A stretch of DNA of 64,000 bases from a virus. The DNA lies in the UHGV virus genome UHGV-0171999. One strand, 5' to 3'. Each line of letters starts with the position of its first letter. Positions within the stretch are counted from its first letter, which is position 1. Below, in pieces: positions 1 through 64,000 of the stretch. The translations under genes were made by a program, and so were the position numbers. The notes under the pieces are model-generated. The model saw only the letters and a program-made list of their open reading frames with translations. It ran no database searches and was not told where the DNA came from.

Positions 1-1
1 T

Positions 2-268
2 AAGAAAGAAAAGGATGAAATAGCAAAGCTTCTTGACCGCCAAGAAAATGGATTTATTATTGAAAAAATGGTAGAAGAGTTTGGAATGAGTTATCTTGAA
101 GCTACGACAGCATTCTTGGAAGAAAATTCTATTCCTGAAACTCAATTTGCTAAATTTATTCCTTCGGGTATAATTGAAAAAATTCAGTCAGAAGCTATTG
201 ACGAAAATCTTTTACGTCCTTCTGTTGTTCGTTGTGAAAAAACTAATACATTAGATTTTCTACTATGA
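2..268 (+). CDS. 33: gp33 late-transcription accessory protein, C-terminal part (5' end lies before window start)
   Basis: Open frame from position 2 with no stop; stop TGA overlaps the gene 59 start (ATGA); position upstream of 59 as in T4. Confidence 0.7.
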   Translation, partial: KKEKDEIAKLLDRQENGFIIEKMVEEFGMSYLEATTAFLEENSIPETQFAKFIPSGIIEKIQSEAIDENLLRPSVVRCEKTNTLDFLL

Positions 269-918
269 TTAAACTCCGCATGCCTGCTGGTGGTGAAAGA
301 TACATTGATGGTAAATCAGTTTATAAATTATACTTAATGATAAAACAACATATGAATGGAAAGTATGATGTAATTAAGTATAATTGGTGCATGCGGGTGT
401 CTGATGCCGCTTATCAAAAGCGAAGGGATAAGTATTTTTTCCAGAAGTTATCAGAAAAATATAAATTAAAGGAACTTGCTTTAATCTTTATAAGCAATTT
501 GGTTGCTAACCAAGATGCTTGGATTGGTGACATCTCTGACGCTGATGCACTTGTGTTTTATCGTGAATATATCGGACGCTTAAAGCAAATTAAATTTAAG
601 TTTGAAGAAGATATTCGCAACATTTATTATTTTAGTAAAAAAGTTGAAGTTTCTGCTTTTAAAGAAATCTTTGAGTATAATCCAAAAGTTCAATCAAGTT
701 ATATTTTTAAACTACTTCAATCGAATATAATTTCGTTTGAGACGTTTATCTTGCTTGATTCATTTTTAAATATAATCGATAAACATGATGAACAGACTGA
801 TAATTTAGTCTGGAATAATTATTCTATAAAGTTAAAGGCTTATAGAAAAATTTTAAATATTGATTCACAGAAAGCCAAAAGTGTTTTTATTGAAACTGTG
901 AAATCTTGTAAGTATTAA
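265..918 (+). CDS. 59: gp59 helicase-loading protein
   Basis: 217 aa, same length as T4 gp59; sits between 33 and 32. Confidence 0.85.
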   Translation: MIKLRMPAGGERYIDGKSVYKLYLMIKQHMNGKYDVIKYNWCMRVSDAAYQKRRDKYFFQKLSEKYKLKELALIFISNLVANQDAWIGDISDADALVFYREYIGRLKQIKFKFEEDIRNIYYFSKKVEVSAFKEIFEYNPKVQSSYIFKLLQSNIISFETFILLDSFLNIIDKHDEQTDNLVWNNYSIKLKAYRKILNIDSQKAKSVFIETVKSCKY

Positions 919-1016
919 TTGCTTATTATAAATAGATTATAATTATCTCACTGACCAGCTATGAGGTCATACATCGTCATAGCACCAACTGTTAATTAAA
1001 TTAAAAGGAAATAAAA

Positions 1017-1925
1017 ATGTTTAAACGTAAATCTACTGCTGAACTCGCTGCACAAATGGCTAAACTGGCTGGAAATAAAGGTGGTTTTTCTTCTGAAGAT
1101 AAAGGCGAGTGGAAACTGAAACTCGACAATGCGGGTAACGGTCAAGCAGTAATTCGTTTTCTTCCGTCTAAAAATGATGAACAAGCACCGTTCGCAATTC
1201 TTGTAAATCACGGTTTCAAGAAAAACGGTAAATGGTATATCGAAAATTGTTCATCTACCCACGGTGATTACGATTCTTGCCCAGTATGTCAGTACATCAA
1301 TAAAAATGATTTGTACAACACTGACAATAAAGAGTACGGTCTTGTTAAACGTAAAACTTCTTACTGGGCTAACATTCTTGTAGTAAAAGACCCAGCTGCT
1401 CCAGAAAATGAAGGTAAAGTATTTAAATACCGTTTCGGTAAGAAAATCTGGGATAAAATCAACGCGATGATTGCAGTTGATGTTGAAATGGGTGAAACTC
1501 CGGTTGATGTAACTTGTCCGTGGGAAGGTGCTAACTTTGTACTGAAAGTTAAACAAGTTTCTGGTTTTAGTAACTACGACGAATCTAAATTCCTGAATCA
1601 ATCTGCGATTCCAAACATTGATGATGAATCTTTCCAGAAAGAACTGTTCGAACAAATGGTTGACCTTTCTGAAATGACTTCTAAAGATAAATTCAAATCG
1701 TTTGAAGAACTGAGCACTAAGTTCAGTCAAGTTATGGGAACTGCTGCTATGGGTGGTGCCGCAGCGACTGCTGCTAAGAAAGCCGATAAAGTTGCTGATG
1801 ACTTGGATGCATTCAATGTTGATGACTTCAAAACAAAAACTGAAGATGATTTTATGAGCTCAAGCTCTGGCAGTTCATCTAGTGCTGATGACACGGACCT
1901 GGATGACCTTTTGAATGATCTTTAA
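1017..1925 (+). CDS. 32: gp32 single-stranded DNA-binding protein
   Basis: 302 aa; N-terminus [17 protein letters not shown] and acidic Ser/Asp-rich C-terminal tail typical of T4 gp32; AGGA-type SD upstream. Confidence 0.95.
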
Positions 1926-1947
1926 TAGATTATATTACTAATTAATT

Positions 1948-1972
1948 GGGGACCCTAGAGGTCCCCTTTTTT
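1948..1972 (+). terminator. Rho-independent terminator after gene 32
   Basis: GGGGACC-CTAGA-GGTCCCC stem-loop followed by TTTTTT. Confidence 0.7.
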
Positions 1973-1996
1973 ATTTCAAAATTTTTTCACAAAGTT

Positions 1997-2026
1997 GTTT
2001 ACATCCCTGTTCTTCTATGGTATTAT
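1997..2026 (+). promoter_or_regulatory. T4 early-type promoter (GTTTAC -35, TGnTATTAT extended -10)
   Basis: GTTTAC at 1997-2002, 18-bp spacer, TATTAT at 2021-2026 preceded by TG; same architecture recurs at 2725, 11389, 14714, 17660, 18090, 26658. Confidence 0.55.
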
Positions 2027-2069
2027 ATAACTATTGGCAATACTGCTGATGATTAAAGAGGAAAATAAT

Positions 2070-2300
2070 ATGGCTAAAGTTGATATTGACATCGTTGATT
2101 TTGAATATATTGAAGAAATTATTCGTAATCGTTATCCTGAACTTAGTATCACAAGTATTCACGATGATCCCAATTATTGCAATTTTTCTATTGTCATTGA
2201 AGGTCCTCTTGAAGACCTCACCCGCTTTATGGCTAATGAATATTGTGATGGCATGGATTCTGAAGACGCAGAATTTTACATGGGACTGATTGAACAGTAA
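2070..2300 (+). CDS. hypothetical small acidic protein (frd.3-like position)
   Basis: ATG at 2070 with AAAGAGGA SD; track start 2034 is a TTG. Confidence 0.45.
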
Positions 2301-2344
2301 TTATCAAGGGGCTATCAAGCCCCTATTAAAATGAGGAAAACGCA

Positions 2345-2725
2345 ATGTATACTGGTCGAAAGTATGAACTTGTTCCAAGACTTATTGATACATTTATTAA
2401 TTATAGCCCACGTTCTAATTCATCAATAGTTAAAGCTATTCGAGATAATGGCGGATGGTTTGAAGTTAAAGAAGTTTCCGTCGCTAATGGATATAAAGCA
2501 GTAAAACATATTGAATGTGCTAATGGAAAGCATTTTTACCTCAAAGATAGACTTTTAGAAATTTGCGAAGATGAATTTCATTGTTTCCGCGAGTATAAAG
2601 AACCGACTTCTGAAGAAGATGAAGTCGAAGACAAGGTTTCTGGCGTAACAAAAATTCACTGCATTGTTGACGAAAACAATGTAGATGAAATCATTGAACT
2701 TTTGCGAAAAACTTTCAAAAAGTAG
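2345..2725 (+). CDS. hypothetical protein
   Basis: 126-aa ORF with SD; stop TAG overlaps next promoter. Confidence 0.5.
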   Translation: MYTGRKYELVPRLIDTFINYSPRSNSSIVKAIRDNGGWFEVKEVSVANGYKAVKHIECANGKHFYLKDRLLEICEDEFHCFREYKEPTSEEDEVEDKVSGVTKIHCIVDENNVDEIIELLRKTFKK

Positions 2726-2754
2726 TTTACAGAAGGGTAGTAGTGTGATACTAT
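2725..2754 (+). promoter_or_regulatory. T4 early-type promoter
   Basis: GTTTAC at 2725-2730, TGaTACTAT at 2746-2754. Confidence 0.5.
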
Positions 2755-2779
2755 TACCCTATCAACTAAGGAGAATAAA

Positions 2780-3022
2780 ATGAGATTACAACGTCAGAGC
2801 ATTAAAGATTCAGAAGTTAAAGGTAAATGGTATTTTAATATCATCGGTAAAGATTCTGAACTTGTTGAAAAAGCTGAACGTCTTTTGCGTGATATGGGAT
2901 GGGAAGATGAATGCGATGGATGCCCTCTTTATGAGGATGGAGAAAGCGCAGGATTCTGGATTTATCATTCTGACGTCGATCAGTTTAAAGCTGATTGGAA
3001 AATTGTGAAAAAGTCTGTTTAA
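2780..3022 (+). CDS. hypothetical protein
   Basis: 80-aa ORF, AAGGAGA SD. Confidence 0.5.
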   Translation: MRLQRQSIKDSEVKGKWYFNIIGKDSELVEKAERLLRDMGWEDECDGCPLYEDGESAGFWIYHSDVDQFKADWKIVKKSV

Positions 3023-3032
3023 GGAAAATAAT

Positions 3033-3862
<830 letters not shown>

Positions 3863-3882
3863 AATAACACGTGGCGGAAAAT

Positions 3883-4230
3883 ATGAATTTTAATTATTAC
3901 CCTATTCTATTAGAAAAAGACGCGAAACAACCAAAATGGCAGGGTCCTCAGTTTATTAAAGGCGTCTATCAATTAGTAGTTCCTAAAGACAAGATTTATA
4001 GCAGTTGTTTCACTGAATCCGCTTGTAGTATTTTTGGTAATAGTTCTCCGTATTGGAATTTTGATATAAAACTAGATAGAAATATCGATATTTGGTTGAA
4101 AGCTATGGATATTGGTAATATCACGTTTGATGAGAATAATTATCATATTATTGGTCGATTTTCTAAGCGCGGTAAAGAATTATATTTCACGCCTGAAATC
4201 GAAAGAAAATTTGATGCTAAACCGTATTGA
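3883..4230 (+). CDS. hypothetical protein encoded in an insert between frd and td
   Basis: ORF with ATG at 3883 (track start 3871 is GTG); no recognisable motif. Confidence 0.45.
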   Translation: MNFNYYPILLEKDAKQPKWQGPQFIKGVYQLVVPKDKIYSSCFTESACSIFGNSSPYWNFDIKLDRNIDIWLKAMDIGNITFDENNYHIIGRFSKRGKELYFTPEIERKFDAKPY

Positions 4231-4274
4231 TTATTAGCTTCATAAAATGTATTATAATTTATATAAGGTACTAA

Positions 4275-5135
4275 ATGAAACAATACCAAGATTTAATTAA
4301 AGACATTTTTGAAAATGGTTATGAAACCGATGACCGAACAGGCACAGGAACAATTGCTTTGTTCGGTACTAAATTACGCTGGGATTTAACTAAAGGTTTT
4401 CCTGCAGTAACAACTAAGAAGCTCGCCTGGAATGCATGCATTGCTGAGCTTCTATGGTTTATTTCCGGTTCTACCAATGTTAATGATTTACGTCTTCGCA
4501 CTCATGGTAGTCTTATTCAAGGTAAAACTATTTGGGACGATAACTATGAAAACCAGGCTAAAGACCTAGGATATCATAGTGGTGAACTTGGTCCTATATA
4601 CGGTAAACAATGGCGTGATTTCGGTGGTGTGGATCAATTAGTTGAAACTATTGATCGTATTAAAAAATTACCAACTGATCGACGTCAAATCGTTTCAGCA
4701 TGGAATCCAGCTGAAATCAATCAAATGGCATTACCGCCCTGTCATATGTTCTATCAGTTTAATGTGCGTAATGGTTATCTTGATTTACAATGGTACCAAA
4801 GAAGTGTAGATGTTTTCTTGGGCTTGCCATTCAACATTGCCTCGTACGCTGCCTTGACGCATATTGTGGCTAAGATGTGTAATCTTATTCCCGGAGATTT
4901 GATATTTTCTGGTGGTAATACTCATATCTATATGAATCACGTAGAACAATGTAAAGAAATTTTGCGTCGTGAACCTATGGATTTATGCGAATTACAATTA
5001 AAATTTCCAGATGAATTTGATGAATGGAACACAGAATCGCAGGTATTTTGGTTGAGTCAATTCGCAAAGCCGCATAATTTTGTTCTTAACAACTACGTAT
5101 CTCACCCGCCAATTAAAGGAAAAATGGCGGTGTAA
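4275..5135 (+). CDS. td: thymidylate synthase, uninterrupted (no intron)
   Basis: 286 aa contiguous ORF; active-site region MALPPCH; full length in one frame. Confidence 0.95.
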
Positions 5136-5155
5136 TTTTATTATTGCGAGGATAT

Positions 5156-5419
5156 ATGATTTTACGATTTAAAGATACTTCTGGTGTAGTTCTTTTTACA
5201 CTTCCTAATCCAAGTGAGTTAGAAGTTCCAGGACCAGAACAGCCTATTACCATTTATGGTAAAAAATACTATACTCATAAAATGACTCGTGAGTATTTTG
5301 ATAATAAAATTTCTACAGTTAAAACTTCTTCAGATTGTTATTATGATATTACTGTTTTAACGGAAAAACAATATGACGAATTATCGCCGCGTGGGCCGTC
5401 TATGCCAGGTAGTGAATAA
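5156..5419 (+). CDS. hypothetical protein
   Basis: ATG at 5156 after GAGGA; overlaps next ORF by 47 nt so one of the two starts is uncertain. Confidence 0.35.
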
Positions 5420-5699
5420 ATATAAATCCGACTTTGATGTTAATATTCACCGTGGTACATTTTGGGGGAATTACGTCGGTAAAGATGCTGGCAGCCGGGA
5501 GGCTGCCATTGAATTATTCAAAAAAGATTTTATACGTCGAATTAAATCCGGAGAAATAACTAAAGCACATTTAGAGCCTTTACGTGGAATGAGGCTAGGA
5601 TGCACATGTAAACCAAAGCCGTGTCATGGTGATATAATAGCTCATATAGTTAACCGATTGTTTAAAGACGATTTTCAAGTTGAGGACTTATGCAATTAA
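5373..5699 (+). CDS. hypothetical protein with CxC...CHGD motif (possibly DUF4326-like)
   Basis: 108-aa ORF; motif [13 protein letters not shown]; start codon uncertain. Confidence 0.45.
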
Positions 5700-7954
5700 T
5701 TAATGTTATCAAAAGTAGTGGTGTTTCTCAGAGCTTTGACCCGCAAAAAATTATTAAAGTTTTATCTTGGGCAGCTGAAGGAACATCTGTAGATCCTTAT
5801 GAATTATATGAAAATATTAAATCATATCTCCGTGATGGAATGACCACTGATGACATTCAAACCATTGTAATTAAGGCTGCTGCGAATTCTATTTCAGTTG
5901 AAGAGCCTGATTACCAATATGTAGCTGCACGCTGTTTAATGTTTGCTCTTCGTAAGCATGTTTACGGGCAGTATGAACCACGTTCATTTATTGACCATAT
6001 TTCTTACTGTGTAAATGAAGGTAAATATGACCCTGAATTGTTGTCAAAATATTCTGCTGAAGAAATTACATTTTTAGAATCAAAAATTAAGCACGAGCGG
6101 GATATGGAATTTACTTATTCCGGGGCGATGCAATTAAAAGAAAAATATCTCGTTAAAGATAAAACCACTGGTCAAATTTATGAAACTCCGCAGTTTGCAT
6201 TTATGACTATTGGAATGGCATTGCATCAAGATGAACCTGTTGATAGACTAAAACACGTTATTCGTTTTTATGAAGCGGTATCTACTCGACAGATTTCATT
6301 GCCAACTCCTATTATGGCTGGATGTCGTACTCCAACTCGGCAATTTAGTTCATGCGTTGTTATTGAAGCAGGTGATTCGCTGAAGTCTATCAATAAGGCT
6401 TCTGCTTCAATTGTTGAATATATCTCCAAACGAGCTGGAATCGGCATTAACGTTGGTATGATTCGTGCCGAAGGTTCTAAGATTGGCACAGGTGAAGTGC
6501 GTCATACTGGTGTTATTCCTTTTTGGAAACATTTTCAGACTGCTGTTAAATCATGCTCACAGGGTGGAATTCGTGGCGGCGCTGCTACTGCTTATTATCC
6601 TATTTGGCATTTGGAAGTTGAAAATCTTCTCGTTTTGAAAAATAACAAAGGTGTAGAAGAAAACCGTATTCGTCATATGGATTATGGCGTTCAACTGAAT
6701 GACCTAATGATGGAACGATTCGGAAAGAATGATTACATTACTTTGTTCAGTCCGCATGAAATGGGTGGCGAACTTTATTATTCTTATTTTAAAGACCAAG
6801 ACCGATTCCGTGAATTGTACGAAGCCGCAGAAAAAGACCCTAATATTCGTAAAAAGCGTATTAAAGCCCGTGAACTGTTTGAATTGCTCATGACTGAACG
6901 CTCAGGAACAGCAAGGATTTATGTGCAGTTCATTGATAATACGAATAACTATACTCCGTTTATTCGTGAAAAGGCACCTATTCGTCAAAGTAACTTGTGC
7001 TGTGAAATTGCTATTCCAACAAATGACGTGAATAGTCCTGATGCTGAAATTGGATTGTGTACGTTATCTGCATTTGTGTTAGATAACTTCGATTGGCAAG
7101 ATCAAGATAAAATCAACGAATTAGCAGAAGTTCAAGTTCGTGCTCTTGATAATCTTTTGGATTACCAAGGATATCCAGTTCCTGAAGCAGAAAAAGCTAA
7201 AAAGCGTCGAAATCTTGGTGTAGGTGTTACTAACTATGCAGCTTGGCTAGCAAGTAACTTTGCTTCTTATGAAGATGCTAACGATTTAACACATGAACTA
7301 TTTGAGAGATTACAGTATGGACTCATCAAAGCATCCATTAAGCTCGCCAAAGAAAAAGGACCTTGCGAATATTATTCAGACACTCGTTGGTCTCGAGGCG
7401 AATTACCTATCGACTGGTACAATAAAAAGATTGACCAAATCGCAGCTCCAAAATACGTTTGTGACTGGTCGTCGCTGCGGGAAGACCTTAAGCTCTTTGG
7501 CATCCGTAATAGCACATTATCAGCACTTATGCCATGTGAGTCATCTTCCCAAGTTTCTAACAGTACAAACGGTATCGAGCCTCCACGTGGACCAGTCTCT
7601 GTTAAAGAATCAAAAGAGGGCTCCTTTAATCAAGTCGTGCCCAATATTGAGCATAACATAGACCTATATGATTATACATGGAAATTAGCTAAGAAAGGTA
7701 ATAAACCTTATCTTACGCAGGTAGCTATTATGTTGAAATGGGTATGTCAATCAGCTTCAGCGAATACATATTATGACCCGCAGATTTTTCCAAAAGGAAA
7801 GGTTCCAATGTCAGTAATGATTGATGACATGTTATACGGATGGTATTATGGCATTAAAAATTTCTATTATCATAATACCCGTGATGGTTCTGGTACTGAT
7901 GATTATGAAATAGAAACTCCAAAAGCTGAAGATTGCGCAGCGTGTAAATTGTAA
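5690..7954 (+). CDS. nrdA: ribonucleotide reductase large subunit
   Basis: 754 aa, same as T4 NrdA; NLCCEI active-site motif and C-terminal CAACKL. Confidence 0.95.
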   Translation: MQLINVIKSSGVSQSFDPQKIIKVLSWAAEGTSVDPYELYENIKSYLRDGMTTDDIQTIVIKAAANSISVEEPDYQYVAARCLMFALRKHVYGQYEPRSFIDHISYCVNEGKYDPELLSKYSAEEITFLESKIKHERDMEFTYSGAMQLKEKYLVKDKTTGQIYETPQFAFMTIGMALHQDEPVDRLKHVIRFYEAVSTRQISLPTPIMAGCRTPTRQFSSCVVIEAGDSLKSINKASASIVEYISKRAGIGINVGMIRAEGSKIGTGEVRHTGVIPFWKHFQTAVKSCSQGGIRGGAATAYYPIWHLEVENLLVLKNNKGVEENRIRHMDYGVQLNDLMMERFGKNDYITLFSPHEMGGELYYSYFKDQDRFRELYEAAEKDPNIRKKRIKARELFELLMTERSGTARIYVQFIDNTNNYTPFIREKAPIRQSNLCCEIAIPTNDVNSPDAEIGLCTLSAFVLDNFDWQDQDKINELAEVQVRALDNLLDYQGYPVPEAEKAKKRRNLGVGVTNYAAWLASNFASYEDANDLTHELFERLQYGLIKASIKLAKEKGPCEYYSDTRWSRGELPIDWYNKKIDQIAAPKYVCDWSSLREDLKLFGIRNSTLSALMPCESSSQVSNSTNGIEPPRGPVSVKESKEGSFNQVVPNIEHNIDLYDYTWKLAKKGNKPYLTQVAIMLKWVCQSASANTYYDPQIFPKGKVPMSVMIDDMLYGWYYGIKNFYYHNTRDGSGTDDYEIETPKAEDCAACKL

Positions 7955-8595
7955 TGAATTATCAAAAAATCTATAACGACCTAATTTCCCGAGCTCAGGC
8001 TCGGGAATCTTTATCAGAATATAAAGAGACACATCATATAATCCCTAAATGTATGGGAGGTTCTGATGATAAAGAAAATTTAGTTGAATTAACAGGTAGA
8101 GAGCATTTTATAGCTCATTGGCTTTTATGCAAAATATATGACACGCCAGGATTAAAGAAAGCTTTTGGTTTAATGTGCTTGACTGGTAAAAATCGCTCAT
8201 ATAAAATTTCTTCTCAACTATACGAATTAGGTAGACGACGTTTATCTGAAGCTGCCATAGGACGTGAAGTTTCTATAGAAACCAGAGAAAAGATAAGTAG
8301 AGCTCTTAAAGGAAGGAAATTTACCAAAGAGCATTTAGCTCGCATGAGAAAACCTAAAACCGAAGAAGCTAAAAAGAATATAGCTGCTGCTAAAGTCGGC
8401 GTGCTTAATCCGATGTATGGTACAATCTCTCCGACAAGAGATGTTCCTCATACTAAAGAAACTCGTGATTTGATTTCTTTGAGAACTAAGCAAGGTACAG
8501 AGTATCCGCCTTGTCCGCATTGTGGCAAGAAAGTTAATAAAGGCAATGCTTTAAGATGGCATTATGATAAATGTAAATTTAAGGATTCTAAATGA
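7954..8595 (+). CDS. mobE: free-standing HNH homing endonuclease (mobE-like)
   Basis: N-terminal HNH motif ETHHIIPKCMGG...NLVELT..EHF.AHWLL; start overlaps nrdA stop (TAATG) and stop overlaps nrdB start (ATGA); T4 mobE occupies this position. Confidence 0.75.
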   Translation: MNYQKIYNDLISRAQARESLSEYKETHHIIPKCMGGSDDKENLVELTGREHFIAHWLLCKIYDTPGLKKAFGLMCLTGKNRSYKISSQLYELGRRRLSEAAIGREVSIETREKISRALKGRKFTKEHLARMRKPKTEEAKKNIAAAKVGVLNPMYGTISPTRDVPHTKETRDLISLRTKQGTEYPPCPHCGKKVNKGNALRWHYDKCKFKDSK

Positions 8596-9770
8596 GTACA
8601 GTTTTTAATACATCCCCTGTTAATATTTTAACTGAGCCGATGTTTTTTGGTTCTGGATTGGGTTTAGCTCGATATGATATTCAACGACATAGAGTATTTG
8701 AAGAACTTATTGAGAAATCTTTATCATTTTTCTGGCGTCCTGAAGAAGTAAACTTAATGATGGATGCTGCGCAATTTAACAAGCTTCCTCAGTATCAGCA
8801 AGATATTTTTACTAATAACCTGAAGTATCAATCACTTTTGGATAGCATTCAGGGTCGTGCACCGTCTGCTGTACTTATGTCATTAATTTCAGACCCAAGC
8901 CTTGATACATGGGTTGCTACGTGGACTTTTAGTGAAACTATTCACAGCCGTTCATATACACATATCATGCGAAATCTTTATACTGATCCATCGAAGGTAT
9001 TTGATGAAATTGTATTAGATGAAGCTATTATGAAACGTGCTGAATCCATTGGACGTTATTATGATGATGTTCTGATTAAAACCCGTGAATGGGAAAATGC
9101 TAAAGAATTTGTAGAACTAGCTAAAGAATCTCCTGATGCTGATTTTCGTTTAAATCGAGCTATTAAACAAGAAGCCGAAGCTAAACGTGCTTTAATGAAA
9201 TCTCTTTACCTCTGCTTGCATGTAATCAACGCATTGGAAGCTATTCGTTTTTATGTATCTTTCGCATGTACCTTTAACTTCCATAAGAACATGGAAATCA
9301 TGGAAGGTAATGCCAAGATTATGAAGTTCATTGCTCGTGATGAACAGCTTCACCTTAAAGGCACTCAATATATTATTCGTCAACTTCAACTTGGCACTGA
9401 TGGTGATGAATGGGTTAAAATTGCTCAAGAGTGTGAACAAGAAGCAGTTGATATTTTCATGGAAGTTAACCGTCAAGAAAAAGACTGGGCAGTTCATTTA
9501 TTTAAAGATGGTGATGTTCCTGGATTAAATACAAATAGCATGTGGAGCTTTATTGATTACTTAACTGTATCTCGTATGAAGCAGTGCGGTCTTCCGTGCC
9601 CAATTACCGATGCTCCGGTTAAACATCCGTATCCTTGGATTCGTGAATATCTTAATTCTGATAATGTTCAATCCGCGCCACAAGAAGTAGAACTGTCATC
9701 TTACCTTGTTGCACAGATTGATAATGATGTTGATGATAAAGTTATGATGAGTTTTAAAAAATATTTTTAA
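8592..9770 (+). CDS. nrdB: ribonucleotide reductase small subunit, uninterrupted (no intron)
   Basis: 392 aa contiguous; ferritin-like di-iron motifs (EAIRFYVSFA, ARDEQLHL). Confidence 0.95.
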   Translation: MSTVFNTSPVNILTEPMFFGSGLGLARYDIQRHRVFEELIEKSLSFFWRPEEVNLMMDAAQFNKLPQYQQDIFTNNLKYQSLLDSIQGRAPSAVLMSLISDPSLDTWVATWTFSETIHSRSYTHIMRNLYTDPSKVFDEIVLDEAIMKRAESIGRYYDDVLIKTREWENAKEFVELAKESPDADFRLNRAIKQEAEAKRALMKSLYLCLHVINALEAIRFYVSFACTFNFHKNMEIMEGNAKIMKFIARDEQLHLKGTQYIIRQLQLGTDGDEWVKIAQECEQEAVDIFMEVNRQEKDWAVHLFKDGDVPGLNTNSMWSFIDYLTVSRMKQCGLPCPITDAPVKHPYPWIREYLNSDNVQSAPQEVELSSYLVAQIDNDVDDKVMMSFKKYF

Positions 9771-9797
9771 GGAGTGGGCCGCAAGGCCCGTTTTATT

Positions 9798-9800
<3 letters not shown>
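9771..9800 (+). promoter_or_regulatory. Translation initiation region of denA with a hairpin between SD and start codon
   Basis: GGAG (9771-9774), stem-loop GGGCC-GCAA-GGCCC (9776-9789), ATG at 9798. Confidence 0.45.
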
Positions 9801-11385
<1,585 letters not shown>

Positions 11386-11388
11386 GCT

Positions 11389-11442
11389 GTTTACAAGTCC
11401 CTCGTGTTGTGTTATAGTAGACTTACTGACATAACATGAGGA
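11389..11442 (+). repeat. 54-bp promoter-leader direct repeat, copy A (early promoter GTTTACA...TATAGT plus leader to SD)
   Basis: Matches 26658-26711 at 53 of 54 positions (c at 11400 vs t at 26670). Confidence 0.85.
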
Positions 11443-11446
11443 CTTT

Positions 11447-11953
11447 ATGATGGATTTACAGCTTATTACTACTGAGATGGTCGTTGAAGCATACGGTGAT
11501 ACTACAGATGGGATTTCTGTATTTAAAGGAAATCGTCGAGTTGGATATATCACCGATCTTAAGAAAGATTTAGCTAAGCAAGTCAAGCGGAAAACGACCA
11601 TTAAAGAATATCGAAATCGTCGTCTTGAGCAAGCCCGTGATATGCTTCCTGATGCGGTTGAAGAGATGAAAGTCTTTTTAGAAAATCAACTCGCTAAGTA
11701 TGAGTGCGAAGTATTCATTAATCAGACTCAACCTAATGTTCATATCAATAACTGTAAATGCTATATCATCGTTAATCCTTTGACGGGAAAACATCGTCTT
11801 GGAATTAGTAATCCAAATCGTAGCGCGTCGGATATAGCAGAAGATGTTGAGGCATGCTTTAAAATTTCTAAATCTCCGGCTGAACATCATATTTTAATTA
11901 ACGGTCTTTCTCAAGACGATATTATAGAGGTTATTAAAACTTTATGCAATTAA
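11447..11953 (+). CDS. alc: probable Alc (host transcription-shutoff protein), by size and position
   Basis: 168-aa ORF directly after rnlA, where T4 has alc (167 aa); sequence identity not verified. Confidence 0.5.
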   Translation: MMDLQLITTEMVVEAYGDTTDGISVFKGNRRVGYITDLKKDLAKQVKRKTTIKEYRNRRLEQARDMLPDAVEEMKVFLENQLAKYECEVFINQTQPNVHINNCKCYIIVNPLTGKHRLGISNPNRSASDIAEDVEACFKISKSPAEHHILINGLSQDDIIEVIKTLCN

Positions 11954-12297
11954 GTAATACGACAGCAGGCTTGCTATTAATTGTAATTGCATTAGGCGGA
12001 ACTTCTTTAATTTTAAAAAATAAAATTGAAAGATTAGAAACGTCTGTTGTAGAAATTACAAAAACGGCCAATGAAAACGCTTTAGCATTAGATAATTTGC
12101 GAATTCAGTATAATTATATTGATGCGATGAATAATAAAAATCGTGAGGCAATTGCTGCTATTGAGCGTGAAAATGAAAAACTGCGCAAAGACGCAAAGAA
12201 GGCGGATGTGGTGGCTCATAAGCCAGGATTGGTTGAAAAACAAATCAACAACTCCTTCAACAAGTTCGCAGAAGACATCCAGGACCTTTCTAAATGA
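11944..12297 (+). CDS. putative i-spanin (pseT.3-like)
   Basis: N-terminal transmembrane segment (TAGLLLIVIALGGTSLIL) then coiled-coil-like periplasmic domain; overlaps next ORF. Confidence 0.55.
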   Translation: MQLSNTTAGLLLIVIALGGTSLILKNKIERLETSVVEITKTANENALALDNLRIQYNYIDAMNNKNREAIAAIERENEKLRKDAKKADVVAHKPGLVEKQINNSFNKFAEDIQDLSK

Positions 12298-12593
12298 TTA
12301 AACTATCAGCAGTAATATTATCTATTGGTCTTCTAGTTGGTTGTTCGACAAAGCCTCTAGAAGTAAAGAAAGAAACAGTTCATCCTAATTGGCCAGTACA
12401 AATAAAGTCATACGATGAAGCTAAACTTTCTTGGCAAGTTAAAGTTATTGATGGTAAAGCTTGGGTTGGTATGCCATTTGAAGATTCCCAGGAATTTCGC
12501 ATTTGGCTTAATGATGTAAAACGATATGTACATGATCAGAAAACTATGATATGTTATTATCGTCAAGAGCTAAAAGAGGATAAATGTAAATGA
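12294..12593 (+). CDS. putative o-spanin lipoprotein (pseT.2-like)
   Basis: Signal peptide with lipobox LLVGC; start overlaps the i-spanin stop. Confidence 0.6.
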   Translation: MIKLSAVILSIGLLVGCSTKPLEVKKETVHPNWPVQIKSYDEAKLSWQVKVIDGKAWVGMPFEDSQEFRIWLNDVKRYVHDQKTMICYYRQELKEDKCK

Positions 12594-12817
12594 TTTCATG
12601 GCATCAATTTGAACATCTCAAAGGATTGATTTATGAATCCGAGATGGCTGCAATGATTTATGGACGCCAGATTCAACGATTAGAATCTTTACCTCCAACT
12701 AATGATGTTTTATTAGCTCAATCTCGGGCTAATCTTAAAAATGAATACCAAAATAAGTGGGGTAAAGCATCTAAAGACCTGCATGATTATATTCAATCAT
12801 TGGTTGAGAAAAAATAA
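12590..12817 (+). CDS. hypothetical protein
   Basis: 75-aa ORF, ATGA coupling to upstream ORF. Confidence 0.45.
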   Translation: MISWHQFEHLKGLIYESEMAAMIYGRQIQRLESLPPTNDVLLAQSRANLKNEYQNKWGKASKDLHDYIQSLVEKK

Positions 12818-13992
<1,175 letters not shown>

Positions 13993-13995
<3 letters not shown>

Positions 13996-14043
13996 CGTCG
14001 TATTGGTGTTGAATGTTGGCAAGTTGCTTCGGGAGACTTTTAA
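13993..14043 (+). other. Amber codon plus in-frame 15-codon tail (RRIGVECWQVASGDF) ending at TAA 14041-14043
   Basis: TAG where T4 has TGG as recalled; the tail stop forms a TAATG junction with the next ORF. Confidence 0.6.
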
Positions 14044-14240
14044 TGGCGTGGCATCATGAAACTTGGTCTATTGTTATTGTAAATAGTGGTTTAGTTGGTA
14101 CTAGTAATGGGCAATTTTGTGTATTCACTAGTGAAATCAGAGCTTGGGAGGAATGCCTTAAATTAAGAGAAAAGAATCCTGATATTGAACTAACAGTAAA
14201 GAAAACTAAACTACCTTTACCATGGAAAACTTATGAATAA
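14043..14240 (+). CDS. hypothetical protein (cd.5-like position)
   Basis: ATG at 14043 preceded by GGGAGA; track start 14013 is an upstream in-frame ATG. Confidence 0.4.
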   Translation: MAWHHETWSIVIVNSGLVGTSNGQFCVFTSEIRAWEECLKLREKNPDIELTVKKTKLPLPWKTYE

Positions 14241-14433
14241 CATAGAAAAGATTTATCGACTTTGTGATAAAATTGAAAAAGAAAAGAAATATCTATTTTG
14301 TTTATGGCCTATTGTTAATGGAAGAGTAGGCTTAGATGTTCTTGATTATGAAACAGAAGACAAAGTAGATGGCTCAATTTTTGATAATGCTTTAGATGTT
14401 ATTGATTGGCTTGAAGAAAATTATGTGAGGTAA
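14233..14433 (+). CDS. hypothetical protein
   Basis: 66-aa ORF overlapping neighbours. Confidence 0.45.
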   Translation: MNNIEKIYRLCDKIEKEKKYLFCLWPIVNGRVGLDVLDYETEDKVDGSIFDNALDVIDWLEENYVR

Positions 14434-14435
14434 AT

Positions 14436-14711
14436 ATGTTTCCGACTTATTCTAAAATCGTAGAAGTAGTGTTTAGCCAAATTATCGCTAATAACATGTT
14501 TGAAAAGCTTGATAATGCAGCTGAACTTCGAATCCACGCTCAAGTGACTCATGTATTGAACGCTTTGCTTCCAGACCAGGTTGATTCTATCGCCATCACG
14601 CTGTATCCAGGCTCCGCGCATATCATTGTCGTATTCGGTCTTGATGCTGAGCTAGTCATCAAAGGCGATATTCGCTTTGAATCACAGACATCAGAATTCA
14701 AAGCAATTTAA
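14436..14711 (+). CDS. hypothetical protein
   Basis: 91-aa ORF with SD. Confidence 0.45.
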   Translation: MFPTYSKIVEVVFSQIIANNMFEKLDNAAELRIHAQVTHVLNALLPDQVDSIAITLYPGSAHIIVVFGLDAELVIKGDIRFESQTSEFKAI

Positions 14712-14713
14712 TA

Positions 14714-14743
14714 GTTTACTTTACGGTAGAGTTGTGATATTAT
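14714..14743 (+). promoter_or_regulatory. T4 early-type promoter
   Basis: GTTTAC 14714-14719, TGaTATTAT 14735-14743; -10 flanked by inverted repeat GGTAGAG/CTCTACC. Confidence 0.5.
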
Positions 14744-14772
14744 GGCTCTACCAAACAAATGAGGAAATTGAA

Positions 14773-15009
14773 ATGCTAAGTGAAAAACCAATTACTGTTA
14801 AAGAATTCCAAGAAAAAGTTAAACTATTTGCGCAGGAATTAGTAAATAAGGTTTCTGAACGATTTCCAGAAACATCGGTTCGTGTTATTACCGAAACTCC
14901 TCGTTCAGTATTAGTAATTGTGAATCCAGGTGATGGTGATCAAATAACACATCTTAAACTGGATTTTGATGGATTAGTTGAAGCACAAAGGGTGTATGGC
15001 GTACTATGA
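14773..15009 (+). CDS. hypothetical protein
   Basis: ATG 14773 after GAGGAAA SD; track start 14677 extends upstream through the promoter. Confidence 0.45.
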   Translation: MLSEKPITVKEFQEKVKLFAQELVNKVSERFPETSVRVITETPRSVLVIVNPGDGDQITHLKLDFDGLVEAQRVYGVL

Positions 15010-15344
15010 TGAATTTAACTGATATAATTGATAATTGTCTTGAAAATGATACTGGCGATCATAGAGCGCTTGATTCTGAAACAGCACAGTTCATTAGAAT
15101 AACTTTAATGAATGATACTCTAGTGAATAGTATTCATCCTTCTGTGTATGATGCTATTATTGTGACGAAGTATCCGGTTGAGCTTCACAAAAAGATGGTT
15201 GGCGCAATTTTTATTGATAAGAAAAACCGCTTTAAAGATGGGCAGAATATAATTAGTTCTGTTATTAAAAGTATAACTAAACTTCGTCACGAAATTTATC
15301 GTGTTGAAACTGCTAAATCTGCTTATCTGGTGATTATGAAATGA
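15006..15344 (+). CDS. hypothetical protein
   Basis: 112-aa ORF, ATGA coupling both sides. Confidence 0.45.
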   Translation: MMNLTDIIDNCLENDTGDHRALDSETAQFIRITLMNDTLVNSIHPSVYDAIIVTKYPVELHKKMVGAIFIDKKNRFKDGQNIISSVIKSITKLRHEIYRVETAKSAYLVIMK

Positions 15345-15922
15345 AAGCGAGTACAGTACTTCAAATTGCATATTTAGTATCACAAGAATCAAAATGTTGC
15401 TCCTGGAAGGTAGGAGCGGTAATTGAAAAGAATGGACGTATTATTTCTACCGGATATAATGGTTCACCTGCCGGGGGTGTGAATTGCTGCGATTATGCTG
15501 CTGAGCAAGGTTGGTTGCTGAATAAGCCTAAACATACTATCATTCAAGGTCATAAGCCTGAATGCGTATCATTTGGTTCAACTGATCGTTTTGTTTTGGC
15601 GAAAGAACACCGCAGTGCTCATTCTGAATGGTCGTCTAAAAATGAAATTCATGCTGAACTAAATGCAATTTTGTTTGCTGCACGAAATGGTTCTTCAATT
15701 GAAGGTGCTACTATGTATGTAACACTTTCTCCTTGCCCAGATTGTGCAAAAGCAATAGCTCAATCTGGAATTAAAAAGCTGGTTTATTGCGAAACATACG
15801 ATAAAAATAAACCTGGCTGGGATGATATTCTGCGAAATGCGGGTATTGAAGTGTTTAATGTTCCTAAGAAAAACTTGAATAAGTTAAATTGGGAAAATAT
15901 CAACGAATTCTGTGGTGAATAA
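15341..15922 (+). CDS. cd: dCMP deaminase
   Basis: 193 aa; zinc-binding deaminase motifs HAELNAI and SPCPDCAKAI. Confidence 0.9.
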   Translation: MKASTVLQIAYLVSQESKCCSWKVGAVIEKNGRIISTGYNGSPAGGVNCCDYAAEQGWLLNKPKHTIIQGHKPECVSFGSTDRFVLAKEHRSAHSEWSSKNEIHAELNAILFAARNGSSIEGATMYVTLSPCPDCAKAIAQSGIKKLVYCETYDKNKPGWDDILRNAGIEVFNVPKKNLNKLNWENINEFCGE

Positions 15923-16158
15923 TGAAATTTCGTTTGGTACAGCTCACAGCAATTAGTTCTTATTCTAACGAGAACATTTCATTTGCTGTAGAGTATAAGA
16001 AATATTTTTTCTCTAAATGGAAACAGTATTATAAGTCAGAATGGGTTTGTATTGATAAGCCGTATAGTTGGAAATCTGATTTAGAAAAATGCCAAAAATT
16101 ACTTTCCACTCTTAAAGAACGTGGAACAACCCATATTAAAACTGTAATAGGTAAATAA
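15922..16158 (+). CDS. hypothetical protein
   Basis: 78-aa ORF. Confidence 0.45.
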   Translation: MKFRLVQLTAISSYSNENISFAVEYKKYFFSKWKQYYKSEWVCIDKPYSWKSDLEKCQKLLSTLKERGTTHIKTVIGK

Positions 16159-16467
16159 ATGAAACTGACGACTGAACAAAAAGTAGCAATTCGTGAAATT
16201 TTGAAAACTAAATTGTCCATGGGTATTTCAAATGTAGTTTTTGAAAAGTCTGATGGTACTATTCGTACTATGAAAGGCACTCGTGATGCAGACTTTATGC
16301 CAACCATGCAAACTGGTAAATTGACTGAATCTGCTCGGAAAGAATCTACTGATATGATTCCGGTATTTGATGTTGAGCTTGGTGCATGGCGAGGTTTTTC
16401 TATTGACAAATTGATTTCCGTTAATGGTATGAAAGTTGAGCACTTGCTTCAATTTATTGGTAAATAA
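16159..16467 (+). CDS. hypothetical protein
   Basis: 102-aa ORF. Confidence 0.45.
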   Translation: MKLTTEQKVAIREILKTKLSMGISNVVFEKSDGTIRTMKGTRDADFMPTMQTGKLTESARKESTDMIPVFDVELGAWRGFSIDKLISVNGMKVEHLLQFIGK

Positions 16468-16523
16468 ATGCTTTAAGAATTATTTGTTATTATTAATTCA
16501 TCTGTTAACAAAAAGGAAAAACG

Positions 16524-16859
16524 ATGTCTGAAGTACAACAGCTACCAATTCGTGCTGTCGGTGAATATGTGATTTTAGTTTCTGAACCTGCACAAGCTGG
16601 TGATGAAGAAGTTACAGAATCAGGACTTATTATCGGTAAACGTGTTCAAGGTGAAGTTCCTGAACTGTGTGTAATTCACTCTGTTGGTCCTGATGTTCCT
16701 GAAGGTTTCTGTGAAGTTGGTGATTTGACTTCTCTTCCAGTTGGTCAAATTCGAAACGTTCCACATCCTTTTGTAGCTCTGGGTCTTAAGCAGCCAAAAG
16801 AAATTAAACAAAAATTTGTTACCTGTCACTATAAAGCTATTCCGTGTCTTTATAAGTGA
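16524..16859 (+). CDS. 31: gp31 co-chaperonin (GroES analogue)
   Basis: 111 aa, same as T4 gp31. Confidence 0.9.
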
Positions 16860-16985
16860 TATAAATAATAATATGAATTGAGTTTCAATTCTATGTGGTA
16901 GTCTACAACTGAGAGATCTGTCGAAAGAAGATGAAATTCAGAAGAACGTGACTACCGAGTTTTAATCTCTAACGAGAATTTTTAA

Positions 16986-17234
16986 ATGATTAAACAATTA
17001 CAACACGCTCTTGAACTGCAACGAAACGCATGGAATAATGGTCACGAAAACTATGGCGCATCTATTGATGTTGAAGCCGAAGCTCTTGAAATCCTGCGTT
17101 ATTTCAAACATCTGAATCCTGCTCAAACTGCATTAGCTGCTGAGCTTCAGGAAAAAGATGAACTTAAATATGCTAAGCCTCTGGCTTCTGCCGCACGAAA
17201 AGCAGTTCGTCACTTTGTGGTAACACTGAAGTAA
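16986..17234 (+). CDS. rIII: rIII lysis-inhibition accessory protein
   Basis: 82 aa, same as T4 RIII; position after gene 31. Confidence 0.8.
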   Translation: MIKQLQHALELQRNAWNNGHENYGASIDVEAEALEILRYFKHLNPAQTALAAELQEKDELKYAKPLASAARKAVRHFVVTLK

Positions 17235-17386
17235 TTTATTGGAGAGTCACTGCCTTAGTGTGAAGTTAAAACGAGGAGCCGTCGAACTTTGTTTTACGGT
17301 GTACCTCTTGAATGTTGACGAGGTTTATGGTTATCCTGTCGGTAAATATTCAAAACCTAAGTACCCCTTGAGGGCTTTCGCAGGCA

Positions 17387-17605
17387 ATGCCAATAAGTCC
17401 TGCATTTTCATTTAAAAGAGAATTTATAATGGCAAAACAAGCTAAAGCAAAGAAAGCAGTTGAAAAGAAAGTTGGTGATTCTAAACGCGCTGGTTACAAG
17501 CGTGGGTCGAACTCTCGTATCAATCAAACTGTTGAGAAGATCATGCGCCGAGCACGTGCGGTTCTTCGAGATGATGCTTCTCGTTTTGGTAAGCAGAAAG
17601 CATAA
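17387..17605 (+). CDS. hypothetical basic small protein (30.9-like position); start uncertain (17387 or 17429)
   Basis: Lys/Arg-rich ORF. Confidence 0.4.
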   Translation: MPISPAFSFKREFIMAKQAKAKKAVEKKVGDSKRAGYKRGSNSRINQTVEKIMRRARAVLRDDASRFGKQKA

Positions 17606-17609
17606 GTTG

Positions 17610-17635
17610 AGGACTCCTTCGGGAGTCCTTTTTTT
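17610..17635 (+). terminator. Rho-independent terminator
   Basis: GGACTCC-TTCG-GGAGTCC stem-loop followed by TTTTTTT. Confidence 0.7.
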
Positions 17636-17659
17636 ATTTTCCAAAGATTGCACAAAGTT

Positions 17660-17689
17660 GTTTACAGTATGGTTCCTTTGTGATAGTAT
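17660..17689 (+). promoter_or_regulatory. T4 early-type promoter
   Basis: CACAAAGTTGTTTACA block shared with the promoter at 1991-2003; GTTTAC 17660-17665, TGaTAGTAT 17681-17689. Confidence 0.55.
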
Positions 17690-17716
17690 TATCTTACACA
17701 AACAAAGGAGAATAAA

Positions 17717-18085
17717 ATGAAAATCAATCTTAACTCATACATCAAAGGTAAAGATCACGACGGCTATAAAGCTATCGAAACTAAAGAACTTCAGTGGCAC
17801 TTATACAAAGAACAATTTGAATTTGTAGGTTGCATGACTCCTGAAGGTCCTTCTGATGATTTCTCTTGGAAAATAATGTTAACTAACTTTTTTACTGGAG
17901 ATACATACGAATTAAAAACTTTGATTCTTGGTAAAATTCGCTGTGAGACTTATGAAGATAAAGAAACTGGTTACTCTGAAGATGTTACGTGGTATCAAAA
18001 TGGTCGTATTACCGCTGACCTCTTGATTGAAAAAATGAAAGCCAAAGGTGAATTAAATTTAGATAATTGGATTAAAGTTGCATAA
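17717..18085 (+). CDS. hypothetical protein
   Basis: 122-aa ORF, AAGGAGA SD. Confidence 0.5.
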   Translation: MKINLNSYIKGKDHDGYKAIETKELQWHLYKEQFEFVGCMTPEGPSDDFSWKIMLTNFFTGDTYELKTLILGKIRCETYEDKETGYSEDVTWYQNGRITADLLIEKMKAKGELNLDNWIKVA

Positions 18086-18089
18086 AATA

Positions 18090-18118
18090 GTTTACTTTGG
18101 TACAGGATATGATATTAT
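18090..18118 (+). promoter_or_regulatory. T4 early-type promoter
   Basis: GTTTAC 18090-18095, TGaTATTAT 18110-18118; flanked by inverted repeat GGTACAGG/CCTGTACC. Confidence 0.5.
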
Positions 18119-18155
18119 ATACCTGTACCGCAATTAAACATCTCGGAGAATAAAA

Positions 18156-18521
18156 ATGAACTACATCAACTTTGAACGTAAATATGTTTCTAATGGTATT
18201 GCAGGTTCTATTGATACTATCTGCCTTTGGAAACATCAAAATGGATCAGTATGCGAAATTGAACAGTATATGACTCCTAACTACGTTTATATGCGATTTG
18301 AAAATGGCATCACGGTTTCAATCACAATGGAAGGTTCCAACTTCAAAATCGCTCTGGATGATGATTTTCGTCAACGTGATTTAGGGACTCATCCTTGCTG
18401 GAATGGCGTTAATCGCAAGCTTTTAGTTAAAACTTGGATTCGTCATATTCTGAGTAACAGAGCTAAACCTGAGCATCTTGAAGCGATCTTTGATGTAGTT
18501 CTTAATGAATTTGATATTTAA
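18156..18521 (+). CDS. hypothetical protein
   Basis: 121-aa ORF, GGAGAA SD. Confidence 0.5.
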   Translation: MNYINFERKYVSNGIAGSIDTICLWKHQNGSVCEIEQYMTPNYVYMRFENGITVSITMEGSNFKIALDDDFRQRDLGTHPCWNGVNRKLLVKTWIRHILSNRAKPEHLEAIFDVVLNEFDI

Positions 18522-18531
18522 AATAAAATTA

Positions 18532-18545
18532 GGGGCTTCGGCCCC
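18532..18545 (+). terminator. Intergenic stem-loop (UUCG tetraloop), possible weak terminator or mRNA stabiliser
   Basis: GGGGC-TTCG-GCCCC. Confidence 0.5.
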
Positions 18546-18562
18546 TTACTGAGGAAAATACT

Positions 18563-18850
18563 ATGTTTATGACTACTTATTTTGATACTCGTAAAAACTT
18601 CTGCGAAGTGGTTTTCTCTAAGGCGCCTAAAGACCTTCCTGCTCATTTGCAACCTACTAGCGAATCGATTAAAAACTACGTTAATGTAGTATGTCCTTTA
18701 GAGTTCCGTACTGTAAATGGGCGCGATACTTTAGCTATCACTAAACTCAATCGTGAAATTGACATTGATCCTTCAATTGCGCGTGAAATTAACATTTCTG
18801 ATATTGGCGGCGGTAATGTTAAATCGCACGGTTTTCAGATGAGGTTCTAA
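18563..18850 (+). CDS. hypothetical protein
   Basis: 95-aa ORF. Confidence 0.5.
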   Translation: MFMTTYFDTRKNFCEVVFSKAPKDLPAHLQPTSESIKNYVNVVCPLEFRTVNGRDTLAITKLNREIDIDPSIAREINISDIGGGNVKSHGFQMRF

Positions 18851-19047
18851 TGAAATTCTTTTTAGGTCAAACTGTTGAATTAAAGGGAGTTGGTATACCT
18901 GGATTAATTTCTAAGGTTCTACCTCCATTTAAATGGAGTGGTATTCAAATAAAAGAGGCTTATATTGTTTCCTGGGTAGATGGAAATGAAGACCTTCGTA
19001 TGGGTGATGAATTATCTCCTATTTACGGATTAAAGGAATTAGTATGA
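18850..19047 (+). CDS. hypothetical protein
   Basis: 65-aa ORF, TAATG coupling. Confidence 0.45.
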   Translation: MKFFLGQTVELKGVGIPGLISKVLPPFKWSGIQIKEAYIVSWVDGNEDLRMGDELSPIYGLKELV

Positions 19048-19250
19048 ATATAATTAATAAGATTTTTGGAATTCAGTACATTAAGGTCACATATAAAGTA
19101 ACAGATAAAAATCCATATACTGATGAACATGAAGAACCGAAAGTTGAGTCTATTATATTAGAAAAGGACCCTAACTGGCCAGTTGAATTTCGTCTTCCTT
19201 GCTATGGTCATTGGGCTGATGTTGAAATTATAAGTATTGAAAATGTCTGA
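19044..19250 (+). CDS. hypothetical protein
   Basis: 68-aa ORF, ATGA coupling. Confidence 0.45.
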   Translation: MNIINKIFGIQYIKVTYKVTDKNPYTDEHEEPKVESIILEKDPNWPVEFRLPCYGHWADVEIISIENV

Positions 19251-19701
19251 GCTAGAGATAAGAAGCAATTTTAAATGGCCATCATGTGCATTAAGTAATT
19301 TCGCCCAATGGCCTTTCGTTATGGATGGCATTCAATTTGGAGGTCTCGAAGGATTCCTTCAAGGATGTAAGGTGAAAAATGTTGAACAGCAAAGACGTAT
19401 ATTTGGGTTATCCGGGCTTGCCGCCCAACAAGCTGGACGAGCTTATGCTAGAGCTCAGGACCGTGGGACCCTCTTCTGGCTCGGAGTTCCGTTTTCAAGA
19501 TACTCCCCAGCATGGAAAGAATTATACACAAATGCATATTTTGAAGCAGCGTTCCAAAACAGGGGCTTTCGCGATGCATTACAAGCCTCGAAAGGAAAAG
19601 TTTTGAAGCACAGCATGGCTAGTGGTCTAACAAAAGATGATACAATACTAACCGAAGCTGAATTTATTGATGTGTTAAACCTATTAAGAGACTCTCTATG
19701 A
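19243..19701 (+). CDS. hypothetical protein, possibly YbiA/DUF1768-like N-glycosidase family (30.3-like position)
   Basis: ATG 19243 (track start 19237 is TTG); motif pattern LSNF...PF..DG..F...E..FQ..K. Confidence 0.45.
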   Translation: MSELEIRSNFKWPSCALSNFAQWPFVMDGIQFGGLEGFLQGCKVKNVEQQRRIFGLSGLAAQQAGRAYARAQDRGTLFWLGVPFSRYSPAWKELYTNAYFEAAFQNRGFRDALQASKGKVLKHSMASGLTKDDTILTEAEFIDVLNLLRDSL

Positions 19702-20537
19702 AGCCTACTATTTTAACTGATATTGATGGAGTATGTTTAAGCTGGCAATCAGGTCTTCCTTATTTTGCTCAGAAATATAATCTTCCGTTAGAACATATTT
19801 TAAAAATGATCCAAGATGAGAAATTTATTTCTCCAGGTAAACTATTTAAATGCGATGAAGAACTTGGTGTCAAGTTAATTGAAAAATACAATCGATCAGA
19901 TTTTATTCGTTACTTGTCTCCATATAAAGATGCCCTGTGTGTAATTAACAAACTAAAAGAAGATTATAATTTTGTAGCTGTTACAGCATTGGGTGATTCT
20001 ATTGACGCTCTGTTGAATCGTCAATTTAATTTGAATGCTCTTTTTCCTGGTGCCTTCTCAGAAGTAATGATGTGTGGTCATGATTCTTCAAAAGAAGAGT
20101 TGTTTAAAAAGGCAAAAGAGAAATATAACGTAATTTGTTATATTGACGATCTCGCTCACCACTGCGATCATGCGAGTGAAATATTAAATGTTCCTGTTTA
20201 TTGGATGGCTCGAGGAGAGCGTGACAATATTCCAAAAACCGCTCAGCGAGTTTATACATGGAATGATGTAGAAAATAAGCTTTTTTCACCAAAGGAAAAT
20301 AAAGAAAGTTTTGATAGTGAAAAAGCTATAAAAGATTTAATTGAGAAGATGATTAAAAATGATTCTTTTCGTTGGAACACTACCTGGAGAACTCCTGGAT
20401 TTAATCCTTATAATCATCTATATCATCCATATCAGACACATCCGTTTCAGACATGGAACTATATTAAACCTGGTGGAATAGAGTATTTGTATAATAGACC
20501 TACTTGTGGTGATAATATTTTCCAAGGAGCATTCTAA
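19698..20537 (+). CDS. hypothetical protein, possible HAD-like hydrolase (30.2-like position)
   Basis: N-terminal ILTDIDGV resembles a HAD motif I. Confidence 0.45.
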   Translation: MKPTILTDIDGVCLSWQSGLPYFAQKYNLPLEHILKMIQDEKFISPGKLFKCDEELGVKLIEKYNRSDFIRYLSPYKDALCVINKLKEDYNFVAVTALGDSIDALLNRQFNLNALFPGAFSEVMMCGHDSSKEELFKKAKEKYNVICYIDDLAHHCDHASEILNVPVYWMARGERDNIPKTAQRVYTWNDVENKLFSPKENKESFDSEKAIKDLIEKMIKNDSFRWNTTWRTPGFNPYNHLYHPYQTHPFQTWNYIKPGGIEYLYNRPTCGDNIFQGAF

Positions 20538-20806
20538 TGTTTGTCGTTCACACTATTTATGAAAATGAAGGTAATACTACACGTGATTACGGTCACGTAA
20601 ATCAATTTTTTAGATGCAATCCAGAATTCCGAGCTCAAAAAGACGAACGAATTTTTAAAAAATGTGTAGAGCAAGGTTTCATTTACGTCAAGCACTGGAT
20701 GCAAGGAAATAAAGTTAGAACTACATATCATAAGTCTTTGCCTGAGCTTAATGATGAATTGATTTATAATAGAGCTGTAAATCAAACTCTGAAGGATGAA
20801 CAATGA
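20537..20806 (+). CDS. hypothetical protein
   Basis: 89-aa ORF coupled to ligase gene. Confidence 0.45.
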   Translation: MFVVHTIYENEGNTTRDYGHVNQFFRCNPEFRAQKDERIFKKCVEQGFIYVKHWMQGNKVRTTYHKSLPELNDELIYNRAVNQTLKDEQ

Positions 20807-22266
20807 TTCTTAAAATTCTGAATGAAATAGCATCTATTGGACCAACTAAGCAGAAGCAAGCAATTCTGGAAAAGAATAAAGATAATGAATTGCTTAAACG
20901 AGTGTATCGTCTGACTTATTCTCGCGGGTTACAGTATTATATCAAGAAATGGCCTAAACCTGGTATTGCTACCCAGAGTTTTGGAATGCTGACTATTACC
21001 GATATGCTTGACTTCATTGAATTCACGTTAGCTACTCGGAAATTAACTGGCAATGCAGCAATTGAGGAATTGACTGGATATATCACCGATGGTAAAAAGG
21101 ATGATGTTGAAGTTTTGCGTCGAGTGATGATGCGAGACCTTGAATGCGGTGCTTCAGTATCTATTGCAAACAAAGTTTGGCCAGGTTTAATTCCTGAACA
21201 ACCTCAAATGCTGGCAAGTTCTTATGATGAAAAAGGCATTAATAAGAATATCAAGTTTCCAGCCTTTGCGCAGTTAAAAGCAGATGGAGCTCGTTGTTTT
21301 GCTGAAGTTCGAGGTGATGAATTAGATGATGTTCGTCTTTTATCACGAGCTGGCAATGAATATCTAGGATTAGATCTTCTTAAGGAAGAATTAATCAAAA
21401 TGACTGCTGAAGCCCGCCAGATTCATCCAGAAGGTGTGTTAATTGATGGCGAATTGGTATACCATGAGCAAGTTAAAAAGGAACCAGAAGGCCTAGATTT
21501 TCTTTTTGATGCTTATCCTGAAATTAGTAAAGCCAAAGAATTCGCCGAAGTAGCGGAATCTCGTACTACTTCTAATGGAATTGCCAATAAATCTTTAAAG
21601 GGAACTATTTCAGAAAAAGAAGCTCAATGCATGAAGTTTCAGGTCTGGGATTATGTCCCGTTAGTAGAAATATACGGTCTTCCGACGTTTCGTTTAAAAT
21701 ATGATGTACGTTTTTCTAAACTAGAACAAATGACATCAGGATATGATAAAGTAATTTTAATTGAAAACCAGGTAGTAAATAACCTAGATGAAGCTAAGGT
21801 AATTTATAAAAAGTATATTGACCAAGGTCTTGAAGGTATTATTCTCAAAAATACCGATGGATTATGGGAAAATGCTCGTTCAAAAAATCTTTATAAATTT
21901 AAAGAAGTAATTGATGTTGATTTAAAAATTGTAGGAATTTATCCTCACCGTAAAGACCCTACTAAAGCAGGTGGATTTATTCTTGAATCAGAGTGTGGAA
22001 AAATTAAAGTAAATGCCGGTTCAGGTTTAAAAGATAAAGCTGGTGTAAAATCACATGAACTTGACCGTACTCGCATTATGGAAAACCAAAATTATTATAT
22101 TGGAAAAATTCTAGAGTGCGAATGCAATGGTTGGTTAAAATCTGATGGCCGCACTGATTACGTTAAATTATTTCTTCCAATTGCGATTCGTTTACGTGAA
22201 GATAAAACTAAAGCTAATACATTCGAGGATGTATTTGGTGATTTTCATGAGGTAACTGGTCTATGA
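20803..22266 (+). CDS. 30: ATP-dependent DNA ligase
   Basis: 487 aa, same as T4 DNA ligase; adenylation motif KADGARC. Confidence 0.95.
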   Translation: MILKILNEIASIGPTKQKQAILEKNKDNELLKRVYRLTYSRGLQYYIKKWPKPGIATQSFGMLTITDMLDFIEFTLATRKLTGNAAIEELTGYITDGKKDDVEVLRRVMMRDLECGASVSIANKVWPGLIPEQPQMLASSYDEKGINKNIKFPAFAQLKADGARCFAEVRGDELDDVRLLSRAGNEYLGLDLLKEELIKMTAEARQIHPEGVLIDGELVYHEQVKKEPEGLDFLFDAYPEISKAKEFAEVAESRTTSNGIANKSLKGTISEKEAQCMKFQVWDYVPLVEIYGLPTFRLKYDVRFSKLEQMTSGYDKVILIENQVVNNLDEAKVIYKKYIDQGLEGIILKNTDGLWENARSKNLYKFKEVIDVDLKIVGIYPHRKDPTKAGGFILESECGKIKVNAGSGLKDKAGVKSHELDRTRIMENQNYYIGKILECECNGWLKSDGRTDYVKLFLPIAIRLREDKTKANTFEDVFGDFHEVTGL

Positions 22267-22451
22267 AAGCTTACTTAGAAACAATTGTCGTGGCTCAAAA
22301 AGAAGGTGGAGATGTTTCTACTTCTGTATCGCAAATCGTTCTCGAATTTGTAGATGCATATGCTTATAATAAATTCACAGAAACATTTGATGCCTATGAA
22401 AAAGGACCAAAGTTTGAAATATACCGCACTCTCTTACCAATAGATTATTAA
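22263..22451 (+). CDS. hypothetical protein
   Basis: 62-aa ORF, ATGA coupling to ligase. Confidence 0.45.
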   Translation: MKAYLETIVVAQKEGGDVSTSVSQIVLEFVDAYAYNKFTETFDAYEKGPKFEIYRTLLPIDY

Positions 22452-22467
22452 AGGCCTTCGGGCCTTT
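22450..22467 (+). terminator. Intergenic stem-loop (UUCG tetraloop)
   Basis: AAAGGCC-TTCG-GGCCTTT. Confidence 0.5.
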
Positions 22468-22472
22468 AATTT

Positions 22473-22480
22473 TATAAATA
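22473..22480 (+). promoter_or_regulatory. T4 late promoter TATAAATA upstream of alt
   Basis: Exact TATAAATA 21 nt before the alt ATG. Confidence 0.5.
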
Positions 22481-22500
22481 GAATAAACACTAGAGAGGAT

Positions 22501-24597
22501 ATGATGGAACTCATTACAGAATTATTTGACGAAGATACTACTCTTCCGATTACAAACTTAAATCCAAAGAAGAAAATACCGCAAATTTTTTCAGTTCATG
22601 TTGATGACGCAATTGAACAACCAGGCTTTCGTTTATGTACCTATACATCTGGAGGTGATACTAATCGCGATTTAAAGATGGGCGATAAAATGATGCATAT
22701 TGTTCCTTTTACATTAACTGCTAAAGGCTCAATTGCTAAATTAAAAGGTCTCGGTCCAAGCCCAATTAATTACATCAATTCAGTTTTTACTGTTGCAATG
22801 CAAACAATGCGTCAATATAAAATTGATGCCTGTATGCTTCGTATTCTTAAGTCTAAAACTGCTGGCCAAGCTCGTCAAATTCAAGTTATTGCTGATAGAC
22901 TTATCCGTAGTCGTTCAGGCGGCAGATACGTCCTTCTTAAGGAACTCTGGGACTATGATAAAAAGTATGCATATATTCTTATACATCGCAAAAATGTATC
23001 ACTAGAAGACATTCCAGGAGTTCCAGAAATTAGTACCGAGCTCTTTACTAAAGTTGAATCGAAAGTCGGTGATGTTTATATCAATAAAGATACCGGAGCT
23101 CAAGTAACTAAAAATGAGGCAATTGCAGCATCTATTGCGCAAGAAAATGATAAACGTTCTGACCAAGCTGTAATCGTTAAAGTTAAAATTTCCCGTAGAG
23201 CAATTGCACAAAGTCAATCGTTAGAATCTTCTAGATTTGAAAGTGAATTATTCCAGAAGTATGAATCTACCGCAGCTAATTTCAATAAACCTGCTACCGC
23301 TCCTTTAATTCCCGAAGCAGAAGAAATGAAGCTTGGAATTAATTCATTAGCTTCTAAAACTAAGGCAGCAAAAATCATTGCCGAAGGAACTGCAGATGAA
23401 CTTCACTATGATTATAAATTCTTTTCAAAAAGTGAGGTTAATGAAGTTTCTGAAAAAATTAAAGATGTAATTCTTAATGCGATTAAAAATGAACCGACTA
23501 CTTCAATAAAATGTTTAGAGAAATACGCAGCAGCTGTTAATCAACTCTTTGAAGAATATAAAGATAATTGGCTTGATAAACATAATAAAACACGTAAAGG
23601 ACAGCCAGATGAAGTCTGGGAAGAAATAACTAAAAATTCCTGGAACGCAGCAAAAACTAAATTCATCAAAAGAATGATTTACAGCTTTTCTGGAATTGGT
23701 GCAGGTCCAATGATTGATATTACTATTGCCCGCGATGGTTCTAAATATACTCCATCACAAAAGCGCGGCATTAGAGAGTATTGTGGTTCAGGATATACTG
23801 ACATCAATAATCTTCTTTTAGGACGCTACAATCCAGAACGATATGATGTAATGAGTGAAAAAGAAATTGAATCTGCTATAAATAACTTAGATTCAGCTTT
23901 TGAAAATGGTGACCGTATACCAGAAGGCATTACAGTTTATCGTGCTCAAAGCATGACTGCTCCTATATACGAAGCACTAGTTAAAAATAAAGTGTTCTAT
24001 TTCAGAAATTTTGTATCTACTTCTTTAACTCCTATCATTTTTGGACGTTTTGGAATTACACATGCTGGTATTGGTCTTTTAGAACCAGAAGCTCGTAATG
24101 AATTAACAGTTGATAAAAATGAAGAAGGAATAACTATTAATCCAAGCGAAATAAGAGCGTATAAAGAAAATCCTGAATACGTTAAAGTTCAAATAGGATG
24201 GGCAATTGATGGAGCTCATAAAGTTAATGTTGTATATCCAGGAAGTCTCGGAATAGCAACAGAAGCTGAAGTAATTCTACCACGCGGATTGATGGTCAAA
24301 GTCAATAAAATAACTGATGCTTCTAATAATGATGGAACAACATCTAATAATACAAAACTCATTCAAGCTGAAGTTATGACTACGGAAGAACTCACCGAAT
24401 CAGTCATTTATGACGGTGACCGTCTAATGGAAACTGGTGAAGTAGTTGCAATGACAGGTGATATTGAAATAGAAGACAGAGTTGACTTTGCATCATTTGT
24501 TTCATCAAATGTTAAACAAAAAGTAGAATCATCTCTTGGAATTATTGCATCTTGCATAGATATTACAAACATTCCTTACAAGTTCGTTCAAGGATAA
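22501..24597 (+). CDS. alt: Alt ADP-ribosyltransferase (virion-packaged)
   Basis: N-terminus MELITELFDEDTTLPITNLNPKKK; C-terminal ART motifs YRAQ, FVSTSL, EAEVILPRG; tandem ATG at 22501 and 22504. Confidence 0.85.
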   Translation: MMELITELFDEDTTLPITNLNPKKKIPQIFSVHVDDAIEQPGFRLCTYTSGGDTNRDLKMGDKMMHIVPFTLTAKGSIAKLKGLGPSPINYINSVFTVAMQTMRQYKIDACMLRILKSKTAGQARQIQVIADRLIRSRSGGRYVLLKELWDYDKKYAYILIHRKNVSLEDIPGVPEISTELFTKVESKVGDVYINKDTGAQVTKNEAIAASIAQENDKRSDQAVIVKVKISRRAIAQSQSLESSRFESELFQKYESTAANFNKPATAPLIPEAEEMKLGINSLASKTKAAKIIAEGTADELHYDYKFFSKSEVNEVSEKIKDVILNAIKNEPTTSIKCLEKYAAAVNQLFEEYKDNWLDKHNKTRKGQPDEVWEEITKNSWNAAKTKFIKRMIYSFSGIGAGPMIDITIARDGSKYTPSQKRGIREYCGSGYTDINNLLLGRYNPERYDVMSEKEIESAINNLDSAFENGDRIPEGITVYRAQSMTAPIYEALVKNKVFYFRNFVSTSLTPIIFGRFGITHAGIGLLEPEARNELTVDKNEEGITINPSEIRAYKENPEYVKVQIGWAIDGAHKVNVVYPGSLGIATEAEVILPRGLMVKVNKITDASNNDGTTSNNTKLIQAEVMTTEELTESVIYDGDRLMETGEVVAMTGDIEIEDRVDFASFVSSNVKQKVESSLGIIASCIDITNIPYKFVQG

Positions 24598-24600
24598 ATC

Positions 24601-26658
24601 ATGGAACTTATTACAGAATTATTTGACGGCGCTTCGGCGCCGGTTGTTAACTTAAATCCGAAGCATAAAATACCTCAAATTTTTGCTATTCAAGCAGGCG
24701 AAGAAAGTGTGCTTCCTGGATTTAGATTTTGTACATACACCTCCGGTGGTGATACAAATAAAAACGTTAAACCAGGCGATAAAATGATGCATATCGTAAT
24801 GATAGGTGTCAACGAAAAATTATCATTAGTCAAACTTAAAAACTTGGGTGGAAATCCAATTGGTGTCATTAATGCGGTTTTTGATACTGCTCTTCAAACA
24901 ATGAAACAGTATAAAATTGACGCATGCCTATTCCGCGTACTAAAAAGTAAAACAAATGGCGCAGCTCGTCAAATGCAAGTTATTGCTGACCGTTTAGTAC
25001 GTACTAAAGGAGCAGGTCGATATGTTCTTTTAAAGGAAATCTGGGACTATGATAAAAAGTATGCATATATTATGGTTTACCGTAAAAATGCTAATTTAGA
25101 AGACATTCCAGGTGTACCTCCTATTTCAACAGAGCTATTCACAAAAGTTGAATCAAAGGTCGGTGATGTTTATGTAGACGTTAAAACAGGTAATGCTGTT
25201 CCTAAAGCTGTCGCAGTTGCTGCTTCTATTGCTTTGGAAAATGATAAACGTACTGATCAAGCGGTTATTCAGAAAACTAAAATCAGTCGTCGATTAGCAG
25301 CACAAGCTCAATATTCTACTGTCGATGCTTCGCTCCAGGGTGATAGCTTCGCTGCCAAGAAATATCAAGAGTTTGAATCTAAAGTTCCGGTATATAAAGC
25401 AGAAGGACCAATGAACTCTGGTGTTATTCAGATTGGTTCCAACTTCAGCAAAGGAGCTATCGGTGGTATGAGAAGTGCTTCTCGTTTTAAATCTAACGAT
25501 TATGAACTAGAAAGCTTCCGAAATCATATTGCATTGGCCCATGCGCGTTTACGTGACCCATCTATCAAGCTGCAGAGCGATATAACATATCAAGGTTCTC
25601 AAGAATATTTAAAGAATAAAGAATTCTTTGATTATAAAACTGATAAAATTTTAAGCGATCTTGCTGACATTAATATTTCTAATAGCTTTGATGTTATTAA
25701 GAAAATTGTCAATGATTTAGTTAAAGGTTCTAAAGCCACGCCAGATGAAAAGGTAGCTATTGTTCAATTTGTCATGAATGGCATTTATAAATTGATTAAT
25801 GAGTCTGCTTCTCAAGCGTATGAATATGCAAGTACTGAAGTACCCCCAAAAGGATTAACTCAGGCTGAGTCCGATGTAATTGAAGATTATTGTGCAGATT
25901 CATATGTTGAAATGAACTCGTTCCTTTTGGGTAAACCAGATTCTACCCGTGAAGAATACATGGAACGAGCTATTAAACACATCGAGACAATGGATTCTGC
26001 CTTTGCCAAAGGATCAGTTCTTCCTCCAGGAACTACACTTTACCGTGGGCAAGAAGTTACCTTTAAAACTTTACGTCATAATATTGAAAATAAAATGTTC
26101 TATTTCAAGAACTTCGTATCCACATCGCTTAAACCAAATATCTTCGGTGAGTATGGTAAAAACTATATGGCTCTAGATGATTCCGGAACAGTATTTTCTG
26201 GTGAAGGAGAAGGTTCAGTTGATGCTGAAGATTTAATGCATATGGGTAGTCATTCTGCATATGCTAATGAAGATGCTGAAACTAGCGTAGGTATGGTAAT
26301 AAAAGGAGCTGAGCGAATTAAAGTTATCGTTCCAGGTCATTTATCAGGATTTCCATCAGAAGCTGAAGTTATTTTACCACGTGGAATTTTGCTGAAGATT
26401 AATAAAGTGAGCACGTATATGATGAAAGAAACTGCTTATAACAAGTATTTAATCGAAGGCACAATCGTTCCTCCTTCTGAACAATTAGAAGAATCGGTAT
26501 ATGATGGTGATCATCTAATGGAAACTGGTGAAGTTCGTCCAATGGCTGGATTTAATCAATTCCTTGTAGAAGAATCAAAAGAAGAGGAAAACGAAGTTTC
26601 TCAAATCTTGGCTTCTTTGGTTAACATCAACGGAATGTCTAAAAAGTTCAAGATGTAG
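24601..26658 (+). CDS. Alt-like ADP-ribosyltransferase paralog
   Basis: 685 aa, 3 bp after alt; conserved N-terminal region; ART motifs YRGQ, FVSTSL, EAEVILPRG intact. Confidence 0.8.
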   Translation: MELITELFDGASAPVVNLNPKHKIPQIFAIQAGEESVLPGFRFCTYTSGGDTNKNVKPGDKMMHIVMIGVNEKLSLVKLKNLGGNPIGVINAVFDTALQTMKQYKIDACLFRVLKSKTNGAARQMQVIADRLVRTKGAGRYVLLKEIWDYDKKYAYIMVYRKNANLEDIPGVPPISTELFTKVESKVGDVYVDVKTGNAVPKAVAVAASIALENDKRTDQAVIQKTKISRRLAAQAQYSTVDASLQGDSFAAKKYQEFESKVPVYKAEGPMNSGVIQIGSNFSKGAIGGMRSASRFKSNDYELESFRNHIALAHARLRDPSIKLQSDITYQGSQEYLKNKEFFDYKTDKILSDLADINISNSFDVIKKIVNDLVKGSKATPDEKVAIVQFVMNGIYKLINESASQAYEYASTEVPPKGLTQAESDVIEDYCADSYVEMNSFLLGKPDSTREEYMERAIKHIETMDSAFAKGSVLPPGTTLYRGQEVTFKTLRHNIENKMFYFKNFVSTSLKPNIFGEYGKNYMALDDSGTVFSGEGEGSVDAEDLMHMGSHSAYANEDAETSVGMVIKGAERIKVIVPGHLSGFPSEAEVILPRGILLKINKVSTYMMKETAYNKYLIEGTIVPPSEQLEESVYDGDHLMETGEVRPMAGFNQFLVEESKEEENEVSQILASLVNINGMSKKFKM

Positions 26659-26711
26659 TTTACAAGTCTCTCGTGTTGTGTTATAGTAGACTTACTGACA
26701 TAACATGAGGA
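26658..26711 (+). repeat. 54-bp promoter-leader direct repeat, copy B
   Basis: Matches 11389-11442 at 53 of 54 positions; begins on the G of the alt-paralog TAG stop. Confidence 0.85.
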
Positions 26712-26718
26712 ACACAAA

Positions 26719-27009
26719 ATGAAATCTTCTTTGCGCTTTTTAGGTCAAGAACTTGTAGTTGAAGGCGTTATTCCTGTTGATAACGCTTTTAATGAAGCAG
26801 TTTATGATGAATTCATTAAAATTTTCGGAACCGATAAAAAGTTTGGAATTTTTCCTTCTGAAAATTTTTCAAAGCCAGAACAGACTGAAAGTATTTTCCA
26901 AGGTGTAGTAACAGGTAAATTTGAGTCAGAAGCTCCGGTAAAAATTGAAGTTTATATTGAAGACAGTTTAGTTGCTTCAGTTGCTGCTTTTATTTCATTC
27001 CGTAAATAA
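26719..27009 (+). CDS. hypothetical protein
   Basis: 96-aa ORF fed by repeat copy B. Confidence 0.5.
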   Translation: MKSSLRFLGQELVVEGVIPVDNAFNEAVYDEFIKIFGTDKKFGIFPSENFSKPEQTESIFQGVVTGKFESEAPVKIEVYIEDSLVASVAAFISFRK

Positions 27010-27015
27010 AAATAT

Positions 27016-27033
27016 GGGGACCTTTCGGTCCCC
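27016..27033. terminator. Bidirectional terminator between convergent genes
   Basis: GGGGACC-TTTC-GGTCCCC with T-rich flanks on both strands. Confidence 0.65.
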
Positions 27034-27037
27034 ATTG

Positions 27038-28003
27038 TTATATTGCTCCTAATATTTTACTTTGCGAGTTGACAATTCCCGTCATAGTATTAATGTTTGA
27101 AATGCTTCCTGCAGTTCCTCCTAATCTACTAAGTCGTGAAAGCGAATTAGATAATCCAGTAACACCTCCACTATTTCCGAGAACGCTTTGAATGCCATTT
27201 ATAGCAGCAGATTCAAGCCACTCAAGCGCAGCTTGTCTATCAACTGACCCAGCCTGCATGACTCTATACGCAAAAGTAACATCAAATGTAGTTATTTGGT
27301 TATCTCCATCGTATGATAACTCAGGAGCGCTCACTGACACTGGAATGCATCCGGTGAACATCACCGCAGTATGAGGTAATCCATTACGAGCATGAAGATT
27401 AACCTGAATATCTGCCTCGACATCTTGTGGCAAAGCACGCAATCCAGTTACTGGGTCTTGAACAGAGTTAACCCAGTCTTGCATTGCACGATAGTTACAA
27501 GCTTCTGAATCCATTCTAAATGAAATAACCAAAGGGTCTAATTCTCTCCCAGTTATACGAATATTAGGAGAATTATAGTTCCAGTCAGTTTCATAGGATA
27601 ATCTATTCTCTGGCATTTTTACAGAATATATCATCAATCCAGATGAGTTATATGCCATGTTAAAGAAGTCAATTAAATATGTACCAACTGTAAATGAGCC
27701 CAATAAACTTTGAACTGTACGTTGACTCATGGCACCAATAAGATATTTACTAACTCCTGATTTTCTTATCAGTTTTTGTGTGCCAGCAGTAATTAGCGTG
27801 GTAATTCCCTGATTAATATCGCCTTGAGTCAATCCTAACCAATCTGAATTTAGGCCCAAGTTATTATAAGAAAAGTTGCTAATTGAACTTATCAACGAAG
27901 AGCTTTTAGTTGATGGAGTTGTGGCAAAAACGCAGCTAAACATATTATTACGTTGGAAATCTGCGTTTATTGCTTGATTATTAAATTCCTCTAAAGAATA
28001 CAT
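27038..28003 (-). CDS. 54: gp54 baseplate tail-tube initiator
   Basis: 321 aa; synteny 54-48-29-28-27-51. Confidence 0.9.
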   Translation of the reverse strand: MYSLEEFNNQAINADFQRNNMFSCVFATTPSTKSSSLISSISNFSYNNLGLNSDWLGLTQGDINQGITTLITAGTQKLIRKSGVSKYLIGAMSQRTVQSLLGSFTVGTYLIDFFNMAYNSSGLMIYSVKMPENRLSYETDWNYNSPNIRITGRELDPLVISFRMDSEACNYRAMQDWVNSVQDPVTGLRALPQDVEADIQVNLHARNGLPHTAVMFTGCIPVSVSAPELSYDGDNQITTFDVTFAYRVMQAGSVDRQAALEWLESAAINGIQSVLGNSGGVTGLSNSLSRLSRLGGTAGSISNINTMTGIVNSQSKILGAI

Positions 28004-29097
28004 TAAAAAGTCCCCGCATATAAAGAAGCACGGTTTAACGTGATAATTTCTCTCATAGTAATCTCAAGAGTAAATGTACTAGGGAGGTTTGGAGCAATAG
28101 CTAATCCGTTAAAGTTACCATTAGGTGTTTTATCAAATCTGATGCTCTGTATTTGGCATGGACCAAATATTTCAGTTTTTCCATCAAACTTAGATGTTGC
28201 ACCAAAGTTTTTCACCATCCAAATTGTCGGGTTTGAAACTACTAGAACGTTAGTTAAACTCGATGTCATTTTCTCAAATAGTGTTTTATTTTTAGCTGCG
28301 TCTTCCGGAGATAAAGGTTCAATTAACGTAGAACGATACCAATCATCCAAATACCCCTTTATTTCAGCAGCATATTGAGATTTGCCCGTTTTACCATAAG
28401 AAAAATAGTTAAAATATTGATAGATATTGATAATAGCCATCAAATCTTCTGTTGAGCGTGGAGTCAAATCCCATGTAAACACTTTAGTTCTATTCTCAGC
28501 ACCACCATACATACTTCTGGCTGTCGTATAAATCTGTTCATTATTATCAGCCATTATACCCTGTGTTATACTTTCCAGTGCCCCAAATACTGCAGTTGAA
28601 GCAATATTACTTAACACGCCAGTAGCAGTACCTCCGCCTCTGCTGATAAGACTTTCTTGAACATCGTTAAATCTATGTGATGATGTATCAACATCAGATT
28701 TAGATCTCGGTAAAAGAATGTTTGCGACAGGAGCTTTACTTATTGTTCCTGAATTATTGTTTGATATTAATCCATTTGATAGTTTTGATACTGTACTACT
28801 AATAGTGTTTCTAGCTGTACTTAAAATACTCGAAGATGAAGAAGAGTAGTTAGATCTCATCGATCTAAGACTTCCAGAATCCCTAGATGACATATTGTAT
28901 GCAGTAAATAATAATCCATTCTTATATAGATCTGTTACCTGGAAGTCCCCTGTAGTGTCATTACCACTAGCACGCCCAGTTGGAAACTGGGCAGTGTATG
29001 TTTTAGTTGCTACTTCTGATTTAGTACTCTGTCCGGCTGAAATTTTCTCACCGGACTTTTTAATTAAATCAGCAGTTATTTCTTTAACAATTGCCAT
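28003..29097 (-). CDS. 48: gp48 baseplate tail-tube junction protein
   Basis: 364 aa, same as T4 gp48. Confidence 0.9.
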   Translation of the reverse strand: MAIVKEITADLIKKSGEKISAGQSTKSEVATKTYTAQFPTGRASGNDTTGDFQVTDLYKNGLLFTAYNMSSRDSGSLRSMRSNYSSSSSSILSTARNTISSTVSKLSNGLISNNNSGTISKAPVANILLPRSKSDVDTSSHRFNDVQESLISRGGGTATGVLSNIASTAVFGALESITQGIMADNNEQIYTTARSMYGGAENRTKVFTWDLTPRSTEDLMAIINIYQYFNYFSYGKTGKSQYAAEIKGYLDDWYRSTLIEPLSPEDAAKNKTLFEKMTSSLTNVLVVSNPTIWMVKNFGATSKFDGKTEIFGPCQIQSIRFDKTPNGNFNGLAIAPNLPSTFTLEITMREIITLNRASLYAGTF

Positions 29098-29105
29098 ATT
29101 ATTCC

Positions 29106-30878
29106 TTAATTAACTCCAGTCGCATCAAATACACCAGGAGCAGTCGTGCTCGTTACGGGTGTCATATTATGAACGACAGTATTTTTCTTAACAACATTAT
29201 TAGTATTATTGATCGAAGGAGATGCTTGTTGAACAGGAGCTTGCTGTGCTTTATTCTTTTCTATTACCTGGACTTGTTTTGCTTCTGGCGATTTAGCAGA
29301 AGTTTGAGGTTTGGCATTAGGCTGATTTTTCTTGAGCTCTTGATAAGTAGCATCAATTTTAGAAAATCTAGCAGCAAGTTCTTTTTTAACTGCCGGTGAA
29401 TTATTTAAATCCGGGTCATCCATTCGTTTTTTAAGGTCTTCATAGGCAGCTTCAACTGATTTAACTGTTGAGTCTTTACTCATATCAGCTGAATCAGCAT
29501 ATTTTTCAAAACGAATCATCGCGGCACGGGCTTCATTAGCCTTCATTAAAGCATTTTTTCTTTCTTCTGGTGAAAGTTGCTTTAATTTTTCTTCTTCTGC
29601 TGCACGTTCTTCGTCGGTAGTTAGTGCTTCTTTATTATCAACGCCACGAATCCAGTTAGATGCACGAGTTTTCCAATTAGCAATTTTATCTAATCCTTTT
29701 GCTATCGGACCAAGGTCTCCGTTCATTCGTTTATCTTGATAATTTGCAACTTTTTCCTGGTCTTCTTTATTGAGAGATGCTCCAGTAGAATTTTGGAAAT
29801 TTTCTAGTGCTCTTCCTTCTACTTCATCAGCAGTATCCTTCATGCCAGGAATGACTCGAAGAATTGCAGCAGATAATTTAGCCATTCCAAGCTGAATAAG
29901 TTCTCCTAAATTATAAAGAACCTTTCCAAGCCCTTCTACAATAGCTACCGTCAAACCGCCCCAATCTCCCTCTTCCCAGAATTTTTTAATTTCATCAATA
30001 GAACTAAAGATGCTCTGTAATAAAGGACCCCATGTTCCGGTTTCGCTAGAGAATTTAGTAAAGTTTGAACTAAACAAATCCCAAGCCTGCGAAAATTTAT
30101 TTGACCAATATTTGAAATGAACCATCAACAGATCTATTCCGACAACAACAGCCAATATCATTGCAGTCATTTTAGCAGCTTCAATAGCAGCACTGACAGT
30201 ATACTTAAATAGCATGCTTGATATTTTATCAGTAATTGAAATAGATTTCTTAAATCCGAAATCAACAGTCTCTGTTAATTTATCTAAAGCTTGAGATAAT
30301 TTTAAGTTAAATGCGTCCTTTTTCTGTTTTTCTTCTGGCGATTCTTGTTTAGGTTCAACTGGCTGAGGAGTAGGGAAAAAATCAGCATCAGGATCATTAT
30401 TAACTGCTTCAGGAGCCGGTAATAAAGGACCCACAGATTCAGCTGTATCGTCCTCAACAACTTTAACAGGAATAGCGCTTTCAACCGTGGCTAAACTAGT
30501 TCCTGTTTGTTGAATTCCGGCTGTTTGGATTTTTTGCTCGAGTAAACTTGTTAATTTATCTAATTTGCTCCCGAGCGATTCACCGATTTCTTTATTAATA
30601 TTATTGCCAATTTCAACAGTTTCAGCAATTAACTCAGAACCAGCAGTAGTATCACTCACTGCGCTTTCTACGTTGTCAATTGCTCCAATTATTTCATTCG
30701 ATTTTTCTTCAACAGTTTGAGCAATTAATTCAGAAGCAGCTTGAGCATCATCCAATTTCGTAGATATATCGTTAAGTCCAGATAAAGTGTTGGAAGCGGA
30801 TTTAGCCGCTTCCTGTGTTGGTTTATTATCTGAAATAACTTTTCTACGCATCGTTTGCATTTCTTGTGGCTTTTTCAT
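29106..30878 (-). CDS. 29: gp29 tail tape-measure / baseplate hub protein
   Basis: 590 aa, same as T4 gp29. Confidence 0.9.
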   Translation of the reverse strand: MKKPQEMQTMRRKVISDNKPTQEAAKSASNTLSGLNDISTKLDDAQAASELIAQTVEEKSNEIIGAIDNVESAVSDTTAGSELIAETVEIGNNINKEIGESLGSKLDKLTSLLEQKIQTAGIQQTGTSLATVESAIPVKVVEDDTAESVGPLLPAPEAVNNDPDADFFPTPQPVEPKQESPEEKQKKDAFNLKLSQALDKLTETVDFGFKKSISITDKISSMLFKYTVSAAIEAAKMTAMILAVVVGIDLLMVHFKYWSNKFSQAWDLFSSNFTKFSSETGTWGPLLQSIFSSIDEIKKFWEEGDWGGLTVAIVEGLGKVLYNLGELIQLGMAKLSAAILRVIPGMKDTADEVEGRALENFQNSTGASLNKEDQEKVANYQDKRMNGDLGPIAKGLDKIANWKTRASNWIRGVDNKEALTTDEERAAEEEKLKQLSPEERKNALMKANEARAAMIRFEKYADSADMSKDSTVKSVEAAYEDLKKRMDDPDLNNSPAVKKELAARFSKIDATYQELKKNQPNAKPQTSAKSPEAKQVQVIEKNKAQQAPVQQASPSINNTNNVVKKNTVVHNMTPVTSTTAPGVFDATGVN

Positions 30879-31408
30879 TCAAATAATCCAATAATATTGC
30901 CAATTCCGGTTATTGGACCATTAGGGCCAGGAATTGCTAAAGTTGTAAAAATATCATTTGCCCATTTTAAAACGAATGCTGGCATCTCAAGAAAATTAAT
31001 TTCTTTAACTTCATCATTGACCTTAAGCAAGCATTTGGATAACATATCGCTCACCGTTAAAAATTGTTCAAATTTTCCAGGAGGTCTAAAATAAAATGTA
31101 TTTCCTTGGTATTGAAATTCTAATCTTTGGCATACATAAACATCATTAATGTCATAAGTATAACCATCTATTTCTTTACGAGATTTAATCTTTCCATTAA
31201 ATTCCAATAAATGAATGGAAACGAAATCAACTTCTGCCGGTGATAAATTCGGACAAATAGAATCAATAAGAAGTTTTAAATTTTCATCAGGACCTTTAAC
31301 ATCTTTTAAAATGTTATAATGTTTAAGACCCATTTTAGGAATAGAAACTTCTTTATTGCTTATTGGAAGAACTACTTTCTTCAGTGGTAGTATCAGATTT
31401 AAATTCAT
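30875..31408 (-). CDS. 28: gp28 baseplate hub distal subunit
   Basis: 177 aa, same as T4 gp28. Confidence 0.85.
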
Positions 31409-32528
31409 TTTTAACCTTAACTGGGTCTATTGTTTCCAGTTTCGTTGCATTAGTGAACATATATAGATGTGTTACTGAATTATTATTGGATAATTCATGG
31501 ATAACTTCATCAACGTAAAATTCTGTTTTAAATTGGTTTTTACTATCATTAAAAATAATTTTAACGCCAGGAGTCAAGTTAAAATTACCGACAGTAGAAC
31601 ATTTAGCATAGCCGTCATATTGCGCCATAGTTTGAAGACGAATAGCTTCTTCATATCCGTTCCTATAAGTCATTTCAGAATAAGCACCTGACCTTGACAC
31701 TACAATAGAGTTTTCGCCCTTTCCTGTAGTAATCATTGGCAATGAAGAATCTAAAAATGAATGCGCATAGATAGTAGCATTTTTCATTGGGTCACGTTTG
31801 TGAGGATTCGATTTAGTCAACCAAACGAAATCATATGCTAATGGATATTTTAATTCTTGGATGAATTGACCTATTAAAGATGGCTCACCGACAATCATTG
31901 GATATGGTTCTTGATTTATCATCATATCATAGTCCATCATGTTAACTCCCATGATGTCTTGCCACACAAATACAAATTTGTCACTTCCTACAGCTAGAGC
32001 AACTTCTCTGACATATGACAAATAGTTTTCAAATGTGCTAGTCCATGGAATATCAGGAACATAAGCATTTATAGCATTTATTGCTGGAGTTAATAACGTG
32101 CGATCCTGATAAATGACACCAAGCATTTCCTTTATAGATTCACCTGCATCAGGGAAAAACGGTCTACCAAATTTAAGATTTTCTATAGAATGAATAGTTC
32201 CCAATTCAATAGCAATGATGTTATCACCCTTTGAATCTACTGACACGGAAAAATGCTTACATCCATAAATTCGTGTTTTAACATTATTAATATCGTTTGC
32301 ATTAGCTACAGAAATCTGAATTATTTCATTTCCATCCATTTTTGTATGGATGTTTTTAGAATCATAAAACTGCAGCATTCCTTCATTTCGGCCATAAAGA
32401 GAATCCCGCATAGTTAATGTGGTAATAGTAGCAGCTAATTCAACAAATCTATTATTACTCCAAGCGTCGTAGCTATCAAATAATTTAACGCTGAGATTTG
32501 GATATCCAGGGCGTTGCAACATACTCAT
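31353..32528 (-). CDS. 27: gp27 baseplate hub subunit
   Basis: 391 aa, same as T4 gp27. Confidence 0.9.
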
Positions 32529-33277
32529 TATTGTTTATCCTTCTCAATCAGTTTTAATACGAATCCGCGCTCGGCAGGAATCATTTTCATTATTGAATTT
32601 AAGCTATAATTACTTTTTACAAGTGTGTGATTAATTTGATAAAAAGTAAATATTTCATCTGGGTTAACTAATAGCTTAAACACATCTACTATATCAGTGT
32701 ATTTTTTTACATACTTATTACAACACGACATATGCAATGTTAAATTAATAGGATTCATTGCATCAAGAATTTTTTCTAATGTTTCTATCTCGATGGCGTC
32801 AACAAGCTCTATTTGACTTGATTCACTAATTTCCTTCCAATCATACCATGTTTCATCTACTTGAACAGAATGAATATTTTCAGTAATCATCTTTGCTTTA
32901 TTTTCATAAAACTCAGAAGGAAACTTTAATTTAATTTTAACATTAGCTACATCAAAAACAGGTTCCTTTAATTCTTTTTGATATATTTCAAATGGAACTG
33001 TCTTTTCTTTTTTACATTTTGGACACACAAATGTGACCGGTACCTTAGTTTTACCTATTGACCCTACAAATACCTGCAAAAATATAAATGGTTGCCAAGT
33101 CTTCGGATAGTCTCCAAAATAATCGGCAATTAAATCAGCAATTATTTCTTTTTGTTCTTGTGGTGACCGATGTTCTATATCGTTTCGAACTAACAAAAAA
33201 TCTCGATAATCTTCTACCGTAAATGGTTTAAAACGATGAACACCATCTGGTAATTTACAACGAATAATGTTTGCCAT
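32528..33277 (-). CDS. 51: gp51 baseplate hub assembly catalyst
   Basis: 249 aa, same as T4 gp51. Confidence 0.85.
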
Positions 33278-33294
33278 AGATGCTCCTTTTATTC

Positions 33295-33306
33295 TATTTA
33301 TAAATA
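33295..33306. promoter_or_regulatory. Divergent overlapping late promoters (palindromic TATTTATAAATA) for genes 51 and 26
   Basis: TATAAATA on plus at 33299-33306 and on minus at 33302-33295. Confidence 0.55.
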
Positions 33307-33327
33307 TGATAAATAAAGGAGCTAAAT

Positions 33328-33954
33328 ATGTATGAATACAAATTTGATGTGAGAGTTGGTTCTAAAATAATCAACTGTCGCGCATTTACTCTCAAAGAAT
33401 ATCTAGAACTTATTACTGCTAAAAAGAACGGTTCAGTAGAAGAGATTGTTAAAAAGCTAATCAAAGACTGTACAAATGCAAAAGATTTAAATCGACAAGA
33501 ATCAGAACTATTGTTGATTCATTTATGGGCGCATTCTCTTGGAGAAGTTAATCACGAAAACTCCTGGAAGTGCACCTGTGGAACTGAAATACCAACCCAT
33601 ATAAATCTATTACATACACAAATAGATGCACCAGAAGACCTCTGGTATACACTGGGTGACATTAAAATTAAGTTCCATTACCCTAAAATTTTTGATGATA
33701 AAAATATAGCCCACATGATAGTATCATGTATAGAAACAATTCATGCTAACGGTGAAAGCATTCCAATTGAAGACTTGAATGAAAAAGAGTTGGAAGATTT
33801 ATATTCTATCATCACAGAGTCAGATATTGTAGCTATAAAAGATATGCTTTTAAAGCCTACTGTTTATTTGGCTGTTCCAATTAAGTGTCCAGAGTGTGGA
33901 AAAACTCACGCTCATGTAATAAGAGGACTCAAAGAATTCTTTGAGCTATTGTAA
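33328..33954 (+). CDS. 26: gp26 baseplate hub protein
   Basis: 208 aa, same as T4 gp26. Confidence 0.85.
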
Positions 33955-34352
33955 TGTCAAATATTAATAAGCTTTATTCTGACATTGACCCAGAAATGAA
34001 AATGGATTGGGACAAAGATGTTTCTAGATCCCTTGGATTAAGGTCAATTAAAAATAGCCTTTTAGGAATTATTACAACCAGGAAAGGGTCGAGACCATTT
34101 GACCCGGAATTTGGATGTGATTTATCTGACCAGCTTTTTGAGAATATGACTCCTCTTACTGCTGATACTGTTGAGCGTAACATTGAAAGCGCAGTAAGAA
34201 ACTACGAGCCACGTATTGATAAATTAGCAGTTAATGTAATACCGGTTTATGATGATTATACTCTGATAGTAGAAATACGCTTTTCGGTCATCGATAACCC
34301 TGATGATATTGAGCAGATAAAACTGCAACTGGCTTCTAGTAATAGAGTATAA
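33954..34352 (+). CDS. 25: gp25 baseplate wedge protein
   Basis: 132 aa, same as T4 gp25. Confidence 0.9.
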   Translation: MSNINKLYSDIDPEMKMDWDKDVSRSLGLRSIKNSLLGIITTRKGSRPFDPEFGCDLSDQLFENMTPLTADTVERNIESAVRNYEPRIDKLAVNVIPVYDDYTLIVEIRFSVIDNPDDIEQIKLQLASSNRV

Positions 34353-34378
34353 TGCTTCACGTATAAACGTGGTATAAT
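34351..34378 (+). promoter_or_regulatory. Putative MotA-dependent middle promoter for uvsY
   Basis: MotA-box-like AATGCTTCA at 34351-34359, 13-bp spacer, TATAAT at 34373-34378. Confidence 0.45.
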
Positions 34379-34418
34379 GAATCTAAGTCCATCCAATAAC
34401 AATTGAATAGAGAACAAT

Positions 34419-34832
34419 ATGAAATTAGAAGATCTTCAAGAAGAATTGAAGAAAGATGTGTTTATAGATTCGACTAAATTACAGTATGAAGCAGCTAATA
34501 ATGTGATGTTATATAGTAAATGGCTTAATAAGCATTCAAGTATTAAAAAGGAAATGCTTAGAATTGATGCACAGAAAAAAGTTGCTCTTAAAGCTAAATT
34601 AGACTACTACTCGGGACGAGGAGATGGTGATGAATTTAGTATGGATCGTTACGAGAAATCAGAAATGAAGACAGTTCTATCAGCTGATAAGGATGTTTTA
34701 AAGGTTGATACCTCGTTACAGTATTGGGGGATTTTATTAGATTTCTGTAGCGGAGCTCTTGATGCTATTAAATCACGCGGATTTGCTATTAAGCATATTC
34801 AAGACATGCGAGCATTTGAGGCTGGAAAATAA
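34419..34832 (+). CDS. uvsY: UvsY recombination mediator
   Basis: 137 aa, same as T4 UvsY. Confidence 0.9.
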   Translation: MKLEDLQEELKKDVFIDSTKLQYEAANNVMLYSKWLNKHSSIKKEMLRIDAQKKVALKAKLDYYSGRGDGDEFSMDRYEKSEMKTVLSADKDVLKVDTSLQYWGILLDFCSGALDAIKSRGFAIKHIQDMRAFEAGK

Positions 34833-35071
34833 TGAGATATAGCATTGATGATGCTTTTAATTATGAAGAAGAATTCGAAACGGAAATTCAATTCTTAATG
34901 AAAAAGTATAATCTCAAGCGTCAGGATATTCGTATCCTGGCCGACCACCCATGTGGTGAAGATGTACTTTATATTAAAGGAAAATTTGCCGGATATCTTG
35001 ATGAATATTTTTATTCTAAAGATATGGGCATTGATATGCATATGAGAGTTATAAATAGATATATAATTTAG
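34832..35071 (+). CDS. hypothetical protein (uvsY.-1-like)
   Basis: 79-aa ORF, ATGA coupling. Confidence 0.5.
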   Translation: MRYSIDDAFNYEEEFETEIQFLMKKYNLKRQDIRILADHPCGEDVLYIKGKFAGYLDEYFYSKDMGIDMHMRVINRYII

Positions 35072-35082
35072 AGGAGACAATC

Positions 35083-35250
35083 ATGTCAGATAAGATTTGT
35101 GTTGTCTGTAAAACTCCAATCGATTCTGCATTGGTTGTTGAAACAGACAAAGGTCCTGTACATCCTGGGCCTTGCTATAATTACATTAAAGAACTACCAG
35201 TTTCAGAAAGTTCGGAAGAACAATTAAATGAAACACAACTTTTGCTATAG
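35083..35250 (+). CDS. hypothetical small Cys-containing protein (uvsY.-2-like)
   Basis: 55-aa ORF (below track cutoff) with GGAG SD; CVVC...HPGPC spacing. Confidence 0.4.
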   Translation: MSDKICVVCKTPIDSALVVETDKGPVHPGPCYNYIKELPVSESSEEQLNETQLLL

Positions 35251-35305
35251 TGTGACCTTTAGTCTATAGTTTTGGCCCTTCCTTTTTGGTTGGGCCTTTT
35301 TTAAT

Positions 35306-35536
35306 TTAAAAGCTTTCTTCTACTTCATCGTCTGAATCTTCTAATTCAGCTCTTTTTCCTGCCAAAGCATCTCTGACTGAGATGTCATCAGTATCTTTTA
35401 ATTCAGTTTCTTTAACTCTTTTCTTGTAATAAGCTTCAAGTTCTTCTAGACCTTCTAATGTTTGACAAGAGGCAATTTTACCCATAAATTCATCAATAGA
35501 AGCTTCATAAAGAAATTGTTTAAATTCTAGTAACAT
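35306..35536 (-). CDS. uvsW.1: UvsW.1 small acidic protein
   Basis: 76 aa from ATG at 35536 with GGAG SD; track start 35548 is an in-frame TTG. Confidence 0.7.
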   Translation of the reverse strand: MLLEFKQFLYEASIDEFMGKIASCQTLEGLEELEAYYKKRVKETELKDTDDISVRDALAGKRAELEDSDDEVEESF

Positions 35537-35547
35537 CTTTTTCTCCA

Positions 35548-35563
35548 AAGGGCCGAAGCCCTT
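35548..35563 (-). promoter_or_regulatory. Stem-loop (UUCG tetraloop on the transcript) between the HNH gene and uvsW.1
   Basis: AAGGGC-CGAA-GCCCTT on plus; overlaps the HNH stop codon. Confidence 0.5.
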
Positions 35564-36254
35564 ATAAATTAACTGTTTTTCTAAGTATTCTTAGTTTGTA
35601 CATTGATAATCCAGTAGCTTTAGAAGCGTCTTTCATACATTTATATTTAACACCATTTACTTCTATAGGTTTAGCAGCTGGGTTATTAGCTCCTGAATTA
35701 TCTGGCATGTTATCTTTAATTTTCTGAATAGATTTAGCGGAATGTTTCCTTCCGTACATGCCGTTATTTTTACCCGATTGATTGATCGAATGTAATCTTT
35801 TAGCTTCTTCAGTCCATTTCGTTGGGTTCATTCTTTTAGTTTTACTAATTTTATTTCCCCATGTAATTGGACGACTTTTCATGAGTTTTGACATATATTG
35901 TTTATGTTCTTCCGTATGGTGTTTTCCGTAAAATGGATTACCTTCGCCGGATTGAAGTTCTGCCATTTTACGACGTTCCCATGCGTAAGATTTATTGACG
36001 TGTCTTTCATGAGTATTTGAATTCATTCCCATACATATAACGGCTTTAATTATACCATAATGGTTTGGATGAATTTTAGCTAAAAGTTTATGGGCTATAA
36101 AATGTTCTTCAGCCGTTAGTTCTACTAAATTACACTTATCATTTGTACCACCCATGCATCTAGGAATTATATGATGAGTTTCAGTGTATCCATTAAGGCG
36201 AGCCCGATTCTGGGCTCTATTAATTAAATTATCATATATTAATTTATAATTCAA
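35562..36254 (-). CDS. free-standing HNH homing endonuclease, paralog of the nrdA-nrdB HNH gene, inserted between uvsW and uvsW.1
   Basis: N-terminus MNYKLIYDNLINRAQ..ETHHIIPRCMGG..NLVELT.EEHFIAH aligns with 7954-8595; starts on TTG overlapping the uvsW TGA (TTGA) with GAGG 6 nt upstream. Confidence 0.75.
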   Translation of the reverse strand: MNYKLIYDNLINRAQNRARLNGYTETHHIIPRCMGGTNDKCNLVELTAEEHFIAHKLLAKIHPNHYGIIKAVICMGMNSNTHERHVNKSYAWERRKMAELQSGEGNPFYGKHHTEEHKQYMSKLMKSRPITWGNKISKTKRMNPTKWTEEAKRLHSINQSGKNNGMYGRKHSAKSIQKIKDNMPDNSGANNPAAKPIEVNGVKYKCMKDASKATGLSMYKLRILRKTVNL

Positions 36255-37759
36255 AGTTTAACCTCTTTCATCACATAATTGAACTTCTCATCAGCATAAC
36301 GCTGAATACGATCAAGTCCATGTTTTAAAAGATAGTTTAAATGCGAGTATTTTTTAGAAGATGTTTTTGATTTAGAAACTACGCCCGCGTTATCTATGAG
36401 GTCCCAGACTGTTGCGATTGTTTTAGAACCATGCTTACGTAATACACGACCGATTGTTTGTAATACAATGATTTTTGATTTAACACCGTGTGCTAAAACA
36501 ACGTGATGCAGATTTTTAACTGAAATACCAGTAGAAAATACACCATAACTAGCTACTATAATTATTCCTTTACCGTTTTCAGCTAAGGTTTTCATTATAT
36601 TGCGGGTTTCGGTATCAACTTCCCCTGATACGTAATAAACTTTATCGTATTCATTTTTAATTAAATCGAAAATAGCTTTACCGTGCGATACGTGTTTAAA
36701 CATGACAAAAGCGTTTTCATCTTTTTGCGCAAGCTTAATAGCTAATTTAGCGATCCATTTATTTCTTTTACTGAGTCCAGTAATAATTTTTATTTCTTCT
36801 TGGTAAGTTTTTCCCTTTAATTTAGTAGTGAACTCATCGGGATAGCGAAGAAAAATACTATTAATTTTTAACTCAGTTACTTGTCCATCTTCCATTAATT
36901 TAGAAGTCGTTACTGGCTTAAATATTTCACCAAACATTCCAACATACTGCATGATATTAGCTTTGCCATCACGTAATGAACCCGATAGACCAAATTTGAA
37001 CATGCAGTTATTTAAACCTGATATGATAGATGAAATACTTTTTCCTGTAGCAAGATGACATTCATCATTCATCATCATTCCAAATTGTGAGAACCATTCT
37101 TTTGGTTGTTTTACTACAGTTTGCCATGTACCAACAACGACTGGTGCATCATTTTTATATTTATCATCTTTTGATGCTCCACCGCCAATTTTCTTTATCA
37201 TTGCGTGACTGAATAAACGATAATCAACAAAGTCATCAGCCATCTGAGTTGTTAAAGCAGTTGTTGGAACAATGATAAGAATTTTACCTTCATAATTTTC
37301 CAAATAATACCGAGCGAGCAAAGCTTGAATTAAAGATTTACCTGCGGATGTTGGAAGATTAAGAATTCTACGACGATTAACTAATCCTTCGAACACTGCA
37401 TCTTTTTGATACCAATGTGGTTCAATTCTTTTATTTCCTGAATAGATTTCTAACTTAGAAAGCCATTCATCGAAATCTTTTCTTGATAATTCTTCTTTTT
37501 CGTTAATCTGTGGGTCAATCCAGGCTTTATAGCCAAAGTTATCACAGAACTTTTTAATTTGCCCGACTAAGCCGAATGGAAGAAGACGATTATAATCTAA
37601 AAGACGGATTCGTCCATCCCAGTTGCCATATCTGAAGCGAGGATTAAACCTATATCCATCGGCCTCAAACGAAAAGAAATCTCTTAATTCGTGGAACGTG
37701 CTCTCTTCACAATCGATGCGTACATGACTGAAGTCGTGAAAATGTACTTTAATATCCAT
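36251..37759 (-). CDS. uvsW: UvsW DNA/RNA helicase
   Basis: 502 aa; SF2 helicase motifs (PTSAGKS, DECH). Confidence 0.9.
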   Translation of the reverse strand: MDIKVHFHDFSHVRIDCEESTFHELRDFFSFEADGYRFNPRFRYGNWDGRIRLLDYNRLLPFGLVGQIKKFCDNFGYKAWIDPQINEKEELSRKDFDEWLSKLEIYSGNKRIEPHWYQKDAVFEGLVNRRRILNLPTSAGKSLIQALLARYYLENYEGKILIIVPTTALTTQMADDFVDYRLFSHAMIKKIGGGASKDDKYKNDAPVVVGTWQTVVKQPKEWFSQFGMMMNDECHLATGKSISSIISGLNNCMFKFGLSGSLRDGKANIMQYVGMFGEIFKPVTTSKLMEDGQVTELKINSIFLRYPDEFTTKLKGKTYQEEIKIITGLSKRNKWIAKLAIKLAQKDENAFVMFKHVSHGKAIFDLIKNEYDKVYYVSGEVDTETRNIMKTLAENGKGIIIVASYGVFSTGISVKNLHHVVLAHGVKSKIIVLQTIGRVLRKHGSKTIATVWDLIDNAGVVSKSKTSSKKYSHLNYLLKHGLDRIQRYADEKFNYVMKEVKL

Positions 37760-37761
37760 AA

Positions 37762-38379
37762 TTATGCCTTACTAAATTTGCCTTTAGAGTCTCTTTTCAT
37801 GAGACGACCTTTAATAAATCCGTCGGGAATAATACCGTCTGGTTGTATTAATTTATTTATTACGCCATTATTGACCCAAAAAGTTCCTGTGGTAGTCGGT
37901 TTAACTTTACATCCTTTTCTAGACTTTCTATTAGGATGAACCATCCCTTTTACAAATCCTTCTGGAACAAGTTCTCCAGGTTTAATAAAAATATTTTTAG
38001 TTCCATTAGTGTAACAAGTTTTACCTAATACCGTTCCTGGTGAGTTTTCAAATCTTTTAGCGGAAGATTCTTTCATCTTTGCTATAACCTCTGTAGTCAT
38101 AACAATTCCACCAATTCCACCGGGTTTCATATTATAATAATTTTTGCTTTTTATTAGTTCAGGAGTTATAATTTCTTCTTCATACATGTACGCTTCTTCG
38201 GAAGTTTTAAACTCTTTTAGTATTTTTCTAGAGAAATTGTTTTCACCATATTTCTTTATAGCCTGCTGAATTGCCTTACCGGAACCAAGGTAACCATCAT
38301 TCAAGTCGTCAGTAGAATGCTTTCCTATATACTTTTTACCGTTTATTAGATTTGTTGTTTCATATACAAAGTGGTACAT
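37762..38379 (-). CDS. segE: GIY-YIG homing endonuclease SegE
   Basis: N-terminal GIY-YIG motif YHFVYETTNLINGKKYIGKHS; position next to uvsW as in T4. Confidence 0.75.
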   Translation of the reverse strand: MYHFVYETTNLINGKKYIGKHSTDDLNDGYLGSGKAIQQAIKKYGENNFSRKILKEFKTSEEAYMYEEEIITPELIKSKNYYNMKPGGIGGIVMTTEVIAKMKESSAKRFENSPGTVLGKTCYTNGTKNIFIKPGELVPEGFVKGMVHPNRKSRKGCKVKPTTTGTFWVNNGVINKLIQPDGIIPDGFIKGRLMKRDSKGKFSKA

Positions 38380-38407
38380 ACTATTTTCCGAGTAATAAAT
38401 ATATCTA

Positions 38408-38415
38408 TATTTATA
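38408..38415 (-). promoter_or_regulatory. Possible late promoter TATAAATA upstream of segE
   Basis: Exact TATAAATA on minus strand 28 nt before the segE ATG. Confidence 0.35.
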
Positions 38416-38428
38416 CTGAGGAAATATT

Positions 38429-39109
38429 ATGATAGATAAAGATTATATTGCAGAGCTGAAGGCTCTTGATGATAATAAAGAAGCTAAGGCTAAATTAGCT
38501 GAATATGCTGAACAGTTTGGTATAAAGGTCAAAAAGAATAAATCTTTTGATAATATCGTTATTGATATTGAAGAAGCCCTCCAGAAGCTCGCTAGTGAAC
38601 CTATGCCAGAGACTGATGGGTTATCTATTAAAGACTTAATTGATGCTGCTGATGCCGCAGACGGATTAAAATATGACGATGAAGAAGTCAATCCAGAAGC
38701 AGCACTTCTGATTGATTCTCCGGTTAAATCTGACATTAAAATTGAAGTAGTAGAAATGGATAAAATTCCTGAAAATACCGATGTTTTGATTGAAGATACT
38801 CCCTTTGTTGAAGAAAAGTTTGAACAGGCTGTAGCTGAGATTATTGAATCTGAAAAGACGTCTGTATTTACTCTTCCGGAAAACTTTAGTCCGAATCTTC
38901 AGCTGATTGGAAAAAATCCAGGATTCTGTACTGTTCCTTGGTGGATTTACCAGTGGATTGCTGAAACCCCGGATTGGAAATCTCACCCAACTAGTTTTGA
39001 ACATGCGTCGGCACACCAAACTTTATTTAGCTTAATTTATTACATTAATCGCGACGGATCAGTTCTAATTCGTGAAACACGCAATTCTTCTTTCGTAACA
39101 TTAAAATAA
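38429..39109 (+). CDS. inh: probable Inh (inhibitor of prohead protease), by position and size
   Basis: 226-aa ORF between segE and hoc; GAGGA SD. Confidence 0.5.
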   Translation: MIDKDYIAELKALDDNKEAKAKLAEYAEQFGIKVKKNKSFDNIVIDIEEALQKLASEPMPETDGLSIKDLIDAADAADGLKYDDEEVNPEAALLIDSPVKSDIKIEVVEMDKIPENTDVLIEDTPFVEEKFEQAVAEIIESEKTSVFTLPENFSPNLQLIGKNPGFCTVPWWIYQWIAETPDWKSHPTSFEHASAHQTLFSLIYYINRDGSVLIRETRNSSFVTLK

Positions 39110-39118
39110 GGATAACTT

Positions 39119-40249
39119 ATGGCTTTTACAGTTGATATAACTCCTAAAACACCTACTGGAGTTATAGATCAGACTCAGCAGTTTACTGCTACACCCAGTG
39201 ATCAAACTGGAGATGGACCTATTACATATGCTTGGACTGTAGATGATGTTCCACAAGATGGAGCTGAAGCAACTTTTAGTTATGTACTAAAAGGACCTGC
39301 CGGTAAAAAAACTATTAAAGTAGTTGCAACCAATCAAGTTGCAGAATCTGAACCTGAAACAGCAGAAGCTACTACAACTATCACAGTTCAAAATAAGACA
39401 CAGACAACTACCTTAGTTGTAACTCCTGATAGTCCTGCTGCTGGAGTGATTGGAACTCCTGTTCAATTTACTGCCGCCTTAGCTTCTCAACCATCAGGCG
39501 CATCTGCTACGTATCAATGGTATGTTGATGACTCTCAGGCTAGTGGGGAAACTAACTCTACATTTAGCTATACTCCAACTACAAGTGGAGTAAAAAGAAT
39601 TAAATGTGTAGCCCAAGTAACCGCGACAGATTATGATGCACTGAGCGTTACTTCTAATGAAGTATCACTGACTGTTAATAAGAAGACAATGAATCCACAG
39701 GTTACATTGACTCCTCCTTCTATTAACGTTCAGCAAGATGCTTCGGCTACGTTTACTGCTAATGTAACTGATGCTCCAGAAGAAGCGCAAATTGCGTATT
39801 CATGGAAGAAAGATTCTTCTCTTGTAGAAGGGTTAACTAATGTATATACCGTTGATACATCATCTATTGGAAGTCAAACTATTGAAGTTACTGCAACTGT
39901 TACTGCAACTGATTATGATAGCAAAACTATCACAGCAGAAGGTCAAGTTCAGGTAACTGATAAAGTTGCTCCAGAACCAGAAGGTGAATTGCCTTATGTT
40001 CATCCTCTTCCACATCGTACTTCAGCTTATATCTGGTGCGGTTGGTGGGTTATGGATGAAATCCAAAAAATGACCGAAGAAGGTAAAGATTGGAAAACTG
40101 AAGATCCAGATAGTAAATACTACCTGCATCGTTACACTCTTCAGAAGATGATGAAAGACTATCCGGAAGTTGATGTTCAAGAATCACGTAATGGATACAT
40201 CATTCATAAAACTGCTTTAGAAACTGGTATCATCTATACCTATCCATAA
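39119..40249 (+). CDS. hoc: Hoc highly immunogenic outer capsid protein
   Basis: 376 aa; repeated Ig-like segments, conserved C-terminal capsid-binding region. Confidence 0.85.
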   Translation: MAFTVDITPKTPTGVIDQTQQFTATPSDQTGDGPITYAWTVDDVPQDGAEATFSYVLKGPAGKKTIKVVATNQVAESEPETAEATTTITVQNKTQTTTLVVTPDSPAAGVIGTPVQFTAALASQPSGASATYQWYVDDSQASGETNSTFSYTPTTSGVKRIKCVAQVTATDYDALSVTSNEVSLTVNKKTMNPQVTLTPPSINVQQDASATFTANVTDAPEEAQIAYSWKKDSSLVEGLTNVYTVDTSSIGSQTIEVTATVTATDYDSKTITAEGQVQVTDKVAPEPEGELPYVHPLPHRTSAYIWCGWWVMDEIQKMTEEGKDWKTEDPDSKYYLHRYTLQKMMKDYPEVDVQESRNGYIIHKTALETGIIYTYP

Positions 40250-40254
40250 TCTCA

Positions 40255-40268
40255 GGGGCTTCGGCCCC
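40255..40268 (+). terminator. Terminator after hoc
   Basis: GGGGC-TTCG-GCCCC followed by T-rich tract. Confidence 0.6.
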
Positions 40269-40337
40269 TTTCTTCATTTTGAAAGCACACAAAACATAAT
40301 CAGAAAATGATGTATATAATGGCACCAACTCGATAAC

Positions 40338-40553
40338 ATGAGATTGATTATGAGAACTGAGGTTGTGGTGTTTACTCTTCATGAGTCTGGAAAGTCATTC
40401 ATTGAAATTGCTCGTGAATTAAACTTACAGGCGAAAGAAGTGGCTGTATTATGGGCTCGAGCTATGACTGCTAAGAATAAATTTGAAACCCGAGAAAAAG
40501 TTGTCTATAGAAAAAGGCATATTAATAAAAAGGTGAATAATGGAACAGTATGA
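40338..40553 (+). CDS. hypothetical small protein with possible helix-turn-helix
   Basis: 71-aa ORF; segment SGKSFIEIARELNLQAKEVAVLWARA looks HTH-like; start uncertain. Confidence 0.4.
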   Translation: MRLIMRTEVVVFTLHESGKSFIEIARELNLQAKEVAVLWARAMTAKNKFETREKVVYRKRHINKKVNNGTV

Positions 40554-40818
40554 TCTTTATGAAAATGAATCTTTTGCTAATCAATTACGCGAAAAAGCAC
40601 TTAAAAGTAAACAGTTTAAACTAGAGTGTTTTATTAAAGATTTTTCGGAACTTGCTAATAAAGCAGCTGAACAAGGTAAAACACATTTTAGTTATTATTG
40701 TACTGCTCGCGATAAATTGATTACTGAAGAAATTGGTGATTGGCTGAGAAAAGAAGGATTTAGCTTTAAAGTCAATAGTGATCAGCGTGATGGTGATTGG
40801 TTAGAAATTACATTTTGA
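40540..40818 (+). CDS. hypothetical protein
   Basis: 92-aa ORF. Confidence 0.45.
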   Translation: MEQYDLYENESFANQLREKALKSKQFKLECFIKDFSELANKAAEQGKTHFSYYCTARDKLITEEIGDWLRKEGFSFKVNSDQRDGDWLEITF

Positions 40819-40827
40819 GGATTAATT

Positions 40828-41832
40828 ATGTTTAAAAAGTATAGCAGTCTTGAAAATCATTACAATTCTAAATTTATTGAAAAACTTTACAGTTTAGGAT
40901 TGACTGGCGGCGAATGGGTAGCTCGTGAAAAGATTCACGGTACAAATTTCTCATTGATTATTGAGCGTGATAAAGCAACTTGTGCTAAACGCACTGGTCC
41001 TATTCTTCCTGCTGAAGATTTCTTTGGGTATGAAATTATTTTGAAGAATTACGCTGATTCCATTAAAGCAGTACAAGATATTATGGAAACTTCGGCAGTT
41101 GTATCTTATCAAGTCTTCGGCGAATTCGCTGGACCTGGCATTCAGAAGAATGTCGATTATGGTGATAAAGATTTTTATGTATTTGACATTATTGTTACTA
41201 CAGAAAGTGGTGATGTGACTTATGTCGATGATTATATGATGGAATCATTCTGTAATACATTCAGATTTAAAATGGCTCCACTTTTGGGTCGTGGTAAATT
41301 TGAAGAACTTATTAAATTGCCAAATGATTTAGATTCTGTCGTCCAGGATTATAATTTTACGGTAGACCACGCTGGATTAGTTGATGCAAATAAATGCGTT
41401 TGGAATGCTGAAGCAAAAGGCGAAGTATTTACTGCTGAAGGATATGTATTGAAACCTTGTTATCCTTCTTGGATGCCTAACGGAAATCGCGTAGCGATTA
41501 AATGCAAGAACTCTAAATTTAGCGAAAAGAAAAAGTCTGATAAGCCTATTAAAGCTAAAGTTGAGCTGTCAGAAGCTGATAATAAATTGCTGGGAATTTT
41601 AGCTTGTTACGTTACACTGAACCGAGTAAATAACGTTATTTCTAAAATTGGCGAAATTGGTCCAAAAGATTTTGGAAAGGTGATGGGACTAACTGTTCAA
41701 GATATTTTGGAAGAAACTTCTCGTGAAGGTATTACTCTAACTCAAGCGGATAATCCTTCTTTGATTAAAAAGGAATTAGTTAAAATGGTACAAGATGTAC
41801 TTCGTCCGGCTTGGATTGAATTGGTAAGTTAA
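40828..41832 (+). CDS. rnlB: RNA ligase 2
   Basis: 334 aa, same as T4 Rnl2; nucleotidyltransferase motif KIHGTN. Confidence 0.9.
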
Positions 41833-41839
41833 ATAAAAA

Positions 41840-41855
41840 GGGACCGAAAGGTCCC
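41840..41855. terminator. Bidirectional terminator between rnlB and gene 24
   Basis: GGGACC-GAAA-GGTCCC with T-runs on both strands. Confidence 0.7.
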
Positions 41856-41861
41856 TTTGTT

Positions 41862-43145
41862 TTATTCATCGACGATAATTTTTGGTAGCTTAACACCTAA
41901 TAAAACAGACAAATCTGAACGACCCGCCATTTTATCCATGTCTCCACCATCAATTATTCTTGCTTCTTTTTCATCTTTTGCTACAGTGTAAGGATTTGCA
42001 GATAAAGCATATCTAACCAATAAACCGATAGATGGTTGTAAGCTTTCTGGATCAACTACAACTTTAAATGCACCTACATGTTCAGGGTCATCTAAGTCAA
42101 GACCTTCTGTATACGGAGCATAGAAAATTGATCCGACAATTTCTTTTTCACCGATATTTTCTACTACACCAACGATTACATAATCTAATGGGCTGTTAGT
42201 ATCGCAATAAAGCGGTAAGCCATTAGCTAAGAACCCATAGGCATTTTGTGAAAGATATTTGTCATCTTCTGGTTTATGTTTTAACCAACCTGATGCAGCA
42301 AGAATCGCAGCAGCACGAGCTGAAGCAACACAGAACGTTGCTGTATAAGTTGATTCTTTTTGGATATGCGAAACCATTTCACATACCATTCGGTATAATG
42401 AACGACCAGCTTCAGGTGCAGATGCATAACTCAAATCAATGAATCCAGTATCAGTAATTCCTGTAACTTTATAGCGTTTTGACACTGTAATCAAAGACTG
42501 TAGAATATCTTTATTGATTTCATCCGCCATTTCAGTTGCAAGCAAATCTTCCAAGAAATTAGGAGCATCGAATCCATTTGCTTCTAAATCTTGTGCTAAT
42601 TCAACTGTGATGCCAGTTTTAAGCTTACGAGATTTAACTGCGGTTTGCCATTTATTAATCTGGAATCTAGCATCCGCAATTTCACTATCAGAGCTTTCAA
42701 ATTTGCTTGTTGACGCTGCGTCAGAAAATAGACGAACCTTTAAAAGAACAATTGCAATCTGAAGAGCTAATTCTAAATCGCTTTCTTCAATGGTAGCAAA
42801 TGGTGTATCTTCTAATACTTTATAAACGATATTATTATATTTGAATAAATCGCCTTTATTGAGAGTTAATTTAGACTCTTCTGTTAATTCTGTGATTTGT
42901 TCTCGGTCTACATATCCAGCTTCGCCGGCGTAAGTAGCACCAGTTTTAAACGTAAATTCGTTATCTGGGTTAAGGTATTTGATACCATAAAAAGCAGCAA
43001 CAGGTTGATTAGTTCTTTGCGTTGCTACAATGTCAGAATATATTAATTTAGTGGTAGCGCGAGTCAAAGCAACGAGATTTGGGCGACCGATTGAGTTGCT
43101 ATTCGTTGTGGTTGATTCGCGCAGAAGTTCGTTGATTTTAGCCAT
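41862..43145 (-). CDS. 24: gp24 head vertex protein
   Basis: 427 aa, same as T4 gp24. Confidence 0.9.
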   Translation of the reverse strand: MAKINELLRESTTTNSNSIGRPNLVALTRATTKLIYSDIVATQRTNQPVAAFYGIKYLNPDNEFTFKTGATYAGEAGYVDREQITELTEESKLTLNKGDLFKYNNIVYKVLEDTPFATIEESDLELALQIAIVLLKVRLFSDAASTSKFESSDSEIADARFQINKWQTAVKSRKLKTGITVELAQDLEANGFDAPNFLEDLLATEMADEINKDILQSLITVSKRYKVTGITDTGFIDLSYASAPEAGRSLYRMVCEMVSHIQKESTYTATFCVASARAAAILAASGWLKHKPEDDKYLSQNAYGFLANGLPLYCDTNSPLDYVIVGVVENIGEKEIVGSIFYAPYTEGLDLDDPEHVGAFKVVVDPESLQPSIGLLVRYALSANPYTVAKDEKEARIIDGGDMDKMAGRSDLSVLLGVKLPKIIVDE

Positions 43146-43172
43146 TGCGCTTTCCTTTTGGTTTATATGATT

Positions 43173-43180
43173 TATTTATA
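43173..43180 (-). promoter_or_regulatory. Late promoter TATAAATA for gene 24
   Basis: Exact match 27 nt before the gene 24 ATG. Confidence 0.5.
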
Positions 43181-43197
43181 CCATAAAAACAACTAAA

Positions 43198-43213
43198 GGG
43201 ACCCGAAGGTCCC
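43198..43213 (-). terminator. Terminator after gene 23
   Basis: GGGACC-CGAA-GGTCCC (UUCG loop on the transcript) followed by U-rich tract. Confidence 0.65.
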
Positions 43214-43228
43214 TTAAATCGTCAAAGA

Positions 43229-44794
43229 TTAGATACCTTTAACATATACACGGCGGAAGTAAGCGTTTTTACCAAGGCTATTCAGAATAGAAGGCATACC
43301 GCTCTGAATGCGAGAAGCCGGAGCCTGAGCAGCGGATTCTGCAAATGGGTTGATACCGATACCGTAACGAGTTTTGAATCCCATTACTGGTTGGAAGTTC
43401 TTCGGATCGGAACCACGCAGCGGAGTCAGAGCTACATATGGAGCGTAGTAAATACCAGCATCCATTTCGTTCGGACCTTTATAACCTACAGTGAAATAAT
43501 CCTGTTTAGCATACTGGTCGATATATACACGGTATTTACCACCCAGAACACCAGCAAATACCGACTTGGTAGTATCAGTGTTAAAGCCGGTAGCCAGACC
43601 CTGTGCAGCATAAGAAATGCCGGTATCAACTGAAGCCAGAACGTTAACTACGTTACGGGAAGCGATAATGAAGTTACCTTCACCACGACCGGTCTGACGA
43701 GCAATTTCAACTGCTTCTTTGTCAATCTGGAACAACAGAGCTTTAAAGGATTCACCTGCCCAGCGAGCACCACGAATATCGATTGGGTCCTGGAAGTCAA
43801 ATACACCAGCTTTAGAACCCGGAGTCAGGGTCATACCAGATTTACCAACCTGAGCTGAGTAGTTAATCCAATCAACAACTTCACGGTTGATTTCCAGCAT
43901 GATTTCGGTAGCCAGAATACCAGACAGTTCAGCATCAGCATCCATACCGTGAACAGCGCGGAGGTCTTGTGCTAATTCGATAGAGTAAGCAGCTTTCAGC
44001 TGGCGAGATTTAGCTTCGATAACTTGTTTATCGATACGGAAGCCCATTTCATTCCATGGGTTATCGGTAGAACCGTTGAAACTTTCCTGAAGTTCAGCAA
44101 TAGAAGTAGCCATACCTTCAGCGATTTCTACCAGTACACCAGCTTCCATTTGTTTCTTAATTTCAGCATCTAATTTGTCTGCGTCAGATGCGCCTGAATC
44201 AATTTGTTTAGCTGCTGTAGCTTGCAGATATACAGTACCAGTGTCCTGGAAGAAGTGGGTGTAAATAGTTCCAACTTCAAGAGTATCACTTGCTTTCAAA
44301 GCAGCGAATTTCTTAGCAGCACCCTGACCAGAGAACATTGCATCTGGACCATACATTGGGTGGAATGCTTCTTTAGCGCCGGCAGCGATTGGGTCTTTAC
44401 CATATACTGCGCGCAGTGCGAATACCTGACCGGTCGGACTGTTCATCGGCTGAACACCGCAAATATCGAAAGCAATCAGGTTAGGAATAGCACGACGTAC
44501 CATACCCATAACAGCTGGGCCAATCTGAGTTACTGCGCCAGAAGTCTGACCAGCAGCGATGTTAGTAGCATTGTAACCGTGGTCACCACCGATTTCAGCT
44601 TCTGTTAAGAAAGAACCGAACGCCTGAGCGATTTTTTCGTCTTTGTACTCTGGAGCTGTCTGGAAATCTTTTTCCTGGTTTTCAAAGATTTTAGCGATAA
44701 TCGCTTGTTTGCTATTAGCAATTTCCGGTAAACCTTCACCTTCCAGTAATGGCTTCCATTTGTTCAAAAGTTCAGCTTTAGTTTTGATAGTCAT
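43229..44794 (-). CDS. 23: gp23 major capsid protein
   Basis: 521 aa, same as T4 gp23. Confidence 0.95.
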   Translation of the reverse strand: MTIKTKAELLNKWKPLLEGEGLPEIANSKQAIIAKIFENQEKDFQTAPEYKDEKIAQAFGSFLTEAEIGGDHGYNATNIAAGQTSGAVTQIGPAVMGMVRRAIPNLIAFDICGVQPMNSPTGQVFALRAVYGKDPIAAGAKEAFHPMYGPDAMFSGQGAAKKFAALKASDTLEVGTIYTHFFQDTGTVYLQATAAKQIDSGASDADKLDAEIKKQMEAGVLVEIAEGMATSIAELQESFNGSTDNPWNEMGFRIDKQVIEAKSRQLKAAYSIELAQDLRAVHGMDADAELSGILATEIMLEINREVVDWINYSAQVGKSGMTLTPGSKAGVFDFQDPIDIRGARWAGESFKALLFQIDKEAVEIARQTGRGEGNFIIASRNVVNVLASVDTGISYAAQGLATGFNTDTTKSVFAGVLGGKYRVYIDQYAKQDYFTVGYKGPNEMDAGIYYAPYVALTPLRGSDPKNFQPVMGFKTRYGIGINPFAESAAQAPASRIQSGMPSILNSLGKNAYFRRVYVKGI

Positions 44795-44812
44795 TTGTGT
44801 TAACCTTTAAAA

Positions 44813-45622
44813 TTAGAAACGAGATGCGACTTTCGCATATACACTTACAATATCTTCTGCACCAGGTGCAGCTTTATCTTCTACAGCTTCAGTGACGAAA
44901 TTCAGTCCGGCTGCTTCAGTATCAGGAGTATTTATACCCTCAGTAATAGTGCTTTCATCTTTATTAGACTTCTTCACCATTTCTACGATGGCACTCAATT
45001 TATTTGAGAATTCATCTGAATAATCCATACCTTCGACCAGAGCAGAGACTTTTTCTTTTTGAGACTCAGTCAGATCTTTAGTACTTTCGCTCAATGCCAC
45101 TTCACGCTGCACATAATTGATATATGCGTCACGCTTATTGAGTTCTTCGAACAGACGAGCTGATTCTTCTTTATGTTCTTGCAGCTCTTCTTCCATTTCA
45201 GCTACAACATCAACTGATTCTTCTGGAACAACAACGTTGTGTTCAACAAAGAGCTCTTTTAATCCACCAAGCATGGATTCAAACAGTTCGGCTTTGATGC
45301 CTTTATCAACTGCTAATTTATTTTCAGCGAGCCATTCTTTCGCAAGATGGTCGATGAATTTAGAAGCTTGCTCAGCGATTTTCTTCTCAGCTTTTTCTTC
45401 GGCTTCTTCTTTATTTTTTTCTACTTCTTCTTCTGCTTTTTCAGCAATTTTAGCGATATGAGATTCAGCTAATTTAACGGCGTGCTGCTTGACGGTAGCT
45501 TCGAATACAGTGCCGAAAGTTTCTTTTGCTTCCGGAGAAATATTAACTGATTCGAAAATACTATCAAGAGCAACGGAAGCATCAATTTTTTGCGCTTCAG
45601 CAATCAGTTGTTCTTTAAGCAT
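44813..45622 (-). CDS. 22: gp22 prohead core scaffold protein
   Basis: 269 aa; Glu/Lys-rich helical scaffold. Confidence 0.9.
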   Translation of the reverse strand: MLKEQLIAEAQKIDASVALDSIFESVNISPEAKETFGTVFEATVKQHAVKLAESHIAKIAEKAEEEVEKNKEEAEEKAEKKIAEQASKFIDHLAKEWLAENKLAVDKGIKAELFESMLGGLKELFVEHNVVVPEESVDVVAEMEEELQEHKEESARLFEELNKRDAYINYVQREVALSESTKDLTESQKEKVSALVEGMDYSDEFSNKLSAIVEMVKKSNKDESTITEGINTPDTEAAGLNFVTEAVEDKAAPGAEDIVSVYAKVASRF

Positions 45623-45649
45623 TTTGTAGTCCTGTTGTTTAGATAATAA

Positions 45650-45657
45650 TATTTATA
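45650..45657 (-). promoter_or_regulatory. Late promoter TATAAATA for gene 22
   Basis: Exact match 27 nt before the gene 22 ATG, overlapping the gene 21 stop. Confidence 0.5.
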
Positions 45658-46291
45658 ACGCTTTTTTCATGGCCTCTGCGAGAGCCATATAGGCGTCATC
45701 GGCACTTGTATCGGCTTCCGCCGTCTGTGATTCGGTAATTTCCTTAGGAGTTACCCATGCATCTGGAGCACTTGGACCCCATACTGCATCAACACCTACA
45801 GTTAATTTGAATCCTTCGTTTACGATACGATAACCTTTATTTGTGTCAGTCAATGAACCTAATCCACGAGAAGAAACTCCTGGAATCCATCCGGCACGAA
45901 TATTAGCTGCTAATTTATCTCCAGGACCGTGGTCACCTTCAATAACACGAGCTCGTCCGTATACGTCATTTCCTTTCCACCACATATCTTCTATAATGAT
46001 AGCGGCTTGCATCGGGTCAACATTAGCGCGTGGAGGATGATTTAATTCTCCGAGAGCTTGTTTAGTTAAAACTTGCTCATTGATATAGTCTTTTACCGCT
46101 TTTTCTAATATGCGTTTTGGATAAAGACGTTTATTTCTATTGACGACTTCCGCTTGCATGAATATTCCTTCGATGTATAAACCCGGTTTTAAACCTAAGT
46201 CTTTTCCATCATGGGATTCAAGCATTGGCACACCATCAATAATTTCGCCAGGTTGACCCCAAGTTTCAATTAGTAATTGGGGTTCATTCAT
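45653..46291 (-). CDS. 21: gp21 prohead protease
   Basis: 212 aa, same as T4 gp21. Confidence 0.9.
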   Translation of the reverse strand: MNEPQLLIETWGQPGEIIDGVPMLESHDGKDLGLKPGLYIEGIFMQAEVVNRNKRLYPKRILEKAVKDYINEQVLTKQALGELNHPPRANVDPMQAAIIIEDMWWKGNDVYGRARVIEGDHGPGDKLAANIRAGWIPGVSSRGLGSLTDTNKGYRIVNEGFKLTVGVDAVWGPSAPDAWVTPKEITESQTAEADTSADDAYMALAEAMKKAL

Positions 46292-46716
46292 TAGCTTAAT
46301 CCTAATGCTTTACGGCGTTTAAGAGCTTTTTTACGCTTACGCTGAGCACGAGATTGACCTGCTGGATTGGCAATCTTCGTTTTGGTAGCTTTGCGAGCAA
46401 TTTGTCTACGTTTTGCTTTAGACAGCCCGGTGGTTTGAAATGCATTACGTTCACGCGTCTTGCGGTCTTTAGTACGTGTAATTTCACCACGGGCAGAAAC
46501 ATGTTTAACGATGAATTCATTTAGCGGCATATCTTCATTAATAGAAGCTAATGCAATCGCTAAATCAGTTTCATCATCAAGCATATTCTCGACAATTGTA
46601 TTTATATCGTCTTTATTTAAAGCAGAAGACAATTCGTCGAAGCGACCCTGTGCTTCAGGAATAAGTGCTTCGACATTCTCGAGAACTAATTCATGAGTTT
46701 CAGGGATCAGAAGCAT
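46291..46716 (-). CDS. 68: gp68 prohead core protein
   Basis: 141 aa; position between 67 and 21. Confidence 0.8.
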
Positions 46717-46960
46717 TATTCATCATCCTCGTCTTCGTCATCTTCGTCAGAGTCTTTGTCTTTTTTGTCGTCTTTATCATCACTATCTTCGTCTTCATCA
46801 TCTTCGTCTTCAGGTTCTTCACCTTCGATTAAGAAATTACGAGCGATAGCGATTTTTTCTTCTTTAATTAAATCAATCGTTCTTGCAGCCATGGCTTCAG
46901 CAAATAATTTACGAGCGGCTACGAGGTCGTTTGATTTAATAGCTTCAATTAAACCTTCCA

Positions 46961-46961
<1 letters not shown>
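46716..46961 (-). CDS. 67: gp67 prohead core protein
   Basis: 81 aa with highly acidic C-terminal half. Confidence 0.8.
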
Positions 46962-48586
<1,625 letters not shown>

Positions 48587-48618
48587 TTAAGCAGGATGGG
48601 GATTTCTCCCCATTCATT

Positions 48619-49110
48619 TTATTCCCAATAATCGAGAGCGAGAGTTACTTCAAAGGTTTGGATTTCATTGTTTGAATCCCAATCTAATTGAAGTTCACCC
48701 ACGTTAGTAGGCCACAAACCTTTAATTTCGACTTCTTTTGTTACAGTTTTAGCGTCACGAGCATATTGGCGAACAACAGCACTCTTTTTATACTCTGCTG
48801 GTTTTCCACCAGTAATTTCGTTTCCTTGTCCAGCAGCAATGCTTTGCCAGTCAACAAACTTCTGGCGTGCATCATGCGCCTCATCATTCATTACTGTAAT
48901 AGTCCAGTCATCGAATGTACGATCGCCTGCTACGTTAATTTTACGGTTCATAAACCCGACTGGAATTTTTTCTACAATACCAGCTGGTAAAGCAGTGGCT
49001 TTGCATTGAAACGTAAAATTTTGTCCAAGATAAGAAATTTCTACTTGGAATAAGTTAGGTCGAGCAAAATCACCAGATTCAAACGCTCGTGTTACATCAT
49101 CTACAAACAT
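48619..49110 (-). CDS. 19: gp19 tail tube protein
   Basis: 163 aa, same as T4 gp19. Confidence 0.9.
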   Translation of the reverse strand: MFVDDVTRAFESGDFARPNLFQVEISYLGQNFTFQCKATALPAGIVEKIPVGFMNRKINVAGDRTFDDWTITVMNDEAHDARQKFVDWQSIAAGQGNEITGGKPAEYKKSAVVRQYARDAKTVTKEVEIKGLWPTNVGELQLDWDSNNEIQTFEVTLALDYWE

Positions 49111-49124
49111 ATTAGCCTCTGTAG

Positions 49125-49132
49125 TATTTATA
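49125..49132 (-). promoter_or_regulatory. Late promoter TATAAATA for gene 19
   Basis: Exact match 14 nt before the gene 19 ATG; a second TATAAATA lies at 49184-49191. Confidence 0.5.
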
Positions 49133-49192
49133 TCCCTATGTTTAACCTAGGGCATATAGAATTAAAGAATTAAGGATATAGTGTATTTATAT

Positions 49193-49210
49193 GGCCTGCC
49201 GAAACAGGCC
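49193..49210 (-). promoter_or_regulatory. Stem-loop after gene 18 (RNA stability or weak terminator)
   Basis: GGCCTG-CCGAAA-CAGGCC. Confidence 0.45.
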
Positions 49211-49226
49211 TTTAGAATGCACCGTA

Positions 49227-51206
49227 TTAACCTGCAAGACCAGTTAACTCATCGAAATCTGCACCAGTAGCAGTTGCTACGAAGTTCAAGGTAATGTAGT
49301 TAATGCTTCTAGCCGGTTGGATGTAGAATGTTGCAACAAACTCATTTCTATCAATTACTGACGGAGTGTTATTTGTTGTATCGCAAACTACACGATATTC
49401 ATAAATTCCACCGAGAGCTTTAATTCCCTGCAAGTACTGGGCAGTTTCTGTGCGGAATGATGAACGAGTAAACGCGTTGTTTAATTCGAATAAACGATAT
49501 TTTGAACTGCGTCCGATATTCGTTTTTAACATATTAAACAGACGACGAACGTTAATACGATCAAATGGAGAAGGAACAGAAGTAGCTGTTTTATCACCAT
49601 ACAATACGTAACCATCACCACCTGTACCAGTTACTGGGTTGATAGCTTCTTGGTATAAACGGTCGCGCTGCGCCTGGCGAGTTTCAATAGCAAGTTTAAT
49701 AACGTTAAGAATCTGGCCACGATTATAACCAGCTGGAGACATCCAAGTATGAGAAACGTTATCAGTTCTTGCGCATAAACCAGCAATATCAGCTGCTAAT
49801 GGAACCCAACGATTCACATCATTATATTTGTCATACTGATACTTGTAGTTACCATCAATTGCTGCGTAGGTTGAACTGATATTAAAGTTATTATCAGTGT
49901 ATGAACCTGATGCGGTTCTCCAATTGACTAAGTTGTCAACAGCACGAGTTACAGGAATTCCAACTACAGTTTCACGCGGTGGTGAGCACAATACTAAGCA
50001 ATCCTGGCGAGCATCCCCAATTGAAACGACGTGTTTTTGGACAGTAGATGCTGTTTCTAAAGATTCGCCGGCACAAGAACCCGCAATAAACAACTGAACA
50101 TCAACAGATTCACGGTCAGCAAAGAAGTCCCAAGCTTCCATCAAATCTCCTGCTGTTACTTCAGCATTTGATGATAATCCACCAGACAGAGTTAAAATTC
50201 CAGAGAAGCCTTCTGGCCAGTTTTGTGCAGTTGCGAAAATATATTCTGAACCGCCTTTTGCGAAAAAGTCATCAATATAGATGTTACTATCGTAAATATC
50301 TTTTTCACCACGCTTTGTTGAAAGAACAACGCTTTGAACAATAGCATCATTGCGACGAACTATAATAGCGTATTGTGAATCAGTTTGTGGTCCATATCCA
50401 AACACTGCTTTGGCAGTAGATGCGCGTGTTCCGCCACCTGGATAAATTGGGAGTAATGCAGAAGCCCCTTTTGTGTAGTCAGCTTTAGATACGATTTCAA
50501 TTTCAATTTTATCGCCCAACTCACCTGGATAAAGAGCTACTACTCCTGGAATTCCATATTTTTCGAGATTTGTTTGAAATTCAACAGCTGTCATAGCAGC
50601 TTCGGCATTTTCAATTTCAGCTAATAAAATACCAGAATCAGTAATAATTTTTCCAAGAGTTATTACTGCAGCTAAACCAGAGGAAGACGAAGAAATTTCC
50701 GCGGTCCAGTTAGAACCTAATTCTGGATATTCGCCTACTTCTTTCGCTTTAGCGATAATTTTTGCAGTAGGAATATTAATTTTCTTAATTTTTCCATCAG
50801 CATCTACTTCGGTAACTTTACATTCTGTTTCAATGTCTTCTGAAACATACTTAACCGTGATTTTATCTCCAACCGCGTAGTTACTACCTGGGGTAGAAAT
50901 AGTGTATTCAATATTACCGGCAATTGGAGATGAGTTTTTAGCGGTATCTCTATCGACAGCACGCACAACTCGCAAATCATTTCCGTATTGTAAGAAATTC
51001 ATTGCAGACATAAAATAGTCAGCAGTTTCAGCTGTAGGTTGACCAAAAGTATTAACTAAATCTACTTCGTTTGTAACCTGTTTAATTTGAAAAGCAGGAC
51101 CCCACTGGAATTTACCGGCCAGAGCTGCTGTACCAGTAGAGTTATTAACCACGGTGCTTTGAACCGTAGTTTCTTTGAGCTCAATGCCCGGAGATAATAA
51201 AGTCAT
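49227..51206 (-). CDS. 18: gp18 tail sheath protein
   Basis: 659 aa, same as T4 gp18. Confidence 0.95.
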   Translation of the reverse strand: MTLLSPGIELKETTVQSTVVNNSTGTAALAGKFQWGPAFQIKQVTNEVDLVNTFGQPTAETADYFMSAMNFLQYGNDLRVVRAVDRDTAKNSSPIAGNIEYTISTPGSNYAVGDKITVKYVSEDIETECKVTEVDADGKIKKINIPTAKIIAKAKEVGEYPELGSNWTAEISSSSSGLAAVITLGKIITDSGILLAEIENAEAAMTAVEFQTNLEKYGIPGVVALYPGELGDKIEIEIVSKADYTKGASALLPIYPGGGTRASTAKAVFGYGPQTDSQYAIIVRRNDAIVQSVVLSTKRGEKDIYDSNIYIDDFFAKGGSEYIFATAQNWPEGFSGILTLSGGLSSNAEVTAGDLMEAWDFFADRESVDVQLFIAGSCAGESLETASTVQKHVVSIGDARQDCLVLCSPPRETVVGIPVTRAVDNLVNWRTASGSYTDNNFNISSTYAAIDGNYKYQYDKYNDVNRWVPLAADIAGLCARTDNVSHTWMSPAGYNRGQILNVIKLAIETRQAQRDRLYQEAINPVTGTGGDGYVLYGDKTATSVPSPFDRINVRRLFNMLKTNIGRSSKYRLFELNNAFTRSSFRTETAQYLQGIKALGGIYEYRVVCDTTNNTPSVIDRNEFVATFYIQPARSINYITLNFVATATGADFDELTGLAG

Positions 51207-51234
51207 TTTTAATCCTCTTTAATATGCTTTAATA

Positions 51235-54375
<3,141 letters not shown>

Positions 54376-54416
54376 GATTTCTCCTAATCTGGGCTTTAAT
54401 TAGTTTATAATATTTA

Positions 54417-56118
<1,702 letters not shown>

Positions 56119-56131
56119 TTAAAAATCCTTT

Positions 56132-56147
56132 GGGGCCTTGCGGCCCC
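56132..56147 (-). promoter_or_regulatory. Stem-loop between wac and gene 13, just upstream of the gene 13 ribosome-binding site
   Basis: GGGGCC-TTGC-GGCCCC (GCAA loop on the transcript). Confidence 0.5.
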
Positions 56148-56150
56148 ATG

Positions 56151-57614
56151 TTATGCTGGTGATAAAAAGGTAGAAAGTAATACCCATTCGCCGTCTTTAC
56201 GAACGTAAGCTTGACCATCTTTCGGAGCTTCAGGAATATAACCTGCTTCTTGTAGAGCTTGAACATCACCTTGCAGAGAAGATATACTACCTTTGGCTGT
56301 ATTCACTTCTTGTGTAACTGATGCGATGTTAGTTTCGTTAGCTTTTATTGAATTGGTTAATCCGCGTTCTTCGACTGTTGAACCATTTGGATTAGTTCCA
56401 TTTACTAAAGTATTTAAAGCTACAACTTGCCCTTTAATTCCTGTGCTGTTATTCCCAATCTCTACTTGCAGGTTTTGAACATCGTTATTCAAGCCTGAAA
56501 CAGAAGTTTCAATTGTAGAAACTCGGTTTAAAAGAGACCCAGGAGGAGACGGTTGTCCACCGCTAGAATCAGTTCCAACAATTTGGTTTAACCATGAAAC
56601 ATTCGCTCTTAAACCAGATGAAGTGTTTTCACCGACGATTCCATTTAGAACTTCGATTGAAGTTGTATTATCTTTAATTTGTCCTTTAATACTCGAAGGA
56701 ATATCATCTGAACCGATAGAAGTTTCTATAGCGGTTAAACGCTGTTTAATACCTCCACTTTGATTTAGCTCTAAATTAATAGATGCAATATTATCAGTGT
56801 TTGTATTAACACTCGTAATAATCGAATTATTTCCTGGATATCCTATTGAGGTCTTAATAGCACTAATGTCAGACTCAACTGTTGTCTGTTTAGTGTCAAT
56901 TTCATTTAAACGACTATAAACAGTTTGAGAAAATGACGGCGGTTTCGGTCCAAGCTCTTCACGAAGATTGCCAACTTCAATAGTCAAAGAACCTACATCA
57001 GATTCAATAAATTTTGTTTCTAATTCGCTTAAACGTATTCCCTGTGAAGTAATGACATCAGTATTATTAATAATACGATGCTTCATTCCAGTACTAGGAT
57101 TTCCTACAACAGGAAGACCATTAATATCTTGACCCGTGTATTGACCTAATTCACGTTTAATCCACAGTAAATCATTTCTGATCGTTCTATATACAGAGTT
57201 GGCCTCAGAGTTAAATGGACCAATATCAGCAAGAATGCTGTCAACCGTACTATTAGTTCCATTTAATATTTCTGTATGTTCACTGGTTAGCGTTTTAAGG
57301 TCAGAAATATCCTTTTTATTGATACTTATTTGAGCCAAAGCTTCAATATCACCAGATACATCTAAGATGCCCTGAATTGTTTTAATATCACTATTTGCGG
57401 TTTCTAAAGATGTTTTAAGTATTCCAATGTTTTTATCGAGAACTTCAACATTTCTTAGTACAGAAACTGTAGGTCTATTCATTGAACCTTCACTTCCATA
57501 CTGTGTGTCAGCTCCTAAAATTTCTTCGCCGTTTTTAATCCAGGAAATGCGGCTCTGGCCCTCTGCAGGAGGGCCGTCAACGAATGGTAAGTCATTCAGT
57601 ACAATATCTGTCAT
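56151..57614 (-). CDS. wac: fibritin (whisker antigen control)
   Basis: 487 aa, same as T4 fibritin; heptad-rich with C-terminal foldon-like [27 protein letters not shown]. Confidence 0.9.
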
Positions 57615-59194
57615 TCTTTTACCTTAATTATGTAGTTTAAAGAAATGTTCCATGGACGTGTTTCATTTCCAATTAATTCAGGACGATTTAATGTATATCT
57701 GGAATTTCGTTGTGATGCTGGGTCAATTTCATACCCGTCATTAGTGAAGTATGAACGGTTATCCCAGTCAAGTCCTTTACGTGTACCAACAAAATTTGAT
57801 CTACGAGTATTACCGAATGCCCCAGAATCATCCCATTCACCAAATCCGCCAGCATGTTTATGATAAGACATCTGCTGTTTTTGCACTTCGCCAACATATC
57901 CACCGGTACAACCTACACCTAATCTAGGCTTACCAAATTGGTCATTACCATTAACGTTTGGATTTGTTAAGTGAGAGCCACGACCAGAGCCACGAACAAA
58001 AAGACCACGCATATCAGGTAATCCAGGATTTGATGAGCTTCCGCCGTATCTTGTTCCAATTCTAGAAGCATACAATGGACAATCTGATGCTGAAACAGTT
58101 CCGCCATGACAGAAGCGCCAAGCATCACTAGGAAGGCTATCAGCCGCCCACATCATAATAGCTCCGACAGGAATAGTTCTATCTATTTCATTCTGCGTTA
58201 CAACACGCTTACCTTGAATATAACCACCGGTCATGTTAACTGTTCCGGTAATATTTGCTCCGCCTGAAGCTATTGTGAGCGTATTATTAATGCGAAGTGT
58301 TCCATTAATCGTTTGACCACCTCTTTGGTGGATAACGTCAGCATTCCAAGCTAGTGCTGATGAAGCATCACCTCCGCTCTGTGAACCGGCAGTTGTAGTT
58401 AATTTAACTACGCCTCTCATTGACGTTGTAGAACCACGACCATTAAGAGTTGCGCCAGTAACCGCAACAGAAGCATTATTTGAGTTAACTTCTGATTGCG
58501 TTCCTAATTTAATTACACCCTTATATTCTTCGGTAGCAGTAGAATTCATAAACGTATAAGGAGAAATTGCATAGCCTTCTCTTAAAGTTCCTTGACGAAC
58601 TTGAGCTACTGTCGCTAATTGAACAACACCTTGGGCCGATTCGGTAGCTGTGGTTTCAGAAGGAGCAATTTGTGCAATTAATTTAATAGCTAACTGTTGT
58701 GTTTTTAATGGAGTCATTGCAGTAGTATCATCAGCACCTGCCAGTGCTTGCGGTAGAGATGAAATTTTAATAACTCCATTTGATGATTCAGTTGAAACAC
58801 GGGTTTCAAAGGCGTTATTAAGGGCAACAGTAAATTTAGCAGGAGTTATAGAAGATTCATTATTAACTCCGGCAATCGCTTCATCATTGGTTGAATATCT
58901 TGTTAATCCGTAAACAGTTTCAGTTGCGTTTGGATAAGATAATCTTGTTGCTAACGTTGCTGGTGTAACTGCTTTGGTATTATCAGTTCCGTCGATAACT
59001 TCCTGTTCAGTGGCAAGAAATAAAATTCCCTTTGTTGTTGATGATGCGTCAGGAACTCCATTTACACCAGCAGGAGAAATGGCTGCTATAGCAGCCTGAA
59101 CATCAGTAATCTCTGCTGGAAAATTTGTACCAGTTGGATCAAATTTTACATAGCGAGATTCATTAGAAACGTGTTGATATGTATTATTACTCAT
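57611..59194 (-). CDS. 12: gp12 short tail fibre
   Basis: 527 aa, same as T4 gp12. Confidence 0.9.
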
Positions 59195-59850
59195 GCTGTT
59201 CTCTCAAAATGATAAAGTACTATTGGAGTTTGCTGATTATCTAAAGTTACAGTTTGTGCACCAAGCAAATTCCATGTGCCATATCCAGGCTTAGATTCGG
59301 AAATAATTTCTTGGGAAATAGTTATTCCATATGTAGAATATGTGCTTAATACATGTTTCTGATTATCTAAATAAGTAACTTCTAATTTACTACCGTCAGT
59401 TGGATGGTCTTTATATGAATTGATAGCAGTAAATGACGCAATAGCTTCTTGCAAGGCAACACGAACTTTGGCGACAAACTCAATAGCTGTCATTCCAGTT
59501 GTTGCTGAAACTGGAAGACCAAATACTAATACAGTAACAGGAGAACCAGGAGGAAGCGAATCATCTGTTACAGTTCCCGAAAATGCCCAATAATCAGTTT
59601 GAGAAACACCCTCAGGAGAAACACCAGTTTTATTAGTAATAATTGTACCAACGTCTTTTATAGAAAAATTATGAACATCATTAATAGCTGATTCTACGTT
59701 TGGTTCATAAAATCCTTTCGCTAATTGAGAAATTGTCACTGACCCAACCGATTGACGATTCATTACATCGATGTCGCCAGTTTTAGGTCTAAAACCAAGA
59801 AAATCGGCTAAGCGGGAAATAACTCCCGCTTTATTATTAAGTAAACTCAT
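59191..59850 (-). CDS. 11: gp11 baseplate wedge / short-fibre attachment protein
   Basis: 219 aa from ATG at 59850 (MSLLNNKAG), which overlaps the gene 10 stop; track start 59868 lies inside gene 10. Confidence 0.9.
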
Positions 59851-61658
59851 TATGCAATCCTTATCCAACGATAAACTGTAATATATGGTTGAATGTTAGT
59901 TATTGATGTTGGCGGAGTGTGAGTAGAGTTAGTAGATGCTTTAGCTTCACGGTATTTCGTGTAAACTGGACCAGATTCATCTGGATCGTATTGACATCCA
60001 CCAACAATGACTGATCCATTTTCATCAACTATTAGAACTTCTTCATCCGTTTCAGTTGCAGGAAGATTAGCATTTTCCAATGTAACAGAAGTAGAACCAC
60101 CTGTTCCACCTGCAGTATGTGAAGGATTTCCACCCGAATCTAAATCGTTGTTATTTAGAGCAAAGTTAGGGTCCGAAATATCTTCATTCCATCCAACTAA
60201 AACTTTTCCTTGCCCAAATAATTTCCATGAGCCGAATCCCATATATGTAACAGGGTTATTTGGATTAACAGCGTTTTCATATATAGTTCCAATAGGATAA
60301 ATCGTATCAAAGATATTTGAAACAGCATTAAATTCGCGTTGATAGGATTGAACTGCTTCTACATTTGGCCAACCAATTTTATCGAAGTCTGTTAAATTTA
60401 CATCACCGGAAATATCTACTCCTGGTCCTTGCGATACATAAAGATTATCAGTTTCATCAATAATCTCATCTTTTGTTAATAATGTACCTAAATCATTATT
60501 AAACCAGGTGATATTGATAATGTCACCATGCTCAAATACTCTATCGAAATGTAAAATTTCCGGTATGCCGTTTTCATCAGTTTCAACTGAATAATCGGTA
60601 TGAGACTGTTCCCAAGTTCCACCTAGAACAGCGCATTCTACTTCATCGTCTGAATCAGCACCAACACAATGAAATAATGGCATTCCAACTGTTCCAGCCA
60701 ATTCTTGTAAAATTCCATTAAAACGAACCTCAAGAGAATTAGGATTAATAGGTTCACCTGGAATTAATCCAAAAGCTGAAAATGGAATTGATTTCATTGT
60801 TGATAAATCAGTAACGTAAATGCTTCCTTCTAAAGAAGTTTTTGACGTTAATTTTGAATCTAACAGTCTAATTTGGCGTCTTGTATATGAACTTCTCCAT
60901 TGTGATACACCATCCATAAATGTTTCAATTTGAACAGTGTCACCAATATTACAAGGCTGTCTTAATCGAATATTAAATCCATCAAGAGGAACCAGTTCTC
61001 CTTCATTTTCGCCCGGAGAGCCAAAATCACTGTTTTCACTAAATACATCGCCATAATACAATTCGTTACCACGATGTTTTACTCTGATGTTATTTACATT
61101 ATAACTAGTTCCACGGAAAACATCTAAAAAGTCAGTTTGTCCTTGGACTTCGACTAAAAATTCTTTACGAGCTACATTACTAATGTCTGAACTGGTAATT
61201 TTGTCAATTTGCTTATTTTTGACATATTCCCAACGTCCTGGGGCGCAATACACTAATTCCAAATCGCTGAATTGAACATTAATTTCAACTGGTACTGCAG
61301 ACCCTTTAATCGTATCGCCAGAAGCAGCTACTAGTGTAACTGGGTTGACGTTCCATGTAGCGAATACGTCTCTAGCTCTAATTACCTTGTTGTAATCATT
61401 GACAGTTCCTTTTGGAAGATTTATAGTCACTCTTCCAGAAGAGGTATTAATAGCGTATGATTTTCCCCATTCGGCTTTTAGTGTTTGACCAGATGAAGCA
61501 TCATAAGTTTTCCAGGCACCGGCTGAATATGGAACATCTCCATCACCAAGCTCATAATAAAGCTCATCAAAGTTTTCATTTATTTTTATACCACCTTTAC
61601 GCAGGTAGTCACCGGTACCATCATCAACAACATTACCGATATTAATATTTTGTTTCAT
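59850..61658 (-). CDS. 10: gp10 baseplate wedge protein
   Basis: 602 aa, same as T4 gp10. Confidence 0.9.
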
Positions 61659-62524
61659 TATTGAGCCACCCCGATTTTCTGCGTAGCGATAACTTTAACT
61701 GCTGCTCTCATACCGACAGTTGAAGAACTTATAGTCGCCGTTACATAATTTTCTTTAATACTAAATGCAATATTAGCGATTTCGTCTTCTTCGGTTTCAT
61801 TCCCAACCCACATGACAGCATATTCAGAAGAAATGACCTCTGAATTAACAGTATCCACAAGAATATTTATTTCTGCTGTTTTAATTTTTCTTCCATCTAC
61901 TGATTGGCACGTAACTAGCAATTTAGCCATATTGTATTCAGTGGGATGAAATAGTGGAATATCAACTGATCCGGATGTAGAAATATTCCATGTACCTTCA
62001 GCTGGTGATTCCTTTTGGCCAAACATACTTTCAATAGAATAATTCCACACCGATGTAGAATTATCAGATGAAATACAACGTAAAGTTACTTTACTATATG
62101 GGCTAGTTACTACTAAATTACCTGAAACACCTTTAATTGAATCAATCGCTTGAATCGTTAAAGGATTAGTAACTGATATAGATCCATTTGAGTTAATAAA
62201 TTCAACGCAATCACCAAGTTCGCCTCTTTCAATGATAACTTTAACACCAACAGTAGAGGTATCAATATCATGCCTAGTGCCAACTTTTACTGGAGTTGCG
62301 TACTCTGCAATAGAGTGTTTTTGATAATATCCAGTAGCATGGATAATTTGGCCATCTGCTCCAGTGCCATTTGCTACTGCCATTTTACGTTGATCGCCAA
62401 ACGCATTATAAATTGCGTTAAAATCACTATTAATTTTATTACCACCGTCGAATAAGATATCACCAGTAGAAGCGTTACCAATTTCGCCGGTATCAATCAA
62501 TTTCTTTGGTTCTTGAATGAACAT
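61658..62524 (-). CDS. 9: gp9 baseplate wedge / long-fibre socket protein
   Basis: 288 aa, same as T4 gp9. Confidence 0.9.
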   Translation of the reverse strand: MFIQEPKKLIDTGEIGNASTGDILFDGGNKINSDFNAIYNAFGDQRKMAVANGTGADGQIIHATGYYQKHSIAEYATPVKVGTRHDIDTSTVGVKVIIERGELGDCVEFINSNGSISVTNPLTIQAIDSIKGVSGNLVVTSPYSKVTLRCISSDNSTSVWNYSIESMFGQKESPAEGTWNISTSGSVDIPLFHPTEYNMAKLLVTCQSVDGRKIKTAEINILVDTVNSEVISSEYAVMWVGNETEEDEIANIAFSIKENYVTATISSSTVGMRAAVKVIATQKIGVAQ

Positions 62525-62548
62525 AGCGGTTTCCTTATGAGTTTATAG

Positions 62549-62556
62549 TATTTATA
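62549..62556 (-). promoter_or_regulatory. Late promoter TATAAATA for gene 9
   Basis: Exact match 24 nt before the gene 9 ATG. Confidence 0.5.
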
Positions 62557-62564
62557 AAGAAAAA

Positions 62565-62582
62565 GGGAGCCCATGGGCTCCC
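62565..62582 (-). terminator. Terminator after gene 8
   Basis: Palindrome GGGAGCC-CATG-GGCTCCC followed by U-rich tract on the minus transcript. Confidence 0.6.
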
Positions 62583-62587
62583 TTAAT

Positions 62588-63592
62588 TTAAAATGTAAAC
62601 AGAATATTGATTTCTTCTGTTTGATCCATTGCCATGATAATAGGTGGCCTATTTTCCATATAAATCATTTCGCCCGAATGCCTCATTAAATCTTCCGGAT
62701 CATAATAATCCTTTTCAGCTTTAACGTTTGGGTCATTTGGATGAGCTTTAGCTTCAAGAGGATTCGTGATTATTGATATTTGTCTAAATCCTTTATTTCC
62801 TGGCAATGCAGCTTCAGGAAAATAAACTGAATCTAAATATGCTTTAAAACGGATAGTATTTGCCTTAACACGGTAAATTAATCCAAAATCATCTTGTTGC
62901 CAAGTGAGGTTATCTTCATACCCCCATCTAGTCGGGTCTTCTTTTAATTCTTCAGGCCAAGGAACCACGATATATTCATTCGTGCATCTATTTATAGATA
63001 CATCAGGCGGAATCTCAAATAGATATTCCCATACATACCCGTCTCCAGGCTCGATTGTTCCTTCCGCGTCTCCTCGACCTTCAGGAGGAGTCATTGATCT
63101 AGCAGAAGGAGTCCATTTTCCACCTAACTTAAGGCATTCATCCTTATTAGTTAAAGACTCAATCGAGCACATTCCGGTATCAGGAACATCTAAACAGCGA
63201 TATACTAACCAGCCTGCGCCTGATTCAGTAGCATTGTAAGGAGCTGAGTTACACACTACAATATCGTTAATTCTAAATGTGTATGGATCCGGATATCTAG
63301 TATCTCCCCAATCTCGACGAGGAATAACTGCATCAAGCATAGATGGAAGAACCTTTACGGTTCCCATCATATGAGTCCACATGTCAGTTACACCTAATAC
63401 GGAATCGGTAGGATAAGGTGGAGCAAAGCCCACCTCATTTTCATTTGATGACCACGGTTCTGATCTTCCAAATGTGATAAAGATAGTGTTTTTATCCGGA
63501 CCACTTCCAATTGAATTATAAAAATTCAACATTTTTTCTGTTCTAAATTTTGAAGTAACTATCGCACGATAGATAACACTTGAGTCATTCAT
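62588..63592 (-). CDS. 8: gp8 baseplate wedge protein
   Basis: 334 aa, same as T4 gp8. Confidence 0.9.
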   Translation of the reverse strand: MNDSSVIYRAIVTSKFRTEKMLNFYNSIGSGPDKNTIFITFGRSEPWSSNENEVGFAPPYPTDSVLGVTDMWTHMMGTVKVLPSMLDAVIPRRDWGDTRYPDPYTFRINDIVVCNSAPYNATESGAGWLVYRCLDVPDTGMCSIESLTNKDECLKLGGKWTPSARSMTPPEGRGDAEGTIEPGDGYVWEYLFEIPPDVSINRCTNEYIVVPWPEELKEDPTRWGYEDNLTWQQDDFGLIYRVKANTIRFKAYLDSVYFPEAALPGNKGFRQISIITNPLEAKAHPNDPNVKAEKDYYDPEDLMRHSGEMIYMENRPPIIMAMDQTEEINILFTF

Positions 63593-64000
63593 CTATTTTA
63601 ACCTGTGTTGGATTTTCAGGGTCTCTTGGATTTCCTATATTATCTTTTAGACGTTTATTAACTAAATCCCTAAATTGTGCAAATGTTGTTCCAGATGCGT
63701 CAAATAGAGGACTCATTAATTTACGTCGTTCAGACGGCAATTGACCTTGAAATATTGAATTGTTATTTTCAGCATTATAGTCATCAGGAAGAGGATATTC
63801 TACACCAGCCATTGGGCCAGGCTCATAAATTGCTTCGCCTGTTACCGAATCATGCTCAATTTCACCGGTTGGAGTTAATTTAGCTACTCTATCAGCATAT
63901 TCAGTAGGCAATCCAGAATCCCATTTATAGTTTTTGTATTTATTAATTATGGTCTCTGTATGTTTAAGAGTTAAACCAACATTAATAAACATAGTTAAAA
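63585..64000 (-). CDS. 7: gp7 baseplate wedge protein, C-terminal part (5' end beyond window)
   Basis: Frame stays open to the window edge; stop overlaps gene 8 start. Confidence 0.8.
   Translation of the reverse strand, partial: LTMFINVGLTLKHTETIINKYKNYKWDSGLPTEYADRVAKLTPTGEIEHDSVTGEAIYEPGPMAGVEYPLPDDYNAENNNSIFQGQLPSERRKLMSPLFDASGTTFAQFRDLVNKRLKDNIGNPRDPENPTQVKIDE

Follow-up and report, generated by a model that had tools for sequence, protein, structure and literature searches.

A conserved small gene at the frd–td junction of T4-like phages that is absent from T4

The interval between the dihydrofolate reductase gene frd and the thymidylate synthase gene td was found to hold a bona fide early-operon gene, read in the same direction as frd and td, in a viral DNA stretch of 64,000 nucleotides (UHGV virus genome UHGV-0171999; the whole stretch is termed the window below). 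The gene encodes a protein of 115 amino acids, which hundreds of public genomes already list as hypothetical. In the genus of T4 the frd/td junction is normally occupied by a conserved small gene, and the textbook overlap of frd and td is the minority state there, which corrects an expectation centred on T4. The encoded protein could well be a small non-enzymatic binding protein serving as a conditional accessory factor, a reading that we put forward tentatively from its conservation and from fold matches below threshold.

Results

The frd–td interval and its open reading frame

The window is a Tequatrovirus genome segment with Shigella phage Shfl2 as the closest record (97.8% identity over positions 3200–4400). 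The features of the region are the following:

3278–3862, + strand: frd (dihydrofolate reductase), 194 amino acids, upstream neighbour; stop codon TGA at 3860–3862
3856–3870, + strand: left copy of a 15-nt direct repeat, TAAATGAAATAACAC, spanning the frd stop codon and resembling the td start (ATGAAACAATAC)
3863–3882, + strand: 20-nt spacer with a purine-rich ribosome-binding stretch (GGCGGAAAA), preceding the start of the open reading frame (ORF)
3883–4230, + strand: unnamed gene, 115 amino acids, PHROG 1928; start codon ATG at 3883, stop codon TGA at 4228–4230
4231–4274, + strand: 44-nt spacer between the ORF and td, with the td ribosome-binding site (AAGG)
4272–4286, + strand: right copy of the 15-nt direct repeat, TAAATGAAACAATAC, containing the td start codon
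4275–5135, + strand: td (thymidylate synthase), 286 amino acids, downstream neighbour, without the group I intron

The gap between the two genes (3863–4274) measures 412 bp and contains a single long ORF on the + strand. An initial annotation of the window had placed the frd stop codon at 3860–3862 and the td start codon at 4275 with 412 bp between them, and these coordinates were confirmed, as was its translation of the ORF, which starts MNFNYYPILLEKDAKQPKWQGPQF. It had also stated that frd and td overlap in T4. This is correct, the T4 genes (frd at 145109–145690 and td at 143235–145112) having 4 nt in common. The final codons and stop codon of frd (GTATATAAATGA; compared C-terminal residues TESVYK plus stop) are identical in T4, RB69 and VR5.

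The presence of an ORF in the gap therefore stands as initially annotated, but its proposed length of 116–119 amino acids does not. An in-frame GTG at position 3871, upstream of the ATG at 3883, would yield a protein of 119 amino acids with four extra residues. It is used by none of the homologues. Because the annotated orthologues (Shfl2p237) and all homologues start at the ATG at 3883, the protein has 115 amino acids. The spacer at 3863–3882 carries a 1-nt indel in Bas37 and is therefore non-coding.

Coding signal and conservation

The ORF protein matched the PHROG 1928 profile with an E-value of 8.4e-36, residues 4–111 aligning to positions 2–125 of the 126 profile positions. By tblastn it was matched in 581 phage records, 363 of them at 90% identity or above and mostly Tequatrovirus, and the other 218 below 60%. 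The protein is 100% identical in T2, RB14, RB3, AR1 and PP01. Changes between the window and four relatives were counted as follows:

Window and T2: synonymous 10, nonsynonymous 0, dN/dS 0
Window and Bas37: synonymous 13, nonsynonymous 1, dN/dS 0.015
Window and Mosigvirus SF: synonymous 26, nonsynonymous 9, dN/dS 0.056
Window and metagenomic L014: synonymous 46.2, nonsynonymous 62.8, dN/dS 0.12

This pattern of substitution indicates that the ORF is coding and under strong purifying selection. The initial annotation had allowed that coding signal might be lacking in related genomes; with dN/dS between 0 and 0.12 it is clearly present.

Among Tequatroviruses dS was 0.08–0.24 for the ORF, up to 0.47 for frd and up to 0.93 for td. 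The low value for the ORF suggested an ORF-specific sweep, which was dismissed by a sliding-window comparison. High divergence was found only in mosaic patches at 3476–3655 and beyond 4435, and the ORF shares the 92–100% backbone identity of its immediate flanks and is not unusually uniform. The two patches, in frd and from 4435 in td, show 55–77% identity to T2 and Bas37, and the backbone around them, the ORF included, stays at 92–100%. The frd patch of the window is shared with Shfl2 and the td patch is not; the latter is shared with Bas37.

In public records the gene is named "hypothetical", "putative homing endonuclease" or "putative glucose-1-phosphate adenylyltransferase". The latter two names are unsupported. 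None of the searches backs the adenylyltransferase name found in some records, and the endonuclease name is treated below.

Transcription and signals in the spacers

No terminator-like site was found on the + strand between 2300 and 5800, a range that includes the span from frd to nrdA, and the gene is therefore probably co-transcribed with its neighbours. The spacer at 4231–4274 holds a 9-of-12 match to the sigma-70 consensus and, by eye, a MotA-like box with one mismatch. A td promoter in this 44-nt spacer is not supported, since the transcription start would fall within the ribosome-binding site of td and 29 nt of the spacer are missing from Mosigvirus SF. An RNA element was rejected. The sole Rfam match was the insect lncRNA model Yar_1 (3914–3985, - strand; 25 bits compared to a gathering score of 50), which was judged spurious. 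The purine-rich stretch before the ORF was considered as a relic of the 3' end of a donor frd and discarded, its similarity being that expected of a ribosome-binding site.

Presence and absence among T4-like phages

T4 has no such ORF at the frd/td junction, and a profile search of the T4 genome in all six frames gave no copy anywhere (best E-value 0.32). The T4-type empty junction was found in 35 records, mostly T4 and its close kin, so that T4 is the minority state among Tequatrovirus records. RB69, Dhakavirus VR5 and NC-G, and most of the approximately 145 Mosigvirus records share the T4-type overlap junction (TATAAATGAAACAATACC).

Two Mosigviruses, SF (L017, 1651–1998) and NHEP29 (L018, 1651–1998), carry a compact copy between frd and td with 94% amino acid identity to the window protein; about 140 other Mosigvirus records have an empty junction. 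In both, the ATG of the ORF overlaps the frd stop codon, and only 15 nt remain before td. Relative to the window, SF lacks 24 nt at the junction of frd and the ORF in addition to the 29 nt of the downstream spacer. The flanks in SF and NHEP29 are RB69-like to within approximately 10–40 nt of the gene, and their Frd is 59–60% identical to that of the window.

The initial annotation described the segment as a lineage-variable insert. That the gene varies between lineages is borne out by the 363 records of at least 90% identity that carry it, and by the 35 T4-type records, most Mosigvirus records and Dhakavirus, which do not. The gene is not a peculiarity of the lineage of the window phage; most T2-like phages carry it. 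"Insert" is one possible reading, but the T4 state can equally be a precise deletion of 416 bp between direct repeats.

A small family with a stable position

When 1.84 billion representative proteins were searched exhaustively with HMMER, only 22 clusters emerged. Twenty are stand-alone members of 95–116 amino acids; the remaining two, the long matches P0021 and P0023, are spurious, consisting of low-complexity repeats. To these, a profile search of 5.8 billion proteins contributed nothing beyond small proteins of 115–148 amino acids, all unnamed. Neither profile search gave any domain fusion or named relative. PHROG 1928 is a small family confined to T4-like phages, and no further copy was found elsewhere in the window.

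Family members occupy the space between frd and td, in the orientation of those genes, in the window, Shfl2, T2, Bas37, SF and several metagenomic contigs (L014, L015 and L022), as well as in Jiaodavirus Mineola, Kanagawavirus PEi26 and Entb_45, Roskildevirus Cronus, Gelderlandvirus STML-198 and Serratia phage CHI14 (Winklervirus). In the other genera the gene is present between frd and td in every member examined. Its start and stop codons in those genera usually share nucleotides with those of frd, td or neighbours, which implies translation coupled with frd and td. In L020 the member precedes td, and a truncated upstream gene of 30 amino acids, which is unannotated, overlaps it. One divergent member, P0024 (L021, 1248–1577), is an exception to the frd–td position; on a metagenomic contig of 13 kb, it shares an overlap with the beginning of a nucleotidyltransferase gene of the RlaP family.

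Identity to the window in four of the other genera was:

Jiaodavirus (Mineola): ORF 32%, Frd 44%, Td 74%
Kanagawavirus (PEi26): ORF 43%, Frd 46%, Td 76%
Roskildevirus (Cronus): ORF 31%, Frd 45%, Td 72%
Gelderlandvirus (STML-198): ORF 30%, Frd 48%, Td 73%

The identity of the ORF was thus somewhat under that of Frd and far under that of Td. The gene family has long resided in the frd–td interval of at least seven other Tevenvirinae genera.

Many of the phages from the other genera have a second ORF in the interval, which is a distant paralogue with an insertion of approximately 20 residues after the QKKW motif. The tandem paralogues match each other with pairwise E-values of 2e-5 to 3e-3, and with 99% probability and an E-value of 3.5e-18 by hhalign. 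L022 may carry three family copies. A remnant of the second paralogue past the stop codon of the window ORF (MLNRIDY plus stop) was considered and rejected, since the similarity lies within the C-terminal codons of the ORF itself and is not independent.

Direct repeat and gain/loss history

The two repeat copies match at 13 of 15 positions, are identical over the first 9 nt and are spaced 416 nt apart. The 9-mer occurs 10 times in the window compared to 3.1 expected and is a common gene-junction motif, so the repeat is notable for its position rather than for its rarity. T4, RB69 and VR5 have the sequence of the window minus everything between the repeat copies, which is 416 bp in the T4 alignment.

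Within Tequatrovirus the T4 state would most simply be a precise deletion. The T4 frd allele nests among alleles from ORF-bearing phages, with frd dS of 0.145 between T4 and Bas37, 0.175 between T4 and T2 and 0.237 between T2 and Bas37. The ORF is as diverged as the flanking backbone. T4 also keeps only a start remnant of an ORF of 81 amino acids on the other side of frd.

The latter ORF (3033–3278, + strand) is located between frd.1 (DUF5417, 2780–3022) and frd, and its stop codon overlaps the frd start codon. Its ribosome-binding site and first few codons are all that T4 has kept, and T2-type phages and outgroups retain the ORF. Weak homologues were found directly upstream of frd in Kanagawavirus Entb_45 (E-value 4e-4) and in Cronus. 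It has no Pfam or NCBIfam match.

An earlier gain by Tequatrovirus is suggested by the empty junction being common to three genera, by the resemblance of the left repeat to a leftover td start, and by the ORF being 63–66% identical to those of L014 and L015 with Frd only 47% identical. Frd and Td of L014 are 58% and 90% identical to those of Kanagawavirus, compared to 47% and 80% to those of the window. This disagreement between the relationships of the ORF and those of frd and td indicates lateral transfer. Lateral movement of the gene certainly happens, given the 94% identical copies of Mosigvirus SF and NHEP29 within otherwise RB69-like flanks.

A history in four steps fits all observations. 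The junction would have been empty in the ancestor of the T-even core; Tequatrovirus would then have acquired the gene with duplication of the td start; the T4 sublineage would have excised it precisely through that repeat; and a secondary transfer would have brought it to a few Mosigviruses. Alternatively, there may have been three independent deletions.

Repair initiated by I-TevI and SegG co-converts up to approximately 2 kb of flanking sequence (PMC2790892). The end of the ORF is 594 bp from the td intron insertion site, and the expected I-TevI cleavage site is approximately 570 bp away. The ORF would therefore lie within co-conversion reach, and crosses with T4-type phages could erase it. 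Bas37 has both the td intron and the ORF. In td of the window, the region expected to be recognized and cleaved by I-TevI (approximately 4780–4850) encodes the same amino acids as in T4 with clustered synonymous changes. Among these are whole codons exchanged (CGC TCA to AGA AGT) a short way upstream of the insertion site (approximately 4824). These changes might affect cleavage by I-TevI.

Dispensability of the gene in Bas37

HIDEN-SEQ used a saturated transposon library of Bas37 (KarlGJung) (10.1101/2025.11.20.689424). The Bas37 orthologue, bas37_0070, is 99.1% identical to the window protein. According to the tables of that report, 34 of its 36 TA sites were hit and it was classed as non-essential, with a mean insertion read count on K-12 of 372 compared to 117 for frd and 29–31 for td (10.1101/2025.11.20.689424). 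We compared hosts for four uropathogenic strains out of six tables, those for CFE336 and Mokosh being left out. Relative to K-12, the log2 fold change for bas37_0070 was 0.40 on CFT073, 0.18 on CFE299, -0.09 on CFE303 and 0.16 on CFE331, each with an adjusted p of 1.0, the names CFE303 and CFE331 being assigned from the sheet order in the file description (10.1101/2025.11.20.689424). bas37_0070 is not among the hits listed in the main text of the report (10.1101/2025.11.20.689424).

By these tables the phage can dispense with the gene on K-12 and the four clinical E. coli strains, in agreement with the accessory status that it was initially given. The four clinical strains are rich in defence systems, and the lack of a conditional phenotype on them argues against a broad counter-defence role, as far as these few hosts go.

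In the same tables, insertions in td and the intron endonuclease of Bas37 are depleted on K-12 and relatively enriched on CFT073, CFE299 and CFE331 (log2 fold change 1.0–2.6, several significant; supplementary file 8, later strain names by sheet order). From these values the cost of losing the phage thymidylate synthase appears to be host-dependent.

Predicted structure and conserved residues

An AlphaFold2 model built with 23 family members (pLDDT 92, pTM 0.84) predicts a barrel-like domain rich in beta structure, in which residues 68–76 form the only helix and residues 86–104 a long C-terminal hairpin. Q16, W19, G27, G91, K95 and G97 are invariant in the 23 members, and L9, Y29, N79, F93 and F102 nearly so. 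When both subfamilies are taken together W19, G27, G91, K95 and G97 are invariant, and Q16, L9, Y29 and F93 nearly invariant. The family motifs are KQxKW, HG(I/V)Y, GN and IIGRFxKxGxxxxF. No Asp, Glu or His is invariant in the family alignments, which argues against metal-dependent catalysis.

Neither the ORF protein nor any of the 23 members matched Pfam or NCBIfam, and the initial statement that the protein holds no recognizable motif was thereby upheld. The PDB gave no sequence match and no significant fold match, known anti-defence proteins (restriction inhibitors and signal sponges such as Tad1, Tad2 and Acb2) included. Matches in BFVD were only to uncharacterised proteins of T4-like phages, among them the tandem paralogues. 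PDB fold matches below threshold were mostly to OB-fold domains that bind DNA or RNA (HIN, Teb1, S1, SSB, RPA and RuvA domain I). We regard this resemblance of the model as a lead, not a finding.

Discussion

Function of the encoded protein

As a small binding protein, the reading that we tentatively favour, the product would act by stoichiometric binding and not by catalysis. The likely binding patch would consist of Q16, W19, Y29, F93 and K95 together with K18 and R92, two residues that most members share, and the partner would be a nucleotide, a nucleic acid or a protein of the host or the phage. The protein would serve as a host-interaction or fitness factor, useful only in some hosts or conditions, and would not be a core part of thymidylate synthesis. 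The tandem paralogues suggest homo- or hetero-oligomers. The net charge of approximately +2 (pI 8.5) is weak for a nucleic-acid binder and speaks against the binding reading. The near-invariable frd–td placement, with Frd only approximately 45% identical, could mean a tie to the flanking enzymes and speaks against a purely accessory one.

Such a tie is the substance of the foremost alternative, in which the protein is an auxiliary partner or regulator of Frd and Td. It could be a small subunit or adaptor that binds one or both enzymes or tethers them in the T-even dNTP-synthesising complex, or it could adjust thymidylate synthesis by binding folate, nucleotide or mRNA. We consider this possible but on balance unlikely. 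The placement between frd and td in many genera with overlapping start and stop codons, and hence coupled translation, is as expected of a partner, as is a divergence that tracks Frd (30–43% identity for the ORF and 44–48% for Frd), and W, Y, K and R, which are among the conserved residues, would be fitting in a pocket for folate or a nucleotide. However, T4, RB69 and Dhakavirus have Frd and Td but no copy of the gene, and Bas37 with insertions in the gene is fully fit, whereas insertions in td and frd are depleted. Moreover, P0024 is located elsewhere, at the RlaP nucleotidyltransferase gene, and T4-like gene order is conserved genome-wide, which makes synteny weak evidence.

A more specific proposal, to which we give a rather low probability, is that the family represents a new fold of small phage binding proteins forming homo-oligomers or, in phages with tandem paralogues, A/B hetero-oligomers, which would either sequester a nucleotide-type ligand or nucleic acid against host defence or dock to Frd and Td and so rewire the supply of thymidylate. 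If this were true, the defence that is defeated would be one absent from the strains tested so far, and the repeated gain and loss at the junction would reflect selection by particular hosts.

It is very improbable that the gene is selfish and homes into the frd/td junction, be it as a free-standing homing endonuclease or as some other mobility factor. The BASEL records annotate it as "putative homing endonuclease", and the BASEL paper states that comparative alignment aided such annotations (PMC8594841), which suggests that the label came from presence and absence, not from domain evidence. Presence or absence at one exact site between two conserved genes is indeed what homing would give. The same holds for a gene 94% identical in two Mosigvirus genomes with Frd at only 59–60%, and for the lateral transfer seen in the 63–66% identity of the ORF to L014 and L015 against 47% for Frd. 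However, we found no GIY-YIG, HNH, LAGLIDADG, PD-(D/E)xK or other nuclease motif at E-values up to 10, no nuclease fold among the structure matches and no invariant Asp, Glu or His that could be catalytic, while the same Pfam search detects HNH and NUMOD3 at 7954–8595. Unlike homing genes, the ORF is found at frd–td in every member examined of the other genera and has tandem paralogues, and its sequence is not unusually uniform compared to the immediate flanks.

The gene at 7954–8595 (+ strand) is itself a free-standing HNH/NUMOD3 homing endonuclease gene of 213 amino acids, located between nrdA (5690–7954) and nrdB (8592–9770). At this position T4 has the shorter mobE.

A chance ORF or decaying remnant in a non-coding spacer, compatible with T4 managing without the whole segment, is practically without probability and was ruled out by the coding-signal tests, as the substitutions are nearly all synonymous over hundreds of genomes, length and motifs are kept in homologues at 26–66% identity, and the AlphaFold model is confident.

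Significance of the locus

This is a known, uncharacterised accessory gene of modest interest, and assigning a function to it would raise its importance. It is one of the few small T-even genes with a position that is stable over deep time beside two enzymes of nucleotide metabolism, and its family is without functionally known relatives or a significant structural match, yet under strong purifying selection across many genera. The lack of a significant structural match, the tandem paralogues, the gain/loss junction and the deep conservation at a single locus are noteworthy, and would be no surprise to a T4 specialist. The locus is a clean natural case in which a short direct repeat bounds a segment that was gained or lost precisely. 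Lying approximately 570 bp from the expected I-TevI cleavage site, it could be used to measure the homing-driven co-conversion of neighbouring accessory genes.

Comparison with known systems

Like the T-even genes for free-standing homing endonucleases (segG, mobE and, in the window, the HNH gene at 7954–8595), the gene is small, wedged between conserved genes and patchy among close relatives, and it shows signs of having moved laterally between Tequatrovirus and Mosigvirus. It differs from them in encoding no nuclease motif, fold or catalytic residues, and in being present at this position, with tandem paralogues, in every examined member of the other genera.

Small T-even proteins are reported to block host defences, T4 nrdC.1 acting against Septu and Bas37_0203 against Druantia III (10.1101/2025.11.20.689424). 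The protein described here is likewise small and restricted to phages, has no known domain, is not essential in the laboratory and is present in some close relatives but not in others. Unlike these proteins, bas37_0070 has no conditional requirement on CFT073, CFE299, CFE303 and CFE331 in the tables of that report.

The OB-fold domains of SSB, RPA, S1, HIN and Teb1 are small beta-barrels with one helix between strands, which the predicted model of the ORF protein may share, given its fold matches below threshold. The conserved residues of the ORF protein are aromatic and basic.

The closest counterparts are the hypothetical proteins of T2, T6, RB14, RB32 (RB32ORF229c), Shfl2 (Shfl2p237), AR1 (ar1_242) and Bas37 (bas37_0070). 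These are the same gene, PHROG 1928, likewise located between frd and td, and the protein is 99–100% identical in most of them.

Follow-up and report, generated by a model that had tools for sequence, protein, structure and literature searches.

Tandem alt and Alt2 ADP-ribosyltransferase genes in a T4-like phage, and the loss of Alt2 from phage T4

Alt is a textbook phage enzyme that is injected into the host together with the DNA, and nearly all work on it has been done in T4. The window analysed here, a stretch of 64,000 nucleotides from the virus genome UHGV-0171999 whose source is a Tequatrovirus (T4-like) phage, carries two alt-type genes in tandem, which raises the question of what the second gene is and what it may do. 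The initial annotation had described two same-strand ORFs lying 3 bp apart with a conserved N-terminus, and this was confirmed, with every quoted N-terminal motif being found. The features of the locus are as follows.

22263..22451, + strand: alt.1, 62 aa, Pfam Phage_blade, conserved upstream neighbour
22473..22480, + strand: candidate late promoter TATAAATA, matching the T4 late-promoter consensus, 20 nt upstream of ORF1
22504..24597, + strand: ORF1, the alt orthologue ('697-aa' allele), 697 aa, or 698 aa if the start is the ATG at 22501; N-domain 1–238, helical centre ~239–412, ART domain ~413–630, conserved C-terminal tail
24591..24595, + strand: AAGGA, Shine–Dalgarno-like sequence of ORF2 within the last ORF1 codons, 5 nt before the ATG at 24601
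24601..26658, + strand: ORF2 (Alt2), 685 aa; N-domain 1–238 (PF26846 Tevenvirinae_ADPRT), helical centre ~239–415, ART domain ~416–625, C-terminal tail with YDGDHLME/TGE; catalytic residues R482, S507-T-S509 and E587-A-E589
24940..24948, + strand: 9-bp direct repeat CTAAAAAGT, left copy, bounding on the left the 1,699 bp missing from T4
26639..26647, + strand: right copy of CTAAAAAGT, right end of the T4 deletion
26659–26687: early-type promoter-like site of alt.-3
26719..27009, + strand: alt.-3, 96 aa, DUF5498, conserved downstream neighbour
27014–27035: bidirectional terminator after alt.-3

The two genes sit between gene 30/alt.1 and alt.-3/gene 54, a layout that is the same in T2, RB3, Ac3, Sf22, YUEEL01 and Bas37, and in the ORF listing of the window they are separated by positions 24598–24600. 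ORF1 begins with ATGATGG, and the second ATG (22504, 697 aa) is favoured as its start because a GAGAGGA Shine–Dalgarno sequence ends at 22499; this start agrees with the T4, T2 and RB3 annotations, the first ATG being the annotated alt start in the Bas37 and Ac3 records. The sequence TATAAATA follows directly after the terminator-like hairpin of alt.1 (aaaggccttcgggccttt), the same arrangement as in T4, and by the established T4 late-promoter consensus it is predicted to function as a promoter. The late-promoter consensus lies upstream of ORF1, and ORF2 itself lacks one; on the + strand of the junction between the ORFs, neither a terminator-like site nor any sigma-70-like site exceeding a weak 9-of-12 level was found. 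A ribosome-binding site is annotated in phage Ac3 at the position equivalent to the AAGGA of ORF2. We infer that ORF1 and ORF2 are co-transcribed.

Both ORFs were found to be intact members of the Alt family of ADP-ribosyltransferases, as had been proposed from their motifs. Pfam family PF03496 (ADPrib_exo_Tox) matched ORF1 with 129.3 bits (E 1.5e-37) and ORF2 with 72.8 bits (E 3e-20), both exceeding the curated cut-off of 23.4 bits, and PHROG 802 matched each protein over its full length (E 2e-272 and 5e-255, respectively). The arginine-specific hallmarks were recovered in both C-terminal domains as VYRAQ (ORF1) or LYRGQ (ORF2), FVSTSL and EAEVILPRG. Residues R482, S507, S509, E587 and E589 (ORF2 numbering) were invariant in both clades among 15 aligned sequences and at least 90 % conserved among 56 distant family members. 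An AF2 model of ORF2 (pLDDT 77; ART region mostly 70–90, falling to the mid-50s near residues 511–520) has the predicted ART fold, and Foldseek matched it in the PDB to Vis, Certhrax, C3bot, VIP2 and CDTa with probability 1.00, E 8e-9 to 1e-4 and TM-scores of 0.55–0.68 (normalized to the target). At the sequence level ORF1 matched CDTa and iota toxin (E 4e-4); no solved Alt or Alt2 structure was found by sequence search, with ORF2 giving no match and ORF1 matching toxin ARTs only. The phage proteins have the catalytic fold and motifs in common with the PF03496 toxins C3, VIP2, iota, CDTa, Vis and Certhrax, at only 12–20 % identity, but unlike them carry ~410 aa of N-terminal extension, made up of the family-specific domain and the helical region; they also have a large insertion separating STS from ExE and a propeptide-like tail at the C-terminus.

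The build common to ORF1 and ORF2 consists of a six-residue N-terminal propeptide ending in I-T-E, a family-specific N-terminal domain of ~230 aa, a helical centre that is wholly different between the two, an arginine-type R-S-ExE ART domain and a C-terminal tail with L-M-E. In both ORFs I-T-E occupies residues 4–6, and L-M-E residues 641–643 (ORF1) or 639–641 (ORF2). Across the 15 aligned sequences, L/I-x-E was present at positions 4–6 in all 15 with E6 invariant, and E641 was likewise invariant, mostly in an L-x-E context; the motifs at both ends fit the T4 gp21 prohead-protease cleavage motif. PF26846 is recorded for homologues 96–98 % identical and for the chimeras described below. An exhaustive HMMER search placed the N-domain in 69 clusters, solely at residues ~1–240 of proteins of ~600–710 aa, with PF03496 in 54 of the 56 scanned; the idea that it serves other cargo too, as a general module for capsid delivery, was rejected on these grounds.

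ORF2 is an ancient tandem paralogue of alt, and the duplication is old. BLASTP aligned the two proteins over 718 columns at 40 % identity, well outside what chance could give (E 2e-158), but the identity is unevenly distributed: identity is 68 % over the N-terminal 238 aa and ~35 % between the ART domains, whilst residues ~239–412 gave no BLASTP match and 10–20 % identity in alignment, bearing out the divergent middle regions noted earlier. The N-domains differ by a dS of ~1.3, which is saturated, with dN/dS between the paralogues of 0.22 at this saturated dS; recent gene conversion as the source of their likeness was therefore rejected for this genome. The longest exact nucleotide stretch common to the two genes is 32 nt.

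ORF1 is the positional orthologue of T4 Alt (NP_049811, 682 aa), the capsid-packaged, injected arginine mono-ADP-ribosyltransferase, and has like neighbours (gene 30, alt.1 / alt.-3, gene 54) and identical R-S-ExE motifs. Identity to T4 Alt is 98–100 % in the N-domain, 60–75 % in the ART domain and 85–90 % in the tail, but 17–32 % in the centre (dN 0.65, dS 1.4). Judged by these comparisons, ORF1 is a common alt allele distinct from that of T4: its DNA was found in ~330 phage records, and its product is 99.1 % identical to Bas37_0033 'Alt'. ORF2 shares with T4 Alt its architecture, N-domain (68 %), gp21-type motifs and ART motifs, but at 41 % identity overall to T4-type Alt and with an unrelated centre it is a paralogue; its counterparts in T4 are alt.-1 and alt.-2.

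As the initial annotation had it, T4 has only short alt.-N ORFs, the genes downstream of T4 alt being alt.-1 (61 aa), alt.-2 (67 aa) and alt.-3 (96 aa). Together, alt.-1 and alt.-2 (NP_049810, NP_049809) correspond to the 5' ~348 bp of an ORF2-type gene; their products are a near-identical match to ORF2 residues 1–118, and PHROGs 23015 and 15247 matched ORF2 (E 2e-40 and 3e-38) more strongly than ORF1 (E 1e-21 and 2e-19). Relative to ORF2, the T4 gene carries a frameshift at about codon 55, which breaks it, and a 1,699-bp deletion between the 9-bp CTAAAAAGT repeats, which truncates it. The T4 record treats alt.-1/alt.-2 as the duplicated beginning of alt, whereas the present comparison shows the remains of a full-length paralogue, which T4 lost by deletion between the repeats.

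The novelty that the initial annotation implied for a second full-length copy did not hold, since databases already list ORF2 as a conserved alt-like gene, a case that the initial annotation had itself allowed for; the tandem pair is real, but not new. RefSeq applies 'Alt-like RNA polymerase ADP-ribosyltransferase' to both genes in hundreds of genomes, and ORF2 is 98.8 % identical to bas37_0032 'ADP-ribosyltransferase Alt2' of Bas37 (phage KarlGJung, MZ501089), which has the same position and 3-bp spacing and is the same gene with no substantive difference. The ORF2-type gene is called 'alt.-2' in RB3 and ime09, and the second gene of T2 is unnamed. The alt duplication is mentioned in papers of 2006 and 2026 (PMC1524935, PMC13600099), and literature searches on 'Alt2', on any second alt gene and on the virion proteome of two-gene phages gave passing mentions only; no virion proteomics or enzymology of Alt2 was found in the literature, and Alt lies outside the subject of a paper on injected anti-restriction proteins (PMC12373910).

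The effector region of ORF2 was found at 93–98 % DNA identity in 402 of the ~540 phage records matching the locus, including T2 and RB3. Between ORF2 orthologues (T2, RB3, Ac3, Sf22 and YUEEL01) dN/dS was 0.04–0.05, below 0.12 in every region and 0.00–0.03 in the N-terminal domain, at a dS of 0.22–0.28; ORF2 is under strong purifying selection. In other phages the pair has collapsed to one chimeric gene through recombination within the N-domain repeats. Such genes, with an Alt N-terminus and an Alt2 effector, were seen in PST and ECML-134 as well as in three metagenome contigs; their crossovers are single and lie at five different points. The complete genomes best matching L003 were all two-gene, which, with the 32-nt longest shared stretch, had raised the suspicion of an artefact. 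Misassembly of the metagenome chimeras was dropped as an explanation, because PST, ECML-134 and SCS4, all complete genomes, have the one-gene layout too, with clean, single crossovers.

Transposon data for Bas37 bear on function. Alt2 had a saturation of 0.71 ('Intermediate', mean reads 44.5) and Alt one of 0.92 ('Non-essential', mean reads 203.6) (10.1101/2025.11.20.689424, Extended Data Table 7); the few insertions in Alt2 could reflect toxic truncation products, not loss of function. Under Mokosh type I, Alt and Alt2 behave oppositely in Bas37, with log2FC of −7.74 and +1.32, respectively (adjusted p 0 for both, apparently from one replicate file), whilst in the native Mokosh host CFE331 the enrichment of Alt2 was absent (+0.12, not significant) (10.1101/2025.11.20.689424). 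The authors did not discuss these phenotypes (10.1101/2025.11.20.689424), and no paper was found that discusses either the opposite Mokosh phenotype or the recurrent chimeras.

Each T4 head contains 40 copies of Alt, whose N- and C-terminal propeptides are removed by gp21 and which is ejected along with the DNA (PMC9026906). The best reading of ORF2, which we regard as rather probable, takes Alt2 to be another capsid-delivered arginine ART, with targets of its own. Both genes would be transcribed late from the TATAAATA promoter, with ORF2 translated from its own ribosome-binding site; Alt and Alt2 would enter the prohead core via their shared N-terminal part, be trimmed at both ends by the gp21 protease and be ejected into the host together with the DNA, where each would ADP-ribosylate the arginines of its own set of host proteins, the choice of target being set by the diverged centre and the variable loop between STS and ExE. 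Since the packaging determinant would be shared, Alt and Alt2 are probably rivals for the roughly 40 places that a head offers to Alt. Since T4 is fully viable without Alt2, some backgrounds at least can do without its function. The initial annotation had likewise suggested a second effector whose target differs; this is the best inference, and gains indirect experimental support from the opposite Alt and Alt2 phenotypes under Mokosh type I in Bas37.

ModA and ModB act inside the infected cell early. Alt2 might similarly be an active ADP-ribosyltransferase that is not packaged and acts in the cell, in its case late, on host or phage proteins; a late transcript would place it there regardless, and virion proteomic evidence of Alt2 was not found in the literature. 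We consider this unlikely, as Alt2 has kept the whole Alt N-domain, with the very low dN/dS among orthologues given above (against 0.22 between paralogues, where dS is saturated), and has retained both gp21-type motifs; moreover, the natural chimeras are viable isolates, which suggests that the N-terminal parts are interchangeable.

That Alt2 is a redundant copy of Alt, sharing its targets (among them RNA polymerase alpha Arg265) and kept for dosage or backup only, appears quite improbable. The shared architecture and arginine-type ExE motif would suit such a copy, as would the fact that T4 manages without Alt2, and PST and ECML-134 without the Alt effector. The centres, however, have no detectable similarity, the ART domains are only ~35 % identical and each type is separately conserved (dN/dS ~0.04). 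Disruption of Alt in Bas37 is lethal under Mokosh type I despite an intact Alt2, and disruption of Alt2 has the opposite sign. Not even the two Alt alleles can stand in for each other: the Bas37 allele failed to replace T4 Alt against Mokosh type I. T4 ModB attaches NAD-capped RNA to proteins, and there is an equally small chance that Alt2 modifies RNA or DNA, or joins NAD-capped RNA to proteins, instead of carrying out classical protein ADP-ribosylation.

Capsid delivery of Alt2 as a second ART with its own host targets can be extended into a fuller model, which we advance tentatively as having rather less than an even chance of being right. Alt2 would share, and compete for, the packaging of Alt; the ratio of the two in the head would tune the phage's success against defences, for instance Mokosh type I, with Alt being required and loss of Alt2 being advantageous; and the locus would be a recombining two-cassette system, which phages reshuffle by exchanging the Alt effector allele, merging the pair into one Alt-N::Alt2 chimera or, like T4, deleting Alt2.

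Alt2 is an already annotated, ordinary feature, and the value of the present finding is as a pointer to an uncharacterized, experimentally tractable gene. T4 is the unusual case: most of its relatives have a second, intact, strongly conserved enzyme, and many have an Alt allele other than that of T4. Generalizing from T4 on immediate host takeover and counter-defence (RNA polymerase, MazF, Mokosh) misses one predicted injected effector.

The alt region of the window was occupied by two same-strand genes, ORF1 (the alt orthologue) and ORF2 (Alt2), separated by 3 bp. The ORF listing, with Pfam assignments where given, was as follows.

20803–22266, + strand: DNA ligase gene 30
22263–22451, + strand: alt.1, 62-aa ORF, Pfam Phage_blade
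22501 or 22504–24597, + strand: ORF1
24601–26658, + strand: ORF2
26719–27009, + strand: alt.-3, 96-aa ORF, Pfam DUF5498

Genes 54 and 48, on the − strand in the same listing, converge on this region, and the gene order is that of the gene 30/alt/gene 54 region of the T4 annotation in reversed orientation. The start of alt.1 overlapped the ligase stop codon (ATGA), its product matched PF24647 ('Phage blade protein', a recent Pfam family) with an E value of 1e-29, and it was followed by a hairpin, aaaggccttcgggccttt, which was absent from the terminator-scan output. At the other end, alt.-3 had its own early-type promoter-like site at 26659–26687 (TTTACA and TATAGT 17 nt apart, with TG before the second hexamer) and shared a bidirectional terminator (27014–27035) with gene 54. 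C-terminal extension mutants of T4 Alt.-3 escape the CmdTAC defence (PMC11618068), and the alt.-3 orthologue of phage Bas37 (KarlGJung) was depleted in E. coli CFT073 (log2FC −2.70, adjusted p 0.02).

The initial annotation of two tandem Alt-type genes was correct, since ORF1 and ORF2 were 40 % identical by BLASTP (E 2e-158), both matched Pfam ADPrib_exo_Tox (E 1.5e-37 and 3e-20, respectively) and both gave full-length matches to PHROG 802, 'Alt-like RNA polymerase ADP-ribosyltransferase'. ORF2 was intact in all genomes examined. Comparison with T2, RB3, Ac3, Sf22 and YUEEL01 gave an overall ORF2 dN/dS of 0.04–0.05 (dS 0.22–0.28), with values below 0.12 in each of four regions. Residues R482, S507, S509, E587 and E589 were invariant in a 15-sequence alignment that included both paralogue clades, and at least 90 % conserved among 56 distant relatives. 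Motifs of the E-x-E form are associated with arginine-specific enzymes of the R-S-E clade. In a Foldseek comparison, the AlphaFold2 model of ORF2 (mean pLDDT 77) was matched by Vis, Certhrax, C3, VIP2 and CDTa with probability 1.00 and E values between 8e-9 and 1e-4; ORF2 is thus predicted to adopt the ADP-ribosyltransferase (ART) fold, and the failure to do so that would have refuted the initial annotation did not occur. The feature is real, and the original reading, of an intact second paralogue that may be an injected effector with a different target, is essentially right.

ORF1, ORF2, T4 Alt, alt.-1 and alt.-2 were aligned and identity was measured by region. ORF1 was 98–100 % identical to T4 Alt over the first 238 residues (the N-domain), 17–32 % over residues ~273–412, 60–75 % in the ART domain and 85–90 % in the C-terminal tail; it is therefore the alt orthologue, with the effector part of a different allele. 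Between the two Alt alleles, dS rose from 0.12 in the N-domain to 1.4 in the centre, and the alt locus is therefore mosaic. Both alleles were common, the T4-type centre being found in 175 phage records and the ORF1-type centre in about 330, T2 among them. When the ORF1 centre (23218–23740) was compared with T4 alt, the orthologue proved to have two or more alleles in which centre and ART domain have diverged deeply behind an identical N-domain. The start region of ORF1, GAGAGGA-T-ATG-ATG-G, contains two adjacent ATGs (22501–22506), a doubling also present in T4. Judged by spacing, the second (22504, 697 aa) is favoured, and it is the annotated alt start in T4, T2 and RB3. Databases differ between 697 and 698 aa; a propeptide of seven residues, as given in a review, would fit MMELITE.

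Codons 1–118 of ORF2 were a near residue-for-residue match to T4 alt.-1 plus alt.-2, and PHROGs derived from these T4 fragments matched ORF2 (2e-40 and 3e-38) much better than ORF1 (1e-21 and 2e-19). At the DNA level T4 tracked ORF2 as far as position 24948 and picked it up again at 26639. Both T4 breakpoints fell inside copies of the 9-bp direct repeat CTAAAAAGT (24940–24948 and 26639–26647, + strand), and a deletion between short direct repeats has therefore removed 1,699 bp from what was once a full-length gene in T4; a frameshift near codon 55 splits alt.-1 from alt.-2. The T4 record describes these ORFs as 'an old duplication of the first part of gene alt', whereas the alignments are better explained if they are what is left of a complete paralogue.

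The 4.8-kb alt/Alt2 region had matches in 543 phage records, of which 340 covered at least 80 %. The effector half of ORF2 alone was found in 402 records at 93–98 % nucleotide identity, including T2, RB3, RB7 and RB27. In RefSeq the two genes share the label 'Alt-like RNA polymerase ADP-ribosyltransferase', the second is called 'alt.-2' in the ime09 and RB3 annotations, that of Sf22 marks it as distinct from T4 Alt, and in the BASEL phage Bas37 the two are named 'Alt' and 'Alt2' (99.1 % identity between Alt and ORF1, 98.8 % between Alt2 and ORF2). The duplication was mentioned in 2006 (PMC1524935) and again in 2026, with the paralogues described as 43 % identical (PMC13600099). Literature searches found no paper joining 'Alt2' with ADP-ribosyltransferase and phage, and no virion proteomics covering Alt2. 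The novelty implied for the second gene was not upheld: Alt2 is already known and named, and the pair, annotated and widespread, ranks low as a discovery.

In some ORF2 homologues the N-domain graded from Alt2-like to Alt-like, with the Alt2 centre and ART domain kept. The metagenome contigs carrying them (L002, L003 and L004) had a single member of the alt family, flanked by alt.1 and alt.-3, and so did two complete phage genomes, those of PST (Yersinia) and ECML-134 (E. coli), where the gene spans 2742–4802 in each extracted locus; SCS4 gave one collinear match, as in these two phages. At sites distinguishing ORF1 from ORF2, all five chimeras (PST, ECML-134 and the three contigs) changed cleanly and only once from Alt-type to Alt2-type, no two of them at the same position, and always within the repeat coding for the N-domain. 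The chimeras arose when the ~700-bp N-domain repeats recombined unequally, an event in which the Alt effector is deleted and that of Alt2 kept. The PST gene annotated 'alt' is in fact an Alt2-type enzyme carrying the Alt2 effector. The pair, the T4 remnant and the one-gene chimeras therefore represent four locus states.

States of the alt locus
697-type Alt + Alt2: this window, T2, RB3, Bas37
T4-type Alt + Alt2: YUEEL01
T4-type Alt + Alt2 remnant: T4
Single Alt-N::Alt2 chimera: PST, ECML-134

The prohead core contains about 40 copies of T4 Alt, which loses N- and C-terminal propeptides to the prohead protease gp21 and is ejected with the DNA (PMC9026906; PMC2988021). ORF2 retains the MELITE start, in which I-T-E fits the L/I-x-E cleavage motif of gp21, a whole N-domain (68 % identical to that of Alt despite a saturated dS of ~1.3 between the copies, omega 0.22) and the YDGDxLME-TGE tail, with E641 invariant. 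If cut at the predicted gp21 sites, the mature protein would be ~70 kDa. A sequence match to the late-promoter consensus TATAAATA lay 20 nt upstream of ORF1 (+ strand), a scan of the sequence between ORF1 and ORF2 detected no terminator or strong promoter, and the AAGGA ribosome-binding site of ORF2 sat within the 3' end of ORF1. Because the start, N-domain and tail are kept and the promoter and ribosome-binding site are so arranged, we infer, on good grounds, that Alt2 would be packaged and injected. A second TATAAATA occurred within ORF1 (23877–23884, + strand), 717 nt upstream of ORF2, and could yield a separate ORF2 transcript or be a chance match; the window held 18 matches against about 9 expected.

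According to a HIDEN-SEQ preprint (10.1101/2025.11.20.689424), T4 Alt is required to evade the Mokosh type I defence, and the Bas37 allele, which is of ORF1 type, is weaker against it and does not substitute for T4 Alt, so that the alleles are not interchangeable. In the text consulted, the authors do not comment on Alt2. Extended Data Table 7 of the preprint (sheets S2, S6 and S8) gives transposon figures for Bas37 Alt (bas37_0033) and Alt2 (bas37_0032), whose insertion phenotypes may also stem from truncated products. In the reference library 164 of 179 TA sites were hit in Alt, called Non-essential, and 116 of 164 in Alt2, called Intermediate. Mean reads in K-12 were 203.6 for Alt, 44.5 for Alt2 and 169.7 for alt.-3, Alt2 insertions being about 4.6-fold rarer than Alt insertions. 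In K-12 dRM with Mokosh type I, apparently a comparison from one replicate file, Alt had a log2FC of −7.74 (213.1 to 0.0, adjusted p 0) and Alt2 of +1.32 (41.6 to 105.3, adjusted p 0), Alt2 being among only four significant genes on that sheet. In the native host CFE331 the values were −1.56 for Alt and +0.12, not significant, for Alt2. These figures argue that Alt and Alt2 are not redundant, and are consistent with removal of Alt2 freeing packaging positions for Alt; an alternative explanation of the Alt2 enrichment is that Alt2 activity aggravates Mokosh. The Bas37 data suggest that it is worth pursuing whether Alt2 is packaged, what it targets and how it interacts with Alt.

Follow-up and report, generated by a model that had tools for sequence, protein, structure and literature searches.

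The window, by which we mean the whole 64,000-nucleotide stretch of DNA that was analysed, carries on its minus strand the genes segE, uvsW, an open reading frame of 230 aa and uvsW.1 in this order, as read from the list of open reading frames. The earlier note had pointed out an extra minus-strand reading frame between uvsW and uvsW.1, and the list indeed places it at 35562–36254 with TTG as the start codon; the list, the sequence itself and a match to PHROG 655 point to a free-standing HNH homing endonuclease gene. Its host gene, uvsW (36251–37759, minus strand), encodes a helicase of 502 aa and was delimited from the list and from the comparison with T6 and T4. On the downstream side, uvsW.1 (35306–35536, minus strand) encodes 76 aa from an ATG at 35536, has a GGAG of its own and matches Pfam UvsW-1 with E 1.7e-30; its annotated length in relatives is 231 nt. 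On the upstream side lies segE (37762–38379, minus strand), encoding a GIY-YIG homing endonuclease with 99% identity to T4 SegE and a match to Pfam SegE_GIY-YIG, so that uvsW is flanked by two endonuclease genes, as the note had stated. The two occur independently of each other across genomes: T4 has only segE, the window and ESh30 have both genes, and W143, SYGD1, ZN18 and UFV-AREG1 have the HNH gene without segE. Elsewhere in the window, an ortholog of mobE (71% to T4 MobE) is located on the plus strand between nrdA and nrdB (7954–8595) and is a paralog of the gene next to uvsW.

The encoded protein has its HNH core at the N-terminus, followed by NUMOD3 repeats and, towards the C-terminus, a probable helix-turn-helix similar to that of I-TevI. 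Its best PHROG match, far above what chance would give, is family 655, "homing endonuclease" (E 3.9e-60), into which the mobE ortholog of the window falls too. The catalytic core, delimited with an alignment of 37 relatives and an AlphaFold2 model, covers residues 25–55 (ETHHIIPRCMGG...N42...EEH51FIAH55; 36090–36182, minus strand). In that alignment, H28, N42, H51 and H55 are invariant and H27 is nearly so, and the catalytic residues are also invariant with respect to MobE and the Jiaodavirus relatives. The catalytic residues of the HNH N-terminus recognised in the earlier note are intact, and their decay, which the note had named together with a lack of nuclease activity as evidence to the contrary, is absent. 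In the AlphaFold2 model (mean pLDDT 86.5), the H-N-H residues are carried by strands 25–28 and 43–46 and helix 48–61 in a beta-beta-alpha topology, and the mean pLDDT of 10-residue blocks across residues 1–70 is between 93 and 96. Whole-chain fold searches against HNH structures gave weak matches only, because the model is an extended multi-domain chain. The Pfam HNH profile (PF01844) scores 16.2 bits with E 0.012, below its gathering score of 21.4, whereas the paralog at 7954–8595 passes with 24.3 bits. NUMOD3 (PF07460) is found in two stretches with 51.8 bits against a gathering score of 20.4 (E 7.6e-14), the best at residues 94–122 (35889–35975, minus strand) and the second repeat after it. 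The probable C-terminal helix-turn-helix (residues ~193–218; 35601–35678, minus strand) has a weak Pfam match to the I-TevI DNA-binding domain, which is also the best match of the reading frame in the PDB.

The paralogy with the HNH gene between nrdA and nrdB, which had been proposed from the N-termini, was substantiated by 38% identity over 183 aa (E 3e-32), and that gene proved to be the mobE ortholog. The comparison with the Mob proteins of T4 suggested in the same note gave 42% identity to MobE with homology over ~180 aa (E 8e-34); a tblastn search of T4 returned five matching places with the mobE locus as the best, MobA–D being placed by this ranking only. The protein shares with T4 MobE the core MNY..ETHHIIP.CMGG..N..EHFIAH and the NUMOD3 repeats. 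Both genes are free-standing, have the same orientation as the host operon without a promoter consensus of their own and overlap the stop or start codons of neighbouring genes, and in both cases polymorphisms in the adjacent host gene separate carriers from non-carriers (PMC2790892). MobE, which has no promoter and depends on upstream transcription, introduces a nick in the adjacent gene, and nick-site polymorphisms are considered to keep it from acting on the genome that encodes it (PMC2790892). The two differ in the insertion site or presumed target, which is the 5' region of nrdB for MobE and the 3' end of uvsW here, and in the C-terminus, where MobE has a zinc-finger-like CPHCGK instead of the I-TevI-like helix-turn-helix. 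Unlike mobE, the gene at the end of uvsW starts on TTG and both replaces and duplicates the last codons of its host gene. MobE is the characterised enzyme of the two.

I-TevI has NUMOD3-type linker elements as well and a C-terminal helix-turn-helix that the present protein probably shares, but its catalytic domain is of the GIY-YIG type and it is intron-encoded, whereas here the domain is HNH and the gene lies outside introns. By analogy, this likeness suggests a tethered nuclease that could cut at a distance from its binding site. I-HmuI, the HNH nicking enzyme of Bacillus phage SPO1, is intron-encoded, and the similarity to it is too weak to serve as evidence by itself. T4 SegE is free-standing and has uvsW as a reported target too (Table 1 of PMC2988022); however, it belongs to an unrelated nuclease family (GIY-YIG), lies at the opposite end of uvsW and has an independent distribution.

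The gene is extra with respect to T4, as the note had supposed: uvsW and uvsW.1 abut in both the T4 RefSeq and the resequenced T4. The single fused uvsW of 587 aa in the T4 RefSeq is a recognised sequencing error (PMC1524935). Comparison of the junction among the T-even phages, which had been recommended, showed that T4 and T2 are empty and that T6 is occupied with the same TTG coordinates (AP018814 EcT6_00183, 693 nt, "homing endonuclease"). The gene was found at 95% protein identity or higher in 49 phage records, the whole 1.4-kb region is held by 49 records, and the site is empty in T4, T2 and ~450 other matching records. The copies in T6, Yersinia phage PST and ~47 other Tequatrovirus genomes occupy the identical position with 97–99.6% protein identity, and the window copy has a few substitutions relative to them and differs in nothing essential. 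Among the IMG/VR viral contigs, only two loci were orthologous, the rest being distant paralogs at other sites. Labels in public records are inconsistent: PST names the gene "mobD", and others call it mobile endonuclease E, group I intron endonuclease, NUMOD3 protein or hypothetical. T6 was credited with three mob-like HNH genes in a survey from 2010 (PMC2993671, Table 5), and our literature search found no description of this gene or of its target. The gene is thus already known by annotation in public genomes and is not new.

Alignment with empty sites defines an insertion of 689 nt relative to T4 and T2 (36265–35577, minus strand), the boundaries of which are ambiguous by a shared AAA. In empty sites, uvsW ends with ATG AAA ACA GTT AAT TTA TAA (MKTVNL*). 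In the window, this end has been swapped for ATG AAA GAG GTT AAA CTT TGA (MKEVKL*; 36251–36271, minus strand), giving the new tail EVKL*, and the resident tail persists 0.7 kb downstream, where it closes the endonuclease reading frame in frame as AGA AAA ACA GTT AAT TTA TAA (..RKTVNL*; 35562–35582, minus strand). The final 18 nt of the reading frame are identical to the end of uvsW in the resequenced T4, T2 and other empty sites. Immediately after the endonuclease stop comes the GGGCTTCGGCCC hairpin (35550–35561, minus strand), which follows the uvsW stop unchanged in empty sites, and then the ribosome-binding site of uvsW.1.

The same junction is occupied in other genera. Full-length relatives of 54–70% identity lie between uvsW and uvsW.1 in Jiaodavirus (the Klebsiella phages pzk-kv6-1, Roth77 and Metamorpho), in the Escherichia phages PSD2002 and TH40 and in Morganella phage Rgz1; Dhakavirus-like phages are among the carriers. 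Dhakavirus Bp7 has a variant HNH gene at the junction with a different C-terminal half. All junction genes overlap the uvsW stop by 4 nt, as either TTGA or ATGA, and Jiaodavirus too displays an occupied/empty polymorphism at the precise site. The PSD2002 gene ends with ATG AAA CAG GTG GAT TTA TGA, which is the uvsW tail of the empty Dhakavirus QL01; in TH40 the tail copy recurs as a near-perfect 18-nt repeat, and Jiaodavirus keeps CTATGA, which also contains the uvsW.1 start. In PSD2002, TH40 and Jiaodavirus, the gene is thereby part of a series of stops and starts that overlap without a break.

The uvsW sequence next to the insertion is itself polymorphic, and its recoded 3' tract (36272–36379, minus strand) travels with the gene. 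Between seven occupied and four empty Tequatrovirus genomes, 28 of the 29 fixed differences fall within these 108 nt before the tail, and none downstream. Compared with T4, the last 24 uvsW codons of the window differ at 12 of 72 nt with one amino-acid change, and the preceding 246 nt differ at four positions. Jiaodavirus repeats the pattern independently: all 26 fixed differences between occupied and empty sites lie within the final 140 nt of uvsW. Between the occupied pzk-kv6-1 and the empty PKO111, identity drops from 99.4% on the far left to 81.2% in the last 160 nt of uvsW and returns to 99.0% on the right; the last 159 nt differ at 30 positions with three amino-acid changes. The two carriers Metamorpho and pzk-kv6-1 show the reverse profile: identity rises from 88.0% on the far left to 99.4% in the last 160 nt, stays at 99.3% through the gene and falls to 91.3% on the right. 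Tract and gene are therefore 99% identical across Jiaodavirus genomes that differ by 9–12% in both flanks, which argues for recent horizontal spread. Repeated homing with co-conversion to the left would be predicted to leave just such a block, made of the recoded uvsW end and the gene, nearly identical in divergent backgrounds and with its edge precisely at the resident tail.

On these comparisons, the tract at 36272–36379 is a candidate co-conversion and immunity tract and probably the location of the target. Across genera, the 9-mer GTAATGAAA directly ahead of the tail is intact in five of five empty sites (T4, T2, PKO111, QL01 and Kc304) and altered in six of six occupied ones, a contrast that is phylogenetically non-independent because the flanks may share ancestry; GTAATGAAA may thus be a candidate for the core of the target, as a lead only. 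Tract and gene are separable, since OES_C-3 has part of the occupied-type patch although its site is empty. Alternatively, the recoded tract could be no more than a scar left by passive co-conversion with a divergent donor and have no part in immunity.

The seven Tequatrovirus alleles are all intact and vary at 40 sites, 29 synonymous and 11 nonsynonymous, and pN/pS lies between 0.03 and 0.12 for pairs with at least six synonymous differences. The sequence variation indicates that the endonuclease gene is under purifying selection. From domain content, site and variation, we consider it very probable that the reading frame at 35562–36254 is a free-standing Mob-type HNH homing endonuclease gene, functional and inserted in the last codons of uvsW.

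A functional nuclease could serve mainly for competition, excluding or degrading co-infecting relatives or stimulating recombination locally, with spread being secondary. Marker exclusion and interference between co-infecting viruses are brought about by homing endonucleases in phages, the T-even phages included (PMC2988022; PMC11620839), and the gene is kept under purifying selection in only ~49 records. The cassette with its one-sided tract in divergent backgrounds is, however, what self-propagation predicts, and we regard a mainly competitive function as unlikely; on the present comparative data, such a role is inseparable from homing. Somewhat less likely still is a defunct or domesticated remnant, that is, a past invader that is now immobile and carried passively or for another role. 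A Pfam HNH score below threshold, the TTG start and the precedent of defunct endonuclease genes in T4 itself, such as I-TevIII (PMC2790892), would suit a remnant, but they are set against strong purifying selection with no frameshift or stop in seven alleles, invariant catalytic residues and a Jiaodavirus cassette whose near-identity between divergent flanks implies recent transfer.

Expression of the gene is probably tied to uvsW. On the minus strand, the junction reads ATG AAA GAG GTT AAA CTT TGA ATT ATA AAT, and the TTG at 36254–36252 shares TTGA with the uvsW stop at 36253–36251, so that the start inside the uvsW stop claimed from the first inspection can be read directly in the sequence; the arrangement is identical in seven Tequatrovirus alleles. 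In the endonuclease frame, a TAA precedes the TTG by two codons and no ATG follows until codon 34, located after His-His, which makes TTG the sole start that keeps the N-terminus. The GAGG described upstream of the TTG inside uvsW is present at 36262–36265 (minus strand) as a Shine-Dalgarno-like element, but the spacer, TTAAACT, is 7 nt rather than the 6 nt given earlier. Both signals belong to the replacement tail: GAGG is made by the Glu codon GAG and the first G of the Val codon GTT, where T4 has ACA GTT, and the Leu codon CTT creates the TTG start. The TTGA overlap also occurs in PSD2002, TH40 and Bp7, and ATGA takes its place in Jiaodavirus and Morganella phage Rgz1; the start codon follows the last UvsW codon, TTA giving ATG and CTT or ATT giving TTG. 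The recurrence of this overlap in other lineages supports translational coupling as the probable mode of expression.

A consensus scan found no exact match to the T4 late-promoter consensus TATAAATA between uvsW and the endonuclease gene, the nearest one being upstream of segE (38408–38415, minus strand), and sigma-70-like sites upstream of the gene were at or below the shuffled expectation. A promoter of its own was considered in the near-consensus TATAAATT just after the start, which is not conserved in other lineages and cannot drive the reading frame. The RNA fold of 36195–36300 was no better than that of shuffled sequences (z −1.41), and a structure masking the ribosome-binding site, of the kind found in other T4 endonuclease genes, was therefore rejected; the only stable hairpin lies in codons 13–19. 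A prfB-like frameshift fusion of UvsW with the endonuclease at CTT TGA was also discarded, because the endonuclease frame, which is −1 relative to uvsW, is closed by the above-mentioned TAA ahead of the TTG, and a shift to +1 would run into a TAA after two codons. Since no promoter or structure was found, the 4-nt overlap is conserved and MobE provides a precedent (PMC2790892), the gene probably shares the late message of uvsW and is probably translated weakly by termination-reinitiation. The TTG codon and the overlap are the only two features from which low expression is deduced.

Translation might alternatively begin at the internal ATG of codon 34, which would yield a DNA-binding protein that lacks His-His in the nuclease motif. 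As a start codon, ATG is stronger than TTG, and ESh30 and W143 annotate a coding sequence of 594 nt; T6, SYGD1, ZN18 and UFV-AREG1, however, are annotated with the TTG start. Codons 1–33 align residue for residue with MobE and relatives in six lineages, the position aligned with the TTG is ATG in Jiaodavirus and the Morganella phage, two of the four variable sites in codons 1–32 are synonymous with no stop, and the frame opens just two codons before the TTG, all of which make a shortened product very improbable. An endonuclease encoded in a group I intron that splits a single uvsW can be practically dismissed despite the "group I intron endonuclease" label in G2540-3 and G28, the annotation of uvsW in Metamorpho as a two-piece joined CDS around the gene and a weak match to NCBIfam TIGR01453 (30 bits against a cut-off of 56), because uvsW and uvsW.1 are separate reading frames in empty sites, the fused T4 gene being the above-mentioned error (PMC1524935), uvsW has its own stop within which the endonuclease reading frame starts, and an Rfam search at E up to 1 matched no intron or other RNA family.

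For a homing endonuclease translated from the TTG, the following mechanism can be envisaged. The gene would be transcribed on the late segE/uvsW message, with uvsW as its probable transcriptional and translational driver, and termination-reinitiation from uvsW would allow a low level of translation. During a mixed infection, the enzyme would nick or cut gene-less uvsW alleles near their 3' end, possibly at a target with the core ...TAC GTA ATG AAA followed by the tail. Recombinational repair from the occupied genome would then copy the gene along with 110–160 bp of uvsW in its recoded form. Substitutions in that sequence, most of them synonymous, and the interruption of the site by the insert would shield the home allele; under this homing mechanism, the window allele should escape cutting, as should an allele in which GTAATGAAA is changed to GTGATGAAA along with its synonymous neighbours.

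In T-even phages, free-standing HNH homing endonucleases belong to textbook knowledge. As a discovery, the gene carries small weight, as its kind is well known and T6 and many relatives are already annotated, and the replacement and duplication of the tail, the one-sided tract and the alternation of ATG and TTG are tidy details of a well-known kind of element. The insertion nevertheless accounts for an anomalously divergent patch within uvsW, and the locus exposes inconsistent or wrong annotations in public records. With it, a sixth enzyme of the Mob type, as yet uncharacterised, comes with a candidate target that is sharply delimited to the last 40–110 bp of uvsW. The natural resistant and sensitive alleles, together with the series of ATG and TTG starts, would make a convenient system for questions of how such enzymes avoid their own genome, how far co-conversion extends and how translational coupling throttles expression. 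More tentatively, the sequence comparisons could be read as a self-contained module for "gene-end replacement" that at least five T4-like lineages have conserved, a possibility that we consider rather doubtful. If this reading were true, the recoded last 110–160 bp of uvsW would give immunity to the module's own enzyme, the cassette would bring a replacement tail and stop and thread itself into the coupling chain from uvsW through the endonuclease gene to uvsW.1, and the last UvsW codon would decide whether the start is ATG or TTG. Such a module would enable one enzyme lineage to home into a conserved coding 3' end, with the core ...TAC GTA ATG AAA..., across genera while leaving the host gene undamaged.

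Among the phage loci compared with the window, segE, the GIY-YIG gene that flanks uvsW, and the HNH gene between uvsW and uvsW.1 are distributed independently of each other (L010, L011, L012 and L013 versus L006 and L009). The HNH gene occurs without segE in W143, SYGD1, ZN18 and UFV-AREG1, whereas T4 has segE and lacks the HNH gene; the two are found together in ESh30 and in the window. Escherichia phage OES_C-3 (locus L004, 1900-1950; columns 613-660 of A2, the alignment of Tequatrovirus uvsW-uvsW.1 sites) carries GVVSKSKTSSKKYSH, the recoded uvsW 3' patch of sites occupied by the endonuclease gene, with the gene itself missing, and its uvsW changes to the sequence type of empty sites about 70 nt upstream of the stop. 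OES_C-3 is either a recombinant or an example of the occupied-type patch being able to exist without the endonuclease gene.

The T4 RefSeq entry NC_000866 (L002, 5180-5195) reads TTTAATAAGC where resequenced T4 (L006) and all relatives read TTTATAAGGGC, and this difference produces its 587-aa fused uvsW-uvsW.1 ORF; the NC_000866 reading is an error that is still being passed on to other annotations. In Klebsiella phage Metamorpho (L014, 1-2120), a uvsW CDS joined from two pieces spans the endonuclease gene in the manner of an intron. The HNH gene there carries the label GIY-YIG. Both look like annotation artefacts. Phage IME339 (L008, about 2030-2090; A2 columns 1534-1593) has a 60-nt tandem duplication within uvsW.1, and its product is therefore longer, at 96 aa.

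Within the endonuclease gene, 107 nt (window 35647-35753; ORF nt 502-608) contain no variable site among seven alleles, where the density across the whole gene predicts about 6; a recent sweep, recombination, or a signal embedded in the sequence could account for the invariant stretch. Directly 3' of the TTG start, TATAAATT (window 36242-36249, minus strand) matches the T4 late-promoter consensus with one mismatch, which is probably coincidental because PSD2002, TH40 and Jiaodavirus do not conserve it.

Elsewhere in the window, both ends of the paralogous MobE ortholog (7954-8595, plus strand) are almost the same as in T4 MobE; divergence is seen in the central segment (about residues 61-120), which is also 19 aa shorter. 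The gene shares 1 nt with the nrdA stop and 4 nt with the nrdB start. Since nrdB (8592-9770, plus strand) is one uninterrupted ORF of 392 aa, the group I intron with I-TevIII found in T4 appears to be missing, even though mobE is present. Logan contig DRR827159_75102 (L098, 2897-3595) encodes a 232-aa ORF without a Pfam match between uvsY.-2 and uvsY. In the examined relatives this position holds just a small ORF, and the 232-aa ORF may be another inserted gene.

Dhakavirus Bp7 (L104, 1089 to 1776 and beyond) harbours a 260-aa HNH gene at the same uvsW junction. Because this gene shares the CTTTGA overlap and the N-terminus MNYQKIYDDL with the endonuclease gene of the window but has an unrelated C-terminal half, the sequence comparison points to an exchange of domains between endonucleases at a single site.
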